64,000 bases of DNA from Alphaproteobacteria bacterium (GTDB lineage Bacteria > Pseudomonadota > Alphaproteobacteria > UBA828): contig CAXXVO010000009.1 in the NCBI GenBank assembly GCA_963422645.2, forward strand, positions 406,378 through 470,377, written 5' to 3'. Under the pieces are notes generated by a model. The model ran no database searches and was not told where the DNA came from. It saw nothing but the letters and a program-made list of their open reading frames with translations. A program made the position numbers and the translations under genes. Below, one piece after another: positions 1-64,000 of the stretch (position 1 is its first letter; every line of letters begins with the position of its first letter).

Positions 1-2
1 CC

Positions 3-1268
3 GCTGACGCCACGACGTGGCAGTTCAACCTGCGCCAGGGCGTCGAGTTCCACAACGGCAAGACGATGGACGCGAACGACGTCATGGCGTCCATCAGCCA
101 CCATCGCGGCGATACGTCTAAGTCGCCCGCCAAGGAGCTGCTCAAGTCCATCGTCGAGATGAAGGCGGAGGGCGCGAACGCGGTGGTCTTCACGCTGAGC
201 GAGGGCAACGCGGACTTCCCGTTCATCCTGAGCGACTATCACATTCCGATCATGCCGGTGTCCGAGCACGGGGTGGATTGGCAGTCCGGCACCGGCACGG
301 GCGCCTACGTGCTGGAGAGCTTCGAGCCCGGCGTGCGCTCCACGCTGAAGCGCAACCCCAACTTCTTCAAGGAAGGGTTCGGACACTTCGACGAGGTGGA
401 GATCATCACCGTCGCCGACGTGGCGGCGCGCACCAACGCGCTGACCACCGGCGAGATCGACGCCATGGACCGGGTCGATCTCAAGACCGCGCACCTGCTG
501 GAGCGCCAGGAGGGCGTGAGGCTGGTCGAGACCAGCGGCACGCAGCACTTCACCTTCACGATGCGCTGCGACACGCCGCCCTTCGACAACGTCGACGTCC
601 GGCTCGCGCTGAAACACGCGATCGATCGCGAAGCCATCGTCAGGACGATCCTGCGCGGTCACGGCACTCTCGGCAACGACCATCCGATCAGCTCGTCCAA
701 CCGCTATCACGCCGGCAACCTCGCGCAGCGGGCGTACGATCCCGACAAGGCGAAGCACCACCTCAAGCAGGCGGGCATGGAGGGCCTTTCGATCGACCTC
801 AGCGCTGCGGACGCGGCGTTTGCGGGCGCGGTCGACGCGGCAGTGCTCTACAAGGAGCATGCGGCCGCGGCCGGCATCAACATCAACGTGGTGCGCGAAC
901 CGGACGACGGCTACTGGTCCAACGTCTGGATGGTGAAGCCCTACTGCGCAGTCTACTGGGGCGGACGCCCGACCGAGGACTGGATGTTCTCGGTCGCCTA
1001 CGCGTCGGACGCGGCGTGGAACGACAGCTTCTGGAATCACGACATGTTCAACCAGTTGCTGGTCGCAGCCAGGTCCGAGTTGGACGAGGCGACGCGGCGC
1101 AGCATGTACGAGGAGATGCAGTCGATCGTCAGTGACGACGGCGGCGTCCTCATCCCCATGTTCGCCAACTACGTCATGGGCCTCTCCGACAAGGTCGGGC
1201 ACGGCCAGATAGCGGCGAACTGGTCGATGGACGGCTTCAAGTGCGCCGAGCGCTGGTGGTTCGTCTAG
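3..1268 (+). CDS. Opp/Dpp-family ABC transporter substrate-binding protein (5' end outside window)
   Basis: Frame is open from the window start (ADATTWQFNLRQGVEFHNGKTM...). Family 5 SBP features GTGAYVLESF and VRLALKHAIDRE; followed by permeases and an ATPase. Confidence 0.93.
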   Translation, partial: ADATTWQFNLRQGVEFHNGKTMDANDVMASISHHRGDTSKSPAKELLKSIVEMKAEGANAVVFTLSEGNADFPFILSDYHIPIMPVSEHGVDWQSGTGTGAYVLESFEPGVRSTLKRNPNFFKEGFGHFDEVEIITVADVAARTNALTTGEIDAMDRVDLKTAHLLERQEGVRLVETSGTQHFTFTMRCDTPPFDNVDVRLALKHAIDREAIVRTILRGHGTLGNDHPISSSNRYHAGNLAQRAYDPDKAKHHLKQAGMEGLSIDLSAADAAFAGAVDAAVLYKEHAAAAGININVVREPDDGYWSNVWMVKPYCAVYWGGRPTEDWMFSVAYASDAAWNDSFWNHDMFNQLLVAARSELDEATRRSMYEEMQSIVSDDGGVLIPMFANYVMGLSDKVGHGQIAANWSMDGFKCAERWWFV

Positions 1269-1292
1269 GTTAGCGAGCCGCCCTATGGCGGC

Positions 1293-2249
1293 ATGATCCA
1301 AATCGTCATCATGGTGGCCCAGCGCTTTGCGCTGGGCCTCCTCACCCTTTTCGCCGTCTCGCTGATCATATTCCTCGGCGTCGAGCTGTTGCCGGGAGAC
1401 ATCGCCCAGGCTCTCCTGGGCCAGGGAGCGACCGAGGAGACGGTCGCCGCGTTTCGCAGAGAGCTCGGGCTAAACCTGCCGCCGCACGAGCGCTATATCG
1501 ACTGGCTCGGCGGCATCCTGCAGGGCGATCTCGGTAAATCCCTCGCCAACAAGCGCGAGATTGCCGAGCTCATCGGCGTGCGGCTCGAGAACACGTTGTT
1601 TCTCGCCTTCATCAGCGCGGTCATCTCGATACCGCTCGCGCTCGCCTTGGGGATTCTGGCTGCGCTCTACCGCAACACGTTCTACGACCGCGCGGTCAAC
1701 GTCTTCACGCTGTCATCGATCTCCTTTCCCGAGTTCTTCGTTGCCTACATCCTGATCCTGGTCATGGCGGTTCATCTCGGGTGGTTCCCGAGCATCTCCA
1801 ACATCGGCCAGGAACTGGGGATTTGGGAGCGGGTCTACCGCACCGTGCTCCCGGCGCTGACGCTGACGCTGGTGGTGGTCGCGCACATGATGCGGATGAC
1901 GCGCGCCGCGATCATCAACCTGCTGGCCAGTCCCTACATCGAGATGGCGACCCTCAAGGGCCTCTCGCGCGGGCGCATCATCGTCAAACACGCGCTCCCC
2001 AATGCGCTTGCACCGATCATCAACGTCGTCGTGATCAATCTCGCCTACCTGGTGGTGGGCGTCGTCATCGTCGAGGTTGTCTTCGTTTATCCGGGGCTGG
2101 GGCAGCTCCTCATCGACGCCGTGCGCGCGCGCGACCTGCCGGTCGTGCAGGCCACAGGACTGCTCTTCGCTGCCGCCTACATCCTGCTCAACCTGACCGC
2201 GGACGTGCTGTCGATCACGACGAACCCGCGGCTCCTGCATTCGCGCTAG
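1293..2249 (+). CDS. ABC transporter permease (DppB/OppB type)
   Basis: Hydrophobic 318 aa; GDLGKSL, EAA-like loop (YIEMATLKGLS...KHALPNA), VEVVFVYPGLGQL. Confidence 0.93.
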   Translation: MIQIVIMVAQRFALGLLTLFAVSLIIFLGVELLPGDIAQALLGQGATEETVAAFRRELGLNLPPHERYIDWLGGILQGDLGKSLANKREIAELIGVRLENTLFLAFISAVISIPLALALGILAALYRNTFYDRAVNVFTLSSISFPEFFVAYILILVMAVHLGWFPSISNIGQELGIWERVYRTVLPALTLTLVVVAHMMRMTRAAIINLLASPYIEMATLKGLSRGRIIVKHALPNALAPIINVVVINLAYLVVGVVIVEVVFVYPGLGQLLIDAVRARDLPVVQATGLLFAAAYILLNLTADVLSITTNPRLLHSR

Positions 2250-4223
2250 GCCGAACTTCCCCCCGGAAATGGGCTGATTTTCGGGGCTAAGCCGTTGATC
2301 TTACGGGCGTATCGGCCTTCGGCGCAGATGCAAAGTGTACCCATGTAAATGGAGAGAGGTGGTTGATATGAGGCGGGAGGTGGGCTATGTTCCGTCCCCA
2401 TGTATATCGAGAGCGTCCCAAACCGGAACTCCCCGCCCGCAATCCTCCTGCGCGAATCATGGCGCGCGGGCGGAAAAATCAGAAAACGCACCCTGGCCAA
2501 TCTGTCCAAGTGGCCGCCGCACCTGATCGACGGTCTGCGCATCCTGCTGCGCGGCGGAACCGCAGTGCCCCGAGGCGAGACGATCCGCGAGCACGACGGC
2601 TTCGACATCACCCGCTCGCGTCCCTTCGGCCATGTGGCAGCGGTGCTCGGCGCCCTGCGCGGCCTCGGTCTGGAACGGCTGATCGGCGCCAGGCGCTCGC
2701 GGCTGCGCGATCTCGTGGTGGCCATGATCGTCGCCCGCATCGTGGCGCCGCGCTCGAAGCTCGCCACCGCGCGCGGGCTCAGCGAGGACACGCTTGGCCA
2801 CGGCCTCGGCGAGGCGCTCGCCCTGGGCGAGGTCGGCGAAGACGAGCTCTACGAGGCGATGGACTGGCTACTGCAGCGCCAGCCCAGGATCGAGCGGGGT
2901 CTGGCCGAGCGTCATCTCGAGGACGGCGCGCTGGTGCTCTACGACGTCACTTCGACCTGGCTGGAGGGGCGCTGCTGTCCGCTGGCGCGTCACGGCTACT
3001 CCCGCGACGGCAAGCGCGGCAAGCTGCAGATCGTGTTCGGGCTTCTGTGCAACGCGCAGGGCTGCCCGGTGGCGGTGGAGGTGTTCGAGGGCAACACCGC
3101 CGATCCGGCCACACTGGGCACGCAGATCGACAAGCTGCGCCGGCGCTTCCGGCTTTCGCGGGTCGTTCTCGTGGGCGATCGCGGCATGCTCACCGAGGCG
3201 CGCATCCGCGAGGAGGTGAAGCCGGCCGGGCTGGAGTGGATCAGCGCGCTGCGGGCGCCGGCGATCCGCGAGCTGGCCTCCGGCGGGACGCTGCAGCTCT
3301 CGCTCTTCGACGAGCGCGCCCTGGCCGAGATCCATCATCCCGACTTCCCCGGCGAGCGCCTGATCGCCTGCCGCAACCCGCTGCTCGCCGAAGAGCGCGC
3401 GCGCAAGCGCGAGGCCCTGCTCCAGGCCACCGAGAGCGATCTCGACGCGATCCGTGCGGCAACCCGGCGCGACAAGCGCCGTCTCGCCGGCAAGGACAAG
3501 ATCGGGCTGCGCGTGGGCAAGGTCATCGGCAAGCACAAGGTCGGAAAGCACTTCGACCTGGAGATCGCCGATGACGGCTTCGCCTGGCGGCGCAACGCAG
3601 AGCGGATCGCCGAAGAGGCGGCGCTCGATGGCCTCTACGTCATCCGCACCAGCCTGTCCGAGCGCGAGCTCGGGGCCGAGGACACGGTGCGCGCCTACAA
3701 GGGATTGAGCCGCATCGAGCGCGCCTTCCGAAGCGTCAAGACGGTCGACCTCAAGGTGCGGCCCATCCACCACTATCGGCCTGAGCGCGTGCGCGCCCAC
3801 GTCCTGCTGTGCATGCTCGCCTACCATGTCGAGTGGCACATGCGCCAAAGGCTCGCCCCCATCCTGTTCGACGAGGACGACCCGGCGGGCGCGGACGCCG
3901 CGCGCGCCTCCATCGTCGCACCGGCAAAGCCCTCGCCTTCGGCCCGGCGCAAGGCCGCCGCCAAGCGCACACCAGACGGCGTGCCGGTGCATAGCTTCCG
4001 CACCCTCCTCGAAGACCTGGCGACCATCGCCAGGAACAGAGTTCAGCCGAAACTGCCCGGAGCACCGCCCTTCGACCTGGTCACCAAACCGACGAAGCTG
4101 CAGCGCCAGGCGCTCGACCTGCTCGGCGTCAGCCTGTAGCGTACCCAGTACGCGACTCCGCGAAACGGTGCTTTCCAAAGCAACCGCAATGGCTTAGCTC
4201 AATATCCGCTCCGGAAGTTCAGT
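2250..4223 (+). mobile_element. IS1634-family insertion sequence
   Basis: CTAG is duplicated at 2246-2249 and 4224-4227. Imperfect TIRs GCCGAACTTCC / GGAAGTTCAGT; subterminal inverted motif GCTAAGCCGTTG / CAATGGCTTAGC; a single transposase ORF. Confidence 0.88.
2400..4139 (+). CDS. IS1634-family DDE transposase
   Basis: 579 aa; MYIESVPNRNSPPAILLRES N-terminus, LYDVTSTWLEG, HGYSRDGK, VGDRGM, YKGLSRIERAFR; intact. Confidence 0.9.
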   Translation: MYIESVPNRNSPPAILLRESWRAGGKIRKRTLANLSKWPPHLIDGLRILLRGGTAVPRGETIREHDGFDITRSRPFGHVAAVLGALRGLGLERLIGARRSRLRDLVVAMIVARIVAPRSKLATARGLSEDTLGHGLGEALALGEVGEDELYEAMDWLLQRQPRIERGLAERHLEDGALVLYDVTSTWLEGRCCPLARHGYSRDGKRGKLQIVFGLLCNAQGCPVAVEVFEGNTADPATLGTQIDKLRRRFRLSRVVLVGDRGMLTEARIREEVKPAGLEWISALRAPAIRELASGGTLQLSLFDERALAEIHHPDFPGERLIACRNPLLAEERARKREALLQATESDLDAIRAATRRDKRRLAGKDKIGLRVGKVIGKHKVGKHFDLEIADDGFAWRRNAERIAEEAALDGLYVIRTSLSERELGAEDTVRAYKGLSRIERAFRSVKTVDLKVRPIHHYRPERVRAHVLLCMLAYHVEWHMRQRLAPILFDEDDPAGADAARASIVAPAKPSPSARRKAAAKRTPDGVPVHSFRTLLEDLATIARNRVQPKLPGAPPFDLVTKPTKLQRQALDLLGVSL

Positions 4224-4248
4224 CTAGGAAGAGCGGCGAGGCGCCAAG

Positions 4249-5079
4249 ATGCGGGAGACCCTCAAGCATCTCCGAAAGTCGCCGTGGAGCGCCCGGTTCG
4301 GGCTGCTCGTCGTCAGCTTCTACGTGTTCGTCGCGATCTTCGGGCCCCTGCTGTCCCCCTACGGCGAATCAGAGATCGTCGGTTTCGAGTACGAGCCCTG
4401 GGGCGCCGAGTTCCTGCTAGGCACCGACAATCTGGGGCGCGACATGCTGACCCGCCTCATCTATGGCGCCCGCAACACCATCGGCATCGCGTTCCTGACG
4501 ACCCTGCTGGCCTTCCTCATCGGCTGCGTGGCGGGCTTCCTGGCCGCCGTGGTGGGCGGTTGGACCGAGCAGGCGATCAGCCGCGTGAACGACATCCTGA
4601 TGGCGATCCCGCAGCTCATCTTCGCGCTGTTGATCCTCACCATCGCCGGCACGTCGATCCCGGTCTTGGTCGTCGTCATCGCCGTGCTCGATTCCACGCG
4701 CGTCTATCGGCTGGCGCGGGCGGTCGCGATGAACATCGTGGTCATGGACTACGTCGAGGTCGCGCGCCTCCGGGGCGAGGGGCTGTGGTGGATCATGCGG
4801 AGCGAGGTGCTGCCCAATGCGCTGCCGCCACTGGTGGCCGAGTTCGGGCTGCGCTTCTGCTTCGTCTTCCTGCTGCTGAGCGCGCTCAGCTTCCTCGGCC
4901 TCGGCATTCAGCCGCCCACGGCCGACTGGGGCAGCATGGTGCGCGACAACGCCACGCTGATCACCTTTGGCGACTTCACGCCGATCCTGCCGGCGGCCTC
5001 CATCGCGCTGCTCACCATCGGCGTGAACTTCATCGTCGACTGGCTCCTGCACAAGTCGTCGGGGCTGAAGGATGCCTAG
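4249..5079 (+). CDS. ABC transporter permease (DppC/OppC type)
   Basis: LLGTDNLGRDMLTRLIYGAR and LSFLGLGIQPPTADWG motifs. Confidence 0.93.
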   Translation: MRETLKHLRKSPWSARFGLLVVSFYVFVAIFGPLLSPYGESEIVGFEYEPWGAEFLLGTDNLGRDMLTRLIYGARNTIGIAFLTTLLAFLIGCVAGFLAAVVGGWTEQAISRVNDILMAIPQLIFALLILTIAGTSIPVLVVVIAVLDSTRVYRLARAVAMNIVVMDYVEVARLRGEGLWWIMRSEVLPNALPPLVAEFGLRFCFVFLLLSALSFLGLGIQPPTADWGSMVRDNATLITFGDFTPILPAASIALLTIGVNFIVDWLLHKSSGLKDA

Positions 5080-6763
5080 CGTGGGGAGCGAGAGCGGCGC
5101 GCGCGAGCCCCTGCTTACGATGACGGGACTCCGCATCGAAGGGCAGGCCGACGAGGAGTGGCACGAGATCGTGCACGGCGTCGACGTGGTGCTTCACCGC
5201 GGCGAAGTGCTGGGGCTGATCGGCGAGTCAGGGGCCGGCAAGTCCACCATCGGGCTCGCGGCCATGGGCTTCGCCCGGCCAGGCTGCCGGCTCACTGGCG
5301 GCGATATCGTGTTCGACGGTGTGGAGCTGCGCAGCGCCCCGCGAGATCACAATCGGGCCCTTCGGGGCGCCCGCATCGCTTACGTCGCCCAGAGCGCGGC
5401 AGCTGCGTTCAACCCGGCGCACCGGCTCATCGACCAGTTCACCGAGGCCCCGGTGCGCCACAAGATCAAGTCGCGGGCCGCAGCGGAGGCGGACGCCAAG
5501 GACCTTTTCGGCACGCTTCGGCTCCCGGAGCCCGAGAAGATCGGCTACCGCTATCCGCACCAGGTTTCCGGCGGCCAGCTTCAGCGCGCCATGGTCGCAA
5601 TGGCCATGGCGTGCCGCCCCGACCTCATCGTCTTCGACGAGCCGACGACGGCGCTCGACGTGACCACGCAGATCGAGGTGCTGGCAGCGGTCAAGGACGT
5701 CATCAGGCAGCTCGATACGGCGGCCATCTATATCAGCCACGATCTCGCCGTCGTCGCCCAGATGGCGGACCGCATCATGGTGCTGCGCCACGGCAACCTC
5801 GTGGAAGAGGGAACGGCCGACAGCATCGTCAATCGCCCGGAGCAGGAGTACACGCAGCGGCTGCTCGCGGTTCGCACCTACCGAAAACCCGTCGCGGAGC
5901 CGACGCGGGAGGAGCCACTCCTGCGCATCGAAGGCATCGCCGCGCGCTACCGCCGGTCCGCGCGCGTGCTGGAAGGCGTCGATCTCGACATCGGCCGGCA
6001 GCGTACGGTCGCGATCGTGGGCGAGTCAGGCAGCGGGAAGAGCACGCTCGCGCGCGTCGTCACCGGGCTGCTGCCGCCGGAGGAAGGCCGGCTCGTGTTC
6101 GACGGCGACGTGCTGGCACCGGCGCTCGCCCGACGGCCGCGCGAGCAGCTCCGCCGCCTGCAGATGATCCATCAGATGCCGGACACGGCCTTGAATCCGC
6201 GCCAGCGCACGCGCGATGTCGTCGGCCGCCCGCTCACGTTCTATGCCGGGTTGCACGGCCGGGGACGCGAAGACCGGGTGCGCGAGCTCCTGACCATGGT
6301 CGAGCTCGAGCCCGAGGAGTTCATCGACCGCTACCCGGCCGAGCTCTCCGGCGGCCAGAAGCAGCGGGTGTGCATCGCCCGCGCGCTCGCCGCACAGCCG
6401 GACCTGATCATCTGCGACGAGGTGACATCGGCGCTCGACCAGCTGGTGGCCGAGCGAGTCCTGCAGCTCTTGCAGCGCCTTCAGGACGAACTCGGCGTCT
6501 CCTACATGTTCATCACGCACGATTTCGCGACCGTGCGGGCGATCTCCGACGAGATCGTGGTCATGTTCCAGGGACGCATCGTTGAGCAGGGCCCGAGAAA
6601 CGACGTGCTGACGCCGCCTCACCACGAATACACGGACCTGCTGCTCTCCTCGGTGCCGGAAATGAAGATCGGCTGGCTGGATCGGACACTCGCAGAACGC
6701 AGGGAGGGTCAAGCGGATGGCAAAGAGGGCTTGAAGGGAGGCACGCCGCCCGCTCATAGTTGA
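5072..6763 (+). CDS. ABC transporter ATP-binding protein, two fused NBDs (DppD/F type)
   Basis: Two Walker A motifs (GESGAGKS, GESGSGKS), two SGGQ signatures, DEPTTALD and DEVTSALD. Confidence 0.94.
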   Translation: MPSVGSESGAREPLLTMTGLRIEGQADEEWHEIVHGVDVVLHRGEVLGLIGESGAGKSTIGLAAMGFARPGCRLTGGDIVFDGVELRSAPRDHNRALRGARIAYVAQSAAAAFNPAHRLIDQFTEAPVRHKIKSRAAAEADAKDLFGTLRLPEPEKIGYRYPHQVSGGQLQRAMVAMAMACRPDLIVFDEPTTALDVTTQIEVLAAVKDVIRQLDTAAIYISHDLAVVAQMADRIMVLRHGNLVEEGTADSIVNRPEQEYTQRLLAVRTYRKPVAEPTREEPLLRIEGIAARYRRSARVLEGVDLDIGRQRTVAIVGESGSGKSTLARVVTGLLPPEEGRLVFDGDVLAPALARRPREQLRRLQMIHQMPDTALNPRQRTRDVVGRPLTFYAGLHGRGREDRVRELLTMVELEPEEFIDRYPAELSGGQKQRVCIARALAAQPDLIICDEVTSALDQLVAERVLQLLQRLQDELGVSYMFITHDFATVRAISDEIVVMFQGRIVEQGPRNDVLTPPHHEYTDLLLSSVPEMKIGWLDRTLAERREGQADGKEGLKGGTPPAHS

Positions 6764-6812
6764 TATGACTTGGTCGGTCAGACCGAGGGTGTTGGCGGAA
6801 GGAGGACATGCC

Positions 6813-7391
6813 GTGGGTCGAGCTGCGAGATTGGCTGACGAATTGGCGGCTCTGAGCGACCCGCGCATGCAGGCGTCGACGGTGTGGACTCTGCCTGCGC
6901 GATGGTACGCCGATCCCGAGATCTACGAGGCGGAACGGCGGCGCATCTTCTCGCGCGAGTGGCTCTGGATCGGGCGCGAGACGGAGGTCGCCGAGCCGGG
7001 CCAGTACGTGACGGCCGCTCCTGCGGGGTTCCCGCTCTTCGTGCGCCGCGCCGAGGATGGCACGCTCCGCGCGTTCCACAACGTGTGCCGGCACCGGGCC
7101 TCCAAGCTGCTCACGGAGCCGAGCCGGCATTGCAACACCATCGAGTGCCCCTATCACGGCTGGCGCTACCGCTCGGACGGCGCGCTCGACCATGTGCCGC
7201 TCTTCGGCGAGGCGCCGGCGGACTACGGCACCCAGCTCGCCAGGGAGGACATCGGGATCGTGGAGGTGGTCCAGCAGAATCTGAACGCCGGCGTGTACGA
7301 GCGCGGGCCGCTCAGCCCGCGTCACGAGAACGGCCTCCTTCACTTCCACGAGATGGTGCGCGAAGCGATCGGCCCGGCGGTGGAAGCTTAG
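6813..7391 (+). pseudogene. Rieske non-heme oxygenase alpha subunit (choline monooxygenase-like) with in-frame internal deletion
   Basis: GGAGG RBS at 6801, GTG at 6813. The Rieske motif NVCRHR...CPYHGW is followed almost at once by the C-terminal tail REDIGIVEVVQQNL...HENGLLHFH; about 190 aa versus the usual 350 or more. Confidence 0.75.
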
Positions 7392-7394
7392 AAC

Positions 7395-8501
7395 TTAGAG
7401 TTCGCTGACCGCGTGGGCAGCGTTCTCCAGCCATTCTGAGCGGACCCTAATCCCCCAGCCGGGGCCGCCCGGAATCTCGACCTTACCGTCCCGCGCAACC
7501 GGAATCTCGTCATAGATGCCGTATTGCCAGGGATAGAAGTCGGCCTCCTCGATGGAGAACTCGACGTAGGGCCCCGCGTTCTCCAGCGCGCCCATCAGGT
7601 GCAGGGTGAAGATCGTGACCAGAGACATGTTCGCGGCGTGCGGCGTGACCGGCATGCCGGCCGCCTCGGCCATGCGCGCAACGCGGAGGAAGCGCTCGAC
7701 GCCACCCACGTAGCAGACATCGGGCTGGGCCACGTCCATCGTCCGGCTGTCGATCAGGAACTGCCAGAGGGTGAGGTTGTTGTCCTGCTCGCCGCCGGTC
7801 ACGTCCAGCTCGAGCGCGTTCTTGACCTCTCGCGTCCAGGCCGGCTTCCAGTAGGGGCAGGGCTCCTCGAAGTGGCACACCCCATTCTCTTCCAGAACCT
7901 CGCCGAGCGCGATCGCCTGCTCAGGCGCGTAGCAGCTGTTCGCGTCGACCAGCAGCGCGACATCGTCGCCGAGCGCGCGACGGACCTCCCGCACGATCGC
8001 CTCGGAACGGCCGGGCCAATGGTCCCGCCCGCGGCCGCATTCCGCGCCCACGCGGAACTTGAAGGCGTCGTAGCCGTGACGCTCGCGCAGCCTGAGGAAG
8101 CGCTCGGCCTCCGCCTCCGGCGTGATGTCCCGCTGCATGCTGGAGGCGTAGACCCGAAGCGCGCGCGGAGAGCCGCCCAGGAGCGCGCAGACGCTCTTGC
8201 TCTCGAGCTTGCCGTGGAGATCCCAGATCGCGGTGTCGAGTCCGCCCAGCGCCCGGCACAGGTGTGAGCCCGGGAACTTGTGCTCCTTCTCGCAGATCAG
8301 GTCGAGCAGGTCCCCCAGTTCGTCGAGCGCCGAGATGTCCTGGCCGAGCGCCCAGGGCGCGATCTGCCGGTGAAGCACGGTTGCGGAAATGTCGGCATGG
8401 TAGGTCGAGACCTGTCCCCAGCCTTCGGCGCCATCGTCGCTGGTGACGCGCGTGAGGCCGACCTCGCGGGTGCAGAACGTCTCGATCTTCTGAATCTTCA
8501 T
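7395..8501 (-). CDS. Mandelate racemase/muconate lactonizing (enolase superfamily) enzyme
   Basis: [42 protein letters not shown] motifs. Confidence 0.9.
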
Positions 8502-8519
8502 GGGCCAGCCCACACCTGC

Positions 8520-9638
8520 TTATTCCGGAAAGACGATGACATGGCGCAGATCGCGGGAGCGCCGCGCAAGCGCGAGCGCTTCGTTGATCTCGTCCAGAGG
8601 CCCGCGCGAGGCAACCAGCTCGTCGAGCCTGAGCCGGCCGCTTCGATAGAGCCGGAACAGCCTCGGCACGTCGATGCGGAGTCTGGCGTCACCCATCTTG
8701 CAGCCGAGAATCCTCTGACCGAAGTGCGCGAGGTCGGTCGCGTTCAGGCTGACCCGCTGGTCGTGAGGCGGCATGCCCACCACCACCAGCGCCCCCTTTG
8801 GCGCAAGCAGCGGCAGCGCCCGCTCGATGGCCCGGGCATTGCCCACCGCCGTCATCACCACGTCGAAGCCGCGACCGTCGGTCAGCGCGAGCGCCCGGTC
8901 GGTGGCGTTCTCGCCCGTGGCGTCGATCGCGTCCGTCGCCCCGAATGCCCGCGCCTGCTCCAGCTTGTCGTCAGTGACGTCGATGGCCACGAGCGGTAGG
9001 GCGCCGGCGAGCGCAGCGCCCTGAACGCAGTTGAGACCGACCCCGCCGCAGCCGACCACCGCGACCGCATCGCCCACTTGCACCTTCGCGGTGTTGATGG
9101 CCGCGCCGAAGCCGGTGATGACACCGCAAGAGAGCAGGCAAGCGACATCGTCTGCGACCTGCGCCGGCAGCGTCACGACTTGCGAGATATCGACCACCAC
9201 GCTCTCGGCGAAGCCGCCGACGCGGAGCCCGGCTCGAACCGGCCGGCCCTGCTCATCACTCAGACGCGGAGCGGAATCGATGCCGAACGCGGTCACGCAC
9301 TGGGCCGGGCTGCCGGCCTCGCAGCATTCGCAGCGCCCGCACGAGCGCAGCAGCGAGACGAGCACGCGGTCGCCCGCACAGATGTCACCCGGCGGCACCG
9401 ACGGGCCGAGGCCGGTGACGATTCCCGCCAGCTCGTGCCCGAACACGGCCGGCAGCGCGTCTCCCCCGCCCCAGCCGCCGTCCATGTAGGTGATGTCCGA
9501 GTGGCAGATCGAGCTTGCGCGCACCTTGACCCGAATCTCGCTGCCCTCGGGCGGCGCGAGCCGCAGCGTCTCGATGGAAAGCGGCTCACCGAATGCGCGG
9601 CAGACCGCGGCGCGTATCTCGATCGTGCCTGACGTCAT
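8520..9638 (-). CDS. Zn-dependent alcohol dehydrogenase (MDR family)
   Basis: ICHSD, GHELAG, CGRCECC structural Zn site, GCGGVG nucleotide-binding motif. Confidence 0.92.
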   Translation of the reverse strand: MTSGTIEIRAAVCRAFGEPLSIETLRLAPPEGSEIRVKVRASSICHSDITYMDGGWGGGDALPAVFGHELAGIVTGLGPSVPPGDICAGDRVLVSLLRSCGRCECCEAGSPAQCVTAFGIDSAPRLSDEQGRPVRAGLRVGGFAESVVVDISQVVTLPAQVADDVACLLSCGVITGFGAAINTAKVQVGDAVAVVGCGGVGLNCVQGAALAGALPLVAIDVTDDKLEQARAFGATDAIDATGENATDRALALTDGRGFDVVMTAVGNARAIERALPLLAPKGALVVVGMPPHDQRVSLNATDLAHFGQRILGCKMGDARLRIDVPRLFRLYRSGRLRLDELVASRGPLDEINEALALARRSRDLRHVIVFPE

Positions 9639-9844
9639 GGCGCACTCGACCTCCCGATGCGAAGGAGGACGCAGCCCCGCGCTCCCCCGACCTCAGGCGC
9701 ACACTGTCGGTGCAAGTCTTTCCTGACAAGCCAACCCGCGTGCCGATATTGCGCACGCTGGGCAGCTTTGCGAGAGTCGATCCGGCGCGCGGCGAGACGC
9801 TCGATCGCGCGCCGGGAGAGGACCACCGGAGCAGGGAGGTCACG

Positions 9845-10096
9845 ACGCCGCTACTGGAGAACAAGGACCTCGCGGTCGCCGACATCTACGTGCCGGCCAA
9901 GCGCCGCCGGACGCTCAAGCAGGAGACGGTCGACGCGCTCGCCGAGAGCATTCTCGAAGACGGACTGAAGGTGCCGATCCTGGTGCGGCAGGACCGCTCG
10001 CGCTACGTGCTCGTGGAAGGCCTGCACCGGCTCGAGGCGTGCAAGGCGCTCGGCGAGGAGTTGATCGCCTGCACCATGGTCCAGGCCCGGAGCTGA
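9845..10096 (+). CDS. Small standalone ParB/Srx N-terminal domain protein (start uncertain)
   Basis: LAESILEDGLKVPILVR...LVEGLHRLEACKALG motif. The GGAGGT RBS at 9835-9840 precedes ACG codons; in-frame GTG/TTG codons further upstream lack an obvious RBS. Confidence 0.75.
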   Translation, partial: TPLLENKDLAVADIYVPAKRRRTLKQETVDALAESILEDGLKVPILVRQDRSRYVLVEGLHRLEACKALGEELIACTMVQARS

Positions 10097-10140
10097 CGGG
10101 CGCGGCAGGCAGGCCGCGATGAGCCACGGATGAGGAGCGC

Positions 10141-11142
10141 ATGAGCAAGGTCGGATTCGGCTTCCTCGATCATCCGGGGGTGCGCGAGCAGCTGAGGCTC
10201 GCCGCCAAGGCCGAAGCGCTCGGCTACGACTCGCTCTGGGTCACCGAGATCAGGCTTGCCCGCGACGCCATCTCGGTGCTGGGCGGCATGGCCGCCACTA
10301 CCGAGCGGGTGCGCCTCGGCAGCTGCATCGTCAACAGCTGGACCCGCGGCCCGGCGCTCATGGCCATGACCTTCGCCACCCTCGACAACCTCGCGCCGGG
10401 GCGGATGAACCTCGGCCTCGGTGCCTACTGGGACCCGCTCGCCTGGAAGCAGGGCATCGATCGCCGCAAGCCGCTCACCCAGATGCGCGAGTACGTGGGC
10501 GTCCTGCGCCGGCTGCTCGCACTGGAAGACGGCGTCACGCATGAGGGCGAGCTGGTCACGGTGCGCGATCTCACCCTCGACCTCGGCCACGGCGACCCGC
10601 GCACACCACCGGCCGTCAGGATCTTCATCGGCCCCACGGGGCCCCGCATGATGGAGCTCTCCGGCGAGATCGCCGACGGGGTGCTGATCAACGGTATCCT
10701 CTCGCCCGCCTACACCAGCCGCTCCCTGGAGCGGATCGCCGCAGGTGCCGCGCGCGCGGGCCGGACGCTCGCCGACGTGGAGAAGCTGCAGCTCGTCAAC
10801 ATCTCGATGAACGAGGACCGGGACAAGGCGCTCTACGATGCCAAGCGCGTGGTGACCCAGTACCTGGGCCAGCAGCCGCACTTCGCCAAGGCCTGGGAGA
10901 TTCCGGAGAATCGTGTCGCCGAGATTTCGCGCGTCATGGGCGGCTGGCCGCCCAGGCCCGGCGGCATCGAGGATGCCATGGCGCTGGTCGACGACGCGCT
11001 GGTGGGCGAGCTGATCGCCTACGGCACCCCGGACGAATGCGTGGCGAGCGCCCAGCGCTGGCTCGACACCGGGCTCGATCAGCTCATTCTGATTCCGCTC
11101 AGCCGAAACTACGACGAGATCCTGGAGGTCTTCGCGCCGTGA
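10141..11142 (+). CDS. LLM-class flavin-dependent oxidoreductase (Mer-like)
   Basis: AEALGYDSLWVTE, ATTERVRLG, GPRMMELSGEIADG, YGTPDEC. Confidence 0.88.
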   Translation: MSKVGFGFLDHPGVREQLRLAAKAEALGYDSLWVTEIRLARDAISVLGGMAATTERVRLGSCIVNSWTRGPALMAMTFATLDNLAPGRMNLGLGAYWDPLAWKQGIDRRKPLTQMREYVGVLRRLLALEDGVTHEGELVTVRDLTLDLGHGDPRTPPAVRIFIGPTGPRMMELSGEIADGVLINGILSPAYTSRSLERIAAGAARAGRTLADVEKLQLVNISMNEDRDKALYDAKRVVTQYLGQQPHFAKAWEIPENRVAEISRVMGGWPPRPGGIEDAMALVDDALVGELIAYGTPDECVASAQRWLDTGLDQLILIPLSRNYDEILEVFAP

Positions 11143-12425
11143 ACGCGGAGGCGTTGCGCGCCGCCGTGGACGCGCGGCTGCCGCTGGCGGACTCGCTCTT
11201 CGACGAGATCCGCGCGGCCAGCGCGGCGGAAGCCGGTGTGACCCGCCCGGCCTGGAGCGCCGAAGACCAATTCGCCAGTGACCGCATCGCGGACGCTGCG
11301 GTCGCGTTTGGGCTGGAGGCGGCTTACGACCACGCGGGCAACCTCTATTGCACGCTGCCGGGCCGGGACCGGCGCGCGCCTGCCGTCCTCACGGGCTCGC
11401 ACACCGATTCCGTGCCGACCGGCGGGCACTACGACGGGCTCGCCGGCGCGGTCGCCGGCCTCGTAGCACTCGCCGCGTTTCGCGATATCGGCTGGCAGCC
11501 GGGCTGCGACGTGTCCGCCATCGCCACGCGCGCGGAGGAAAGCGTCTGGTTCGGCATCCCCTTCATCGGCGCCCGCCTCGCGCTCGGCTCGCTCTCCCAC
11601 GACCACCTGGATTCGCTGCGGCGTTCTGATACCGGGCGCACGCTCGCGGAGCACATGGCGGCCCTGGGTCTCGATGCCGATGCGCTCCGCCGCGAAGAGG
11701 GACCCCGCCTCTCGCCCGCCAACGCCTGCGCCTTCCTGGAGCTCCACATCGAGCAGGGGCCGGTGCTGGTGGCGGAGGGCGCGCAGGTGGCAGTTCCCAC
11801 CGTCATTCGCGGCAATGTGCGTTGGCCGGACGCAAGTTGCCTCGGCCGCTACGACCATTCCGGTGCCACGCCCCGCGACCACCGGCAGGACACCGTGCTG
11901 GCCGCAGCCGAACTGGTTCAGGCGCTGGGGGCGTTCTGGATCGCGCGGGAGGAGAGCGGCGAGCCCGACACCGTGTTCACCGTGGGCAAGTTCTTCACCG
12001 ATGGCGCCCACCACGCTATGACGAAGGTTCCCGGCCGCTGCGACTTCACCCTCAACTTCGGCGGCACGAGCCAGGCCTTTCTCGATGCGTGCCGGGCCGA
12101 GGTCGAGGCCCGCGCTGTGGAGATCGCCGCGCGCCGGCGGGTTAGCTTCGACCTCGGGGAGTGCGTCGGCGCCGCGCCGGCGCCGCTGGATGCGTCGCTC
12201 CGCGCCGCACTCGAAGACTCGGCGGCGGCGCTGGAAATACCGACGCGGCGCTTCGCCACCGTGGGCCACGATGCCGCCGTCTTCCAACGTGCGGGCATTC
12301 CGGCCGCGATGGTGCTGGTGCGCAACGCCCACGGCAGCCACAACCCGGACGAGGCCATGACGCTCGACGACTTCGGCGCGGGCGTTGCGGTGCTCGCGGC
12401 CGCGATCGCACGGCTCGCCGCTTAG
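11139..12425 (+). CDS. M20-family Zn amidohydrolase (N-carbamoylase/allantoate amidohydrolase type)
   Basis: GSHTDSVPTGGHYDG, AEES, ELHIEQGP, GHDA, GSHNPDE; GTGA overlap with the LLM gene. Confidence 0.9.
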   Translation: MNAEALRAAVDARLPLADSLFDEIRAASAAEAGVTRPAWSAEDQFASDRIADAAVAFGLEAAYDHAGNLYCTLPGRDRRAPAVLTGSHTDSVPTGGHYDGLAGAVAGLVALAAFRDIGWQPGCDVSAIATRAEESVWFGIPFIGARLALGSLSHDHLDSLRRSDTGRTLAEHMAALGLDADALRREEGPRLSPANACAFLELHIEQGPVLVAEGAQVAVPTVIRGNVRWPDASCLGRYDHSGATPRDHRQDTVLAAAELVQALGAFWIAREESGEPDTVFTVGKFFTDGAHHAMTKVPGRCDFTLNFGGTSQAFLDACRAEVEARAVEIAARRRVSFDLGECVGAAPAPLDASLRAALEDSAAALEIPTRRFATVGHDAAVFQRAGIPAAMVLVRNAHGSHNPDEAMTLDDFGAGVAVLAAAIARLAA

Positions 12426-12447
12426 CGGCCCGCATGAGGAGCGAGGG

Positions 12448-12819
12448 ATGACCAACATTCACACCGGCGGCTGCCTCTGCGGCGGCGTCAGGTACCGGGC
12501 GACAGGCCCGCTGCGCCCGGTCATCGCCTGCCACTGCACGCAGTGCCGCAAGACCTCCGGCCACTTTGCCGCCATGACCTCGGTGCCGCTGGCCCGCTTC
12601 GCCCTCGAATCCGACGCGACCCTGGTCTGGTTCCACTCCTCGGAGATTGCGCGGCGCGGGTTCTGCAGCCGCTGCGGTGGCAATCTGTTCTGGGAGCCGG
12701 CGGGCGAGGGCCGGGTCTCGATCACCGCGGGTACGCTGGACGGCGCGACCGGGCTCGCCATCGAGCGTCACATCTTCACCGAGGACGCCGGCGACTATTA
12801 CGACGTGCCGGGGCACTAG
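12448..12819 (+). CDS. GFA family (CENP-V-like) Zn-binding protein
   Basis: GGCLCG...CHCTQCRK...RGFCSRCG motifs. Confidence 0.9.
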   Translation: MTNIHTGGCLCGGVRYRATGPLRPVIACHCTQCRKTSGHFAAMTSVPLARFALESDATLVWFHSSEIARRGFCSRCGGNLFWEPAGEGRVSITAGTLDGATGLAIERHIFTEDAGDYYDVPGH

Positions 12820-12831
12820 GAGAGAAGACGC

Positions 12832-14175
12832 ATGTACGACCTCGTGGTCCGCGGCGATCTCGTGCTCCCCGACCGCGTGCTCGCGGGCGGCTTCCTCGCG
12901 GTCCGCGACGGGGTCATCGGCGCGCTCGGCACGGGCGACGCGCCGGAGGCGGCGGAGACCGTCGATGCGGCGGGCCGGCTGATCTTCCCCGGCGTCATCG
13001 ACGGCCAGGTCCACGCCGGGAGCTGCGAGGGGATCGCGGGGCTCGGCGACGCTTCGATGGCGGCGGCGGCGGGCGGCGTCACCACCATCGTCGACATGCC
13101 CTTCGACGACCCACTGCCGGTCAACTCGGTCGAGCTGCTGCAGGCCAAGGTCGAGACGCTGGAACGGATCGCCCACGTCGACGTCGCGCTCTACGGCGCG
13201 CCGAAGAAGGGCGCGGATACAGAGGGCATCGCGGAGCTCGCCGACGCCGGGGTCTGCGCCTTCAAGGTGTCCACCTACGAATACCACCCCGTGCGCTTCC
13301 CCGGCTACGACATGGGCGAGCTCTACGAGCTGTTCCCCGCGATCCGCGACACAGGACTTTCCGTTGCCTTCCACAACGAGGACGCCGCGATTGTCCGCCG
13401 CCTGACGCAGCGCTTCCTCGACGAGCGGCGTAACACGCCGGAGAGCCACGGCGCCGGCCGGCCGGCGGTCGCCGAGGTGGTGGCCAATGCGGCGGTCTTC
13501 GAAATTGCGCGGGTGACGGGCGTGCGCTGCCACATCGTGCACAGCTCGCTCGCGCGCGGCATCGAACAGGCGAAGCGCTACCGCGAGGAAGGTGTCAGGG
13601 CCACCGCCGAGACCTGCGTGCAGTACCTGGTGTTCGAGGAGGGGCAAGTGCTGACCATGGGCGCCAGGCTCAAGCAGAACCCGCCCATTCGCCCGGCCCA
13701 TGAGCGCGAGGCGCTGTGGGAGAAGGTCGTGGCCGACGAGGTGGATTTCGTCTCGTCCGATCACGTCGCCTGGCCGCTCTCGCGCAAGTCGAACCCCGAG
13801 TTCTCGGAGAACGGCTCGGGCGTGCCGGGGCTGGAGACGCTCTTCGCCGCGCTCTACACCGGCATGGTGACCGAACGGGGGCTTGCGCCGAGCCGGGTGG
13901 CGGCGCTGCTCTCCGAGCGTCCGGCGCGGCACTTCGGCCTCTATCCGCGCAAAGGCGCGCTCACCCCGGGCGCCGACGCTGACTTCGCCATCGTCGCCCC
14001 CGCCCCCTGGACCTTCGATGCCGCCGGCATGGCGTCCCAGGTCAAGTGGAGTCCCTACGACGGCATGACCTTCGGTGCGCAGGTGACGAGCACGTACGTG
14101 AGGGGCACGCCGGTCTACGCCGCCGGCGAGGTCATCGGCACCCCCGGCACCGGCAAATTCGTTCGTCCGGTCTGA
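12832..14175 (+). CDS. Cyclic amidohydrolase (allantoinase/dihydroorotase/hydantoinase family)
   Basis: PGVIDGQVH, AAAAGGVTTIVDMP, NPPIR, SDH, GADADF. Confidence 0.88.
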   Translation: MYDLVVRGDLVLPDRVLAGGFLAVRDGVIGALGTGDAPEAAETVDAAGRLIFPGVIDGQVHAGSCEGIAGLGDASMAAAAGGVTTIVDMPFDDPLPVNSVELLQAKVETLERIAHVDVALYGAPKKGADTEGIAELADAGVCAFKVSTYEYHPVRFPGYDMGELYELFPAIRDTGLSVAFHNEDAAIVRRLTQRFLDERRNTPESHGAGRPAVAEVVANAAVFEIARVTGVRCHIVHSSLARGIEQAKRYREEGVRATAETCVQYLVFEEGQVLTMGARLKQNPPIRPAHEREALWEKVVADEVDFVSSDHVAWPLSRKSNPEFSENGSGVPGLETLFAALYTGMVTERGLAPSRVAALLSERPARHFGLYPRKGALTPGADADFAIVAPAPWTFDAAGMASQVKWSPYDGMTFGAQVTSTYVRGTPVYAAGEVIGTPGTGKFVRPV

Positions 14176-14226
14176 GAAAGAGCGCTTCAGCACATTTGAC
14201 TCGCGTCGTCGTCTGGAATGGATTGT

Positions 14227-14246
14227 TGCGCACAAAAATGTGCGCA
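14227..14246. promoter_or_regulatory. Perfect inverted repeat, putative HicB operator
   Basis: TGCGCACA-AAAA-TGTGCGCA ending about 43 bp upstream of the hicA ATG; type II TA operons are usually autorepressed at such palindromes. Confidence 0.65.
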
Positions 14247-14443
14247 TCTATTCTTGACCGATGCTGGCGACGCCTCACACTGTCGCGGCATGAACGGGAG
14301 GCAGTTCATCGCGAGAGTGCGCAAGTGGGCGAGGAGCCGAAATATTGAGGTGCGCTTCGTGGCATCCGAAGGAGCTGGTTCCCATGGAACGCTCTATGCG
14401 GGCAAGCGCAGAACCACCGTCAAGGACCGAAAGAAGGAAATCG

Positions 14444-16332
14444 GTAACTGCCCAGGTTCTTGCTGTGAAAATTCTCTGGGATTCGGCACAACGCTACCCA
14501 CGCGACGCCCGTGTGCTCCTCTGTGGTCGCCGGGTTTCACAGCTCACGATGCCCCTCTTGCGGACTGCGACCGGTAAGCTACCCCGATGTGGCCCGAAGT
14601 CCGCCCGCGCGACGGGCACCGATTTTCATTCTATGGGGTGGTCCAGCACGGCGTCGACCATGATCGTTTATGAGAATGGCTCCGCTGTTGGAGAACCCGT
14701 GCCAGGTGAGCTTACGCGCACTTGACGGTGGCGATGAGCCGATCCGATGGGCTGGTCAGGGCTTCGATGATATTCCAGCCCTGCTTTCTGGCGGTGGTGA
14801 TGACGCTGCGCAGGATGGCGAAGTTCTCGGCCCCCTGCGCGGACCGGAAGCCCCCGGAGATCTTCTGGCGCAGCTTCATCATCCGAAGGTCGCGCTCGGC
14901 CTCGTTGTTCGTGAACCCGACCTCGAGGTCGATCAGGAACCGGAGCACCGCGCATTTGTGGTCGCGCAGCCTCAAGGCCAGATTGTGACCGATCCTTCGC
15001 TTCCGGCGCTTCTTCCTCTTGCCAGGCGAGAACGGTGGTTGGCTCTCGTGAAAGGCCAGCGCATCGGCGATGATCTCGTCGTATCGGCGCTCGATCAGCG
15101 CCACAAGCCTCGCCGGAACGGCGATATCCTTGTCCAGCGCGATGCGGGCGGCGCGATTGGCTCGGCGCAGGAGCTGCTGCATCCGCCGGGCCCAAGCCTC
15201 CCCTTCGATGTCCACCAGCGCCTGCAACTCCCGCAGGTGATGGGCGTTGCACAGGCCGTGCTCCACCCCTTCCATCGCGAAGTACGGCTTCCAGTGATCG
15301 TGCACGACGATGCCGGAGACACCCGAGAGCAGGGCGCCGCGCTTGCCGCTGACCCGGTACGCCGCCAGCAGCGGCGTGCAGATCACATGAAGCCACTGCG
15401 TCTGACCGCCGATCCGCAAGCCGGTCTCGTCCATGTGTTTCACCCGCGCCGTGCCCGCCGCCAGGTCCTGTATGTGCAAGGCCGCGTCCCGCAAGCCGCT
15501 CGGCCGCCCTCTCGCTCATCGTCGCCAACGTCGCAGCCGTCACCGGCGCGCCGAAGAGCTCGGCCATCACCTGCGACAGCCGATCCTCCGGCAGGAAGTG
15601 AGCGTGCTGAAGGTAGACCGCCACCCCGGCAATGCGCGGGCCGTACTGCACCGGCGCCGACACCCCGTCGGGGAACGCCGCCCGGGTCACCGTCCCGCAA
15701 TGCCCGCAGCACTTGGCATGCGCCCGGTGCTCGGTCACCTCCAGGGGGCTCGGCTCGGGCAGATCGAACACCTGGCGGGCGACGGGCGTTCCCGCCCTGG
15801 CCGCGTCCGAAAGCGGCGAACCGCATCCCTTGCAGGAAGCCGGGACGTGATCCTTCACCCGATCCGGGTGATCGGCGCGGCGCAGCGTCTTGCCCTTGTG
15901 GCCGGGCTGGCCACCGGGCTTGCGGCCCGATTTGCCGCGCAGGCTTCGGGTTCGCCGCTTCGAATTCGGCTTCCTCAGCCCATCGCTCGAAGGCGGCTTG
16001 CCGCTGTTGCCGCTGTTGAGGCCGAGACGGCGCTCCAACTCCTCGATGCGCTCGACGAGACGCGCGACTTGCTCTTCCAGCCGCGCGTTCTGCTGCCGAA
16101 GCCAGGCATTTTCCTCCCGAAGCCGGGCGTTCTCCTCCTCCAGGCGGGCGATCTTCTGCGCGGGCGTTTCGGGCGCTGCTCCCGTCGAAGGGCCGCGCGG
16201 CGACTCGGGATTGCTCATGTCGTTGTTGAGTCATTTCCCGAAATTCCCGTCAAGCCCTTTCCACCAACTCCGAACGAGAAACGCCTCAATCCACTGGCCC
16301 AAAATGACAAATCAGACGACCTGGGCAGTTAC
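14444..16332 (-). mobile_element. IS66-family element (single-ORF, ISBst12-like)
   Basis: 14-bp TIRs GTAACTGCCCAGGT / ACCTGGGCAGTTAC; 8-bp TSD GGAAATCG at 14436-14443 and 16333-16340. Confidence 0.93.
14712..16218 (-). pseudogene. IS66 TnpC transposase with a frameshift near 15495
   Basis: The N-terminal part (coiled coil, NSGKPPSSD, GGQPGHKG, Zn finger) and C-terminal part (HMDETG, CNAHHLREL, TNNEAERDLR) lie in different frames. Confidence 0.85.
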
Positions 16333-16437
16333 GGAAATCGGCAAGGGACTGCTCGCCAAGATGCTCACCGACCTTGAGATCGACAGGGACGACTTCTAGG
16401 GAACGGAACGGCACAGGTGTCCCCGGAGACCGAACGC

Positions 16438-16875
16438 ATGCCTGACACCTACAACTATCCTGCCGAAATCGAACGCGACGAGGACGACCGGTATGTCGTC
16501 ACGTTTCCGGACTTCGGATGGGGTGCGACGGACGGCGCCACACGCGAGGAGGCGCTCCTCGAAGCCAAGGATTTGCTGCGCGAGCTGATCGCAACTGCGA
16601 TTCGGGAGGATGAGACCCTGCCGGAGCCGTCGCGCGCCGGTAAGGGGAGACCCCTGGTCGTCCCGCCGGTGCAGATCGCGCTGAAGGCGGCCCTTTACGA
16701 GGCTTGGCGCCAAGCCGGCATTTCGCAACGCAGCCTTGCTCGTGACCTCGATGTCGCCGAAAGCGAGGTGCGGCGAATGTTAAATCCGGAGCATCACACC
16801 AAGGCTGCAACGATGGATCGCGCCCTGCGCCAGCTGGGGAAGCGCGTGACCGTCACTGTCGGCGAGGCGGCCTGA
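16438..16875 (+). CDS. hicB: HicB-family antitoxin with C-terminal HTH
   Basis: YVVTFPDF...TDGATREEALLEAKD; ISQRSLARDLDVAESEVRRMLNP HTH. Confidence 0.9.
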   Translation: MPDTYNYPAEIERDEDDRYVVTFPDFGWGATDGATREEALLEAKDLLRELIATAIREDETLPEPSRAGKGRPLVVPPVQIALKAALYEAWRQAGISQRSLARDLDVAESEVRRMLNPEHHTKAATMDRALRQLGKRVTVTVGEAA

Positions 16876-16956
16876 TCCACTCCCATAGGCTCACAACGCT
16901 GAGGGAAATTGGGGTGGTCAAGAGCGGGGCCATCGTTGGCGGGCTCGTCTACAACC

Positions 16957-17685
16957 CTAGCTTGGTGCGTAGCTCTCGCGGGCGCCGAGGCTGGAGCCGC
17001 CGCAGACCATGATCGCCTGCCCGGTCACGAATGAGCTGCGCTCGTCGAGGAAGAACGCGATGGTGTGGGCCATGTCCTCAGGCGTGCCGATGCGGCCGGC
17101 CGGGATCGCGGCGAGCGCGGCCCTGGTGCGGGGCGAGTCCGGCGGGTTGGCCTCGACGTAGAGTTCGGTCGCCGTCGGGCCGGGGCAGATGCAGTTGACC
17201 GTGATGCCGTCGCCGCCGAGCTCCAGCGCCCAGGTGCGCGTGAGCCCGATCAGCGCCGCCTTGGTCGCGGCGTAGTTGGTGCGAAGCTCCTTGCCGCGCA
17301 CCGAGCGGCTGGAGACGTTGACGATGCGCCCGAAGCCTGCGGCCCGCATCCCCGGCGCCAGCGCCTTGGTGCACTGGATGGCCGAGCGCACGTTGAGCGC
17401 CATCAGGTAGTCGAAATCGTCGAGGGTCGCGTCCTCCAGCAGGGCCGGGCGCACGGCGCCTACGTTGTTGACGAGCCGCGTGATGGTGCGGCCTGCGAGC
17501 GCCTGCCCCAGCGCGCGAGCCGTGGCTGCGGTATCGGCGAGATCCACCGCCACGAACTCATCCACCGGGTCTTCCGGCTCCAGCACGTCGAAGACCACGA
17601 CCCGGCAGCCCTCGGCGCGGAGCCTCGCCGCCGTCGCCCGGCCGATCCCGCGGGCACCGCCGGTGATGAGGGCGAAATCGGTCGT
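16957..17685 (-). CDS. SDR-family oxidoreductase (probable non-canonical or mutated ACG start)
   Basis: The frame extends upstream of the ORF call to include ALITGGARGIG. NNVG, YAATK and VNCICPG are present. ACG at 17685-17683 follows a GGGAGG RBS. Confidence 0.82.
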   Translation of the reverse strand, partial: TTDFALITGGARGIGRATAARLRAEGCRVVVFDVLEPEDPVDEFVAVDLADTAATARALGQALAGRTITRLVNNVGAVRPALLEDATLDDFDYLMALNVRSAIQCTKALAPGMRAAGFGRIVNVSSRSVRGKELRTNYAATKAALIGLTRTWALELGGDGITVNCICPGPTATELYVEANPPDSPRTRAALAAIPAGRIGTPEDMAHTIAFFLDERSSFVTGQAIMVCGGSSLGARESYAPS

Positions 17686-17719
17686 CGCCCGCCCTCCCCT
17701 GCGCGTGCGACTGGCGGCC

Positions 17720-18823
17720 CTACTCCGCCGCGGCCCGCGCGCCGATGGAGGCGTTGACCTTTGGCATGACCTCTTCGGCGAGCAGCGACATGGAGCGCTT
17801 CATCCGCTCCTTGTCGGTCCAGTCCTGCGCGGTCAGCATCAGCGTGCCGAAGTGGCCGATCTCTTCCCTCAGCGCCAGGATCTTCTCGGCGACCGTCTCC
17901 GGGCTGCCGTAGATGGTGTAGCTGTCGCGGATCGCCTCGTGCGTGAGCTCGGCCGGGTCGTCGCCCTGGTTGACGACGAAGGGCCCCTTCATCTCGGCGC
18001 GCTCGAAGATCCTGAAGAGGTAGCTGAAGTACCAGTCGGTGCTGTCCTCGGCCTTCTTGACGAAGGCCTCGGCCGCCTCGTCGGTCTCGTCCACGTGCAC
18101 GTTGCGCGCGACGCGCCAGATCTCGGGGTCGGTCGAGTGGCCCGCCTTGGCCGCGGCATCGGCATAGACCTGCCAGTGGGACTTGGCCGACCAGGTGCCG
18201 ATGAAGTTGGCCGAGATCGGGATATAGCCGCGCGAGCCCGCGAACTTGATCGAGCCCGAGAAGGGGCTCATCGCCGAGATGGCGATGGGCGGATAGGGCT
18301 TCTGATAGGGCTTGGCCATGTAGCCCAGCCCGATATCCTCGTAGATCCAGTCCTTGAGGGAGATCTGCCAGTGCTTGCCGTCGTAGCTGTAGGGCGGATC
18401 CGAGGTCCAGATATCGACCATGATGTCGATGGCCTCGATCATCATCGAATTGCGGTCCGCGTCCATCACGCCGAAGACCTCGAAGTCGGGCGGCAGCCCG
18501 CCGGGGCCGAGGCCTGCGATGAAGCGCCCCTTCGCCAGGTGATCGAACATGGCGATCTGCCCAGCCGTCACCGCCGGGTGATACTGCGGCAGGCAGATCA
18601 CGCCCGTACCGGCGACGATCTGCTTGGTGTGCGGCAGGACGTGGGCGAGGAAGAGCAGCGGCGAGGTGATCTGCTCGGACTTGGAGCTGTAGTGCTCGCC
18701 GACCCAGGCCTCCGAGAAGCCGAGGCTATCGGCATGGATGATCGCCTCGATATCCTCCATGAGGGTGGTGTGATAGTCCCTCGTGTGATTGTGGATCGGC
18801 ATCATGAACAGGCCCAGCTTCAT
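17720..18823 (-). CDS. LLM-class flavin-dependent monooxygenase
   Basis: MKLGLFMMP...GFSEAWVGEH...PYQKPYPP...GSPETVAEK; GGAG RBS. Confidence 0.88.
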   Translation of the reverse strand: MKLGLFMMPIHNHTRDYHTTLMEDIEAIIHADSLGFSEAWVGEHYSSKSEQITSPLLFLAHVLPHTKQIVAGTGVICLPQYHPAVTAGQIAMFDHLAKGRFIAGLGPGGLPPDFEVFGVMDADRNSMMIEAIDIMVDIWTSDPPYSYDGKHWQISLKDWIYEDIGLGYMAKPYQKPYPPIAISAMSPFSGSIKFAGSRGYIPISANFIGTWSAKSHWQVYADAAAKAGHSTDPEIWRVARNVHVDETDEAAEAFVKKAEDSTDWYFSYLFRIFERAEMKGPFVVNQGDDPAELTHEAIRDSYTIYGSPETVAEKILALREEIGHFGTLMLTAQDWTDKERMKRSMSLLAEEVMPKVNASIGARAAAE

Positions 18824-18963
18824 CGATCTCCTCCCTTGCCCCGCGGCGATGTGCACACGAACCCTTGGCCCGCCCGTCACCGGGCAGCCGGGCGCACCAT
18901 ATACCATCGCATGCGCCGCCGCACGCTGGCGCAGGAAGCCCGTGTGACGCTGCGAGGCGTGGC

Positions 18964-19863
18964 GTGATCGGGGCTGGGGCCGTGCCCGCGCATGAGCGTC
19001 GACGGGCGCTGCGGGCGGCGCTCGCCAGCGGCGGGCTGCTGCGCTTCCCCGGCGCATTTGCGCCGATCGTGGCGAAGCTGATCGAGCGCCAGGGCTTCGA
19101 CGGGGCCTACGTCTCCGGTGCGGCGCTGGCTGCCGATCTCGGCCTGCCGGACATCGGGCTGGTGACTCAAAGCGAGGTCGTCGCCCGCGCGCAGGCGATC
19201 GTGCGGGCCTGCACTTTGCCTGTCATCGTGGACGTCGACACCGGCTTCGGCGCCCCGCTCAATGCCGCCCGCACCGTGGCGCTGCTGGAGGAGGCCGGCC
19301 TCGCCGGCTGCCACCTCGAAGACCAGGAGAGCCCGAAGCGCTGCGGCCATCTCGACCGCAAGACCCTGGTGCCGACGGCGGAGATGGTGCGCCGCGTGCG
19401 CGCAGGGCGCGAGGCCCAGCGCGACCCGGACTTCCTGCTCATCGCCCGCACCGACGCGCGCGGGCCCGAGGGGCTGGAAAAGGCGATCGACCGGGCCAAG
19501 GCTTACGTCGATGCGGGCGCGGCCATGATCTTCCCCGAGGCGCTGCAGGACGAGCGCGAGTTCGAGGCCTTCCGCGCCGCCGTCGACGCGCCGCTGATGG
19601 CCAACATGACCGAGTTCGGCAAGTCGCCCCTGCTCTCGCGCAAGGCGCTGGCGGGCCTCGGCTACAACTTGGTGATCTACCCGGTCACGACCTTCCGTCT
19701 CGCCATGAAGGCCGTGGAGGACGGGCTCCGGGACCTCGACGAGGGCGACGATCAGCCGGGCCTCGTGCCCCGCATGATGACCAGGGCGCACCTCTATGAC
19801 ATCGTGGACTACGCGGGCTACGGGCGCTTCGACAGCGCTGTCCGCGATTTTTCCGAAGAGTGA
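18964..19863 (+). CDS. prpB: 2-methylisocitrate lyase
   Basis: DVDTGFG, LEDQESPKRCGHL, IARTDAR, ANMTEFGKS. Confidence 0.85.
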   Translation: MIGAGAVPAHERRRALRAALASGGLLRFPGAFAPIVAKLIERQGFDGAYVSGAALAADLGLPDIGLVTQSEVVARAQAIVRACTLPVIVDVDTGFGAPLNAARTVALLEEAGLAGCHLEDQESPKRCGHLDRKTLVPTAEMVRRVRAGREAQRDPDFLLIARTDARGPEGLEKAIDRAKAYVDAGAAMIFPEALQDEREFEAFRAAVDAPLMANMTEFGKSPLLSRKALAGLGYNLVIYPVTTFRLAMKAVEDGLRDLDEGDDQPGLVPRMMTRAHLYDIVDYAGYGRFDSAVRDFSEE

Positions 19864-19899
19864 GCGCGTTCTACAATAGCGTCGGTTGAAGGGTCTCCG

Positions 19900-21093
19900 A
19901 TGACACAGCTCCCAGCAGACGGCGCCCTCGCGCGCTTCACCGTGCTCGACCTCACCCGCTACCGGGCGGGGCCGACCGCGGCGCGCCAGCTTGCAGACTG
20001 GGGCGCCGACGTGATCAAGATCGAAGCGCCGGGGACACCGGGGACGGCGAGCGATCCGATCAAGGCCCGGCATGGCCCGGACTTCCAGAACCTGCACCGC
20101 AACAAGCGGAGCCTCACCCTGAACCTCAAGGAGCCCAACGGCGTCTCCATCTTCAAGCGCTTGGCGGAGAGCGCCGACGTGGTGGTGGAGAACTACCGCC
20201 CCGACGTGAAGCACCGGCTCGGCATCGATTACGAGACCCTCAGCGCCCTCAACCCCCGCCTGGTCTATGCCAGCCTCTCGGGCTTCGGTCAGGATGGCCC
20301 TTACGCGAAAAGACCGGGCTTCGACCAGATCGCCCAGGGCATGGGCGGGCTCATGTCGATCACCGGCGAGCCGGGCCGCGGGCCGATGCGCGTCGGCATC
20401 CCGGTCGCCGATCTCAGCGCCGGGCTCTATACGGCCATCGGCATCCTGGTCGCGCTGCTGGAGCGCGAGCACTCGGGCAAAGGGCAGTGGGTGCAGTCCT
20501 CCCTGCTGCAGGCGATGATCGCCCAGCTCGATTTTCAGGCCGCGCGCTACTTGTTTGAGGGCGAAGCACCCGGCCAGGCCGGCAACGACCACCCGACCAG
20601 CATCCCGACCGGCGTGTTCGAGACCGCCGACGGCCACATCAACATCGCGACCTCCGGCGGCGCCATCTACGAGCGCCTGTGCGAGTCACTCGGCATGCCA
20701 GAGCTGATCACCGACCCACGCTTCGCCACCGGCGACGGCCGCTCCAGGAATCGGGGCGCGCTCAACGCGCTCATCAACGAGCGCACGCGCACCAGGCCGA
20801 GCACGGATTGGGTGGAAGCATTTAACCAGGCCGGCGTCCCCTGCGGGCCGATCTATGCCATCGACGAGATGTTCGCCGACCCGCAGGTGAAGCACCTCGG
20901 CATGGCGCACCCTGTCGAGCACCCGACCCTCGGGGAAACGCACATCGTCTCCCAGGCGGCCCGGCTCAGCCGGACGCCCTTCAATGTGCACGGTGCGACG
21001 CCGGAGCTCGGCGCCCACACCGACGAAATCCTGGGGGCGCTCGGCTACGGTGCGGCGAACATCGCGGACCTGCGGGGCCGGGGTGTCGTGTAG
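19900..21093 (+). CDS. Family III CoA-transferase (CaiB/BaiF)
   Basis: RNKRSLTLNLK, ADVVVENYRP, SGFGQDGP, PELGAHT. Confidence 0.92.
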   Translation: MTQLPADGALARFTVLDLTRYRAGPTAARQLADWGADVIKIEAPGTPGTASDPIKARHGPDFQNLHRNKRSLTLNLKEPNGVSIFKRLAESADVVVENYRPDVKHRLGIDYETLSALNPRLVYASLSGFGQDGPYAKRPGFDQIAQGMGGLMSITGEPGRGPMRVGIPVADLSAGLYTAIGILVALLEREHSGKGQWVQSSLLQAMIAQLDFQAARYLFEGEAPGQAGNDHPTSIPTGVFETADGHINIATSGGAIYERLCESLGMPELITDPRFATGDGRSRNRGALNALINERTRTRPSTDWVEAFNQAGVPCGPIYAIDEMFADPQVKHLGMAHPVEHPTLGETHIVSQAARLSRTPFNVHGATPELGAHTDEILGALGYGAANIADLRGRGVV

Positions 21094-21138
21094 CCTCGGC
21101 GCCGCGCCTCTCCCCTGCATGCTTTTCAGGAATATCCG

Positions 21139-21927
21139 ATGACAGATCAACTCCTTGTCGATACCGACGGCGCCGTCGGCTGGATCACCTTCAACAACCC
21201 GGCGAAGCACAACGCGCTCTCGGTCGCCATGTGGCGCGCGCTGCCCGAGGCGCTGGACCGGCTCGAGGCGGACCCCGCGATTCGCGTGATTGTGCTCAAG
21301 GGCGCGGGCAAGAAGGCCTTCGTCTCGGGCGCGGATATCTCGGAGTTCGCGACCGAGCGCGCGAGCGAGCAGGCGGTTGCGGCCTATGACGAGCTCGCCG
21401 AAGGCGCGACCCATCGGCTTCGCAACGCGGACCGGCCGACCATCGCCATGATCCGGGGTTATTGCATGGGGGGTGGCCTCGGCCTCGCCATCGCCTGCGA
21501 CCTGCGGATCGCCGGCGCAGGCGCCACCTTCGCGATCCCCGCCGCACGGCTCGGTGTCGGCTACCGGATCGGCTCGCTCCAGCTGCTGACCGATCTCGTG
21601 GGGCCGGCCTTCGCCAAGGAGATTCTGATCACGGCGCGGCGCTTCTCCGCTGCGGAGGCCGAGCGCATCGGCCTGGTCAACCAGGCCGTCCCCGACGATT
21701 CGCTGGACGAGACCATCGAGCGCTACTGCGCCGGCATCGCGGCCAACGCGCCGCTTTCCATGCGCGCGAGCAAGCGCATGATCGCTGAGCTTGCGCGGGG
21801 CGGCGCCGAGGGCGTGGACTCGGCGCTCTGCGAGGAGCTGGTGACGGCCTGCTTCACCAGCGAGGACTACACCGAGGGGCGCACCGCGTTCATGGAGAAG
21901 CGGGCGCCCAAGTTCACGGGCCGCTGA
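21139..21927 (+). CDS. Enoyl-CoA hydratase/isomerase (crotonase family)
   Basis: AFVSGADI, GYCMGGG, EGRTAFMEKRAPKF. Confidence 0.92.
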   Translation: MTDQLLVDTDGAVGWITFNNPAKHNALSVAMWRALPEALDRLEADPAIRVIVLKGAGKKAFVSGADISEFATERASEQAVAAYDELAEGATHRLRNADRPTIAMIRGYCMGGGLGLAIACDLRIAGAGATFAIPAARLGVGYRIGSLQLLTDLVGPAFAKEILITARRFSAAEAERIGLVNQAVPDDSLDETIERYCAGIAANAPLSMRASKRMIAELARGGAEGVDSALCEELVTACFTSEDYTEGRTAFMEKRAPKFTGR

Positions 21928-22080
21928 CCCCCACGCTTCGCTGCAAGCGCAGGCCGCATCGCGCGGGAGCGAGACGCGGGCGCCGCACGAATGCGTGTTC
22001 CGAAGCCGTGACCTCCCGGTGCCACGCCCATGGGGACCACAGGCCTGTCAGGGCGGCGTCTTGCGAACACGGCAAATCAA

Positions 22081-22184
22081 TTGTTTCCGGCCTATTCCGG
22101 CTTATTCCGGCTCAAAGTGGCTCAAAGTGGTCCATAGTGGCTCAAACATGGCGGTTCAAAGTGGCTCAAAGCGGCCAAAAGCGG
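22081..22184. repeat. Degenerate 10-bp tandem array
   Basis: Units ttgtttccgg, cctattccgg, cttattccgg, ctcaaagtgg x2, tccatagtgg, ctcaaacatg, then (after gcgg) ttcaaagtgg, ctcaaagcgg, ccaaaagcgg. Confidence 0.8.
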
Positions 22185-22388
22185 ACCGGGCGGCGACCCT
22201 CCCCGCTCGTGCTACCGACGACGGTGCGGGCCCCTTCATCCTCTTTCCGCCGGTGGCGCCCCGCTCGCTTTCGTCCTGAATGGTCTTGTGCTGCATGGCC
22301 TAAGGGTGGCGCGTGCGCCACGCCCTGTGCACCGCACCATGGTTCGGGGCGACGGCGGGCAGATCACCGCCGTTGCGGCAAGTCCGCC

Positions 22389-22973
22389 CTAAATCCGTTC
22401 CGAGAGCCAGATCGCGAGTCGGGTGCCGCGCTTGACCGCGACGGAGAGCGCCCCGTAGCCCGGCGCCTGCTCGGCCCCGTGGGCGAGTCCGGTCTGGCGG
22501 TGATGGGCCTCGTCGGCGCCGAATTCCTCGAGCGTCTGGCGCAACTCGGCCTCGTCCTCGCCGAGGCGGCTGGCCTGGCCCGCGTAGTGCTCCTCGATCA
22601 CCTCCTCGACCGCGACGGTGCACGCCATCGCCGCCCGCTCGCCGAGCAGCGCGCTCGCCGCGCCGAGCGCAAAGCCCGCGGCATGCCAGACCGGGGAGAG
22701 CAGGGTCGGCCGCACCCGGCGCTCCACCAGCAGGGCGTCGAAGGCATCCAGATGCGCCTGCTCGGCCTCGGCCATCTCGCGGATCGCGGGCGCGGCGCCG
22801 CTCTTGCCCAGCACCGCAAGCTGGCCGTCGTAGATCCGCTTGGCGCCGTACTCGCCGGCGTGATCCACCCGGATCATGCGGGCGATCGTCTCCTCCCGCG
22901 TCGGGTCGCCGGGCAGCCGGTCCTCGCCCGTGACGGCGGGCCGCGCCTCTTCGCGCCTCTCGTCCTTGTTCAT
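22389..22973 (-). CDS. coq7: Demethoxyubiquinone hydroxylase
   Basis: MIRVDHAGEYGA...IYDGQ, AMACTVAVEEVIEEHY, DEAHH di-iron ligands. Confidence 0.92.
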   Translation of the reverse strand: MNKDERREEARPAVTGEDRLPGDPTREETIARMIRVDHAGEYGAKRIYDGQLAVLGKSGAAPAIREMAEAEQAHLDAFDALLVERRVRPTLLSPVWHAAGFALGAASALLGERAAMACTVAVEEVIEEHYAGQASRLGEDEAELRQTLEEFGADEAHHRQTGLAHGAEQAPGYGALSVAVKRGTRLAIWLSERI

Positions 22974-23458
22974 GCGCCTGCCCTCCAGAGCCGGACCGCA
23001 CCGAAGCTCGCCACCGCCGCCATGATGACCGAGGCGATGGCGTTCCAGCCTGCGAGCGAGACGCCGATCAGCGACCACGGCACCTCGTCGCAGCGGGTGA
23101 GCGGCGCGTCCATGACCTGGGCCCGGATGTCCTCGATCGTGCCGCCGCTCATCGGCGCGGCGCACGCGCTCGCGAACCAGCCCTGCTCGACCCCCACATG
23201 GTAGACCCCGTAGCCGGCGCTCACCAGGAGCGCGAGGCCGCAGAGCGCGAGCAGCCCGATCCGCACCCGCCCGCCTGCGACGATGGCGGCGACGAGGCCC
23301 AGCCCGAAGACGGCGAAGTGGGGATAGCGCTGGATCAGGCAGAGCGGGCAAGGCGCGAGCCCGCCCACGTGCTGGGAGAGATAGGCGCCGAGCAGCAGCG
23401 CGGCGCTCGCCGCCGCAACGAGCAGAGGAATGGCGCGCTCGCCCGCCCACCGCTGCAT
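22970..23458 (-). CDS. Disulfide bond formation protein B family
   Basis: PCPLCLIQR, YHVGVEQGW, second Cys pair, SLAGWN. Confidence 0.88.
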   Translation of the reverse strand: MQRWAGERAIPLLVAAASAALLLGAYLSQHVGGLAPCPLCLIQRYPHFAVFGLGLVAAIVAGGRVRIGLLALCGLALLVSAGYGVYHVGVEQGWFASACAAPMSGGTIEDIRAQVMDAPLTRCDEVPWSLIGVSLAGWNAIASVIMAAVASFGAVRLWRAGA

Positions 23459-23474
23459 CGCCGCAACCAAGGGG

Positions 23475-23942
23475 CTAGGTGGCGGCGCCCGCCGCCAGAT
23501 CGCGCCGCACGATCGCAGCGCTGATCATGGTCATCACCACCTCATCGCGCTGGTTCAGCACCTCCATCCGGTAGCGCACGATTCCGCGATCCGGGTTCGA
23601 GCGGGACGCCCGCGTCTCCAGGATTTCGCCGCGCGCGCGGAGGGTATCGCCCGGGCGGACGGGCTGGAGCCAGCGCAGCTCGTCGACTCCCGGCGAGCCG
23701 ATGCTGATCTCGGGCACGAACACTCGGGTCTGGAAGAACAGGCGCAGCGCCACGGCGATGGTCTGGATGCCGCTCGCGATGAGCCCGCCGTAGGGCCCCG
23801 CCTCGGCATAGGCAACATCCATATGGAAGGGCTGCGGATCGTAGCGGAAGGCGAAGTCCAGAATCTCCGCCTCACTCAAGGTCTTGCCCGCAGTCTCGAA
23901 CCGCGCGCCGGGCCTTATGTCGTCGAAGTACCAGTTGTACAT
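23475..23942 (-). CDS. MaoC-family dehydratase
   Basis: YDPQPFHMD, GLIASG, LRWLQPVRPGD. Confidence 0.9.
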   Translation of the reverse strand: MYNWYFDDIRPGARFETAGKTLSEAEILDFAFRYDPQPFHMDVAYAEAGPYGGLIASGIQTIAVALRLFFQTRVFVPEISIGSPGVDELRWLQPVRPGDTLRARGEILETRASRSNPDRGIVRYRMEVLNQRDEVVMTMISAAIVRRDLAAGAAT

Positions 23943-24006
23943 AGGAACCCCTGATGACGCGTGACTAATCTAGGAAGCGCCGGGCCGAGCGCCAAGCGCG
24001 GGTGCC

Positions 24007-25218
24007 TCAATCGGCGTCGCGAACCGCAATCATCTGCTCGAAGCCCCGCTCCAGGTCGGCGATGAGGTCGTCCGGGTCCTCTAACCCCGCATAGATGCGG
24101 AGCAGCGGATAGGTCGGATCCCACTGGGTCGCGTCCCTGAGCTTCCAGGGATAGGTGGGGAGCGCCAGGCTCTCGTAGCCGCCCCAGGAATAGCCGAGCC
24201 CGAAGAGCGCGAGCGAGTCGAGAAAGGCGTCGACCGCCGGCTCGGGCACCGGCTCCAGAATCACGCCGAAGAGGCTGGAGGCGCCGGAGAAGTCGCGCTT
24301 CCAGAGCGCATGACCGGGGTCGTCCTCCAGCGCTGGATGGAGCACCCGCCGGACCTCGGGGCGCGCCTGGAACCAGCGGGCGAGCGCGAGACCGGTCTCC
24401 TGGTGCCGGTGCAGGCGGACAGAGAGCGTGCGCAGGCCGCGCAGGCCCAGATAGCAGTCGTCCGGCCCGGGTGCGGCACCAAGCTCCTCGAAGATGCGCC
24501 GCACCGGCTCGACCTGAGCTTCGGTGGTGGTGACCGAACCCAGCATCGCGTCCGAATGGCCCACGATGTACTTGGTGCAGGCCTGGATCGAGACGTCTGC
24601 GCCCAGGGCGAGAGGCTGACAAAAGAGCGGCGAGGCCCAGGTGTTGTCCACGATCAGCACCGCGCCCCGCTCATGGGCAGCAGCCGCGAGCGCCGGAAAG
24701 TCCTGGATCTCGAAGGTGAGCGAGCCGGGCGACTCGCCCACCACCACGCTGGTGTTGTCGCGCATCAGGTCCGCGATGCCGGCGCCGATGCAGGGGTCGT
24801 AGAAGGCGGTCTCGACCCCCATGCGCTTGAGCAGCCCCTTCGCGAGGCTGCGCGTGGGCCCGTAGGCGCTGTCGGTCATCAGCACGTGGTCGCCGCTCTT
24901 CACGAAGGCGAGCAGCGCGGCCACGATCGCAGCCTTGCCGGAGCCGAAGAGATAGGTCCGGTAGCCCTGCTCCAGCGCGGCGATGGAATCCTGCAGCGGG
25001 AAGGTCGTGGGCGTCCCGTAGCGGCCGTAATAGGTCTTGCCGTACTCGCGCGGGCCGAAGGTCGCCTCCTTCAGCGCCGCCGCGGTCTCGTGAAGGATCG
25101 TCGACGCGTGATAGACGGGCGGGTTGACCACGCCGTGGTTCGCCGCCGGGTCGCGCCCGAGCACCGAGAGCAGAGTCTCGTCCCGGTAGCGCCCCTTCGC
25201 GCCGCTCTCCTTGCTCAT
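24007..25218 (-). CDS. metC: Cystathionine beta-lyase
   Basis: VNPPVYHAST, YGRYGTPT, DNTWA, TKYIVGHSD, GYSWGGYESL. Confidence 0.93.
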   Translation of the reverse strand: MSKESGAKGRYRDETLLSVLGRDPAANHGVVNPPVYHASTILHETAAALKEATFGPREYGKTYYGRYGTPTTFPLQDSIAALEQGYRTYLFGSGKAAIVAALLAFVKSGDHVLMTDSAYGPTRSLAKGLLKRMGVETAFYDPCIGAGIADLMRDNTSVVVGESPGSLTFEIQDFPALAAAAHERGAVLIVDNTWASPLFCQPLALGADVSIQACTKYIVGHSDAMLGSVTTTEAQVEPVRRIFEELGAAPGPDDCYLGLRGLRTLSVRLHRHQETGLALARWFQARPEVRRVLHPALEDDPGHALWKRDFSGASSLFGVILEPVPEPAVDAFLDSLALFGLGYSWGGYESLALPTYPWKLRDATQWDPTYPLLRIYAGLEDPDDLIADLERGFEQMIAVRDAD

Positions 25219-25243
25219 GGCCAGCGCCCGCGAGGACGAGCCC

Positions 25244-26965
25244 TCAAATGTCCGCGAAGCAATGGGTTTCTGCAGCGCCGCCGGGATGCGTCACCGCGCC
25301 CTGGTAGGCGGGGCCCACGGTCACCGCGTACTTCCAGAGCACGCCCGCCTGATAGTCGTGCGAGCGCTCCGTCCAGGACTTGCGGCGCTCCGCGAGTTCC
25401 GCGTCGGAGAGCGCCACGCTGAGCTCGCCGCTGGTTGCGTCGATGGTCACCTGATCGCCGTCGCGCAGCAGGGCGATGGGACCGCCGACTGCGGCCTCCG
25501 GCCCCACGTGGCCGATGCAGAAGCCCCGCGTCGCACCGGAGAAGCGGCCGTCGGTGATGAGCGCGACCTCTTCGCCCTTGCCCTGGCCGTAGATCTGCGA
25601 GGTGACGGCCAGCATCTCGCGCATGCCGGGGCCACCCTTCGGCCCCTCGTAGCGGATCACGATCACGTCGCCCGACTTGTAGTCGCGGCTGACGACGGCC
25701 TTCATCGCCTCCTCCTCGGTGTCGAAGCAGCGCGCAGGGCCGACGTGACGCAGCCGCGTGAGGCCGGCCACCTTCACGATTGCCCCTTCCGGCGAGAGGT
25801 TGCCGCTGAGCCCGACCACGCCGCCGGTGGGCGAGAGCGGCGCAGCGGTCGGCACCACCACGTCCTGCTCGGTGGGGAACCTCACGTCCGCAAGGTTCTC
25901 GGCGAGTGTCTTGCCGGTCACGGTCAGGCAGTCGCCGTGCAGGTAGCCGCCTTCGAGCAGCGCCTTGAGCACGACGGGCACGCCGCCCACCTCGAACAGG
26001 TCCTTCGCCACGTAGCGTCCGCCCGGCTTGAGGTCGGCGATGTAGGGCGTGCGCTTGAAGACCTCCGCCACCGCTGCGAGGTCGAAGTCGATCCCCGCCT
26101 CGTTGGCGATGGCGGGCAGGTGCAGGCCTGCGTTGGTCGAGCCGCCGGTGGCCGCCACCACCGTCGCCGCGTTCTCCATCGCCTTCCGCGTGACGATATC
26201 GCGCGGGCGGATGTTGCTCTCCAGCAGGTCCATGACGCAGTTACCGGAGGCCACGGCGAACTCGTCGCGGGACTCGTAGACGGCGGGAGCTCCCGCCGAA
26301 TGCGGCAGCGCAAGCCCGATCGCCTCGGAGACGCAGGCCATGGTGTTGGCGGTGAACTGCCCGCCGCAGGAGCCGCCGGAGGGACACGCCACCGCCTCGA
26401 GTTCGGCCAGATCCTCCTCCGTGACATCGCCCTCGTTGAGCTTGCCGTAATACTCGTAGACGTCCATGACCGTGACGTCCTTGCCCCGGAAGCGCCCCGG
26501 CAGGATGGAGCCGCCGTAGAGGAAGACGCCCGGCACGTTGAGCCGCACCAGCGCCATCATCATGCCGGGCAGCGACTTGTCGCAGCCGGCGATGCCCACC
26601 AGCGCGTCGTAGGAGTGCCCGCGCATGGTGAGCTCCACCGAATCGGCGATCACGTCGCGCGAGACCAGCGAGGACTTCATGCCCTGGTGGCCCATGGCGA
26701 TGCCGTCGGTCACTGTGATCGTGGTGAACTCGCGCGGCGTGCCGCCCGACTCATCCACCCCCGCCTTCGCCGCCAGCGCCTGGCGGCGCAGCGTGATGTT
26801 GCAGGGCGCGGTCTCGTTCCAAGTGGTGGCGACGCCCACGATGGGCCGACTCATCGCCTGGCGAGAGACGCCCATGGCATAGAAGAACGAGCGGTGCGCC
26901 GCGCTCTTCGCCCCTTCGGTGATGTGCCTGCTCGGCAGCTTCGACTTGTCGAATTTCGTGCTCAT
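25244..26965 (-). CDS. ilvD: Dihydroxy-acid dehydratase
   Basis: [45 protein letters not shown]. Confidence 0.95.
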
Positions 26966-27111
26966 GGCGCCCTTCCCCCTCGCACCGCCCACCCGCTCGG
27001 GGCGGCGCGCCAAATTCCGCGTGGTCCGGCCCGGTCAGGCCCGTCCCGCCGGCGCAGGGCTTACTCGCCCCCGTAGGCTTCGGTCAAGCCGCGCGTGCAG
27101 TTACGGCGCCG

Positions 27112-29763
27112 TCACGACGCCGCGATACGTTCCAGCGCGGCCTTGAGCCGGGCCTCCGCCGTGCAGGCCTCGTCGAGGCGCACGCGCTGCTCTTCGACGA
27201 CGTGTGCGGGCGCGCGCGCCAGAAACTGCTCGTTCGCGAGCTTGCTCTCCAGCTTGGCGCGCTCCTTGCCCAACTTGCCGAGCTCTCGGTCGAGCCTCGC
27301 GCGCTCCTTGTCGAACTCGATCACGCCGGCGAGGGGCAACACGATGGTCGCCTCGTCCAGCATCATCTGCACCGAGCCGGATGGCACGTCGCCGTCCAGC
27401 GCCTCGGCCTCGCTGAGCCGGGCGAGGCGGGCGATGACCTCGCGGTGGCGATCGAGCCGTGCCGCCGTCTCCGCCGCGCACCCGCGCAAGCCGAGCGCGA
27501 TGCGGGCGCCGGCCGGCACGTTCATCTCGGCCCTGACGGCGCGGACGGCGGTGACCAGCCGCACCACCCAGTCCATCTCGCGCGCGGCGTCGGTGTCGCC
27601 GATGCCTTCGTCGAACGCGGGCCAGGGCGCCGCGATCAGGGTGCCCTCCCGCCCCTCGTCGATCCGGCCCCAGAGCTCTTCGGTCACGAAGGGCATGAAG
27701 GGATGGAGCAGGCCCAGAATGGTATCCAGCACCCACGCGGCGGTCGCGCGGGTCTCGTCCTTCGCCGGCCCGTCGGGGCCGGCGAGCGTGGTCTTGGAGA
27801 ACTCCAGGTACCAATCGCAGAAGACATCCCAGGTGAAGTGGTAGACCGCGCCGGCCGCCGCGTCGAGGCGGTATGAGTCGAGCGCCGCGGTCACGTCGCG
27901 CGCGGCGCGGGCGGCCTCGCCAACGATCCAGCGGTTGATCTGGCCCTCGGCTTGAGCGGGGGCGAAGCCGGGGACCGGCTGGCACCCGTTGGCCTCGCAG
28001 AAGCGCGCGGCGTTCCAGAGCTTGGTGGCGAAGTTGCGGTAGCCGGCGACCCGGCTCTCGGCGAGCTTGATGTCGCGTCCCTGCGCCTCCATCGCCGCCA
28101 GCGTGAAGCGCAGCGCGTCGGCGCCGTACTTGTCGATCAGCGCGAGCGGGTCGATCACGTTGCCCTTGCTCTTCGACATCTTCTGCCCCTTCTCGTCGCG
28201 CACCAGAGCGTGGATGTAGACCGTGCGGAAGGGGATATCGCCCATGAAGTGCATACCGAGCATCACCATCCGGGCGACCCAGAAGAAGATGATGTCGAAG
28301 CCCGTGATCAGGTCGCTGTTGGGGTAGTAGGTCTCGAGCGCCTCGGTGCGCTCGGGCCAGCCGAGGGTCGAGAAGGGCCAGAGCCCTGAGCTGAACCAGG
28401 TATCCAGCACGTCCTCGTCGCGGCTCAGCGGTTCCGCCCTGCCGTAGTGCTGCGCCGCCTGCTCCTCGGCCTCGGCCTCGGAAGTCGCGACGAAGACATG
28501 GCCGTCGGGGCCATACCACGCCGGGATGCGGTGCCCCCACCAGAGCTGGCGTGAAATGCACCAGGGCTGGATGTTGCGCATCCACTCGAAATAGGTGTTG
28601 GTCCAGCGCTCGGGCACGAAGCGGATGCGGCCGTCCTCCACCGCCCCGATTGCAGGATTGGCCAGCGTCTTGGCATCGACGTACCACTGGTCCGTGAGCC
28701 ACGGCTCGATCACCGCGCCCGAGCGGTCGCCGTGGGGCACGGTGTGGAGGTGCGCTTCGATCGCCTCGATCAGGCCTTGCGCTTCGAGGTCGGCGAGCAC
28801 GCGCTCGCGCGCCTCCATCCGGTCGAGCCCTCGGTAGGCCTCGGGCGCGTTCTCGTTGATCCGGGCCTCGGCGTCGAACACGTTGACGACCTCGAGGTCG
28901 TGCCGGCGGCCCACCTCGAAATCGTTGAAGTCGTGGGCCGGCGTGATCTTCACCGCGCCCGAGCCCTGCTCGGGATCGGCGTACTCGTCGGCGACGACGG
29001 GCATGCGGCGGCCGACCAGCGGCAGTATGGCGTGACTGCCGATGAGGCCCCGATAGCGCTCGTCTTCCGGGTGCACGGCGACGGCGGTATCGCCCAGCAT
29101 GGTCTCGGGCCGGGTGGTGGCGACGACGATGTGCTCGCCGGGCCGTCCCTCCAGCGGATAGCGGATGTGCCAGAGCTTACCGTCCCGCATCTCGCGCTGC
29201 TCGACCTCCAGGTCAGAGATCGCGGTGCCCAGCACGGGGTCCCAGTTGACCAGGCGCTTGTCGCGGTAGATGAGCCCCTGCCGGTAGAGACTGACGAAGA
29301 CCTCGATCACCGCCCGGCTCAGGCCCTCGTCCATGGTGAAGCGCTCGCGCGACCAGTCGGGCGAGGCGCCGAGGCGACGAAGCTGACGGCCGATGGCGCC
29401 GCCGGATTCGGCCTTCCAGGACCATACCCGGTCGATGAAGGCCTCGCGGCCGAGGGTGCGACGGTCCCTGCCCTCCTCGGCAAGCTGGCGCTCGACCACC
29501 ATTTGCGTTGCGATGCCCGCGTGGTCCATGCCGGGCTGCCAGAGCGCGTTGCGGCCGGTCTTGCGGCGATAGCGGGTAAGCACGTCCTGCAGCGTGTTGT
29601 TGAGGGCATGGCCCATGTGCAGGCTGCCGGTGACGTTCGGCGGCGGCATCATCACGCACCAGGGCTCAGCCCCGCCGGGGCGCCCGGCAAAGCCGGCGCT
29701 CTTCTCCCAAAGGTCGTATAGACGGCCCTCGAAATCGGCAGGCCGATAGGTCTTCTCCAGCAT
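27112..29763 (-). CDS. valS: Valyl-tRNA synthetase
   Basis: [29 protein letters not shown]. Confidence 0.98.
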
Positions 29764-29836
29764 CGTCGTCTCGTAACCGTTTCAGGGAGATAGGGCTAGT
29801 GTGGCAGCAGGAGGAAAGGCACCCGTCGGGAGCGTC

Positions 29837-30250
29837 TCACTCGGGTTCGGACCGGTCAGTCGCGCGTTCGAGCTCGCGCTTGACCATGCGCTCGACCATC
29901 GGCGGCATGTGGGTGTCGAGCCAGGTCTGGAGCATCGGCCGAAGCGTCTCCAGCACCTGCGCCTCGGTTGCCGGGCCGCCCGCTACGGTCCCCGGCGGGT
30001 TCGAGTCCGACGGAGTGCCCTCGCGCGCCCGGTCCAGATGGATCACGTTGCCCTGCTCGTCCACCATATCGACCAGGTCGAGGATGTCGTCCTTATCCTC
30101 GCCCCCGACTACCTCCGGCGCGGACGCAGCTTCCGGTGAAGCCTCGCCATCCGGGCTCGGCGCGCGGCCCTCGCCCTCGGAGACGATCCGGCCGATGGAC
30201 TCGAGGATCTGCTGCTTCGAAAGGTCTGTGCTGGACGTTTGACTGGTCAT
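29837..30250 (-). CDS. popZ: Polar organizing protein PopZ / DUF2497
   Basis: N-terminal ILESIGRIV helix, acidic/Pro linker, C-terminal LRPMLQTWLDTHMPPMVERMV; adjacent to valS. Confidence 0.8.
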   Translation of the reverse strand: MTSQTSSTDLSKQQILESIGRIVSEGEGRAPSPDGEASPEAASAPEVVGGEDKDDILDLVDMVDEQGNVIHLDRAREGTPSDSNPPGTVAGGPATEAQVLETLRPMLQTWLDTHMPPMVERMVKRELERATDRSEPE

Positions 30251-30371
30251 GGACCCGTGCCGCCGGGCGCTTGACGGTGCTTGGCGCCGAGCCTAGGCCA
30301 ATCGGTCCGCGATTGCCACCGCGCGGGCCGGCATTTGGGTGGCGGCGGTCGCTTTGGGCGCCATGCTGACC

Positions 30372-30377
30372 TATAAT
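30372..30377 (+). promoter_or_regulatory. Putative sigma70 -10 box for the fur-olsB-olsA operon
   Basis: Perfect TATAAT in a GC-rich intergenic region upstream of the GTG at 30414; no clear -35. Confidence 0.4.
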
Positions 30378-30413
30378 GCCGCGAGTCACACGGCCGCGGA
30401 GAAGCAGGCCCCC

Positions 30414-30836
30414 GTGCCGGCATCGACCCTCGAACAGCGATGCGCCGAGATCGGTCTGAAGATGACCGAGCAGCGGCGCGTGATCGCGCGCGTCCTCTCG
30501 GACGCGAACGACCATCCCGACGTGGAGGGGCTCCATCGGCGCGCGACGGCCATCGACCCTCGCATCAGCCTGGCGACGGTCTATCGCACGGTGCGACTCT
30601 TCGAGGAGTGCGGCCTGCTGGAGCGCCACGATTTCCGCGACGGGCGGGCGCGTTACGAGGAACACCCCGACGAGCACCACGACCACCTGATCGACCTCAC
30701 GTCGGGCAAGGTGGTGGAGTTCCAGAACGAAGAGATCGAGGCACTCCAGGCCGCTGTCGCCAAGGCGCTCGGCTACAAGCTCGTGGATCACCGGCTGGAG
30801 CTTTACGCTGTCCCGTTGGACACGCCAGAGGATTAG
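30414..30836 (+). CDS. fur: Fur/Mur family transcriptional regulator
   Basis: MTEQRRVI, SLATVYRTVRLFEE, HHDHLID; start could instead be the ATG at 30363. Confidence 0.9.
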   Translation: MPASTLEQRCAEIGLKMTEQRRVIARVLSDANDHPDVEGLHRRATAIDPRISLATVYRTVRLFEECGLLERHDFRDGRARYEEHPDEHHDHLIDLTSGKVVEFQNEEIEALQAAVAKALGYKLVDHRLELYAVPLDTPED

Positions 30837-30851
30837 CGCAGGCGGGAGCCC

Positions 30852-31631
30852 ATGACCGACGATGATTTCATGGCCGGGATCGTCGCCGGGAACCTTGAGG
30901 TCCGCCTGGCGCGCTCACCGGCAGATGTGGACGCCGTTCAGGCGTTGCGCTACCGCGTGTTCTACGAGGAGATGGCGGCCGATCCGAGCAGCGAGATGGC
31001 GGCGCGCGAGCGCGACTTCGACCGCTTCGACGCCTATAGCGATCATCTCATGGTGATCGACCACGAGCGCAGCGCCGCAGACAAGGTGGTGGGCACCTAC
31101 CGGCTGCTCCGCCGCTCGGTGGCGGACGCCCACGGCGGCTTCTATTCGTCCTGGGAGTACGACATCGACACGATTATCGCCCAACCCGGCGAGATCCTGG
31201 AGCTCGGCCGCTCCTGCGTCGATCCGGCCTACCGAAAGGGCACCACCATGACCCTGCTCTGGCGGGGCAACGCGGCCTACGTGCTGCACTACGACGTGCC
31301 GATCATGTTCGGCTGCGCCAGCTTTCCGGGCACGGACCCTCAGGAACACGCCGTGCCGCTCTCCTACCTCTATCACCACCACCTTGCGCCGCCGGCGCTC
31401 CGCCCGCGCGCGCGAGACGAGCACTACGTGAACATGGACCTGATCCCCAAGGAGAAGTTGGACAGGCGCGCTGCGCTGAGGGCCGTGCCGCCGCTGATCA
31501 AGGGCTATCTCAGGCTCAACGGCTTCGTCGGCGACGGCGGAGTGATCGACAGGCAATGGGGCAGCGTCGATGTCAGCATCGTCGTCAAGACCGACCTCGT
31601 GACCCAGCGCTACAGGGACAAGCTCACATGA
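30852..31631 (+). CDS. olsB: Ornithine N-acyltransferase (GNAT)
   Basis: LRYRVFYEE, VVGTYRL, LELGRSCV, FGCASFPG, PPLIKGYLR. Confidence 0.85.
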   Translation: MTDDDFMAGIVAGNLEVRLARSPADVDAVQALRYRVFYEEMAADPSSEMAARERDFDRFDAYSDHLMVIDHERSAADKVVGTYRLLRRSVADAHGGFYSSWEYDIDTIIAQPGEILELGRSCVDPAYRKGTTMTLLWRGNAAYVLHYDVPIMFGCASFPGTDPQEHAVPLSYLYHHHLAPPALRPRARDEHYVNMDLIPKEKLDRRAALRAVPPLIKGYLRLNGFVGDGGVIDRQWGSVDVSIVVKTDLVTQRYRDKLT

Positions 31632-32437
31632 TCGCCTTCGCGGTGCTCCTCCGCTTCTTCGGCTGGACCGTCTGCCTGATCCCGCTTCAACTTGTGCTCA
31701 TGGCAATCCGGGCGCCGCTCTCGAAGCGTCTGCCCATGGTCTGGCACCAGGGCGTGTGCCGGATCTTCGGATTCAGGATCGAGCGCTACGGCACGGTGTC
31801 GCGGACCGTACCCACTCTCTTCGTCTGCAATCACACGTCCTACCTCGATATCAGTGCCCTTGGCTCCGTAGTGCCGGGAAGCTTCGTCGCCAAGGCGGAG
31901 GTGCGCAGCTGGCCCTTGTTCGGCTTCCTCGCCATCCTGCAGCGGACCGTGTTCGTCGAGCGCCGGGCGTCGCGGACCGCCCATCATCGCGACAACATGA
32001 CCGCACGGCTCGAGACCGGCGACAACCTGATCCTGTTTCCGGAAGGCACCAGCAACGACGGCAACAGGGTGCTCCCGTTCAAGAGCGCCTTCTTCGGCAG
32101 TGCCGAGAAGCCGGTCAGGGGCAAGCCGCTCGTGGTCCAACCGGTCTCGATCGCCTACACGCGGCTGAACGGGATCCCCATGGGACGACCCTACAGGCCC
32201 TTCTACGCGTGGTACGGCGACATGGAGCTCGCCGGTCACCTTTGGAATGTCGCGGGCCTCGGCAACGCCACCATCGCCATTCAATTCCATCAACCGGTGA
32301 CCATCGAGCAGTTCCGCTCCCGCAAGGATATGGCCGAAGCCTGCCAGGCCGCGATCGCCGACGGGGTCTCCCGCGCGATCAGCGGCAAACTCACTCCGCC
32401 AATCAGGAAACGTTTCTGGGCGCCAAGGCCCGCCTGA
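31628..32437 (+). CDS. olsA: Lyso-ornithine lipid / lysophospholipid acyltransferase
   Basis: NHTSYLD, FPEGT, AWYGDM; ATGA-coupled to olsB. Confidence 0.8.
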   Translation: MIAFAVLLRFFGWTVCLIPLQLVLMAIRAPLSKRLPMVWHQGVCRIFGFRIERYGTVSRTVPTLFVCNHTSYLDISALGSVVPGSFVAKAEVRSWPLFGFLAILQRTVFVERRASRTAHHRDNMTARLETGDNLILFPEGTSNDGNRVLPFKSAFFGSAEKPVRGKPLVVQPVSIAYTRLNGIPMGRPYRPFYAWYGDMELAGHLWNVAGLGNATIAIQFHQPVTIEQFRSRKDMAEACQAAIADGVSRAISGKLTPPIRKRFWAPRPA

Positions 32438-32936
32438 GCGGTCGGACCTCGCCGACCGCAGCGGGCAGGATCGCCCGACGGAGCGTGAGCGCGTCCACGG
32501 CCCGGGCTTCAGGCTTGGCGTAGTAGCCGGGCCGGCGCCCGACCGGGGCAAAGCCCAGGGCCCGGTAGAGACGCAGCGCGGCGTCGTTGTCCTCGGCGAC
32601 CTCAAGATAGAGCGTGCGGAGGCCGCGCCGGCTCACCCCCTCGATCGCGGCGTTCATCAGGGCGCGGGCGACGCCCTGCTGGCGGGCCGACGGGGCCACA
32701 CCGAGCGACAGCACCTCGGCGCGGGCGCCATTGCTGCGGCCCAAGACGAAGCCCAGCGGCTCACCCCCCTTCCGCCAGAGGAGGCCGAACCCGCCCCGCG
32801 CCTGGGCGATGCGCCCGATCAACTCCGGCTGCCACGCTTCGTCGAAGCAGCGCGCATGGAGGGCGGCAACCGCCGGCAGATCGCCTGGACCAATTGCCTT
32901 GATCGGCGCCGCCGCGACGCTGGGCCGCTCACGCAT
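32403..32936 (-). CDS. rimI: RimI-like GNAT N-acetyltransferase
   Basis: RQQGVA, LEVAEDNDAALRLY...GF...GRRPGYY; downstream of tsaB. Confidence 0.75.
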   Translation of the reverse strand: MRERPSVAAAPIKAIGPGDLPAVAALHARCFDEAWQPELIGRIAQARGGFGLLWRKGGEPLGFVLGRSNGARAEVLSLGVAPSARQQGVARALMNAAIEGVSRRGLRTLYLEVAEDNDAALRLYRALGFAPVGRRPGYYAKPEARAVDALTLRRAILPAAVGEVRPLRRALAPRNVS

Positions 32937-33651
32937 GCGACGCTCTTCCCGTGACGGGCCTCGCCCGTGGCCGCGCTCCCGCCTCCCGCAGATAGAGCGG
33001 CCGCACGGCAGTGTCTTCACCGCCCCCCGCTTCAGCGCGGGCGGCGGCACGGCGCACCAGCACGCGGGCATCGGGCGTGGGCGAGCAGGACGCCGGGCGC
33101 GCATCGACCGCTGGCGTCAGCGCCGCGAGCGCAACCGCCTGCCCCGTGCCCGCCACGATGAGCGGGCCGCCGGTCTTCGCCTCCGCCACGAGCTCGGGCA
33201 ACGCCTCCGCGTCGATGGCCCGGGGTTCAAGTATCGCGCTCAGCGAGCGGTCGAAGAGCTGGACGTAGAGACGCTCCCGCCCGGCATCGAGCACCGCGAG
33301 AACCGCCCCATCGCGCTCGGCTGCAGGAACGCCGGCGGCCAGAACTTCCAGCGTGGAGAGCCCGATCAAGGGCCGCTTCAGCGCGAGCGCCAGTCCGCGT
33401 GCCGTCGCCAAGCCGATCCGAATACCGGTGAACGAGCCGGGGCCGACCGTGACGGCGAACCGGTCCACCGCAGCGAGCGCGATACCTCCCTCTGCCGCGA
33501 CCTCGCGCAGCATGGGCACGAGCGCCTCGGCGTGCCGGCCGCCTGTCTCGATACGCCGGCGAGCCCTCACCTCTCCCCGCGCCCAGAGCGCGGCGGAACA
33601 GGCCGGCGTCGCCGTGTCGAACCCGAGTAGCGTCAACCCGTCCGAGGCCAT
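32929..33651 (-). CDS. tsaB: t6A biosynthesis protein TsaB
   Basis: LGFDTAT, HAEAL, GPGSFTGIRIG, PLYLR. Confidence 0.93.
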   Translation of the reverse strand: MASDGLTLLGFDTATPACSAALWARGEVRARRRIETGGRHAEALVPMLREVAAEGGIALAAVDRFAVTVGPGSFTGIRIGLATARGLALALKRPLIGLSTLEVLAAGVPAAERDGAVLAVLDAGRERLYVQLFDRSLSAILEPRAIDAEALPELVAEAKTGGPLIVAGTGQAVALAALTPAVDARPASCSPTPDARVLVRRAAARAEAGGGEDTAVRPLYLREAGARPRARPVTGRASHA

Positions 33652-33782
33652 GAGCCGATCGCTGCCATCCCTTTGCTCGCGGCGGCTCTAGCACCCGCCC
33701 GGCTGCGCCCGCAACCATGCAACTCAGGGCATGCCGGTGCTATGTTGACGCACTTGCCCTTCGCCGCGACATTTCCGGGCCC

Positions 33783-34346
33783 ATGACCGATCTGGTCGAG
33801 ATCGCACCGCCGCGCTTCGACGTATCGCTGGCGCTCGCCTACGCCACCGACGACAACGTCACCGGCCGCCCGATTTATCGCAAGGCGGCGTGCTACCTGC
33901 ACCGCGACGCTGCGTCGCTGCTCAACCGTGCCATCGACCTTGCCGACACCCAGGGCCTGAAGCTGATCATCTTCGACGGCTATCGGCCAGTGGAGGCGCA
34001 GTGGGCGCTCTGGCGGCAATGTCCGGACCCGACCTTCCTCGCGGACCCGCGGCGCGGCTCGCCGCACTCGCGGGGCGTCGCGCTCGATCTCAGCCTTGTG
34101 GATCGGGAGACCGGCGTGCCGCTCGACATGGGCACCGGCTTCGACGACCTGACGCCGCGCGCATTTCACGGCAGCACCGCGCCGACGCCGACCGCCCAAC
34201 GCAACCGGATGTTGCTGCTCGGCCTGATGGCGTCGGCCGGTTGGGATCACTATCTCAACGAATGGTGGCACTACCAGATGTTCACGCCGCGCCGGTATCC
34301 CCTGCTCTGGGACTCCGCCGCAGGCACTGGATTAATGGACCCATGA
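33783..34346 (+). CDS. ddpX: D-alanyl-D-alanine dipeptidase (VanX/DdpX)
   Basis: DGYRP, SPHSRGVALD, DMGTGFD, EWWHY. Confidence 0.9.
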   Translation: MTDLVEIAPPRFDVSLALAYATDDNVTGRPIYRKAACYLHRDAASLLNRAIDLADTQGLKLIIFDGYRPVEAQWALWRQCPDPTFLADPRRGSPHSRGVALDLSLVDRETGVPLDMGTGFDDLTPRAFHGSTAPTPTAQRNRMLLLGLMASAGWDHYLNEWWHYQMFTPRRYPLLWDSAAGTGLMDP

Positions 34347-35380
34347 CCCTAGACTGGCTTCTGCGCTCAGGCCGCGCCGCGTGCATCGCCTTCTCCATGG
34401 CCGTCACGATAGCCACCGGCAGCGCCGCCGCCAGCGCCGCCGACTCCGCGGTGATCCTGCAATACCACCGCTTCGGCGAGGTCGCGTACCCGTCGACGAG
34501 CGTGACGCTCGACCAGTTCGAGGCGCACATCGAGCACCTCTTGAGCGGCGGCTACACTGTGCTGCCGGTTCCCGAAATCCTCGCCGCACTCGACGCCGGC
34601 CGGCCGCTCCCGGATCGCGCCATCGGCATCACCGTCGACGATGCGACGCGTTCGACCTTCCTGGAGGCGTGGCCCCGCCTGGAGGAAGCCAGCTTCCCCT
34701 TCACCGTGTTCGTCTCCACCGATCCGGTCGACCAGGGCCACGCGGGCATCATGAGTTGGGACGAGCTTCGCCAACTGGTCGCGGCCGGCGTCACCATCGG
34801 CAATCACGGCGCCGCGCATGGGCGCATGTGGCAGAACGACGGCGCAGCAAACAGAGAAGACCTCGAGAGAGCGCGCCGACGGATCCAGGAGGAGCTCGGC
34901 ATGGACGCCGCGCTCTTCGCCTACCCCTACGGCGAATGGAACGGCGCGCTACGCGCGCTCGTCACGGAGCTCGGTTTCGCCGCGGCCTTCGGCCAGCACT
35001 CGGGCGTCGTCGGGGCGCACTCGGACAGGCTCAACCTCCCGCGCTTCGCCCTGAACCAGAATTACGGCGACATCGATCGCTTCAAGCTGATCGCGGACAC
35101 CCTGCCGGTCGGCGCCCGTGCCGTGACCCCGACGGATCAAGTCCTAACGGAGAATCCGCCGACCGTCGGCTTCACGATCGAGCCGCCGCTGGCCAACCGC
35201 GACAGTCTCGCCTGCTTTGCGTCGGGCGGTGTTGGCGCGAGCCTCGACCATCAGGAGGGCGGCCGCGTGGAGGTGACCTTCGACCGGGCGTTTCCGCCTG
35301 GCCGGGCCCGGCTCAATTGCACAGCTCCCGCCGGAGGCGGGCGCTGGCACTGGTTCGGCCTGCAGTTCGTTGTGCCCTGA
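34343..35380 (+). CDS. Secreted polysaccharide deacetylase family protein
   Basis: Signal peptide, ILQYHRF, ITVDDA, GNH, FAYPYGE. Confidence 0.88.
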   Translation: MTLDWLLRSGRAACIAFSMAVTIATGSAAASAADSAVILQYHRFGEVAYPSTSVTLDQFEAHIEHLLSGGYTVLPVPEILAALDAGRPLPDRAIGITVDDATRSTFLEAWPRLEEASFPFTVFVSTDPVDQGHAGIMSWDELRQLVAAGVTIGNHGAAHGRMWQNDGAANREDLERARRRIQEELGMDAALFAYPYGEWNGALRALVTELGFAAAFGQHSGVVGAHSDRLNLPRFALNQNYGDIDRFKLIADTLPVGARAVTPTDQVLTENPPTVGFTIEPPLANRDSLACFASGGVGASLDHQEGGRVEVTFDRAFPPGRARLNCTAPAGGGRWHWFGLQFVVP

Positions 35381-35397
35381 CGCCCGGGCTGCGCCGA

Positions 35398-36852
35398 TCA
35401 GATAGGCGGTCGCCCGTTCGGCGGGCTGATCACCGCCGTCCACTGGCGGTTGTTCAACCACGCCCGGTCGAAGTCGCCAAGCCGGTTCTGGCGGATGATT
35501 TGGCGGATGGTCTTGACGTAGGCCGACCGTCGCTCCGAATAGCTCCGCAGCTCGCCGGCCAGGGCGTAGCCGTCGAGTCGGTCGCCGTGGCGCAGCTCAG
35601 CCCGCCGGCGGCGGAAGTCCTCGTAGGCCCAATGGCTGTTGAGGTTGTGCACATAGGCGCGCACCGCCGCGAGCAGATTGTCGTGGCTGCGCACGCGATG
35701 ACGCCTGTCCGCATCGCGTCGCGCGGGCACCATGCCCGGCTTGGCGTTGTAGGTGTATTGACCGAAGAGCGCGTTGCCCTCCCGCACGAAGCGAGAGGAG
35801 CCCCACCCCGTCTCCTCCGCCGCCTGTGCCAGCGCCAGCGAGGGCGGCACGATATCCATCCGGTTCAGCAGGTCCTGCACGTCGAGCGGGTCCGCACCGT
35901 AGAGATCGGCCGTGGCGATGAGCCATTCCCGGTCTGCGGGCGCGAGCGCGTCGGCGGGAGAGAGCGTGTCGGCCCGCGTGAACCTGTCTGCCAGTCGCTC
36001 CAGCCGCCAGCGGGCGGAGGTGATCTCCTCGTTGACCTGAAGGATGATCGGGAGGACCGCCTGAACGAAGAGATGCTTCTTCGCACTGACGGGCGACATG
36101 TCGGCGAGATCGCGCGGGAGCGCCTCGAGAATGAGGCGCGGCACAGGGCTAACCGTCGCCCGCACCTGGTCGAGGTCGTAGCCGATCGCCTCGAAGCGCG
36201 CGACGACGGCGTTGGCTGAAGTGCCCCTCGTTGGGGGCTTGAGCACGACCGACGGTATCGTGTCTGTCGTGCCAGTATGCACCAGCTTGCGAGGCTTCGA
36301 CACCAGCGGGGGCGGTGGCGGATCTTCAGCCTGCAGCGCCCCAAGCCGCATGATCGTCGGCGCGTAGCGGGGCGAGGCCGCAATCGGCCGATCGGGCAGC
36401 GTCGTTGCCTCTCGCCACGCGGCCTGCCGCGAATCGCCGGGAGGCACGGGAGCCAGTGTGAGAAGCCGGCCAATCGCTGCGGGCGGATGAATATCCCGAG
36501 GTATCGCCCCCGACAGAGAGAAGACGAACTTGATGCGGCCGGGCACTGCAGGCATCGCGTCGGCAGGTGCTGGATCTTCTGTCGTCGCGCCTGTGATCGA
36601 GTCCATTCCTGCGACGAGGAAGCTCAACGGCGACGCGCCGCGAGCAGCGGCTGGCTTGATCGGGTCGACGCCGGCCGCGGTCATGGCGAAAGCCGCGAGC
36701 GCCGCGACCCCCAGCGCGCCAAGCACCGGCCAGGGGGCAACCCTCGGACCGCTCGCCAACTTCGGCGGCAATGCCTCAAGTGCACGCCGCCGGAACAACG
36801 GGGCACTCCCCCTCCGCGCGCACGCGGAGGCCCGCCCCTCGGCACTCAACAA
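35398..36852 (-). CDS. Bax-like glucosaminidase (GH73) domain protein
   Basis: LAQAAEETGWGSSRFVREGNALFGQ, YVHNLNSH, YSER; Pro-rich N-terminal region; start uncertain. Confidence 0.85.
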   Translation of the reverse strand: MLSAEGRASACARRGSAPLFRRRALEALPPKLASGPRVAPWPVLGALGVAALAAFAMTAAGVDPIKPAAARGASPLSFLVAGMDSITGATTEDPAPADAMPAVPGRIKFVFSLSGAIPRDIHPPAAIGRLLTLAPVPPGDSRQAAWREATTLPDRPIAASPRYAPTIMRLGALQAEDPPPPPLVSKPRKLVHTGTTDTIPSVVLKPPTRGTSANAVVARFEAIGYDLDQVRATVSPVPRLILEALPRDLADMSPVSAKKHLFVQAVLPIILQVNEEITSARWRLERLADRFTRADTLSPADALAPADREWLIATADLYGADPLDVQDLLNRMDIVPPSLALAQAAEETGWGSSRFVREGNALFGQYTYNAKPGMVPARRDADRRHRVRSHDNLLAAVRAYVHNLNSHWAYEDFRRRRAELRHGDRLDGYALAGELRSYSERRSAYVKTIRQIIRQNRLGDFDRAWLNNRQWTAVISPPNGRPPI

Positions 36853-36900
36853 AACGCCCTATCTCCCTCCCCGGGCTTCGCCGGGAACGCACGAGCCGCA

Positions 36901-37458
36901 CTAGACGGCGCGCACCTCCACGACTTCCGGGATGTAGTGTTTCAGCATGTTCTCGATGCCCATCTTCAGGGTCATGGTCGAGCTGGGACAGCCCTGGCAC
37001 GATCCCTGGAGCTGAAGCATCACGACGCCGTTCTGAAACCCCTGATAGGTGATATCCCCGCCGTCCTGTGCCACCGCCGGACGCACCCGCGTATCCAGCA
37101 GCTCCTTGATCTGGGAGATGATCTCCGAATCGGCGCCGTCGTCCGCCACCTCCTCTGCCGTCTGCGCGGCATCGTCGAGGAGCAGCGGATGGCCCGCCAC
37201 GAAGTGTTCCATGATCACGCCGAGGATCACGGGTTTCAGTAGTTGCCAGTCGGCATCATCGGACTTGGAGACAGACACGAAGTCGCCACCGAAGAAAACG
37301 CCGGTGACTCCCTCGACCTGAAACAGCCGCCGCGCAAGCGGCGAACGCTCCGCCGATTCGACATCGCGGAAGTCCGCAGTCCCAGTCGACATCACTGCCT
37401 CTCCGGGCAGAAATTTTAATGTCGCCGGGTTCGGGGTCCGCTCGGTCTGGATGAACAT
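36901..37458 (-). CDS. nfuA: NifU/NfuA-family Fe-S carrier
   Basis: MFIQTERTPNPATLKF, VRPAVAQDGGD, GSCQGCPSS. Confidence 0.9.
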   Translation of the reverse strand: MFIQTERTPNPATLKFLPGEAVMSTGTADFRDVESAERSPLARRLFQVEGVTGVFFGGDFVSVSKSDDADWQLLKPVILGVIMEHFVAGHPLLLDDAAQTAEEVADDGADSEIISQIKELLDTRVRPAVAQDGGDITYQGFQNGVVMLQLQGSCQGCPSSTMTLKMGIENMLKHYIPEVVEVRAV

Positions 37459-37627
37459 GCTTTTCCCAACCCTGCCCATAATGGGCGCCTAACCGTTGTC
37501 CAGAGTGCGGATAACGTCAAGGCCAATGGTTATACCACTGAATTGTGGTGCATTTCTGCGTATTGCACAGGTTATTCACAGAGCAGGATTGCACCCTTGG
37601 CACCCCGTAGCCCGGGTATTGCAGCGG

Positions 37628-38134
37628 CTACGTCAGATCCTGGAGCTGTTGCTCGTCCAGGTTTCCGGGCACGACCACGAGCGGGACATTGAGCTGACCG
37701 GCGAGCTGACCGGCGAGCCATGAAATCAGCGATCCGTGCCCCTGATCGGGCGGGGCCGCGCCGACGACGAGCAGGTTGATGGCCTCGTTCTCGTCTATGT
37801 GGCCCAGGATCTCATCACCGATTGCGCCCTCGCGCACCGCCACGCTGGGCGGCTCTGCGGTGACCTCCTCCACCTTGGCGGCGATGGCGTTGAGGAGGGC
37901 TTCCGCCTCCTCCCGCGTCTCCTGCCGCATCAGCTCGCCGACCGCGGCCCAGTGCTGGAACTCGGGCGGCTGCACGACGTGAAGAAGTGCCACATGGCCA
38001 CCGGAATTCTTGGCGCGCAGCGCGGCGAATCGTGCCGCGACTTCGGAATGGCCATCGTCCGCGACGCAGACCAGGAAGGTGACCTGCCCGGCGACATGGG
38101 CTGCGTCCGTTTCGGGCGGCGCTTGTTCGGTCAT
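37628..38134 (-). CDS. Universal stress protein
   Basis: FLVCVAD, LLHVV, LLVVGA, PLVVVPG. Confidence 0.88.
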   Translation of the reverse strand: MTEQAPPETDAAHVAGQVTFLVCVADDGHSEVAARFAALRAKNSGGHVALLHVVQPPEFQHWAAVGELMRQETREEAEALLNAIAAKVEEVTAEPPSVAVREGAIGDEILGHIDENEAINLLVVGAAPPDQGHGSLISWLAGQLAGQLNVPLVVVPGNLDEQQLQDLT

Positions 38135-38155
38135 GGCATCGATCCCACCGCGTCC

Positions 38156-38923
38156 TCAGCCCTTGCGGAAGGCGAAGCTGCCCAACAATCCTGCCATCAG
38201 CGCGAGCGCGATAGCAATGACGCCGTAGAGGGCCTCGTCCGCCCGCGCGAAGGTGGAGATGTCCGCCGAGAATCCCGCCTTCTCGATGCTCAGCGCCGCC
38301 GAGCGCGTGCTGAGCACTTCGCTGTCGACCAAGAGCATTGCCTCGACCACATAGTCGCCGGTCGGCACGTGGGCGGGCAGGTCGATCGTTGTGCGGAACA
38401 GGCGCTCGTCGATGAACTCCACGACGCCCGGCGCCGATCTGTAGAGGGAATCGCGCTCCCGGTCGCGGTGCAGGGCGGCGCGGAACTCATCCGCGTCACC
38501 CGACGTATCGAACCAGATGGCCTCCAGCAACACGCGCTCGGAGCCAAGCTGCTTGCGGTCAAGCAACTCGACGGGGGCGATCTCTTCGAGTGGCCCTGAG
38601 GTCGCGACGAAGTAATAGCCGGGCACGTTGCGGAAGGCGATCGACTCCCGGTTGACCCAGACACCGACCGACCGCCGCTTGCGGCGCACCACCACCGGCT
38701 CCTCGGGCCCGCGCACGGAAACCACGACATCGCCCGCCACGTCGGTCGCGCCGAAGAGCAGGATCGAGGTGCCCGCGAAGTTCGAATCGATCTCGATGCG
38801 CTGGGTCGAGAGCGCGATCAGCAAGGGCTCGTCATGCTCCTGCGCGACCGCGCTGCTGGTCGCCGGCATCGCTATCGCTGCGGCGACAACCGCCATCCCG
38901 AGCAGTTGCAGCACGCGCCGCAT
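38156..38923 (-). CDS. Conserved membrane protein, TIGR02186-like (TauE partner)
   Basis: IDSNFAGTSILLFGA, VVVRRKRR...WVN, LFRT, C-terminal TM segment. Confidence 0.8.
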   Translation of the reverse strand: MRRVLQLLGMAVVAAAIAMPATSSAVAQEHDEPLLIALSTQRIEIDSNFAGTSILLFGATDVAGDVVVSVRGPEEPVVVRRKRRSVGVWVNRESIAFRNVPGYYFVATSGPLEEIAPVELLDRKQLGSERVLLEAIWFDTSGDADEFRAALHRDRERDSLYRSAPGVVEFIDERLFRTTIDLPAHVPTGDYVVEAMLLVDSEVLSTRSAALSIEKAGFSADISTFARADEALYGVIAIALALMAGLLGSFAFRKG

Positions 38924-39837
38924 CAGTTCCCCCACAGCGGTGCGACGGCGAAGGGGTCGTCCGGCATCACCACCAGCGAATAGGCCAGCCGACCGCCCAC
39001 CGCGAGCACCATGAGTGCGAGCAGGCCCCGGAGATGCTCCGCCCGGATGCGCCCGCCGATCCGCGTGCCGTACTGGGCGCCGATCACGGCACCGACCGCC
39101 AACAGGAGGCCGAGGATGATGTCGACATTGTTGTTGTTGATGGCGTGGGCGAAGCACGAGACCGAGCTGATCACGATGATGCCGAGCAGCGAGGTGCCCA
39201 CCACCACCGCCGTCGGCATGCCGATGAGGTAGATCATCGCCGGCACCATGAAGAACCCGCCGCCCACACCCATGATGGAGGCAACGATGCCCATGAGAAA
39301 GCCGAGCAAGAAGGGCGGGATCGCGCTGACGTAGAGGCGGGAGCGCCGGAATCGGAGCCTGAGCGGCAGCCCGTGAATCCAGGTGTGGACGTGGGCCTTG
39401 CGGCGCGCCGTACGCTGGCGCCGCACCGTTGCTCTCACGCTCTCGACCGCCATCAAGCAGCCGACCACCCCGAGAAACACGACGTAGGAGAGAGACACCA
39501 CCAGGTCGATCTGGCCGGCATCGCTCAACAACCTGAAGATGTAGGCGCCGAGCCAGGCGCCGCCTGCGCCGCCGCAGGAGATCAGCGCACCGATCAGGAA
39601 ATCGACGTTGCCTCGCCGCCAGTGCGCCATCGTGCCGGAAACCGACGATGCGATGATCAAGTTGGTGCCGGTGCCGACGGCGACCGAGGGCGTGACGCCG
39701 AGGAAGATCAGGAGCGGCGTCATCAAAAAGCCGCCGCCCACGCCGAACATGCCCGACAGCAGGCCCACGCCCCCGCCGAGCACGAGCAGAATCAGCGCAT
39801 TGGCTGAAAGCTCGGCGATCGGGAGGTAGATCTCCAT
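38923..39837 (-). CDS. Sulfite exporter TauE/SafE family
   Basis: MEIYLPIAE; repeated GMFGVGGGF / IMGVGGGF motifs. Confidence 0.9.
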   Translation of the reverse strand: MEIYLPIAELSANALILLVLGGGVGLLSGMFGVGGGFLMTPLLIFLGVTPSVAVGTGTNLIIASSVSGTMAHWRRGNVDFLIGALISCGGAGGAWLGAYIFRLLSDAGQIDLVVSLSYVVFLGVVGCLMAVESVRATVRRQRTARRKAHVHTWIHGLPLRLRFRRSRLYVSAIPPFLLGFLMGIVASIMGVGGGFFMVPAMIYLIGMPTAVVVGTSLLGIIVISSVSCFAHAINNNNVDIILGLLLAVGAVIGAQYGTRIGGRIRAEHLRGLLALMVLAVGGRLAYSLVVMPDDPFAVAPLWGN

Positions 39838-39968
39838 CGAAAAAACAGCGTGGTGCGTGTGGGGATACGCACGTTACATGCGCCTCACGCTCAAGTTGCG
39901 CAAGCGAAAAGTCTGTAATCGTGCAGCATTTTCGCCGGATTGGGCCGCAGAGCGCGGCCCGGCACTGC

Positions 39969-40961
39969 TCAGGCGTCGAGCAGCCCCATGATGCGCCGCA
40001 CTTCGGCGAGGTTGGCGTCCGCGATCTGCCGGGCGCGCTCGGCACCGTCGGCAAGCACGCCGTCGATGTAGCCGGGGTCCGCCAACAACTCACGCATGCG
40101 TGCGGCGAGCGGGCCGAGTGTCTCGATCGCGAGATCGGCGAGCTCGCTCTTGAAGTCGGCAAAGCCGATCAGGGAATGCTCGGCGGCCACTCTCTCGATG
40201 GGCTCGTCGACGAGCGCGGCGTAGATGCTCAGCAGGTTCGAGGCTTCGGGCCGGCGCTCGACGTCGTAAGCGAGACCAGGCTCCGAATCGGTCTTCGCGC
40301 GTTTGATCTTGAGCGCGATCGTGTCGGCGTCGTCGGTCAGATTGATCCGCGCGTACTCGGACCCGTCCGACTTGCTCATCTTCTTGCGCCCGTCTCTCAG
40401 ACTCATCACCCGCGTGGCGGCGCCGAAGATCATCGGCTCGGGCAGGGGGAAGAATTCCCGGTCGTAGGCGCGGTTGAAGGCGCTGGCAATATCGCGGGAG
40501 AGCTCCAGGTGCTGCTTCTGATCCTCGCCCACCGGCACGGCGGTCGCGTGGTAGAGCAGAATGTCGGCCGCCATCAGCACCGGGTAGGCGTAGAGGCCGA
40601 GGAGCGCACTGTCCCGCTTCTTTCCCGCCTTCTCCTTGAACTGGGTCATGCGGTTGAGCCAGCCGAGCGGGGTGAAGCAGTTGAGGATCCAGGCGAGCTC
40701 CGCATGTCCCGTCACGCGGCTCTGGTTGAAGATGATGCAGGTCTTGGGGTCGAGCCCGGAGGCGATCAGTCCGGCGGTGACCTCGCGCGTGTTGTTCGTG
40801 AGCTCTTCCGGATCCTGCGGCACCGTGATCGCATGCAGATCGACAATGCAATAAATGCAGTCGTATTCCCGCTGCATCGCGACCCAGTTCTTGATCGCGC
40901 CAAGGTAGTTGCCGAGGTGCAGGTTGCCGGTCGGCTGTACGCCGGAAAAGACCCGCTTCAT
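39969..40961 (-). CDS. trpS: Tryptophanyl-tRNA synthetase
   Basis: [38 protein letters not shown]. Confidence 0.97.
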
Positions 40962-41013
40962 GTCAGGAACGCTCCGCCGGGGGCGCGCCTTATCGCGCCC
41001 TCGCGCGGCGCCG

Positions 41014-42579
41014 TCAACCTTGGCCTTGGTCTTGGCCTTGCCGCCGGGCCAACAGCGCGCGCATTTCGCCCACCGATACGACACCTGAGACGATGGCGAG
41101 AGCGCCATAGGCGGCCAGGCCGGCGGCGACGAGAGCCGCGAGCGCCGCAATACGCATGCCCCCCGTCTCGAGGGCCATCTCCAAGGCAAGCGCGAGCGCC
41201 CAGAGTACGACCGCCATGCCCGCAGAGGCCGCGATCATGCGCGGCAGCCGGCGCCTCAGCCTGCGGTCCGGCTTCAGGAAGCCGCGCCGGGCGAGGCCGG
41301 CAGCCAGCAGGCCGACATTGAGCCAGCCGGCGAGCGTGGTCGCCAGCGCGATCCCGACATGGGCGAGCGGCCCCATGAGAGCGAGATTCAGCGCGACATT
41401 CACCACGAGGCAGAGAACCGCAATGCGCACCGGCGTCCTGGTGTCCTGACGCGCGAAATAGCCGGGCGCCAGAACCTTGATCAGCACGAACGCGGGCAAT
41501 CCCGCGGCGTAGGCGATGAGCGCGCCGGCCGTGGCGTCGCTCTCCGCCACGCCGAACGCGCCGCGCTCGAACAGGACCGCGATCACGGGGCTCGCGATGA
41601 CGACGAGCGCGACCGCCGCCGGGATCGCCAGCAGCAGCGCCATCTCGATCGCCCGATTGAGGCTGTTCGCCGCATCGTCGGTATCGCCCGCGCGCAGCTG
41701 CCGGCTGAGCAGGGGTAGCAGCGCCGTCCCCACGGCGACCCCGACGACGCCGAGGGGAAGCTGATTCACGCGGTCGGCGTAATAGAGATAGGAAACAGAG
41801 CCCGGCGGCAGCAGCGATGCGATGATGATGTCGACGACAAGATTGATCTGCGCGACGCCGGCGCCGAGTGCCGCCGGCGCGGCGAGAAATAGCAGGCGCT
41901 TGACCCCCGGTGTGAGTCGGGGCCAGCGCAGGCGAAGCGACATGCCTGCGCGTGAGGCGGCGACGATCAGCCAGACGAACTGCACGATCCCGCCGACCGT
42001 GACGCCCACGGCCAGCGCATGCCCGGGCGTCTCGGTCCAGTGCGCGAGTCCGAGCAAGGCCCCGATCAGGCAAAGATTGAGCAGGATCGGCGTGGCTGCC
42101 ACAGCAGCGAAGCGATAGAGCGAGTTCAGCACCCCGCCGAGGAGGGACACGAGCGAAATCAGGAGGATGTAGGGGAACGTGAGCCGCGTGAGCTGCACGG
42201 TCAGATCGAGCTTGCCGGGCTCGTCCGCAAAACCCGGTGCCAGCGCGTGCATGAGCCACGGCATCACGATCTGGGCTGCGATGACGAGCACGAGCAGCGT
42301 CCAGAGCAGGACGGTCAGCACGTCTTCCGCGAATGACTTGGCCGCCTCCCGCCCGTCGCGCTCCAGAGTGCCGGCGAAGAGCGGCACGAAGGCCGCGTTG
42401 AACGCACCCTCCGCAAACAGCCGCCGCAGGAAGTTGGGCAGCTTGAAGGCGACGAAGAAGGCATCGGCCACAGGGCCTGCGCCGAGCACCGAGGCAATCA
42501 GGATATCGCGCAGGAAACCGAGAACGCGCGAGCCCATGGTGTAGCCGCCGACCGTCGCGGCCCAGCGGGCAAGTGCCAT
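41014..42579 (-). CDS. murJ: Lipid II flippase MurJ
   Basis: [34 protein letters not shown]. Confidence 0.96.
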
Positions 42580-42613
42580 CGTTCGCGCTGCTGGCCTGCG
42601 GGCGGCCGACCGC

Positions 42614-45397
42614 TCAGCCGGCCGCGCGGCGAAGCGGCGCGGGATCGTCCGCGCCCCTGCCGGGCGCGACGCCGGACTGGCGCTCGAGCATCTCGGTCAG
42701 GCGACCCTGCACCTGCACGAGCTGTGCCTCGCGGGAGAGCTTCAGGCCGAAGCGGTCCCTCACGTAGAAGACATCGACGGCACGGGAGCCGACCGTCGAG
42801 ATATGCGCCGAGCCGATCGAGACGCCGCAGGCGCTGAGCGTCCGCGTGATATCGTGGAGAAGCCCCGGCCTGTCGCGCGCGCTCACCTCGATCACCGTGT
42901 AGCCGCGGCTCGCGCCGTTATCCACGAGGACATGCGGCTCGAGGGCGATCGGGGCGGAGCGCACTGGCTGCGGCGCGGCATCGAAGGCCGCCTCATTCGC
43001 ACCTCCGGCACCTGCGTGATCTTCGGAGAGGGCAAGGACAACGCTTTGCTTGAGCCGCTCCAGACGCTCTTCGTCGCGGATCGCGCCGCCATCCGCGGCT
43101 TGAATCCAGATCGTGTCGATGGCCATCCCATCGCTGGTGGTGAAGACGCGGGCGTCGACGATGTTGGCGCCCGACGTCGCCATCGCGCCGGCAATGGCGG
43201 CGAACAGGCCGATGTAGTCGGGCGTATAAAGCGTCATCTCCGTCGCTTCTCTGGCCTGATCGATACGGGTCTCGACCAAGGGCCCCCTGCCCCCGCCTTG
43301 CACGAGGCGAGCATGGCGCTCCCGCACCGCGCTATCGGTGGACAGCCAATAATTCACCGGAAGCCTGGCCTCGAAGTACGCGATGTCGGCCTCGGTCCAG
43401 TCCTCGAGGCGGGCACGCAGGGCCTGCCGGGCCTTTGCCACTCGTGCTTCCCGGTCCTCGGCCTCGCGGCCGCCGGCGAGCACAGCCTCGGCCCGGTGGT
43501 AAAGCATGCGCAGGAGCGAGCCTTTCCACGCCGTCATGCGCCCCGGTCCCACGGCGGTGATGTCGGCGGCGGTGAGCACCAGCAGAAGCCGCAGGCGCTC
43601 CAATGAACGGACCCGTCCGACGAAATCGTCCACGGTGCGCGGATCGTTAGGGTCGCGTTTGAACGCGGTCATGCTGAACAAGAGGTGCCAGCGCACGAGC
43701 CAGGCGGCGGTCTCGACCTCGTCCGGCGTGAATTCCAGCCGGGTGGCAACCTCGCGCGCGATATCGGCGCCGATCTCCGAGTGGTCGCCGCCCCGCCCCT
43801 TCGCGACGTCGTGCAGGAGGATCGAGAGATAGAGCACGTCGCGCATTCGCAGCTGGTGAATGAGGGTGCTGGCGAGCGGGAGCTCGTCTGAGAGCGCGCC
43901 GCGCTCGATGGCGGCGAGTACGCCGACGGCCCGGATGCTGTGCTCGTCGACCGTGTAGACGTGATAGAGATCGAGTTGGGTCTGCGCGACGACACGGCCG
44001 AAATCCGGCAGGAAGCGCCCCATCACCCCGGCCTCGTTCATCATCCGAAGGATTTTGTCGGGGTTGCGCCGGTCGGTGAGGATCGCGCGGAAGGCGCGGT
44101 TGGCCTCGGGGTCGTCGCGCACCTCTGTGGTGATCAACCCATGCCCTTGATGAATCAGGCGCAACGTCGCCGGGTGAACGTCGCGGCCTTCGGTTTGCGC
44201 TCGGCGGAAGATCGTCACGAGCCGCACCGGGCGCTCGTTGAACGTGTCCTCGCCGACTGCGGCGATACGCCCGCCCGAGACGAAGAGCCCGTCGCGGGCA
44301 GGTCCCGTCTCCGTGCCGGATCGGTGGACCGGAGCGGTGTGGAGCCGTTCCGCCTCCAGCACCGCGCAGAAGACCCGCGTGAGCTCGCCCACCTCCTTCG
44401 CCACAAGGAAGTAATGTTTCATGAACCGCTCGACGGCCAGATTGCCGCGGCGCGGCCCATATCCCATGCGCACCGCAATTTCCGGCTGTCGGTCGAAGGT
44501 CAGGCGGTCCTCCGCGCGGTCGCAGACGATGTGGAGGTGGGCGCGGACCCTCCAGAGGAAGTCTTCCGCCTGCGCGAAGCGATCGTACTCGTGCTGACTG
44601 AGCACGCCGCGCCCGACGAGCTCGCCGAAGCGGTCGACGCGGAAGAGGTACTTCGCGATCCAGAACAGCACGTGGAGGTCGCGCAAGCCTCCCTTGCCGT
44701 CCTTCACGTTGGGCTCCAGGAGATAGCGGGAACCGCCTGCGCGCACGTGGCGCTCGTCGCGCTCGCGGAGCTTGGCGGCGACGAACTCGGCCTCGGTGCC
44801 GGGCACCTGCTCGGTGAGAAAACGCCGGCGGAACCCGTCGTAGAGAGCCTCGTCGCCCCACACGTGGCGCGATTCGAGCACGGAGGTCCAGATCGTCATG
44901 TCTTCGCGTGCGCGCCGCAAACAATCGGCGACCGAGCGGGTTGCATGGCCGACGGAGAACCCCAAATCCCACATCATGTAGAGCAGATGCTCGATGATCT
45001 GCTCGCCGCGGCCGGTCAGCTTGTATGGATGCAAGAAAAGGATATCGATATCGGAATGGGGCGACAGCTCGCCCCGGCCGTAGCCGCCAACCGCCACCAA
45101 CGAAAGACGGTTGGCGGTGGTCGGATTCGGCTCGGGGTAAATCGTGCGTGCCGCGCGATCGAGCTGCACGCGGAGCAGAAGGTCGATCAAGGAGGTTTGG
45201 GCCACGACGATCTCGGCGCCCGACGCTCCTGCATCGAGGCGCCGGCAAAGCTCCCGGCGGCCATCGTCCCGGGCACGCCGCAAGAGTTCGAGGACGCCCT
45301 TTCGATCGTCTCGCCCGAGCCCGGCGATCGCCCCTGCGAGAGCCCGTCGGTCGAAGAGCTCCTGCCTCGCTTCAGGCGCGTTCATCGCTGCCGGCAC
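42614..45397 (-). CDS. glnD: PII uridylyltransferase
   Basis: AVGGYGRGEL...SDID, EPNVKDGKGGLRD, YHVYTVDEH, HDVAKG, two ACT domains; start may be the ATG at 45385. Confidence 0.96.
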   Translation of the reverse strand: MPAAMNAPEARQELFDRRALAGAIAGLGRDDRKGVLELLRRARDDGRRELCRRLDAGASGAEIVVAQTSLIDLLLRVQLDRAARTIYPEPNPTTANRLSLVAVGGYGRGELSPHSDIDILFLHPYKLTGRGEQIIEHLLYMMWDLGFSVGHATRSVADCLRRAREDMTIWTSVLESRHVWGDEALYDGFRRRFLTEQVPGTEAEFVAAKLRERDERHVRAGGSRYLLEPNVKDGKGGLRDLHVLFWIAKYLFRVDRFGELVGRGVLSQHEYDRFAQAEDFLWRVRAHLHIVCDRAEDRLTFDRQPEIAVRMGYGPRRGNLAVERFMKHYFLVAKEVGELTRVFCAVLEAERLHTAPVHRSGTETGPARDGLFVSGGRIAAVGEDTFNERPVRLVTIFRRAQTEGRDVHPATLRLIHQGHGLITTEVRDDPEANRAFRAILTDRRNPDKILRMMNEAGVMGRFLPDFGRVVAQTQLDLYHVYTVDEHSIRAVGVLAAIERGALSDELPLASTLIHQLRMRDVLYLSILLHDVAKGRGGDHSEIGADIAREVATRLEFTPDEVETAAWLVRWHLLFSMTAFKRDPNDPRTVDDFVGRVRSLERLRLLLVLTAADITAVGPGRMTAWKGSLLRMLYHRAEAVLAGGREAEDREARVAKARQALRARLEDWTEADIAYFEARLPVNYWLSTDSAVRERHARLVQGGGRGPLVETRIDQAREATEMTLYTPDYIGLFAAIAGAMATSGANIVDARVFTTSDGMAIDTIWIQAADGGAIRDEERLERLKQSVVLALSEDHAGAGGANEAAFDAAPQPVRSAPIALEPHVLVDNGASRGYTVIEVSARDRPGLLHDITRTLSACGVSIGSAHISTVGSRAVDVFYVRDRFGLKLSREAQLVQVQGRLTEMLERQSGVAPGRGADDPAPLRRAAG

Positions 45398-45538
45398 GGG
45401 CCGCAGGCTGCCCTGGGCCGTCCCTCGCCGTTACACAATCCGTGCGCCGAGCCGGGTCCCATAGCGTTGCGACGTGCCCCCATCTGACGAACGCCCGCAC
45501 GCTCACAGGAATTGCGGGGCGCAGGCGGCGCGGTCATG

Positions 45539-45544
45539 TATAAT
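45539..45544 (+). promoter_or_regulatory. Putative -10 box for the rseP-bamA-lpx operon
   Basis: TATAAT in the divergent glnD/rseP intergenic region. Confidence 0.35.
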
Positions 45545-45636
45545 CCCGCGCGGCGCCGCGATCGCCCCTCCAATTCGATTGCCCGGCGTAGCTCGGCCTC
45601 GCGCCTTCGTTCAATCATAACCACTCGTCTGCCACC

Positions 45637-46983
45637 ATGGACCTGCTCGTCGACAAACTAAACTATATTTGGCCCTTTCTCGCGGTGATCACGCCCGTCG
45701 TGTTCTTCCACGAGCTCGGCCATTACCTCGTAGCCAGGCTCAACGGCGTGCGCGTGGAGGTGTTTGCGGTCGGCTTCGGGCCGGAGCTTCTCGGCATCGA
45801 CGACCGCCACGGCACGCGCTGGAAGCTCTGTGCGCTGCCCCTCGGCGGCTACGTCAAGTTCCACGGCGACGCCGACGTCGCCAGCTCGTCCGCCGAGGAA
45901 GACGACGGGCCGCCGCCGGCCGACTCATTCTTCGCCAAGTCCGTGGGGCGGCGCTCGGCCATCGCGTTCGCGGGCCCAATGGCGAACCTGCTGCTGGCGG
46001 CGGCGATCTTCGCCATCTTTTTCATCGTCGTCGGACAGCGCTACACGCCGGTGGAGATCGGTACCGTACGCGCGGGAAGCCCGGCGGCGGTCGCCGGGCT
46101 GCAGCCGGGCGACAGGCTGGTCGAGCTGAACGGCAGCCGCGTCGAGCGGTTCGAGGAGCTGGAGTTTGCCCTGCTCCAGAGTCTGGGCGAGCCGATCACG
46201 CTGGCGATCGAGCGCGGCGGCGCAGAGCTTGAGTTCGCGGTGAAGCCGGAAATCATCGAGGTGCTGGACGCCTTCGACCGGCCGCAGCAGCTGGGCGATA
46301 TCGGAGTCCGGCCCTTCATGCCAGCCTCGGTCTCGCAAGTGGTCGCAGATAGCCCGGCCGAGCGGGGCGGCCTCCAAGCGGGCGATGACATCGTCCGCAT
46401 CGGAGACGTGGCGATCGAGAGCTTCGATCACCTGCGCAGCATCGTGGAACGGAGCGCGGGCGTGCCGCTCACCTTCGTCGTTGAGCGGGACGGGCGCGAG
46501 GAGACGTTGACCGTGATCCCGAACGATGTGAACGGGACGGGGCGGGTTGGCGTTTACCCCCAGGATCAGTCAGCGTTCCGCGATCTAGGGATTGGCGAGT
46601 CGATCTGGGCCGGCGTCGAACACACCTATGCTTTGGCCGCCGCCAATCTCCGCGCGGTTGGCCAGATGATCGTCGGCACCCGCTCCACCGAGCAATTGAG
46701 CGGTCCCGTCGGCATCGCCGTCATGTCGCGAAGCGTGCTCGAACGCGGCGTCGCCGGCTTCGTGGAGTTTGCCGCACTGATCTCCATAGCCCTCGGGCTG
46801 ATCAATCTGTTCCCGATCCCGCCGCTCGACGGCGGACACCTGCTTTACAACGGCTTGGAAGCGCTGTTCCGGCGCCCGCTAAACGCCCGGATTCAGCAGA
46901 TCGGCACGATGGTCGGGCTAACGCTCGTTATCGCATTGATGGTATGGGTGACGACGAAGGACATAATTGGTCTGACCTCATGA
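45637..46983 (+). CDS. rseP: RIP metalloprotease RseP
   Basis: HELGH, PLGGYV, two PDZ domains, NLFPIPPLDGGH. Confidence 0.95.
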   Translation: MDLLVDKLNYIWPFLAVITPVVFFHELGHYLVARLNGVRVEVFAVGFGPELLGIDDRHGTRWKLCALPLGGYVKFHGDADVASSSAEEDDGPPPADSFFAKSVGRRSAIAFAGPMANLLLAAAIFAIFFIVVGQRYTPVEIGTVRAGSPAAVAGLQPGDRLVELNGSRVERFEELEFALLQSLGEPITLAIERGGAELEFAVKPEIIEVLDAFDRPQQLGDIGVRPFMPASVSQVVADSPAERGGLQAGDDIVRIGDVAIESFDHLRSIVERSAGVPLTFVVERDGREETLTVIPNDVNGTGRVGVYPQDQSAFRDLGIGESIWAGVEHTYALAAANLRAVGQMIVGTRSTEQLSGPVGIAVMSRSVLERGVAGFVEFAALISIALGLINLFPIPPLDGGHLLYNGLEALFRRPLNARIQQIGTMVGLTLVIALMVWVTTKDIIGLTS

Positions 46984-47036
46984 CCCGGCGAGCAAAGCAA
47001 ATGCCTGGAACGAGAACGGCAGGTTCAAGGGGCCGG

Positions 47037-49295
47037 ATGCGACACGTCGCCTGGCTGGCGGCGGTCATCATCGGCGTGTGGATGAGCGCGGCCACGGCGC
47101 AAGCGCAGACGATCGACTCCGTGCTCGTCGAGGGGAACGAGCGTATCGAAGCGGATACCGTGCGGTCCTATCTGTCGGTCGGCCCCGGAGACGCGTTCGA
47201 TTCCAACGCGGTCAACCAGTCCCTCAAGAGCCTGTTCGAGACCGGCCTGTTCGCCGACGTGGCCATCCGGCAGGAAGGAAATGCCCTGGTCGTCAGCGTT
47301 GTCGAGAACCCGATCATCAACCGGGTGGTCTTCGAGGGTAACGACGCGATCGGGGACGAAGAGCTCGAGTCCGAGATCCAGCTTCAGCCGCGGGTGGTCT
47401 ACACCCGGCCGCGGGTGCAGGAAGACCTGCAGCGGTTGACGGAAATCTATCGGCGCAGCGGCCGCTTCGCCGCCACCATCGAGCCCAAGGTCATCCAGCT
47501 TCCGCAGAACAGGGTCGATCTCGTCTTCGAAGTGAACGAGGGGCCGGTTACCGGCATCCGGCGGATCAACTTCATCGGCAACAGCCGCTTCAGCGACAGC
47601 GCCCTCAGGGACGTCATCCAGACCGTGGAGAGCGCCTGGTATCGCTTCGCCACGAGTGCCGACACTTACGATCCGGACCGCCTGACCTTCGATCGCGAGC
47701 TGCTGCGCCGGTTCTATCTCGCCAACGGCCACATCGACTTTCGCGTCGTCTCCGCGGTCGCCGAGCTCACGCCCGACCGCAGCGATTTCATCGTCACCTT
47801 CTCGATCGAAGAAGGAGAGCGCTATCGGGTGGCGGCCATCGATGTCGAAAGCCAGCTGCGGGACCTCGCGCCGGAGCAACTTCTACCGACCGTCGAGATC
47901 GAAGCGGGCGATTGGTACGACGCAGAGCAGGTCGAAGAGACGCTGGTCGCGCTCTCGGAGCTCGTCGGCAGCCTTGGTTACGCGTTCGTCGACGTTCAGC
48001 CTCGCGTCGAGCGCGACCGCGAGGCCACGACCGTCGAAGTGACGTTCGAGATCGACGAGGGCCCGCGGGTCTACGTCGAGCGCATCGACATCGTGGGCAA
48101 TGTCCGCACCCTTGACGAGGTGATCCGTCGCGAGTTCCGGCTGGCCGAGGGCGACGCCTTCAATTCGGCGCTCATCCGCCGCTCCCGCCAACGCATCATG
48201 AACCTGGGATTCTTCGACAAGGTCGACATCGGCACCGGCGCAGGCTCGGCGCCGGATCGTTCGGTGCTTAGGGTGGAAGTCAGCGAAGTGCCCACCGGCG
48301 AGCTCAGCTTCGGCGCTGGCGTCTCGTCGGCGGACGGCGTCCTCGGCGATATTGCAATTCGGGAGCGCAATCTGCTTGGCCGTGGCCAGGATCTCCGGCT
48401 GGCGCTAACGGCCTCGGCCCGCCGCCAGGAGATCGACCTGAGCTTCACCGAGCCCTACTTCTTGGACCGTGATATCGCCGCCGGGTTCGACGTGTTCAAC
48501 AGGACAATCGATCTGCAGGAGGAGAGCTCGTACGATCGCGACACCATCGGCTTCTCGGTACGAGCGGGATATCCGTTGGCTGAGCGGCTGCGGCATACCG
48601 TCGCATACACGCTCAAGCACGACGAGGTGAGCGAATTCGCGGCGGACACGTCGCGGTTCATCCGCGAATTGGAGGGGGAGACAACCACTTCGGCCATCTC
48701 GCACAGGCTGAGCTACGATCTGCGCGATAGTCGTATCGACCCCACTGAAGGGTACTTCGTCCGTTTCGGGCAGGAGCTCGCCGGGCTCGGCGGCGACACC
48801 CAGTACCTCAAGCATACCCTTACCTATGGCCACTTCTACTCGATAGCGGATGGCTGGGTCCTGAGCGGCGTGCTTCGAAGCGGCCATATCGTCGGCCTTG
48901 ATGACGATGTTCGAATCGTCGACCGGTTCTTCCTCGGCGGCCGCACTCTCCGGGGATTCGAACCAAGCGGTGTGGGGCCCCGCGACGAGAGGACCGACGA
49001 TTCGCTCGGCGGCAATCTGTTTTATTCGGTGTCGGGCGAGTTGGGCTTTCCGCTGGGCCTGGCCGACGAGCTCAACCTGCGAGGCGCCATCTTCGTCGAC
49101 GTCGGCAGCCTCACCACGATCGACGTCTCGGGGCCAGAACTTTTGGACGAGGCCTCGCCGCGGCTCTCGGTGGGCGTCGGGCTCAACTTCCGCTCGCCGA
49201 TCGGTCCAATTCGGCTGGACTTCTCACAAGCCCTGATCCAGGAAGAGTTCGATCGAACCGAGAACTTCCGCTTCAGTTTCGGAACGAGGTTCTAA
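47037..49295 (+). CDS. bamA: Outer membrane protein assembly factor BamA
   Basis: POTRA repeats, ERNLLGRGQ, LRGF, C-terminal FSFGTRF; start could be 46980 or 47001. Confidence 0.96.
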   Translation: MRHVAWLAAVIIGVWMSAATAQAQTIDSVLVEGNERIEADTVRSYLSVGPGDAFDSNAVNQSLKSLFETGLFADVAIRQEGNALVVSVVENPIINRVVFEGNDAIGDEELESEIQLQPRVVYTRPRVQEDLQRLTEIYRRSGRFAATIEPKVIQLPQNRVDLVFEVNEGPVTGIRRINFIGNSRFSDSALRDVIQTVESAWYRFATSADTYDPDRLTFDRELLRRFYLANGHIDFRVVSAVAELTPDRSDFIVTFSIEEGERYRVAAIDVESQLRDLAPEQLLPTVEIEAGDWYDAEQVEETLVALSELVGSLGYAFVDVQPRVERDREATTVEVTFEIDEGPRVYVERIDIVGNVRTLDEVIRREFRLAEGDAFNSALIRRSRQRIMNLGFFDKVDIGTGAGSAPDRSVLRVEVSEVPTGELSFGAGVSSADGVLGDIAIRERNLLGRGQDLRLALTASARRQEIDLSFTEPYFLDRDIAAGFDVFNRTIDLQEESSYDRDTIGFSVRAGYPLAERLRHTVAYTLKHDEVSEFAADTSRFIRELEGETTTSAISHRLSYDLRDSRIDPTEGYFVRFGQELAGLGGDTQYLKHTLTYGHFYSIADGWVLSGVLRSGHIVGLDDDVRIVDRFFLGGRTLRGFEPSGVGPRDERTDDSLGGNLFYSVSGELGFPLGLADELNLRGAIFVDVGSLTTIDVSGPELLDEASPRLSVGVGLNFRSPIGPIRLDFSQALIQEEFDRTENFRFSFGTRF

Positions 49296-49296
49296 G

Positions 49297-49857
49297 ATGC
49301 ATGGCTGGAGGCGGCTCTCGCTCGTCCTTGCGCTCGCCCTTGCGAGCGCGGTGATTGGCAATACCGGCGCTTGGGCGGAGCAGCACGGAACCCGCGTGGC
49401 CGTCATCGAGATGGCGCGAATTCTCGAAGAGGCGTCGGCGATCCACTCGATCCGTAGCCAAGGCGAAGCGCAGCGCAATTCGTACGCCGAGGAGACGCAG
49501 CGGGAATCGGTGCGGCTGCGGGAAATCCGTGACGAGCTCCAGCAGCAGGCGACGCTGCTCGCGCCCGCAGCGCTCGAGGAACGGCAGCGGGCCTTCAATG
49601 CACTGGTGGCTGCGGCCGATCAGAGGGCAAAGGCCCAAGGGCAATTCCTGCAGCGCGCTGTGGCTGAGGGTGAGGTCCGGTTTCGGGAAGCCCTCGGTAT
49701 CGTTGTCGAGGCCGTCGCGACCGAGCAGGGAATCGATGTCGTGCTGCCGGTTCACGTGTCCATATTCGCCGTCGACGAGTTCAATCTGACCAATCTGGTG
49801 ATCGGACGATTGAACGAAGCGTTTCCCGAGATTGCGCTGACGTTCGACGAGAACTGA
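49297..49857 (+). CDS. skp: OmpH/Skp periplasmic chaperone
   Basis: Signal peptide, RVAVIEM, coiled coil; lies between bamA and lpxD. Confidence 0.82.
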
Positions 49858-50885
49858 TGCCCGATCCACGCTTCTACGCCGTGGCGGGGCCGTTCACGCT
49901 GGCCGAGATTGCCCAGGTCGCGGAGGCACAGCTCACGGCGGACGCCGACCCCGAGAGACGGCTCAGTGACGTTGCACCGCTCAGCCACGCCACGCCGGAG
50001 CACCTGAGCTTCCTCGTGAATTCAAAATATGTCGAAGAGTTCGCCGCCTGCCGTGCAGGCGCCTGCATCGCGCCCGCGACGTTGGTTCACCGCGCGCCGG
50101 CTGATGTGGCGGTTCTGACCAGCGAAAACCCCTACAGGTCCTTCGCGCTGGCCGCCCAGCTCTTTCATCCGGTTCCGGCGCCGGAGCCGGGGGTGCACCC
50201 GGCGGCGGTGATCCACCCGACGGCGGCTCTCGGCCCGGGGTGTCGTGTCGAGGCCGGTGCCGTAATCGACGCGGGCGTGCGTATCGGCGCCCGCTGCCTG
50301 ATCGGAGCCAACGTCACGATCGGCCCTGCCGTCGAGATCGGCGACAACACACGGGTCGAGGCCGGCGCCTCTCTCAGCCATTGCCTGATCGGCGCGCGGG
50401 TATCGATCTTCCCCGGTGTGAGGATCGGTCAGGAGGGGTTCGGCTTCGCGATCGATCGAGGCGGACACGTAAGAATTCCGCAACTCGGCCGTGTCCTGAT
50501 CGAGGACGATGTCGAGATCGGCGCCAACACCACCATCGACCGCGGCTCCGGCCCCGACACTGTGATCGCCCAGGGGTGCCGGATCGATAATCTGGTGCAG
50601 ATCGCACACAACGTCCGTGTCGGGAAGGGCAGCGTGATTGCCGCCCAGAGCGCGGTGGCCGGCAGCGCCAGGGTCGGCGAATTCGTTCAGCTTGCGGGCC
50701 AGGTGGGTGTGGCGGACCACCGCGCGGTCGGCGACGGCGCGCGCCTCGCCGGCCAGACCGGCGTCACCCGCGATATTGAGCCGGGCGGGACCTATGGCGG
50801 CACGCCCGCCGTGCCGATCCGGCAATGGCACCGTCAAAGCGCGCATCTGGCGCGTCTGGCAAGAGGCAAAGCGGCACCGGAATGA
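49857..50885 (+). CDS. lpxD: UDP-3-O-acylglucosamine N-acyltransferase
   Basis: Hexapeptide repeats, [17 protein letters not shown]. Confidence 0.95.
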
Positions 50886-51352
50886 ACGAGACAGCACCGA
50901 GGGAAACGGTGGAACGCATGGACATCGAGGAGATCCTCCATGCGATCCCGCACCGCTATCCGTTCCTCATGATCGACCGCGTGATCGACGTGGTTCCTGA
51001 CGTAAGCGCCATCGGCATCAAGAACGTGTCGATCAACGAATCGTATTTTCACGGCCACTTTCCACGCCGGCCGGTCATGCCTGGTGTGCTGATCATCGAA
51101 TCGATGGCGCAAAGCGCTGCCGTGCTCGTCGTGGCGACGCTCGGACCCGCCATGGCCGGCAAGCTCGTCTACTTCATGTCGGTCGAACATTGCCGCTTTC
51201 GACGGCCCGTTGTGCCGGGCGATCAGCTCTTCATTCATGTCATCAAGAAGCACCGCCGCCGGAACGTGTGGAAGTTCGAGGCCAGGGCAGAGGTGGAAGG
51301 CCAAGCAATCGCGGAAGCAACGTATTCGGCGATGATTCTGGAAGACACCTGA
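50882..51352 (+). CDS. fabZ: 3-hydroxyacyl-ACP dehydratase
   Basis: [15 protein letters not shown]...[12 protein letters not shown]. Confidence 0.96.
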
Positions 51353-51353
51353 C

Positions 51354-52154
51354 GTGACGGATATTCACCGCACCGCGATCGTCGAGCCGGGCGCAGAATT
51401 CGGCGACGGCGTCAGTATCGGCCCCTATTGCATCGTGGGGGCCAATGCCGTTCTCGATGACGACGTCCGCTTGATCTCGCACGCCATCGTTACCGGGCGC
51501 ACGTCGATCGGAGCGCGCACCAGCATCTATCCCTTTGCTTCGATCGGCCATCCGCCCCAGGACACCAAGTACCGGGGCGAGCCGTCGCGTCTTGAGATCG
51601 GCGCCGACAATGTCATCCGCGAGCATGTGACCATGAACCCGGGGACGCCCCACGGTCGCATGCTCACGCGCGTCGGCAACAACTGCCTGTTCATGATCGC
51701 GACCCACGTCGCCCATGACTGCATCGTCGGCGACCATGTCGTCATGGCCAACAACGCGACCTTGGGCGGCCATGTGAGGGTGGACGAATGGGCCATCATT
51801 GGTGGCCTCGCCGGCATTCATCAGTACGTCCGCATCGGGCGCCATGCGATCGTCGGCGGCATGTCCGGGGTCGAGCACGACATCATTCCCTACGGCTCGG
51901 CCATGGGCGACCGCGCACGGCTTACCGGGCTCAACCTGATCGGGCTCAAGCGCCGGGGCTTCAGCCGCGACATTGTCCACGATCTCAGACGCGCTTTTCG
52001 CCTGCTCTTTGCGCACGAGGGAACCATGTCCGAGCGGCTCGCCGACGTCACCGAGCTGTTTCAGGACAATGAGCCGGTCATGGACATCGTCGACTTCATG
52101 CAGCTCGACCGGGAGCGCTCGATCTGTCAGCCACGGGACGATGGCAGCGAGTAG
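51354..52154 (+). CDS. lpxA: UDP-GlcNAc O-acyltransferase
   Basis: PQDTKY, HVAHDC, GLNLIGLKRRG. Confidence 0.96.
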   Translation: MTDIHRTAIVEPGAEFGDGVSIGPYCIVGANAVLDDDVRLISHAIVTGRTSIGARTSIYPFASIGHPPQDTKYRGEPSRLEIGADNVIREHVTMNPGTPHGRMLTRVGNNCLFMIATHVAHDCIVGDHVVMANNATLGGHVRVDEWAIIGGLAGIHQYVRIGRHAIVGGMSGVEHDIIPYGSAMGDRARLTGLNLIGLKRRGFSRDIVHDLRRAFRLLFAHEGTMSERLADVTELFQDNEPVMDIVDFMQLDRERSICQPRDDGSE

Positions 52155-52959
52155 GCTCGGGATCATCGCGGGCAGCGGGCCGCTACCCGGCCTCATCGCG
52201 CGGGCGTGCGAGGGCGAAGGCCGCGAGATCCTGGTCATCGCCTTCGAGGGCGAAACGGACCCTGCGACCTGCGCGGGCGTTCCTCACCGCTGGCTCGGGC
52301 TCGGCGCGGTGGGCACCCTGCTCAAGTCTCTGCGGCAGGCAGACTGCCGCGAGGTGGTGCTCGCCGGGGCGATCCGCCGGCCCTCGCTCTCCTCCATCAG
52401 GGTCGACTTGCGGGGCATGCGCCTCATGGGGCGCATCGCGCGGGCGAAGGCCAGGGGCGACGATGCGCTCCTTTCGGTCGTGATCGAAGAGCTCGAGGCG
52501 GAGGGCTTTAGCGTGATCGGCGCCGACGACCTCATCGCAACGCTCTGCGCGCCCGCCGGCGTGATCGGCGAGCGCGCGCCCGACGAAGATGCCGAGCGCG
52601 ACATTGCAATCGGCATCGAGGCCGCTCGTGCGCTCGGCGCGCAGGATATCGGGCAGGCCGTCGTGGTGCAGGCCGGCCGGGTGCTCGGTGTCGAAGGGGT
52701 CGAAGGAACCGACGGGCTAATCGAGCGCTGCGCCGCGCTTCAGGAGGCAGGGCCGGGCGCCGTGCTGGTCAAGATGAAGAAGCCGGGTCAGGAGCGCCGG
52801 GCCGATCTGCCGACGATCGGGGTGACCACGATCGAGAGGCTCGCCGAAGCCGGCTTCCGGGGGGTCGCAGTCGAGGCCGGCGAGACGCTGATCCTGGAGC
52901 GCGCGCAGGCGATCGCGCGCGCCGACGAGCACGGCGTGTTCATGGTCGGCGTGAGCTGA
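52141..52959 (+). CDS. lpxI: UDP-2,3-diacylglucosamine diphosphatase
   Basis: LGIIAGSG, DIGQAVVV, EGVEGTD, DLPTIG. Confidence 0.92.
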   Translation: MAASRLGIIAGSGPLPGLIARACEGEGREILVIAFEGETDPATCAGVPHRWLGLGAVGTLLKSLRQADCREVVLAGAIRRPSLSSIRVDLRGMRLMGRIARAKARGDDALLSVVIEELEAEGFSVIGADDLIATLCAPAGVIGERAPDEDAERDIAIGIEAARALGAQDIGQAVVVQAGRVLGVEGVEGTDGLIERCAALQEAGPGAVLVKMKKPGQERRADLPTIGVTTIERLAEAGFRGVAVEAGETLILERAQAIARADEHGVFMVGVS

Positions 52960-52967
52960 CGGCGGGA

Positions 52968-54149
52968 ATGGATCGAGACGCGCCGCTGATCTTCCTGATC
53001 GCCGGCGAACCGTCCGGCGACCTTATCGCCTCCCGCCTGATGGTCGCGCTCAAGCGGCGCACCGGCAATCGCGTGCGCTTCGCCGGCATCGGCGGCCCGC
53101 TCATGGCCGAGCAGGGGCTGGAAAGCCTCTTTCCCTACTCCGAACTGTCGTTGATGGGCTTTCTGGAGGTCGTCCCCCACATAGCGCGGCTGCTCGGGCG
53201 CATCCGAGCCACGGGGCGCACCGCCCGCCGGCTGCAGCCGGCAGCCTTCGTCTCGGTCGACGTGCCGGGCTTCGCGCTCCGCGTCGCACGCAGGCTGAAG
53301 GGCGCGGGCTTTCCCCTGATCCACTACGTGGCGCCAACGGTCTGGGCTTATCGGCCGGGGCGCGCGGCCGAGATCGCGCGCTACCTCGACCACGTGCTTT
53401 GCCTCTTCCCCTTCGAGCCGCCCTATTTCGAGGCCGTGGGCCTGGATGCCAGCTTCGTCGGCCATCCCCTGATCGAGGAGCCCATCGGTGAGGCCGACGG
53501 GCCGGGCTTTCGCCAAAGCCTGGGTATCGCGCCCGCACAGCCCGTGATCGCTGCCCTGCCGGGCAGCCGGGCGAGCGAGTTGCGCCGGCACGAGCCGGTG
53601 TTTGCGGAAACCGTGCGCGCGCTGGCTCAGCGCATCGAGGGGCTCCGCGTCCTGGTGCCGACGCTGCCGCAAAACCACGCGGCCGTTGCCGCCAAGACCG
53701 CGTCGTGGGGCGCGCCCGTGACCGTGGTGGAGGGCAAGGCCGAGAAGTACGCCGCCTTTGCCGCCTGCGACGCGGCGCTCACCGCCTCCGGCATGGCAAC
53801 GCTAGAGCTGGCGCTCGCGGCCATTCCCATGATCGTCTGCTACCGGGTGAACCCGCTTACCGCGGCGATCGCGCGGCGCATCCTCATCGTGCCGCACATC
53901 GCGATGCCCAACATCATCGCCGAGCGCCGGGCGGCACCGGAGTTCGTGCAGCGTGACTGCTCCCCCCAGCGCCTGGTGCCGGCGCTCGAACAATTGCTGC
54001 GGGATTCCGCCCAACGGCACGACCAAATCGAGAGTTTTCGGGAGATCGCCGCCCGGCTCGGGCGCGGCGGACCGCCGCCAAGCGAACGCGCCGCCGAGGT
54101 GATTCTGGACGTCATTGAGACGGGCGCGTCCCGTTTCAACGGGCGCTAA
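52968..54149 (+). CDS. lpxB: Lipid-A-disaccharide synthase
   Basis: AGEPSGD, YVAPTVWAYR, FVGHP, LPGSR. Confidence 0.95.
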   Translation: MDRDAPLIFLIAGEPSGDLIASRLMVALKRRTGNRVRFAGIGGPLMAEQGLESLFPYSELSLMGFLEVVPHIARLLGRIRATGRTARRLQPAAFVSVDVPGFALRVARRLKGAGFPLIHYVAPTVWAYRPGRAAEIARYLDHVLCLFPFEPPYFEAVGLDASFVGHPLIEEPIGEADGPGFRQSLGIAPAQPVIAALPGSRASELRRHEPVFAETVRALAQRIEGLRVLVPTLPQNHAAVAAKTASWGAPVTVVEGKAEKYAAFAACDAALTASGMATLELALAAIPMIVCYRVNPLTAAIARRILIVPHIAMPNIIAERRAAPEFVQRDCSPQRLVPALEQLLRDSAQRHDQIESFREIAARLGRGGPPPSERAAEVILDVIETGASRFNGR

Positions 54150-54170
54150 TCCCGATTTCATAACTACGTC

Positions 54171-55073
54171 ATGGCCCTTTCGCTCGCTCTCATCCTGATT
54201 GCCGGCATCAATTTCAGTCTGCTGATCCCGGTCAACAAGATCGCGGGCGACGCCGGCTTCCCGCATTTCGCCTATGTCTTCTGGTACGCGCTCGGCGCCG
54301 GGCTGATTCTGCTGGTGCCGGCAGTGATCCGCCGCGAGCTACCGCAGCTCACATGGCCGCACCTCAGGCTCTATTTTACCAGCGCAGCTTTGGGCTTCGC
54401 CTTTCCCTTTGCGCTGCTCGCCTTCATTGCGACCAAGCTTCCTTCCGGCGTTACCGTCCTCCTGATCACGCTCACGCCGCTCTTCACCTATTCCCTCGCG
54501 GTCCTCGCTCGGCTCGAGCGCTTCCAGCCGATCTGCGCGGTAGGGCTGCTTGCGGGAATCGGCGGGGTTCTCCTCATCGTCGTCCCCGGCGACAGCCTGC
54601 CCGCGCCGAGCATGGCCGTCTGGTTTCTCGTCGCGCTGCTCATCCCTTTCGGGTTCGGCGCGCTCAACGTGATCGTCGAGCGCTTTCGTCCACCAGAATC
54701 GTCCTCTCTGGGTCTCGCGATCGGCAACCTTTTCGCGGGCGCGCTCTTGCTGATTCCCTTTCTGCTGGCAACCGGCCAGCTCTACCTCTTCCCCGGACCG
54801 ACGCTGGACGGCGACCTCGCGCTCGGCGCCGCGGTCGTCATCAACGCGATCATGTGGCCGATGTTTTACGTCATCGTGCGCCGAGCCGGCGCCTCGCTCT
54901 TCTCCATCATGACCATCATCGGTGTGGTCGGCGGCATCGGCTGGGGCATTCTCTTCTTTGACGAAATCCATTCGGCCTACGTCTGGGGCGCGGCCGGGCT
55001 CATGCTCACCGCCTTCGTCATGATGGTAATCGGCTCGATTTTGTCTCGCCGGCGCTCCGCCCGCGCCGACTGA
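54171..55073 (+). CDS. DMT/EamA-family transporter
   Basis: About 10 hydrophobic segments arranged as two EamA-like halves. Confidence 0.82.
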   Translation: MALSLALILIAGINFSLLIPVNKIAGDAGFPHFAYVFWYALGAGLILLVPAVIRRELPQLTWPHLRLYFTSAALGFAFPFALLAFIATKLPSGVTVLLITLTPLFTYSLAVLARLERFQPICAVGLLAGIGGVLLIVVPGDSLPAPSMAVWFLVALLIPFGFGALNVIVERFRPPESSSLGLAIGNLFAGALLLIPFLLATGQLYLFPGPTLDGDLALGAAVVINAIMWPMFYVIVRRAGASLFSIMTIIGVVGGIGWGILFFDEIHSAYVWGAAGLMLTAFVMMVIGSILSRRRSARAD

Positions 55074-55179
55074 CCGCCCGTTTCTGGGTCTGGAGAAAGG
55101 CTCACGTCACGGCCGCCGCCGTGTAGCCATGGAGAACTCCTGAGACGACGTTCACTGACTCACGGGACGTCGATCCGGG

Positions 55180-55330
55180 TGTAGGGGGACGAAAGTCATT
55201 GCGAATCCGGAAGATGCCGGGAAGAAGGCGGAAGAGGGCGGACGGTCAAGGGGTTGGCGGCGTTTCCGGGGTCTGGCGGGCCGGACGAAAGTCTTTGCGA
55301 ATCCGGCCCGGAAAGGGCCGTGAATTGGCT
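55180..55330 (+). mobile_element. Putative Mu-like transposable element/prophage end
   Basis: TGT at 55180, preceded by CCGGG. 24-bp direct repeat GGACGAAAGTC(A/T)TTGCGAATCCGG at 55187-55210 and 55283-55306, plus an adjacent degenerate copy at about 55308-55328. Phage tail genes follow. Confidence 0.6.
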
Positions 55331-55413
55331 GGAAACGGTGATTTTCGGGGCGTTTCAGGGGTGCTGAAAGGCCTGTAAATCGGGGCGGTTCCGGGGGTGG
55401 GACCGACTGGCTG

Positions 55414-56802
55414 ATGCTGCGCCGGCCCGAAGGGGCGCTCGAGACCGTGCGCGCCCATGCCGGCCCGCCCGGCTCCGACGCGCGCGCGAACGGCGCCGAA
55501 ACCGCCCGCGTGTGGACGACACCCGCGCCGGAGGACGGAATCGGCGAGCCCGTCGACACGCTCTGGCGCCTCTATCCCGCAGGCGCCGGGCCGGCGAAGG
55601 TGAAGGTCGTGGGCGTCAGCCCCAAATCCGGGGACCGGGTGCGCCTCGAGGCCGTCGACGAGGTCGGCGCCTACTACGCCGCCGCCACCGCCGACCTCTC
55701 GGTCGACCTGCCGCAGATACGGAGGAATCTGCCGCGGGTCCTGCACGCCGCCGTCTCCGAGACCCTGATCCGCGTCGGCGCGGCCTTCCTCGTCGAGATC
55801 GCGCTCTCCCTCACCGTCGCCGGCGACTGGCGCGGCGCCGAGGTCCGCGCGTCGTGGGAGCGCCGGCCCATGCGCACCGTCGCCAGCCTCGACGGCGGCG
55901 ACACGGAGGCGCGCTGGACCAGCCCGCCCGAGGGCTGGATCGAGATCGTCGTCCTGCCCCGCGGCGGCGGACCGCCGCACCGCACCGCATATACGATCCG
56001 CGGCCTGCGCACGCCCCCCGGCGCCGTCACCGAGGCCCATGTCGAGCGCCTCGGCGACGGAACCCGGCGCTTCCGCTGGGCCGAGCCGCCCGACCCCGAC
56101 CTGCTCGGCGTCCGCATCAGATACGGACCCGCGCCGGCGTATCCCGCAGACCCGGGCACGCCGTGGGAAGAGCTGCGCGCGATCCACCGCGGATGGCTCA
56201 CCGCAAGCCCCTGGGAGGCCGTCGAGCCCGCCGCCGGCGACTGGCTCTTCTCCTTCCGCGCCCTCGACACCGGCGGGCGCTACGGCCCCGAGAGCCGCGT
56301 CACCGCGCGCCTCGGCGCCCAGCGCCGGGGCGAGAGCCTGTTCTGGGCCTGTCCCAGCGCCGAGGGATGGACCCGCGGCACGCTCGCCGGCGCGGCCCTC
56401 GACTTCTCCTGGGCCGATCCCGCCACCGGCGCCGCCGACTACGCCTGGCGCGAACTCGCCTCCTGGGACGCATGGACCGGATGGGCGCTCCCCGGCGCGG
56501 CCTGGGCGGCCGCGCCCACCGTCTACACCTCCATGCCGGCAGACCTCGGCCAGGACGGCGTCGTCTCGCTACTGACCTGGGAGTCCGATTCCCCTGTCCA
56601 GCCGACGGTGCGCGTGCGCGCCGCCGACTACCGCGACGACCTCGACGACGCCGCCTGGACCGGCTACGCCGCCGGCGACGCGATTACCGGTCGCGTGGTC
56701 CAGGTCGAGTGGACCTGGACCTGGGAACGGGGGCAGATTCCCACCGTCAAGTACCTCTGCTTCGGCCTCGCCCGCGCCCATATCGCCGCGCCGGCGAGCT
56801 GA
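55414..56802 (+). pseudogene. 5'-truncated phage tail tip / host-specificity (TipJ-like) protein, C-terminal part
   Basis: Starts mid-domain (DWLMLRRPEG); KVVGVSP...VRLEAVDE...YY and FN3-like modules (RRFRWAEPPDPDLLGVRIRY, FSFRALDTGGRYG); no RBS. Confidence 0.6.
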
Positions 56803-56823
56803 GTGGGCGCGAAAGGAAACCCA

Positions 56824-57627
56824 ATGACCGCATGGCCCACCCGGAAGATCGACACCACCCACCTCGACCAGGACAGCGATTCGCCCGCCCACGCCCGCGC
56901 CGCCATCAAGGCCATGGCCGACACCCTGAACGCCATGATGGACGCCGCCGGCGATCCGGGCGGCGTCGCCACCCTCGACGACGGCGGCGAGCACCCCTTC
57001 CGCCAGATGCGGGGCGAGGTGTTCACCGCGGCCGAACGCACGCGGCTGGCCAACCTCGGCGCCAGCCCCGACCCGCCGCGTCCCACGCCCACGCCGCCGC
57101 GTCCCACGCCCACGCCGCCGCGTCCCACGCCCACGCCGAGCGGGCGGAAGACCTTCACCACGCCCGGGACATTCTACTTTAAGGTGCCCTCGGGCGTGAC
57201 CCGCGTGCGCACGCAGTTGCAGGGCGGCAGCGGCGGCGACGGCAGCGACTATAGCCGCACCGTCAGCGGCAGGGGCGGCTCGAGGACCACCACCTGGCGT
57301 GGCGGCGAGGGCGGCGACGGCGGATTCATCTACTTCGATATCGCGGTCAGGGCGGACGGGACCTACCCCCTCATCGTCGGAGGCAACGGGGCGGACGGAG
57401 CGCGCGGCAGGGACGGCGCCGACGGCGGCGACACCACCTTCCTCTACGGCAGGGCGAGCGGCGGCAAGGGCGGCAAGAGAGCGCAAAACAGCCGCAACGG
57501 CGCAGACGGCGCAGACGGAACCTCCTACGCCCCCTTCAGCCCAGATGTGGGCTCCCGGAGCAAGCAGGTCCAGCTCGTCGTGCCCTCCCCGGTCTCCGCC
57601 GGCTATGTCGTCGTCGAGTGGGGCTGA
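56824..57627 (+). CDS. Phage tail-fibre-like protein: conserved N-anchor, Pro/Thr linker, Gly-rich C-domain (copy 1)
   Basis: AAGGAA RBS; GGVATLD anchor motif; (PPRPTPT)x3; TFTTPGTFYFKVPSGVTRVR...GG...GYVVVEW, typical of phage Gly-rich tail domains. Confidence 0.7.
   Translation: MTAWPTRKIDTTHLDQDSDSPAHARAAIKAMADTLNAMMDAAGDPGGVATLDDGGEHPFRQMRGEVFTAAERTRLANLGASPDPPRPTPTPPRPTPTPPRPTPTPSGRKTFTTPGTFYFKVPSGVTRVRTQLQGGSGGDGSDYSRTVSGRGGSRTTTWRGGEGGDGGFIYFDIAVRADGTYPLIVGGNGADGARGRDGADGGDTTFLYGRASGGKGGKRAQNSRNGADGADGTSYAPFSPDVGSRSKQVQLVVPSPVSAGYVVVEWG
57073..57135 (+). repeat. Perfect 21-bp x3 in-frame tandem repeat
   Basis: CCGCCGCGTCCCACGCCCACG three times, encoding PPRPTPT. Confidence 0.92.
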
Positions 57628-57632
57628 TCGCG

Positions 57633-57764
57633 ATGCGCCGCACCCTCGTCCCCGCAGGTGGCGGCATCGACAGCACCGCCCTCGCCCTCCTCGTCCTGCG
57701 CGAGACCGACGACGAGGTCGTCCTCTCCTGCAACCGCGCCCGGATCGCCGCGCCGGCGGGCTGA
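57633..57764 (+). pseudogene. 43-aa chimeric remnant: QueC-like PP-loop N-terminus fused to the tail-tip gene C-terminus
   Basis: MRRTLVPAGGGIDSTALALLVLRETDDEVVL resembles an SGGxDS PP-loop; it ends RARIAAPAG*, matching RAHIAAPAS* of the 55414-56802 ORF. Confidence 0.6.
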
Positions 57765-57785
57765 GCGATCGCGAAAGGAAGCCCC

Positions 57786-58321
57786 ATGACCGCATGGCCC
57801 ACCAGGAAGATCGACACCACCCACCTCGACCAGGGCAGCGATTCGCCCGCCCACGCCCGCGTCGCCATAAAGGCCATGGCCGACACAATCAACGCCATGA
57901 TCGACGCCTTCGGCGATCCGGGCGGCGTCGCCACCCTCGACGGCTCCGGCCTGCACCCCTTCCGCCAGATGCGGGGCGAGGTGTTCACCGCGGCCGAGCG
58001 CACGCGGCTGGCCAACCTCAGCGAGCGCACGGCGCCGCCGCGTCCCCGGCCCGATCCGACGCCCACGCCCCGGCCCACGCCGCGCGGCCGCAAGACCTTC
58101 ACCTCGCCCGGCTCCGGGAACTGGCGCGTGCCCGCGGGCGTGACCCGCGTGCGCGTGCAGTTGCGGGGCGGCGCCGGCGGCGACGGCGGCAGCTATACCC
58201 GCATCACCTCCGGCGGCAGGGGCCCCGAGAGGCGCACCACCTGGCGTGGCGGCGACGGTGGCGACGGCGGCTTCGTCTACTTCGAGATCGCGGTCTCGGC
58301 GGGCCGCTCCTACTTCTGGTC
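57786..58321 (+). pseudogene. Tail-fibre-like protein copy 2, truncated by IS21
   Basis: N-terminus near-identical to copy 1 (offset 962 bp), with a different linker and a diverged Gly-rich domain; cut at the IS21 left end. Confidence 0.75.
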
Positions 58322-58440
58322 TGTTGTTAAGCGTGGAAAAGTGACCCCCTATTGGGGGTGATCGGCGTCCAAAATTGACCCCCTTGGATTTGTGTCCATG
58401 AACACACCTCGTCGTTTGGACGGACGGGGTGGTGGGGGAG

Positions 58441-59955
58441 ATGCTGGTTGTGGAAACGATCGCGAAGATCCGTCGGGATCATCTGGTGAAGGGCGTTCCG
58501 ATCAAGAAGCTCGCCCGGGATTTGAGGGTTTCCAAGAACACGATACGCAAGGTGGTGCGGGGCGATGCGACCTCGCACAGCTACGAGCGCAAGATCCAGC
58601 CGATGCCGAAGCTTGGGCTGTGGGTGGAGGAGCTTGAGCGCCAGCTGAAGGCCAACGAGAAGAAGGCACGCAAGGATCGGCTGTCTCTTCTGCGGATTCA
58701 TGAAGACCTTGTGTCGCTGGGCTACAAGGGCGGCTATGACGCGGTTCGCCGCTATGCCAGGGCCTGGCGGCGCCGGTGGCGGCTGTTGTCGCCGGCGCAG
58801 GCCTATGTGCCGCTGATCTTCGATCCCGGCGAGGCCTACCAGTTCGACTGGAGCCACGAGTACGCGCGTCTGTCGGGCGCGACGACCAGGGTGAAGGCGG
58901 CGCACATGCGGCTGTGCCACAGCCGGATGTATCTGGTCCAGATCTTTCCCCGCGAGAGCCAGGAGATGGTCTTCGAGGCGCACGAGCGTGCCTTCCGCTT
59001 CTTCGGCGGGGTCTGCCGGCGGGGCATCTACGACAACATGAAGACGGCGGTGAGCACGATCTTCGTGGGCAAGAAGCGGGACTACAACCGCCGCTTCCAG
59101 GAGCTGTGCTCGCACCATCTGGTGGAGCCTGTGGCGTGCACGCCAGGGGCTGGCTGGGAGAAGGGGCAGGTCGAGAAGCAGGTGGGTGACCTTCGCGGCC
59201 GCCTGTTCGTGCCCATCCCGCGGGGCCGCTCCTACGCCGAGATCAACGAGTGGCTGATGGATCGGTGCATCGAGGACGCCAAGAAGCATCCGCATCCGAC
59301 AATCCCGGGCAAGACGGTGTGGCAGGTGTTCGAGGAGGAGCAGCCCTTCCTGATGGCGTATCGCGGCCCCTTCGACGGCTTCCATGCCAGCGAGGTGTCG
59401 GTCTCGAAGACCTGTCTGGTGCGCTTCGACAACAACCAGTACAGCGTCGCGGCCCGCGCCGTCGGCCGGCCGGTGGACGTGCGGGCCTATGCCGATCGGA
59501 TCGTCATCCGCCAGGACGGCGAGACCGTTGCCGAGCACCCCCGCAGCTTCGGGCGCGGCCGGTTCGTCTACGATCCGTGGCATTACGTGCCGATCCTGAC
59601 GCGGAAGCCCGGCGCGCTACGCAATGGCGCGCCCTTCAAGGACTGGCAGTTGCCCAACGCGCTCGGCCGCCTGCGAACCCGGCTCGCGGGCCACGACGAC
59701 GGCGACCGGCAGTTCGTCAAGGTGCTCGCGGCGGTGCTGGAGGACGGACTGGAGGCGGTTGAGGCGGCCTGTGCCGAGACGCTCGACTGCGGTGCCTGCA
59801 GCGCCGACGTGGTGCTCAACATCCTCGCCCGGCAGCGCCAGCCGGCACCGCCGGCAATCATCCCGACGCCCGAGGGCCTGCAGCTTCGCCACAAGCCGGT
59901 AGCCGACTGTCAGCGCTACGACAGCCTGAGGGAGGCCGGTCATGGAGCGTCATGA
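58441..59955 (+). CDS. istA: IS21 transposase IstA
   Basis: N-terminal [36 protein letters not shown]. Confidence 0.94.
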
Positions 59956-60670
59956 TGTGCTGGAGATGATGACCCAGCTGAAGCTCGCAGGTATGCGCGC
60001 CGCTTACGACGACATCCTTGCCGACGGGCTCAAGCGCCGCCATCCGGTGCAACAGATCATCGGTACGCTGCTGCAGGTCGAGATCGCCGACAAGAGGGCC
60101 CGCTCGATCAAGTACCAGATGGCCTCCGCCAAGCTGCCGACGGTCAAGGAGCTGGCCGACTTCGACTTCGCCGCCTCGCCGGTCAACGAGCCCCTGATCC
60201 AGGAGCTCGCCGGCGGCGGCTTCCTCGAGGGCAAACGCAACATCGTGCTGGTCGGCGGCACCGGTACCGGCAAGACCCATCTCGCCGTCGCCATCGCGCG
60301 GTCCTGCATCCGCAAGGGCGCGCGCGGCCGGTGCTACAACGTCGTCGACCTGGTCAACCTCCTCGAGGCCGAGCTTCGCGCCGGACGCCAGGGCCGCACT
60401 GCAGACCAGCTCGTCCGCCGCGACTTCGTCATCCTCGACGAGCTCGGCTACCTGCCCTTCGCCCAGGCCGGTGGGCAGCTGCTCTTCCATCTGATGAGCC
60501 GGCTCTACGAGCGCACCTCGATCGTCATCACCACAAACCTCGCCTTCGGCGAATGGCCATCCGTCTTCGGTGACCCCAAGATGACCACAGCGCTGCTCGA
60601 TCGCCTCACCCATCATTGCGAGATCATCGAGACCGGCAACGAGAGCTGGCGCTTCAAGAACCGCTCCTGA
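59942..60670 (+). CDS. istB: IS21 helper AAA+ ATPase IstB
   Basis: [30 protein letters not shown]. Confidence 0.95.
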
Positions 60671-60717
60671 CCCGCCGCCGGCCTCCCTTGCGGCCCGGTT
60701 GCCCCGGTGGGCCAACA

Positions 60718-60780
60718 GGGACCCCCCACGCGGCTTCGCTCCGCGTAGCGCAGGGCGCCACACGAAGCCGCGCGGGTCCC
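60718..60780. other. GC-rich inverted repeat/hairpin downstream of istB
   Basis: GGGACCC...CGCGGCTTCG / CGAAGCCGCG...GGGTCCC; no U-tract. Confidence 0.55.
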
Positions 60781-60831
60781 CCCTATTGGCTACCGGGACA
60801 ACCTCCGCCGTGCCACTCAGGGGGGTCAATT

Positions 60832-63189
60832 TCAGACTTCCTGACCTCTGCTGATTTTAGGTGACACGAGCCGCGCGGATTCCGAGGCCCCGTCGATGTC
60901 GTAGACTATGCGCAGACGGGTGCCGGGGAAGACCGTTTCGGTGGCGTTCAGGTCGCTCAGAACCGCATCGATCCAACGGTCGCAGGCGTCGTTTGCGAGG
61001 CCAAGAATGTGGACCCGCAGGAGGCCATTGCCAGGATCCGGCAGGATGTCGGCATCGGCGGTGAGCAGCGCTTGAAGCAGTTTCCGGGGATGGGGCTTGT
61101 GGCCCTGCGCCTGCATGACGGGAAGCATCATGCGGGTTTCGGCGCGGTAGGCGATCATCCGGATGACGTCGAGGAGGAGGCGCTCGCGCGCGGGCAAGGC
61201 ATCGAGCTGCTCGGCTTCGTCGAGGTCGCCGGCCCGGCAGTGCTTGGGCGTCTCCCTGCGGCTGGCCCTGACGATGTCGCGGACATCCTGGAGGTCCCTG
61301 ACTTCCCTCCTGAGTTCCGCCGTCGGCTGCTTCTTCCGGGCCGTGTCGGCGATGCGGTTGCGCAGGCGGCCAAGCTGGCGGTCGAGGCGATGGATTGCCT
61401 TGTCATAGGCCCGCCGCAGCGGGTTGACGACCATGGCGGCGGGATCGAGAGGCTCGAGCTCGTGGGTCGGCAGGGCGTCGAGATTGAACTCGTCACGCAT
61501 GTACTTGAAGAAGTTCTCCTGCGACCAGCGCGAGAACATGGCGCCCGCAACCTCAGCCATCGGCTTGTGCGGATCGGTGGTGATCAGCGGCACCTGACGG
61601 CCGTTGTCGAGCAGGCGGCGGATCTGGCGCACCCTGAAGCCGTTCGGCAACGTCACCGGCTTCTCAGCCAGCCGCATGGTGGCGCTGCCGTCCGCCGCCG
61701 GTCCGTGAATGGGAACGGTCATCGCGCCGAAGTCCTCGGCCGGCCAGTCCTCGCCCCTGAAGTTCTTGTGCCAGGTCAGGCAGGCGACGCCGCGCCTCGC
61801 CAGCCGGCGGAACAGATCCGGGCTCCAGCCCTCGCGGTCGAAGACCAGGGTGAGCGCCGGCTGGCCGGGATGCTCGGCGGTCAGGTCCGGCGCCCCGGCG
61901 CCAACGATCCCAAGCTCCTGCAGCGCCGGCACCACGTCGGCTTCGATGGCCGCGACCATCTTCGGGTCCAGCGGCTTGTGCAGACAGAGCAGCGGCTTGC
62001 CGCCCAGAGCGTTGATCCAGTAGCTAGCGCTCGCCGGCAGGCACAGCTTCTCGCGCGAGACGAAGTGCTTGGGCAAGCGCCCCTTGCGGCCGGAGTAGAC
62101 CTTGACGTGCCCGTCGATGGCCAGCGTCGCCCAGAGCTCCGGCTCGTCGGCCTGCCAGCGCCTGGCAAGGGCGAGCTGCCACGCCCGCACGCCGGCCTCG
62201 TCGTCGGCGATGAGAGCGATCTTGCGGCGCAGCGTCTTGACCTCGGGGCAGCGATCGAGGCCGAGAATGGCGCCCCATTCGCCCGGCGCCTGGTAGCGCA
62301 GGCTCTCGGGGTTGCGCACCCGCGCCAAGGTCATGAAGGCCAGGAAGAGCAGGATCGTAGGCAAGCCGTAATAGCCCTTCGGCAGCAATGGCAGGAGACC
62401 GGTCTCGGAGAGAAGACCTTCCTTCAGCAGGGCCGGCAGGGCGGCGAGCACGCCGCCGAAGCGGACACCGCGGGCGGCGGCGGCGAACTGCGGTTCGACC
62501 GGCCCCGCCTGTCCACAACTGGCCAGAACCCGAGCCGGAACATCGCAAGTCGCACGCCCCATCGGCGCCTGCCGGTCCCGCCGATCGCGCGCGCTGCGAT
62601 CCGTTTGCGGCTGCGCTTCCAGCCCCGGCGCCGTCTCCGGCCCCGGGGCACCGGTACTCTCTTCATCGACACGGCCTTCAGGAGCCGCACCCGCGTCAGG
62701 CGGCGCAGCCAGCGCTGAGCGTCCGGGCTCCCCATCCGCCTCCGTGTTGCCGATCAGTCCCTGACGGCGCCACTTGTTGACCGATGGCGCTGACACGCCG
62801 AGAACCCGGGCCGCCGCAGAGCCGCTCAGGCCCGATGCCAGCAACGCCGTCGCCTTCTCCGCCAACTCCGGAGTGAACACCGACGGCCCGCGACCGCGCC
62901 GGGGCTTCATGAACCCCGCTTCGCCCTCGGCCAGGTAGCGCCGTCGTGCGCGCTGCACCGTCGCGCGCGAGACAGCGAAAGCGTCAGCCAGTTCCTGCGG
63001 CGAGACCGCGCTGATCGCCGCGAGGCGGCCGATCCGCAAGAGCATGGCCGTGCGGTCATCGGCGGCGTGGCTGTCAAAGGGAATGAGGTTGGAAAAGTAG
63101 GTGAAGGTGTCGTCCGAGATCAGGACGGCGAAGCAGCTGTTGCCGATCGAGACCGCCTCTGGAGGGCACATTGGGAGGGTACTGGGCAT
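60832..63189 (-). CDS. 785-aa putative DDE transposase with tandem N-terminal HTHs
   Basis: Sole ORF between the TIRs; LAIDGH, VFDREG, FSRWSQENFFKY (resembles the IS4-superfamily YREK signature); HTH motifs VSRATVQR and VSAPSVNKW. Confidence 0.8.
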   Translation of the reverse strand: MPSTLPMCPPEAVSIGNSCFAVLISDDTFTYFSNLIPFDSHAADDRTAMLLRIGRLAAISAVSPQELADAFAVSRATVQRARRRYLAEGEAGFMKPRRGRGPSVFTPELAEKATALLASGLSGSAAARVLGVSAPSVNKWRRQGLIGNTEADGEPGRSALAAPPDAGAAPEGRVDEESTGAPGPETAPGLEAQPQTDRSARDRRDRQAPMGRATCDVPARVLASCGQAGPVEPQFAAAARGVRFGGVLAALPALLKEGLLSETGLLPLLPKGYYGLPTILLFLAFMTLARVRNPESLRYQAPGEWGAILGLDRCPEVKTLRRKIALIADDEAGVRAWQLALARRWQADEPELWATLAIDGHVKVYSGRKGRLPKHFVSREKLCLPASASYWINALGGKPLLCLHKPLDPKMVAAIEADVVPALQELGIVGAGAPDLTAEHPGQPALTLVFDREGWSPDLFRRLARRGVACLTWHKNFRGEDWPAEDFGAMTVPIHGPAADGSATMRLAEKPVTLPNGFRVRQIRRLLDNGRQVPLITTDPHKPMAEVAGAMFSRWSQENFFKYMRDEFNLDALPTHELEPLDPAAMVVNPLRRAYDKAIHRLDRQLGRLRNRIADTARKKQPTAELRREVRDLQDVRDIVRASRRETPKHCRAGDLDEAEQLDALPARERLLLDVIRMIAYRAETRMMLPVMQAQGHKPHPRKLLQALLTADADILPDPGNGLLRVHILGLANDACDRWIDAVLSDLNATETVFPGTRLRIVYDIDGASESARLVSPKISRGQEV

Positions 63190-63343
63190 GGTTGAGACCG
63201 TGCAATTGGTATCAAATTATACTATCAGACCTCGGGCGCGACACCCAGCGAAAAACCGCCTGAAACAACCGAAATGTATCAGAATTCAAGGAGTTCCCGG
63301 CACGCTGCCCAGAACAGCCAGCATCACGAGGTCAGGAAGTCTG
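60833..63343 (-). mobile_element. Unclassified 2.5-kb IS nested in the IS21 right end
   Basis: 16-bp perfect TIRs CAGACTTCCTGACCTC / GAGGTCAGGAAGTCTG; 5-bp TSD AATTT at 60828-60832 and 63344-63348. Confidence 0.88.
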
Positions 63344-63388
63344 AATTTTGCACGCCGATCGGGGGTCAGTATTGAAAGCCGATTGACA

Positions 63389-63804
63389 AGCATAAGGAGG
63401 GCTGCCTGCGCTTCCTCACCGACCTGCGCACGCCGTTCACGAACAACGAGGCGGAGCGTGACATCCGTATGAACAAAGTGCATGAGAAGATCTCAGGCGG
63501 CTTCCGCTCCCTGCAAGGCGCCTGCAACTTCGCCGGAATGCGCAGCGTCATCGTCACCGCTCGAAAGCAAGGCTGGAACATCCTGCAAATCCTGGCGCAC
63601 CCGGAACCGATGCAGCTGATCCCTATACTGCGCTCCTGAACTTCTCCGGCTCATCCTGAGTATCGCTGTCCTCTCATCTTGTTCGCGACGCGGCGTTCAT
63701 CATCCTCTCGCGCTCAAGAGAGTAGGCACCCCCGCGGCGTGGGGGCGTTGACGCAAAAGGAACTGGCTTGTTCCATAAGAGAGAGGGGGTACCTGGGCAG
63801 TTAC
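63389..63804 (+). mobile_element. IS66 remnant (3' end of tnpC plus one TIR)
   Basis: 63391-63639 encodes HKEGCLRFL...FTNNEAERDIRM...KISGGFRS...TARKQGWN; TIR ACCTGGGCAGTTAC at 63791-63804. Confidence 0.88.
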
Positions 63805-64000
63805 ACTAATTGAGCGTGCTTGCCCTGCACCTAATGTCTTCAACACTAAATGACTGGCTCCCGGCCTGGAATGACAAATTAATTCGGACAGGAATAGGGT
63901 TTCTGATATTGTCAGCATAGACCGCCCCGCAAACATGGGTCTCTGCCGCGTCCCGGCAACCTATCAGTAAGTCGTCCTGAAGGCGTACGGCAGCGCCGGG

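Follow-up and report, generated by a model that had tools for sequence, protein, structure and literature searches.

The segment at positions 55180–58321 of a 64,000-nucleotide stretch of an alphaproteobacterial genome (the window) is very probably an immobile remnant of a Mu-type prophage, internally deleted and eroded by insertion sequences (ISs). It retains two putative transposase-binding sites, a fragment of a J-type tail gene, one intact fibre gene and one truncated fibre gene. In its anatomy a transposition end is joined directly to distal tail genes; the end is a member of a family found many times in the same genome, the junction is unique, the right end is absent and the assembly contains no complete cognate transposase.

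The Mu-type end and its family in the genome

Comparison of 23 copies placed the terminus, which is of the TGT type, at position 55180, where the flanks part exactly left of TGTAGGGG. The left ('L-A') end that starts with this sequence (55180..55399, + strand) is 97–100% identical to 22 further copies in the genome. A 23-bp motif, GACGAAAGTCWTTGCGAATCCGG, matched twice in the window, at 55188–55210 (L1, the terminal site) and 55284–55306 (L2, the second), both on the + strand and 96 bp apart from start to start; two or more matches were obtained in 0/100 shuffles, and a scan allowing up to three mismatches found no further end motif in the rest of the window. The position and repetition of these sites suggest that they bind the transposase. 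Both are intact, with 99.5% identity to other copies. Abutting the terminus is the chromosomal 5-mer CCGGG (55175..55179), at the place expected for one copy of a target duplication; a partner CCGGG was absent beside all 29 R ends of the genome.

The genome contains 73 termini of this family (24 L-A, 20 L-B and 29 R), every one of which begins with TGT. The two sites of an L end are spaced by 96 or 116 bp, whereas those of an R end (TGTAGCCG...) are contiguous. Perfect 5-bp target duplications were present at 11 of 17 facing end pairs, compared with 0/17 when adjacent 5-mers were used as a control. Decayed insertions of the phage family number at least 44, and about a dozen two-ended deletion derivatives of 0.9–14 kb with intact 5-bp duplications lie elsewhere in the genome; one of the two-ended derivatives, 893 bp long, is at C22:13199-14091. 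Capsid genes of the family occur at two loci only, and no tape-measure gene, tube gene, complete phage or complete tail module of the family was found in the genome. The end motif was missing from all 43 further genomes within the taxonomic family and gave no matches in the viral contig collection. Two other alphaproteobacterial genomes contain related ends that are orphans.

The window copy encodes neither a MuA-type DDE transposase nor a MuB-type ATPase. Across the genome, the cognate MuA-type transposase is represented by N-terminal stubs only, accompanied by a weak MuB C-terminal fragment. A 193-aa stub has 16 longer relatives, with rve in all 16 and Mu-transpos_C in 15; when four of the 16 were used in tblastn searches of the genome, matches extended only up to residue 256. 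The canonical MuA families PF02914 and PF09299 had no match in the genome but were likewise blank in control genomes, which makes these two negatives weak by themselves, and tblastn with MuA and MuB of a Rhodovulum phage returned nothing at E 1e-5. Against the PDB the stub gave weak matches only, to the MuA chains 2ezk (E 0.034) and 4fcy (E 0.12), which are the same protein. One transposase relative (P0001) had three pattern matches among viral contigs, none of them confirmed. The assembly consists of 23 contigs, is 99.6% complete and breaks in repeats, and a complete copy could sit in a gap. P0004, a transposase relative, and P0023, a fibre relative, are found together on a public contig 307,057 bp long. 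The TGT terminus, the asymmetric site spacing, the 5-bp duplications of the family and a cognate transposase with rve and Mu-transpos_C domains bear out the identification of the end as one used in Mu-type transposition, which was proposed in a sequence-only reading of this DNA.

Other candidate elements were rejected. A separate 5.2-kb transposon (rve, AAA_22, AAA_25 and Toprim), considered as the mobilising element, has its own ends (TGAGCG...CGCTCA), is inserted in both orientations and is present outside phage elements too. The interval C15:22446-45328, considered as a complete 22.9-kb element, has no target duplication and contains chromosomal transporter-like ORFs. Two candidates in genome G044, with 29.5 kb and 13.9 kb between their ends, enclose housekeeping genes and were reassigned as orphan ends.

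The deletion junction and the tail genes

The common end sequence halts at 55399, and beyond it lies the interior of a J-like gene, which other copies extend upstream. The junction at 55399..55400 joins left-end position 220 to the middle of the J gene across 1–3 shared bases of G. The terminus lies 220 bp from the tail gene, close to an initial estimate of about 230 bp between a transposon-like end and the distal part of a tail-tip gene with tandem fibre genes. The interval that separates the end from the tail genes of the window contains no gene for a transposase, repressor, head or tube protein. Other L-A copies run on into MuF-like, portal, TerL, Mu gp27, SLT and GemA genes, and the Mu-like head genes (gp27, TerL, portal and MuF) that lie inside the same ends in sibling copies are missing from the window copy. 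The window junction was seen once in the genome; each of the 24 L-A copies is truncated at a different point (at 223 in the window copy), and no deletion junction is common to any two of them.

An intact relative in a congeneric genome (G024:C1:174072-213279; 39,208 bp; target-site duplication GCGAC) displays the complete layout. Its spaced-site end adjoins F, a MuF-like head gene, its tail and fibre genes extend as far as the opposite end, and a full-length transposase gene, homologous throughout to the rve and Mu-transpos_C proteins, is located centrally. Both here and in this relative the two blocks are read in divergent directions, early-to-MuF toward one end and protease-to-fibre toward the opposite one. 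The end and the host-range module that adjoin each other in the window are thus ~39 kb apart, at opposite ends, in the relative, in agreement with the earlier suggestion that an internal deletion fused the two.

The first tail gene is the 3' third of a J-type central tail-fibre (tail-tip) gene (55400..56802, + strand), of which the listed ORF begins at an internal ATG at 55414 and encodes 462 aa. This ORF (55414–56802) matched PHROG 31, 'central tail fiber J', over model positions 804–1055 of 1565 (E 5.5e-7), and a fuller sibling copy of the gene matched the same family at E 3.6e-71. The window fragment has homology to the J family over the distal region.

Fibre gene 1 (56803..57627, + strand) is intact and encodes a proline-rich linker followed by a C-terminal glycine-rich domain, with the conserved start MTAWPTRKIDTTHLDQ at 56824. 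Its ORF scored 29.4 bits with the Pfam family PF21722, Gly_rich_2, for which the cut-off is 24.3, and also matched PHROGs of the minor-tail or tail-fibre kind at E 5e-5 to 5e-4. Fold comparison gave 170 viral matches at E ≤0.001, with low TM values of 0.3–0.43; the names of these matches include glycine-rich domain, tail repeat, baseplate and minor tail. A sequence search of the PDB for fibre gene 1 gave nothing meaningful. In the phage the fibre gene is positioned between J and the right end. Its Gly_rich_2 domain and its phage tail context place the product of fibre gene 1 among the glycine-rich phage tail or fibre proteins, with a putative role in receptor binding.

A 44-aa ORF with no Pfam match (57634..57765, + strand) separates this gene from fibre gene 2 (57786..58321, + strand), which runs for ~179 codons before it is interrupted by an IS21 insertion (listed ORF 57786–58361). 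The last ~30 bp of the 44-aa ORF together with fibre gene 2 repeat the 3' end of J together with fibre gene 1, and the self-match of 56772–57366 with 57734–58313 is 82.6% identical. Sixteen ORFs of the genome carry the N-terminal motif of the fibre family, and 15 of these reach a common EWG C-terminus. Two types of C-terminus can be told apart among the fibres; the N-terminal ~85 residues are conserved and the glycine-rich part is more variable. The tandem pair occurs at four loci, which makes the two-gene arrangement a normal variant of the fibre module and argues against its earlier description as a cassette array or donor library.

Proposed history of the locus and alternative explanations

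To the right, the remnant is bounded by ISs. Fibre gene 2 ends at an IS21-family element (58322..60831, + strand; istA 58429–59955, istB 59942–60670), of a family represented by 67 rve hits in the genome. A second IS (60832..63345, – strand) carries a Transposase_29 (PF21804) gene at 60832–63189 and is present in ~100 copies. The inserted block ends on the right with a fragment of a further repeat (63388..63805, + strand; ~66–75 copies), whose ORF looks like the C-terminal end of a putative IS66-type transposase. The chromosome resumes at 63806..64000; in a congeneric genome, this stretch and the sequence to the left of 55171 are separated by ~35 bp. The empty site in genome G036 identifies positions 55171 to ~63805 as inserted DNA, a coherent 8.6-kb block that terminates in the IS66-like fragment beside the resumed chromosome and has no right end.

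The order of events that we infer is as follows. The phage would have inserted downstream of a gene for an EamA-type transporter. Everything from nucleotide 220 of the left end to about two thirds of the way into the J gene would then have been lost in an illegitimate internal deletion; in this stretch would have lain the genes for head packaging, the early region (transposase included), the repressor and the genes for capsid and tail. An IS21 element would subsequently have split fibre gene 2, and further IS activity would have taken what else was left of the element, its right end among it. The surviving J fragment cannot build a tail tip. Deletions of central lethal genes (early region, repressor and lysis) were presumably favoured, and with two divergent arms such deletions leave stumps of either end-plus-F or J/fibre-plus-end. 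Considered by itself, the locus is a decayed prophage fragment of an ordinary kind, for which no special mechanism is needed, and plain decay, offered at the outset as the null hypothesis, fits it best.

The state of the surviving genes bears on whether they have been kept for a purpose. None of the 10 copies of a J segment of 1,359 nt contains a stop or an indel, and pairwise dN/dS is 0.26–0.79 (median 0.43). One explanation, which we regard as unlikely, is that the two-armed lineage amplified non-lethally over a long time to its at least 44 insertions and that the end-proximal J/fibre cassettes are under purifying selection as a host-range store, from which related phages or a host-controlled particle would draw by recombination. 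Very unlikely, too, is the related idea that scattered J-end/fibre cassettes, that of the window among them, are kept for recombination with infecting or resident relatives of the phage or with a tailocin-like particle, with a change of host range as the outcome. The 10 intact J segments with their dN/dS of ~0.43 and the 15 full-length fibre ORFs would agree with such a reservoir, and a conserved N-terminus with a variable tip of two types is what exchangeable tips predict. However, the MuF gene at the other end is in a similar state (8 of 11 copies clean, omega 0.51), so that host-range genes are not alone in being intact. Furthermore, no complete phage or tail module of the family that could use the cassettes was found in the genome, and 43 further genomes of the same taxonomic family all lack the fibre family. 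Intact J and fibre genes, which might be read as cassettes retained for some function, are not what long neutral decay predicts; we attribute them instead to divergence that took place while the phage lineage was active, before each insertion, and the intactness of MuF and J together agrees with recent insertions that came from an evolving master lineage.

It is highly improbable that the window copy is a non-autonomous mini-element, that is, a natural mini-Mu or satellite moved in trans by a helper transposase and possibly packaged. Its two left-end sites are intact and nearly identical to those of other copies, and two-ended derivatives with intact 5-bp duplications exist elsewhere in the genome. 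Nevertheless, the window copy is one-ended; its junction is unique and none is shared among L-A copies, giving no sign that deleted derivatives transposed; and the assembly contains no complete cognate transposase, nor does the viral contig collection contain the end motif. For this copy the idea is thereby largely refuted. The satellite put forward by the sequence-only reading fails on the same points (right end, junction and transposase). Two of the three observations that it had named as counting against its proposal were made, namely a junction that occurs once and the absence from the unclosed assembly of a helper phage with matching ends; the third was not, as the ORFs do show tail-protein homology.

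We see equally little chance that 55399/55400 is a chimeric join of two repeat families within an element that is really longer. The junction rests on the assembly, multi-copy repeats lie on both sides of it, and among public contigs of four runs no listed piece bridges it with at least 31 letters on each side (two pieces extend just 28–29 letters beyond 55179/55180); yet these contigs are short unitigs that break at repeat edges, which makes their silence uninformative, an overlap-based misjoin is unlikely with only 1–3 shared bases, and the 470-kb contig resolves many other repeats and gives a coherent block at the empty site.

An internally deleted, IS-eroded prophage thus remains the best reading of the locus. 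More notable than the locus is its genomic context, with 73 termini, about a dozen two-ended derivatives and no working transposase. The genome offers natural material for the study of transposable-phage decay, of deletion of the central lethal region as a cause of stumps, and of natural mini-Mu-like mobilisation.

Comparison with known transposable elements

Mu has several subterminal sites at each end, which are contiguous at one of its ends and spaced apart at the other. The family resembles Mu in the asymmetric pattern of its putative sites, in its TG termini and 5-bp target duplication and, among its relatives, in a transposase with an rve-core DDE domain and a Mu-transposase C-terminal domain. 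Unlike in Mu, the tail module is of the siphovirus J type and not contractile, and the parent lineage has two divergent arms.

Mini-Mu, like the derivatives described here, keeps its ends and has lost the lethal middle. Mini-Mu and mini-D3112 are engineered constructs (PMC8705779), whereas the window copy is a natural deletion with one surviving end, so that no two-ended transpososome can form. The 0.9–5 kb derivatives of this genome are similar to MITE-like elements: they retain the two ends and a 5-bp duplication and lack a transposase. They differ in that no two of them have the same deletion junction and amplification of a deleted form is not evident, and the window copy lacks one end. Transposable prophages of Leptospira occur in several copies per genome (PMC8705779), but in other hosts and sequence families and in some cases with 6-bp repeats; the passages on these prophages make no mention of dozens of decayed copies per genome. 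Literature covered chiefly through abstracts brought to light neither a genome with dozens of decayed Mu-type insertions nor natural one-ended remnants of an end plus fibre genes.

The family also resembles Mu-like siphoviruses. TerL encoded by other L-A copies is 57–59% identical to that of known Mu-like siphoviruses; for the marine phages Rhodovulum phage vB_RhkS_P1 and Thiobacimonas phage vB_ThpS-P1 the identity is 54–57%, and for Pseudomonas phage B3 it is 34.5%. In common with these siphoviruses, the family has the head set of gp27, TerL, portal and MuF, a J-type fibre near one end, and early genes for a CI-like repressor, a ParB-like protein and a transposase. The genomes of vB_RhkS_P1, vB_ThpS-P1 and B3 are collinear, with all their structural genes on one strand, whereas the family described here is two-armed. 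This layout, confirmed in the intact relative, widens the known architectures of transposable phages.

Anatomy of the remnant

Upstream of the phage end, the window carries ordinary chromosomal genes, a lipid-A-like cluster as read from the gene products, followed by an EamA-type transporter gene (54171-55073). The terminus at 55180 starts TGTAGGGG and runs into a 23-bp motif (55188-55210), with a near-identical second copy 96 bp after the first (55284-55306). The pair of matches was found in 0 of 100 shuffles, and a third match is absent from the 64-kb window (≤3 mismatches). The phage remnant spans 3.1 kb from 55180. Its first ORF (55414-56802, 462 aa) aligns to positions 804-1055 of the 1565-position model for PHROG 31, 'central tail fiber J' (E 5.5e-7); the second (56803-57627, 274 aa) matches Pfam Gly_rich_2 above the gathering score, together with minor-tail and tail-fibre PHROGs; and the third (57786-58361, 191 aa) is a partial copy of the second. 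An IS21-family element follows (58322-60831; IstA with rve and Mu-transpos_C_2, then IstB), and then a Transposase_29 (PF21804) IS (60832-63345) and a further high-copy repeat fragment (63388-63805) resembling the terminal part of an IS66-type transposase gene. An earlier sequence-only reading, an end followed by part of a tail-tip gene and tandem fibre genes, was accurate, given the motif pair, the J and Gly_rich_2 ORFs and the IS21 after them.

The fibre family is narrow, with 14 clusters in a large protein collection, most from the window genome, and no member turned up in 43 other genomes from the taxonomic family. A structure model built on 13 family members reached moderate confidence only at residues about 100-235 (mean pLDDT 60.8, pTM 0.50). 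Against viral predicted structures it gave 170 matches at E up to 0.001 with low TM-scores (0.3-0.43), named as glycine-rich domain, phage tail repeat, baseplate component, tail-fibre repeat or minor tail protein; a PDB sequence search with the fibre protein returned nothing.

Termini, transposase and gene content in the window genome

The 23-bp motif has 106 matches in the 5.9-Mb genome (≤3 mismatches), and its reversed control none. BLAST of 54900-58400 against the genome showed that the 220-bp stretch 55180-55399 recurs 22 more times with 97-100% identity, and that a second end family is about 73-79% identical to it. In 23 aligned copies the flanks are unrelated exactly left of TGTAGGGG; 55180 is therefore the terminus. 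A pattern scan found 73 termini of three kinds: 24 L-A ends (the window's kind), starting TGTAGGGG with two sites 96 bp apart; 20 L-B ends, starting TGTAGACG with two sites 116 bp apart; and 29 R ends, starting TGTAGCCG with two sites directly adjoining. Neighbouring termini face each other within 30 kb in 17 cases, 15 of them L with R. Perfect 5-bp direct repeats flank 11 of the 17, all of them among the 15 L+R pairs, while the adjacent 5 bp farther out agree in 0 of 17. Phage Mu has TGT ends, 5-bp duplications, and sites that are spaced at one end and contiguous at the other, and the end family is like Mu in each of these respects.

Past position 220, other L-A copies encode a MuF-like head-morphogenesis protein, portal, large terminase and Mu gp27 (small terminase), all reading toward the end, and the longest also carries SLT lysozyme, an HNH protein and GemA. 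Gene order in the L-B family is the same. The terminus family is a Mu-type phage. Both arms are kept in one L-B/R pair on contig C8 (C8:85071-107742, 22.7 kb, duplication GACCA): reading toward the L end are MuF, portal, TerL, a GcrA-like gene and a weak MuB C-terminal fragment; in the middle is an S24 CI-like repressor; and reading toward the R end are protease, scaffold, major head, adaptor and neck genes. The copy is broken up by IS21, by an IS of the IS1595 type and by part of a 5.2-kb transposon. This remnant also holds, at L024:6271-7242 and L024:2052-2625, an ORF with an Acb2/Tad1 hairpin domain (E 7e-11), a family name associated with anti-defence sponges, and a split ThsB-like TIR gene adjoining a D12 adenine methyltransferase.

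The cognate transposase survives as a stub, an IS21-cut ORF of 193 residues adjoining a ParB-like gene on contig C16. As a query it retrieved 16 longer public proteins (561-740 aa, 47-83% identity), with rve in all 16 and Mu-transpos_C in 15; matches to the Mu transposase chains 2ezk and 4fcy were weak (E 0.034 and 0.12). When four of these relatives were searched against the genome by tblastn, they matched only up to about residue 256, at C16, at C10:193957-194587 and weakly on C8. The 114 rve matches in the genome are mostly IS21 (67), the 5.2-kb transposon and other ISs. PF02914 and PF09299 had no genome match, and control genomes were equally silent. One full-length relative, P0001, has matches in 7 of 49 genomes of the order, the window genome included (E up to 1e-20).

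The Transposase_29 IS at 60832-63345 has roughly 100 matching places across the genome; together with the 67 IS21 matches, this indicates strong IS expansion. At several loci IS21 occupies the same left-end position, in both orientations: at position 198/199 of L-A ends (G000:C9:570772, C19:136610, C10:36829), at L-A position 187 (C22:23463) and at positions 157-168 in two L-B ends. This suggests that IS21 has a target preference for that left-end sequence. The 5.2-kb transposon (ends TGAGCG...CGCTCA) encodes an HTH+rve transposase (536-aa frame), an AAA_22 ATPase, an AAA_25 protein and a DUF3991/Toprim protein. By BLAST depth it has about 20-25 matching places at 99-100% identity, in either orientation, inside and outside phage remnants, with full copies at G000:C8:807700-812891 (inside locus L015), C19:156072-161265 and C9:31291-36484. 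A 1.77-kb element occurs in about 47 copies (99.7-100% identity), with head-to-tail tandem runs of up to five units (G000:C11:48109-56955, C16:27170-32481, C10:44740-50068, C8:169698-173238).

Deletion, mobility and decay

The window parts from the L-A consensus at 55399/55400 (...GGTTCCGGGGGTG|CGGATTCGCC...) and continues as sequence found inside the J gene at seven other loci (...GGCGCGGCG|GGGACCGACTGG...), with a few G residues at most in common across the break. The J frame of the C9 copy is open for 1,067 codons to the same stop; the window retains the last ~467. Each of the 24 L-A copies has its own divergence position (55, 187, 198-201 in three copies, 217, 223 in the window, 361, 530, 570, 744 ... 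4,158). Recurrence of the end/tail junction, as a satellite would predict, was not borne out: the window junction occurs once, and no deletion junction recurs among the 24 copies. The tandem fibre pair, a '...VVVEWG' type gene plus an '...IVIEWG' type gene, occurs at four loci (C7, C8 twice and the window); it is a variant of the normal fibre module, not built at the window locus, and is the product of a duplication that took in the J 3' end and the fibre gene. A different J-like gene, 44% identical, has two copies (G000:C8:257478-260480 and C8:351033-354035); these and a separate phage-like head/J region (C15:208972-215676) are unrelated to the family studied here.

In the congeneric genome G036, the sequence left of window position 55171 and the window's last 182 bases (63819-64000) lie about 35 bp apart, so 55180 to about 63805 is inserted DNA. 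A motif scan of this block (≤3 mismatches) found no R end, and among the genome's 29 R ends none carries the flank that a partner of the window's L end should have. Because the window copy has a single end, lacks a cognate transposase and sits at a junction seen nowhere else, it cannot be a mobilisable mini-element. The label 'mini-Mu' holds for origin and fails for function; what is left is a one-ended remnant, deleted internally and truncated by ISs.

Several signals run against simple neutral decay, the null of the sequence-only reading. A 1,359-nt J segment occurs 10 times, at 94.9-97.6% identity to the window copy, and neither stops nor indels occur in any of the 10 (dN/dS 0.26-0.79, median 0.43; mean dS 0.054; 45 pairs). 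For MuF, present in 11 copies, median omega was 0.51 (8 copies, 28 pairs) after three with gaps were left out (a 1-nt indel; a 6-nt gap and a stop; a 3-nt gap). Among 16 fibre ORFs with the N-terminal motif, 15 reach the common C-terminus, the exception being the window's second gene. Selection on host-range genes in particular is an alternative that the intact J and fibre copies might favour; because both element ends behave alike, intactness is not read as host-range-specific selection. Our reading of the intact J, MuF and fibre copies is that an active phage lineage diverged while it went on seeding copies, and that these have since had too little time to decay. Stumps of an end plus MuF, or of J/fibre plus an end, abound in the genome. 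The central region of this two-armed phage holds the repressor, early genes and lysis genes, and deletions that take out such dangerous genes would leave stumps of this kind. The locus alone is of low interest, the genome-wide picture of moderate interest.

Relatives and the two-armed plan

No viral contig and none of the 43 other genomes in the taxonomic family carried the end pattern, but two further alphaproteobacterial genomes did. In G044, which is one of the two, there are 23 matches (≤3 mismatches), housekeeping genes inside the intervals examined and no P0001-like transposase found; the G044 ends are therefore orphans, about 20 being scattered among housekeeping genes (G044:C1, e.g. 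3031338, 3060869, 2718609, 2732464). Another alphaproteobacterial genome has two related ends 4 kb apart (G045:C1:107501-112100); between them lie a gene for a fusion of MuF and ADP-ribosyltransferase domains (891 aa; L044:1485-4160) and a Mu G-like gene, both reading toward the end.

An apparently intact Mu-type prophage is present in the congeneric genome G024 (G024:C1:174072-213279, L051-L054; 39,208 bp), with TGT termini, related site motifs, a 5-bp duplication (GCGAC), a PAAR-like gene and a full-length P0001-type transposase gene. From its R-type end, one strand encodes fibre, baseplate, tape measure, tube, sheath, neck, adaptor, major head, scaffold and protease. Next come a methyltransferase and a CI-like repressor, and after them the other strand encodes a small early gene (a homologue of the first leftward gene in the C8 element), ParB-like, transposase, a MuB C-terminal match, GcrA-like, GemA, HNH, TerL, portal and MuF, up to the L-type end. 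The spaced-site end and the fibres lie at opposite ends here, which agrees with the premise that they are normally far apart. This prophage could serve as a reference for the lineage.

The terminases of Alteromonadaceae phage B23 and Rhodovulum phage vB_RhkS_P1 share 57-59% identity with the L-A terminase, and that of B3 shares 34.5%. In the Rhodovulum and Thiobacimonas relatives, which are Mu-like siphoviruses, the genome is collinear and the J gene lies close to one end. Tail types differ, contractile in the G024 relative and J-type in the family of the window genome, yet the two-armed plan is common to both; it is unusual, but has precedent.
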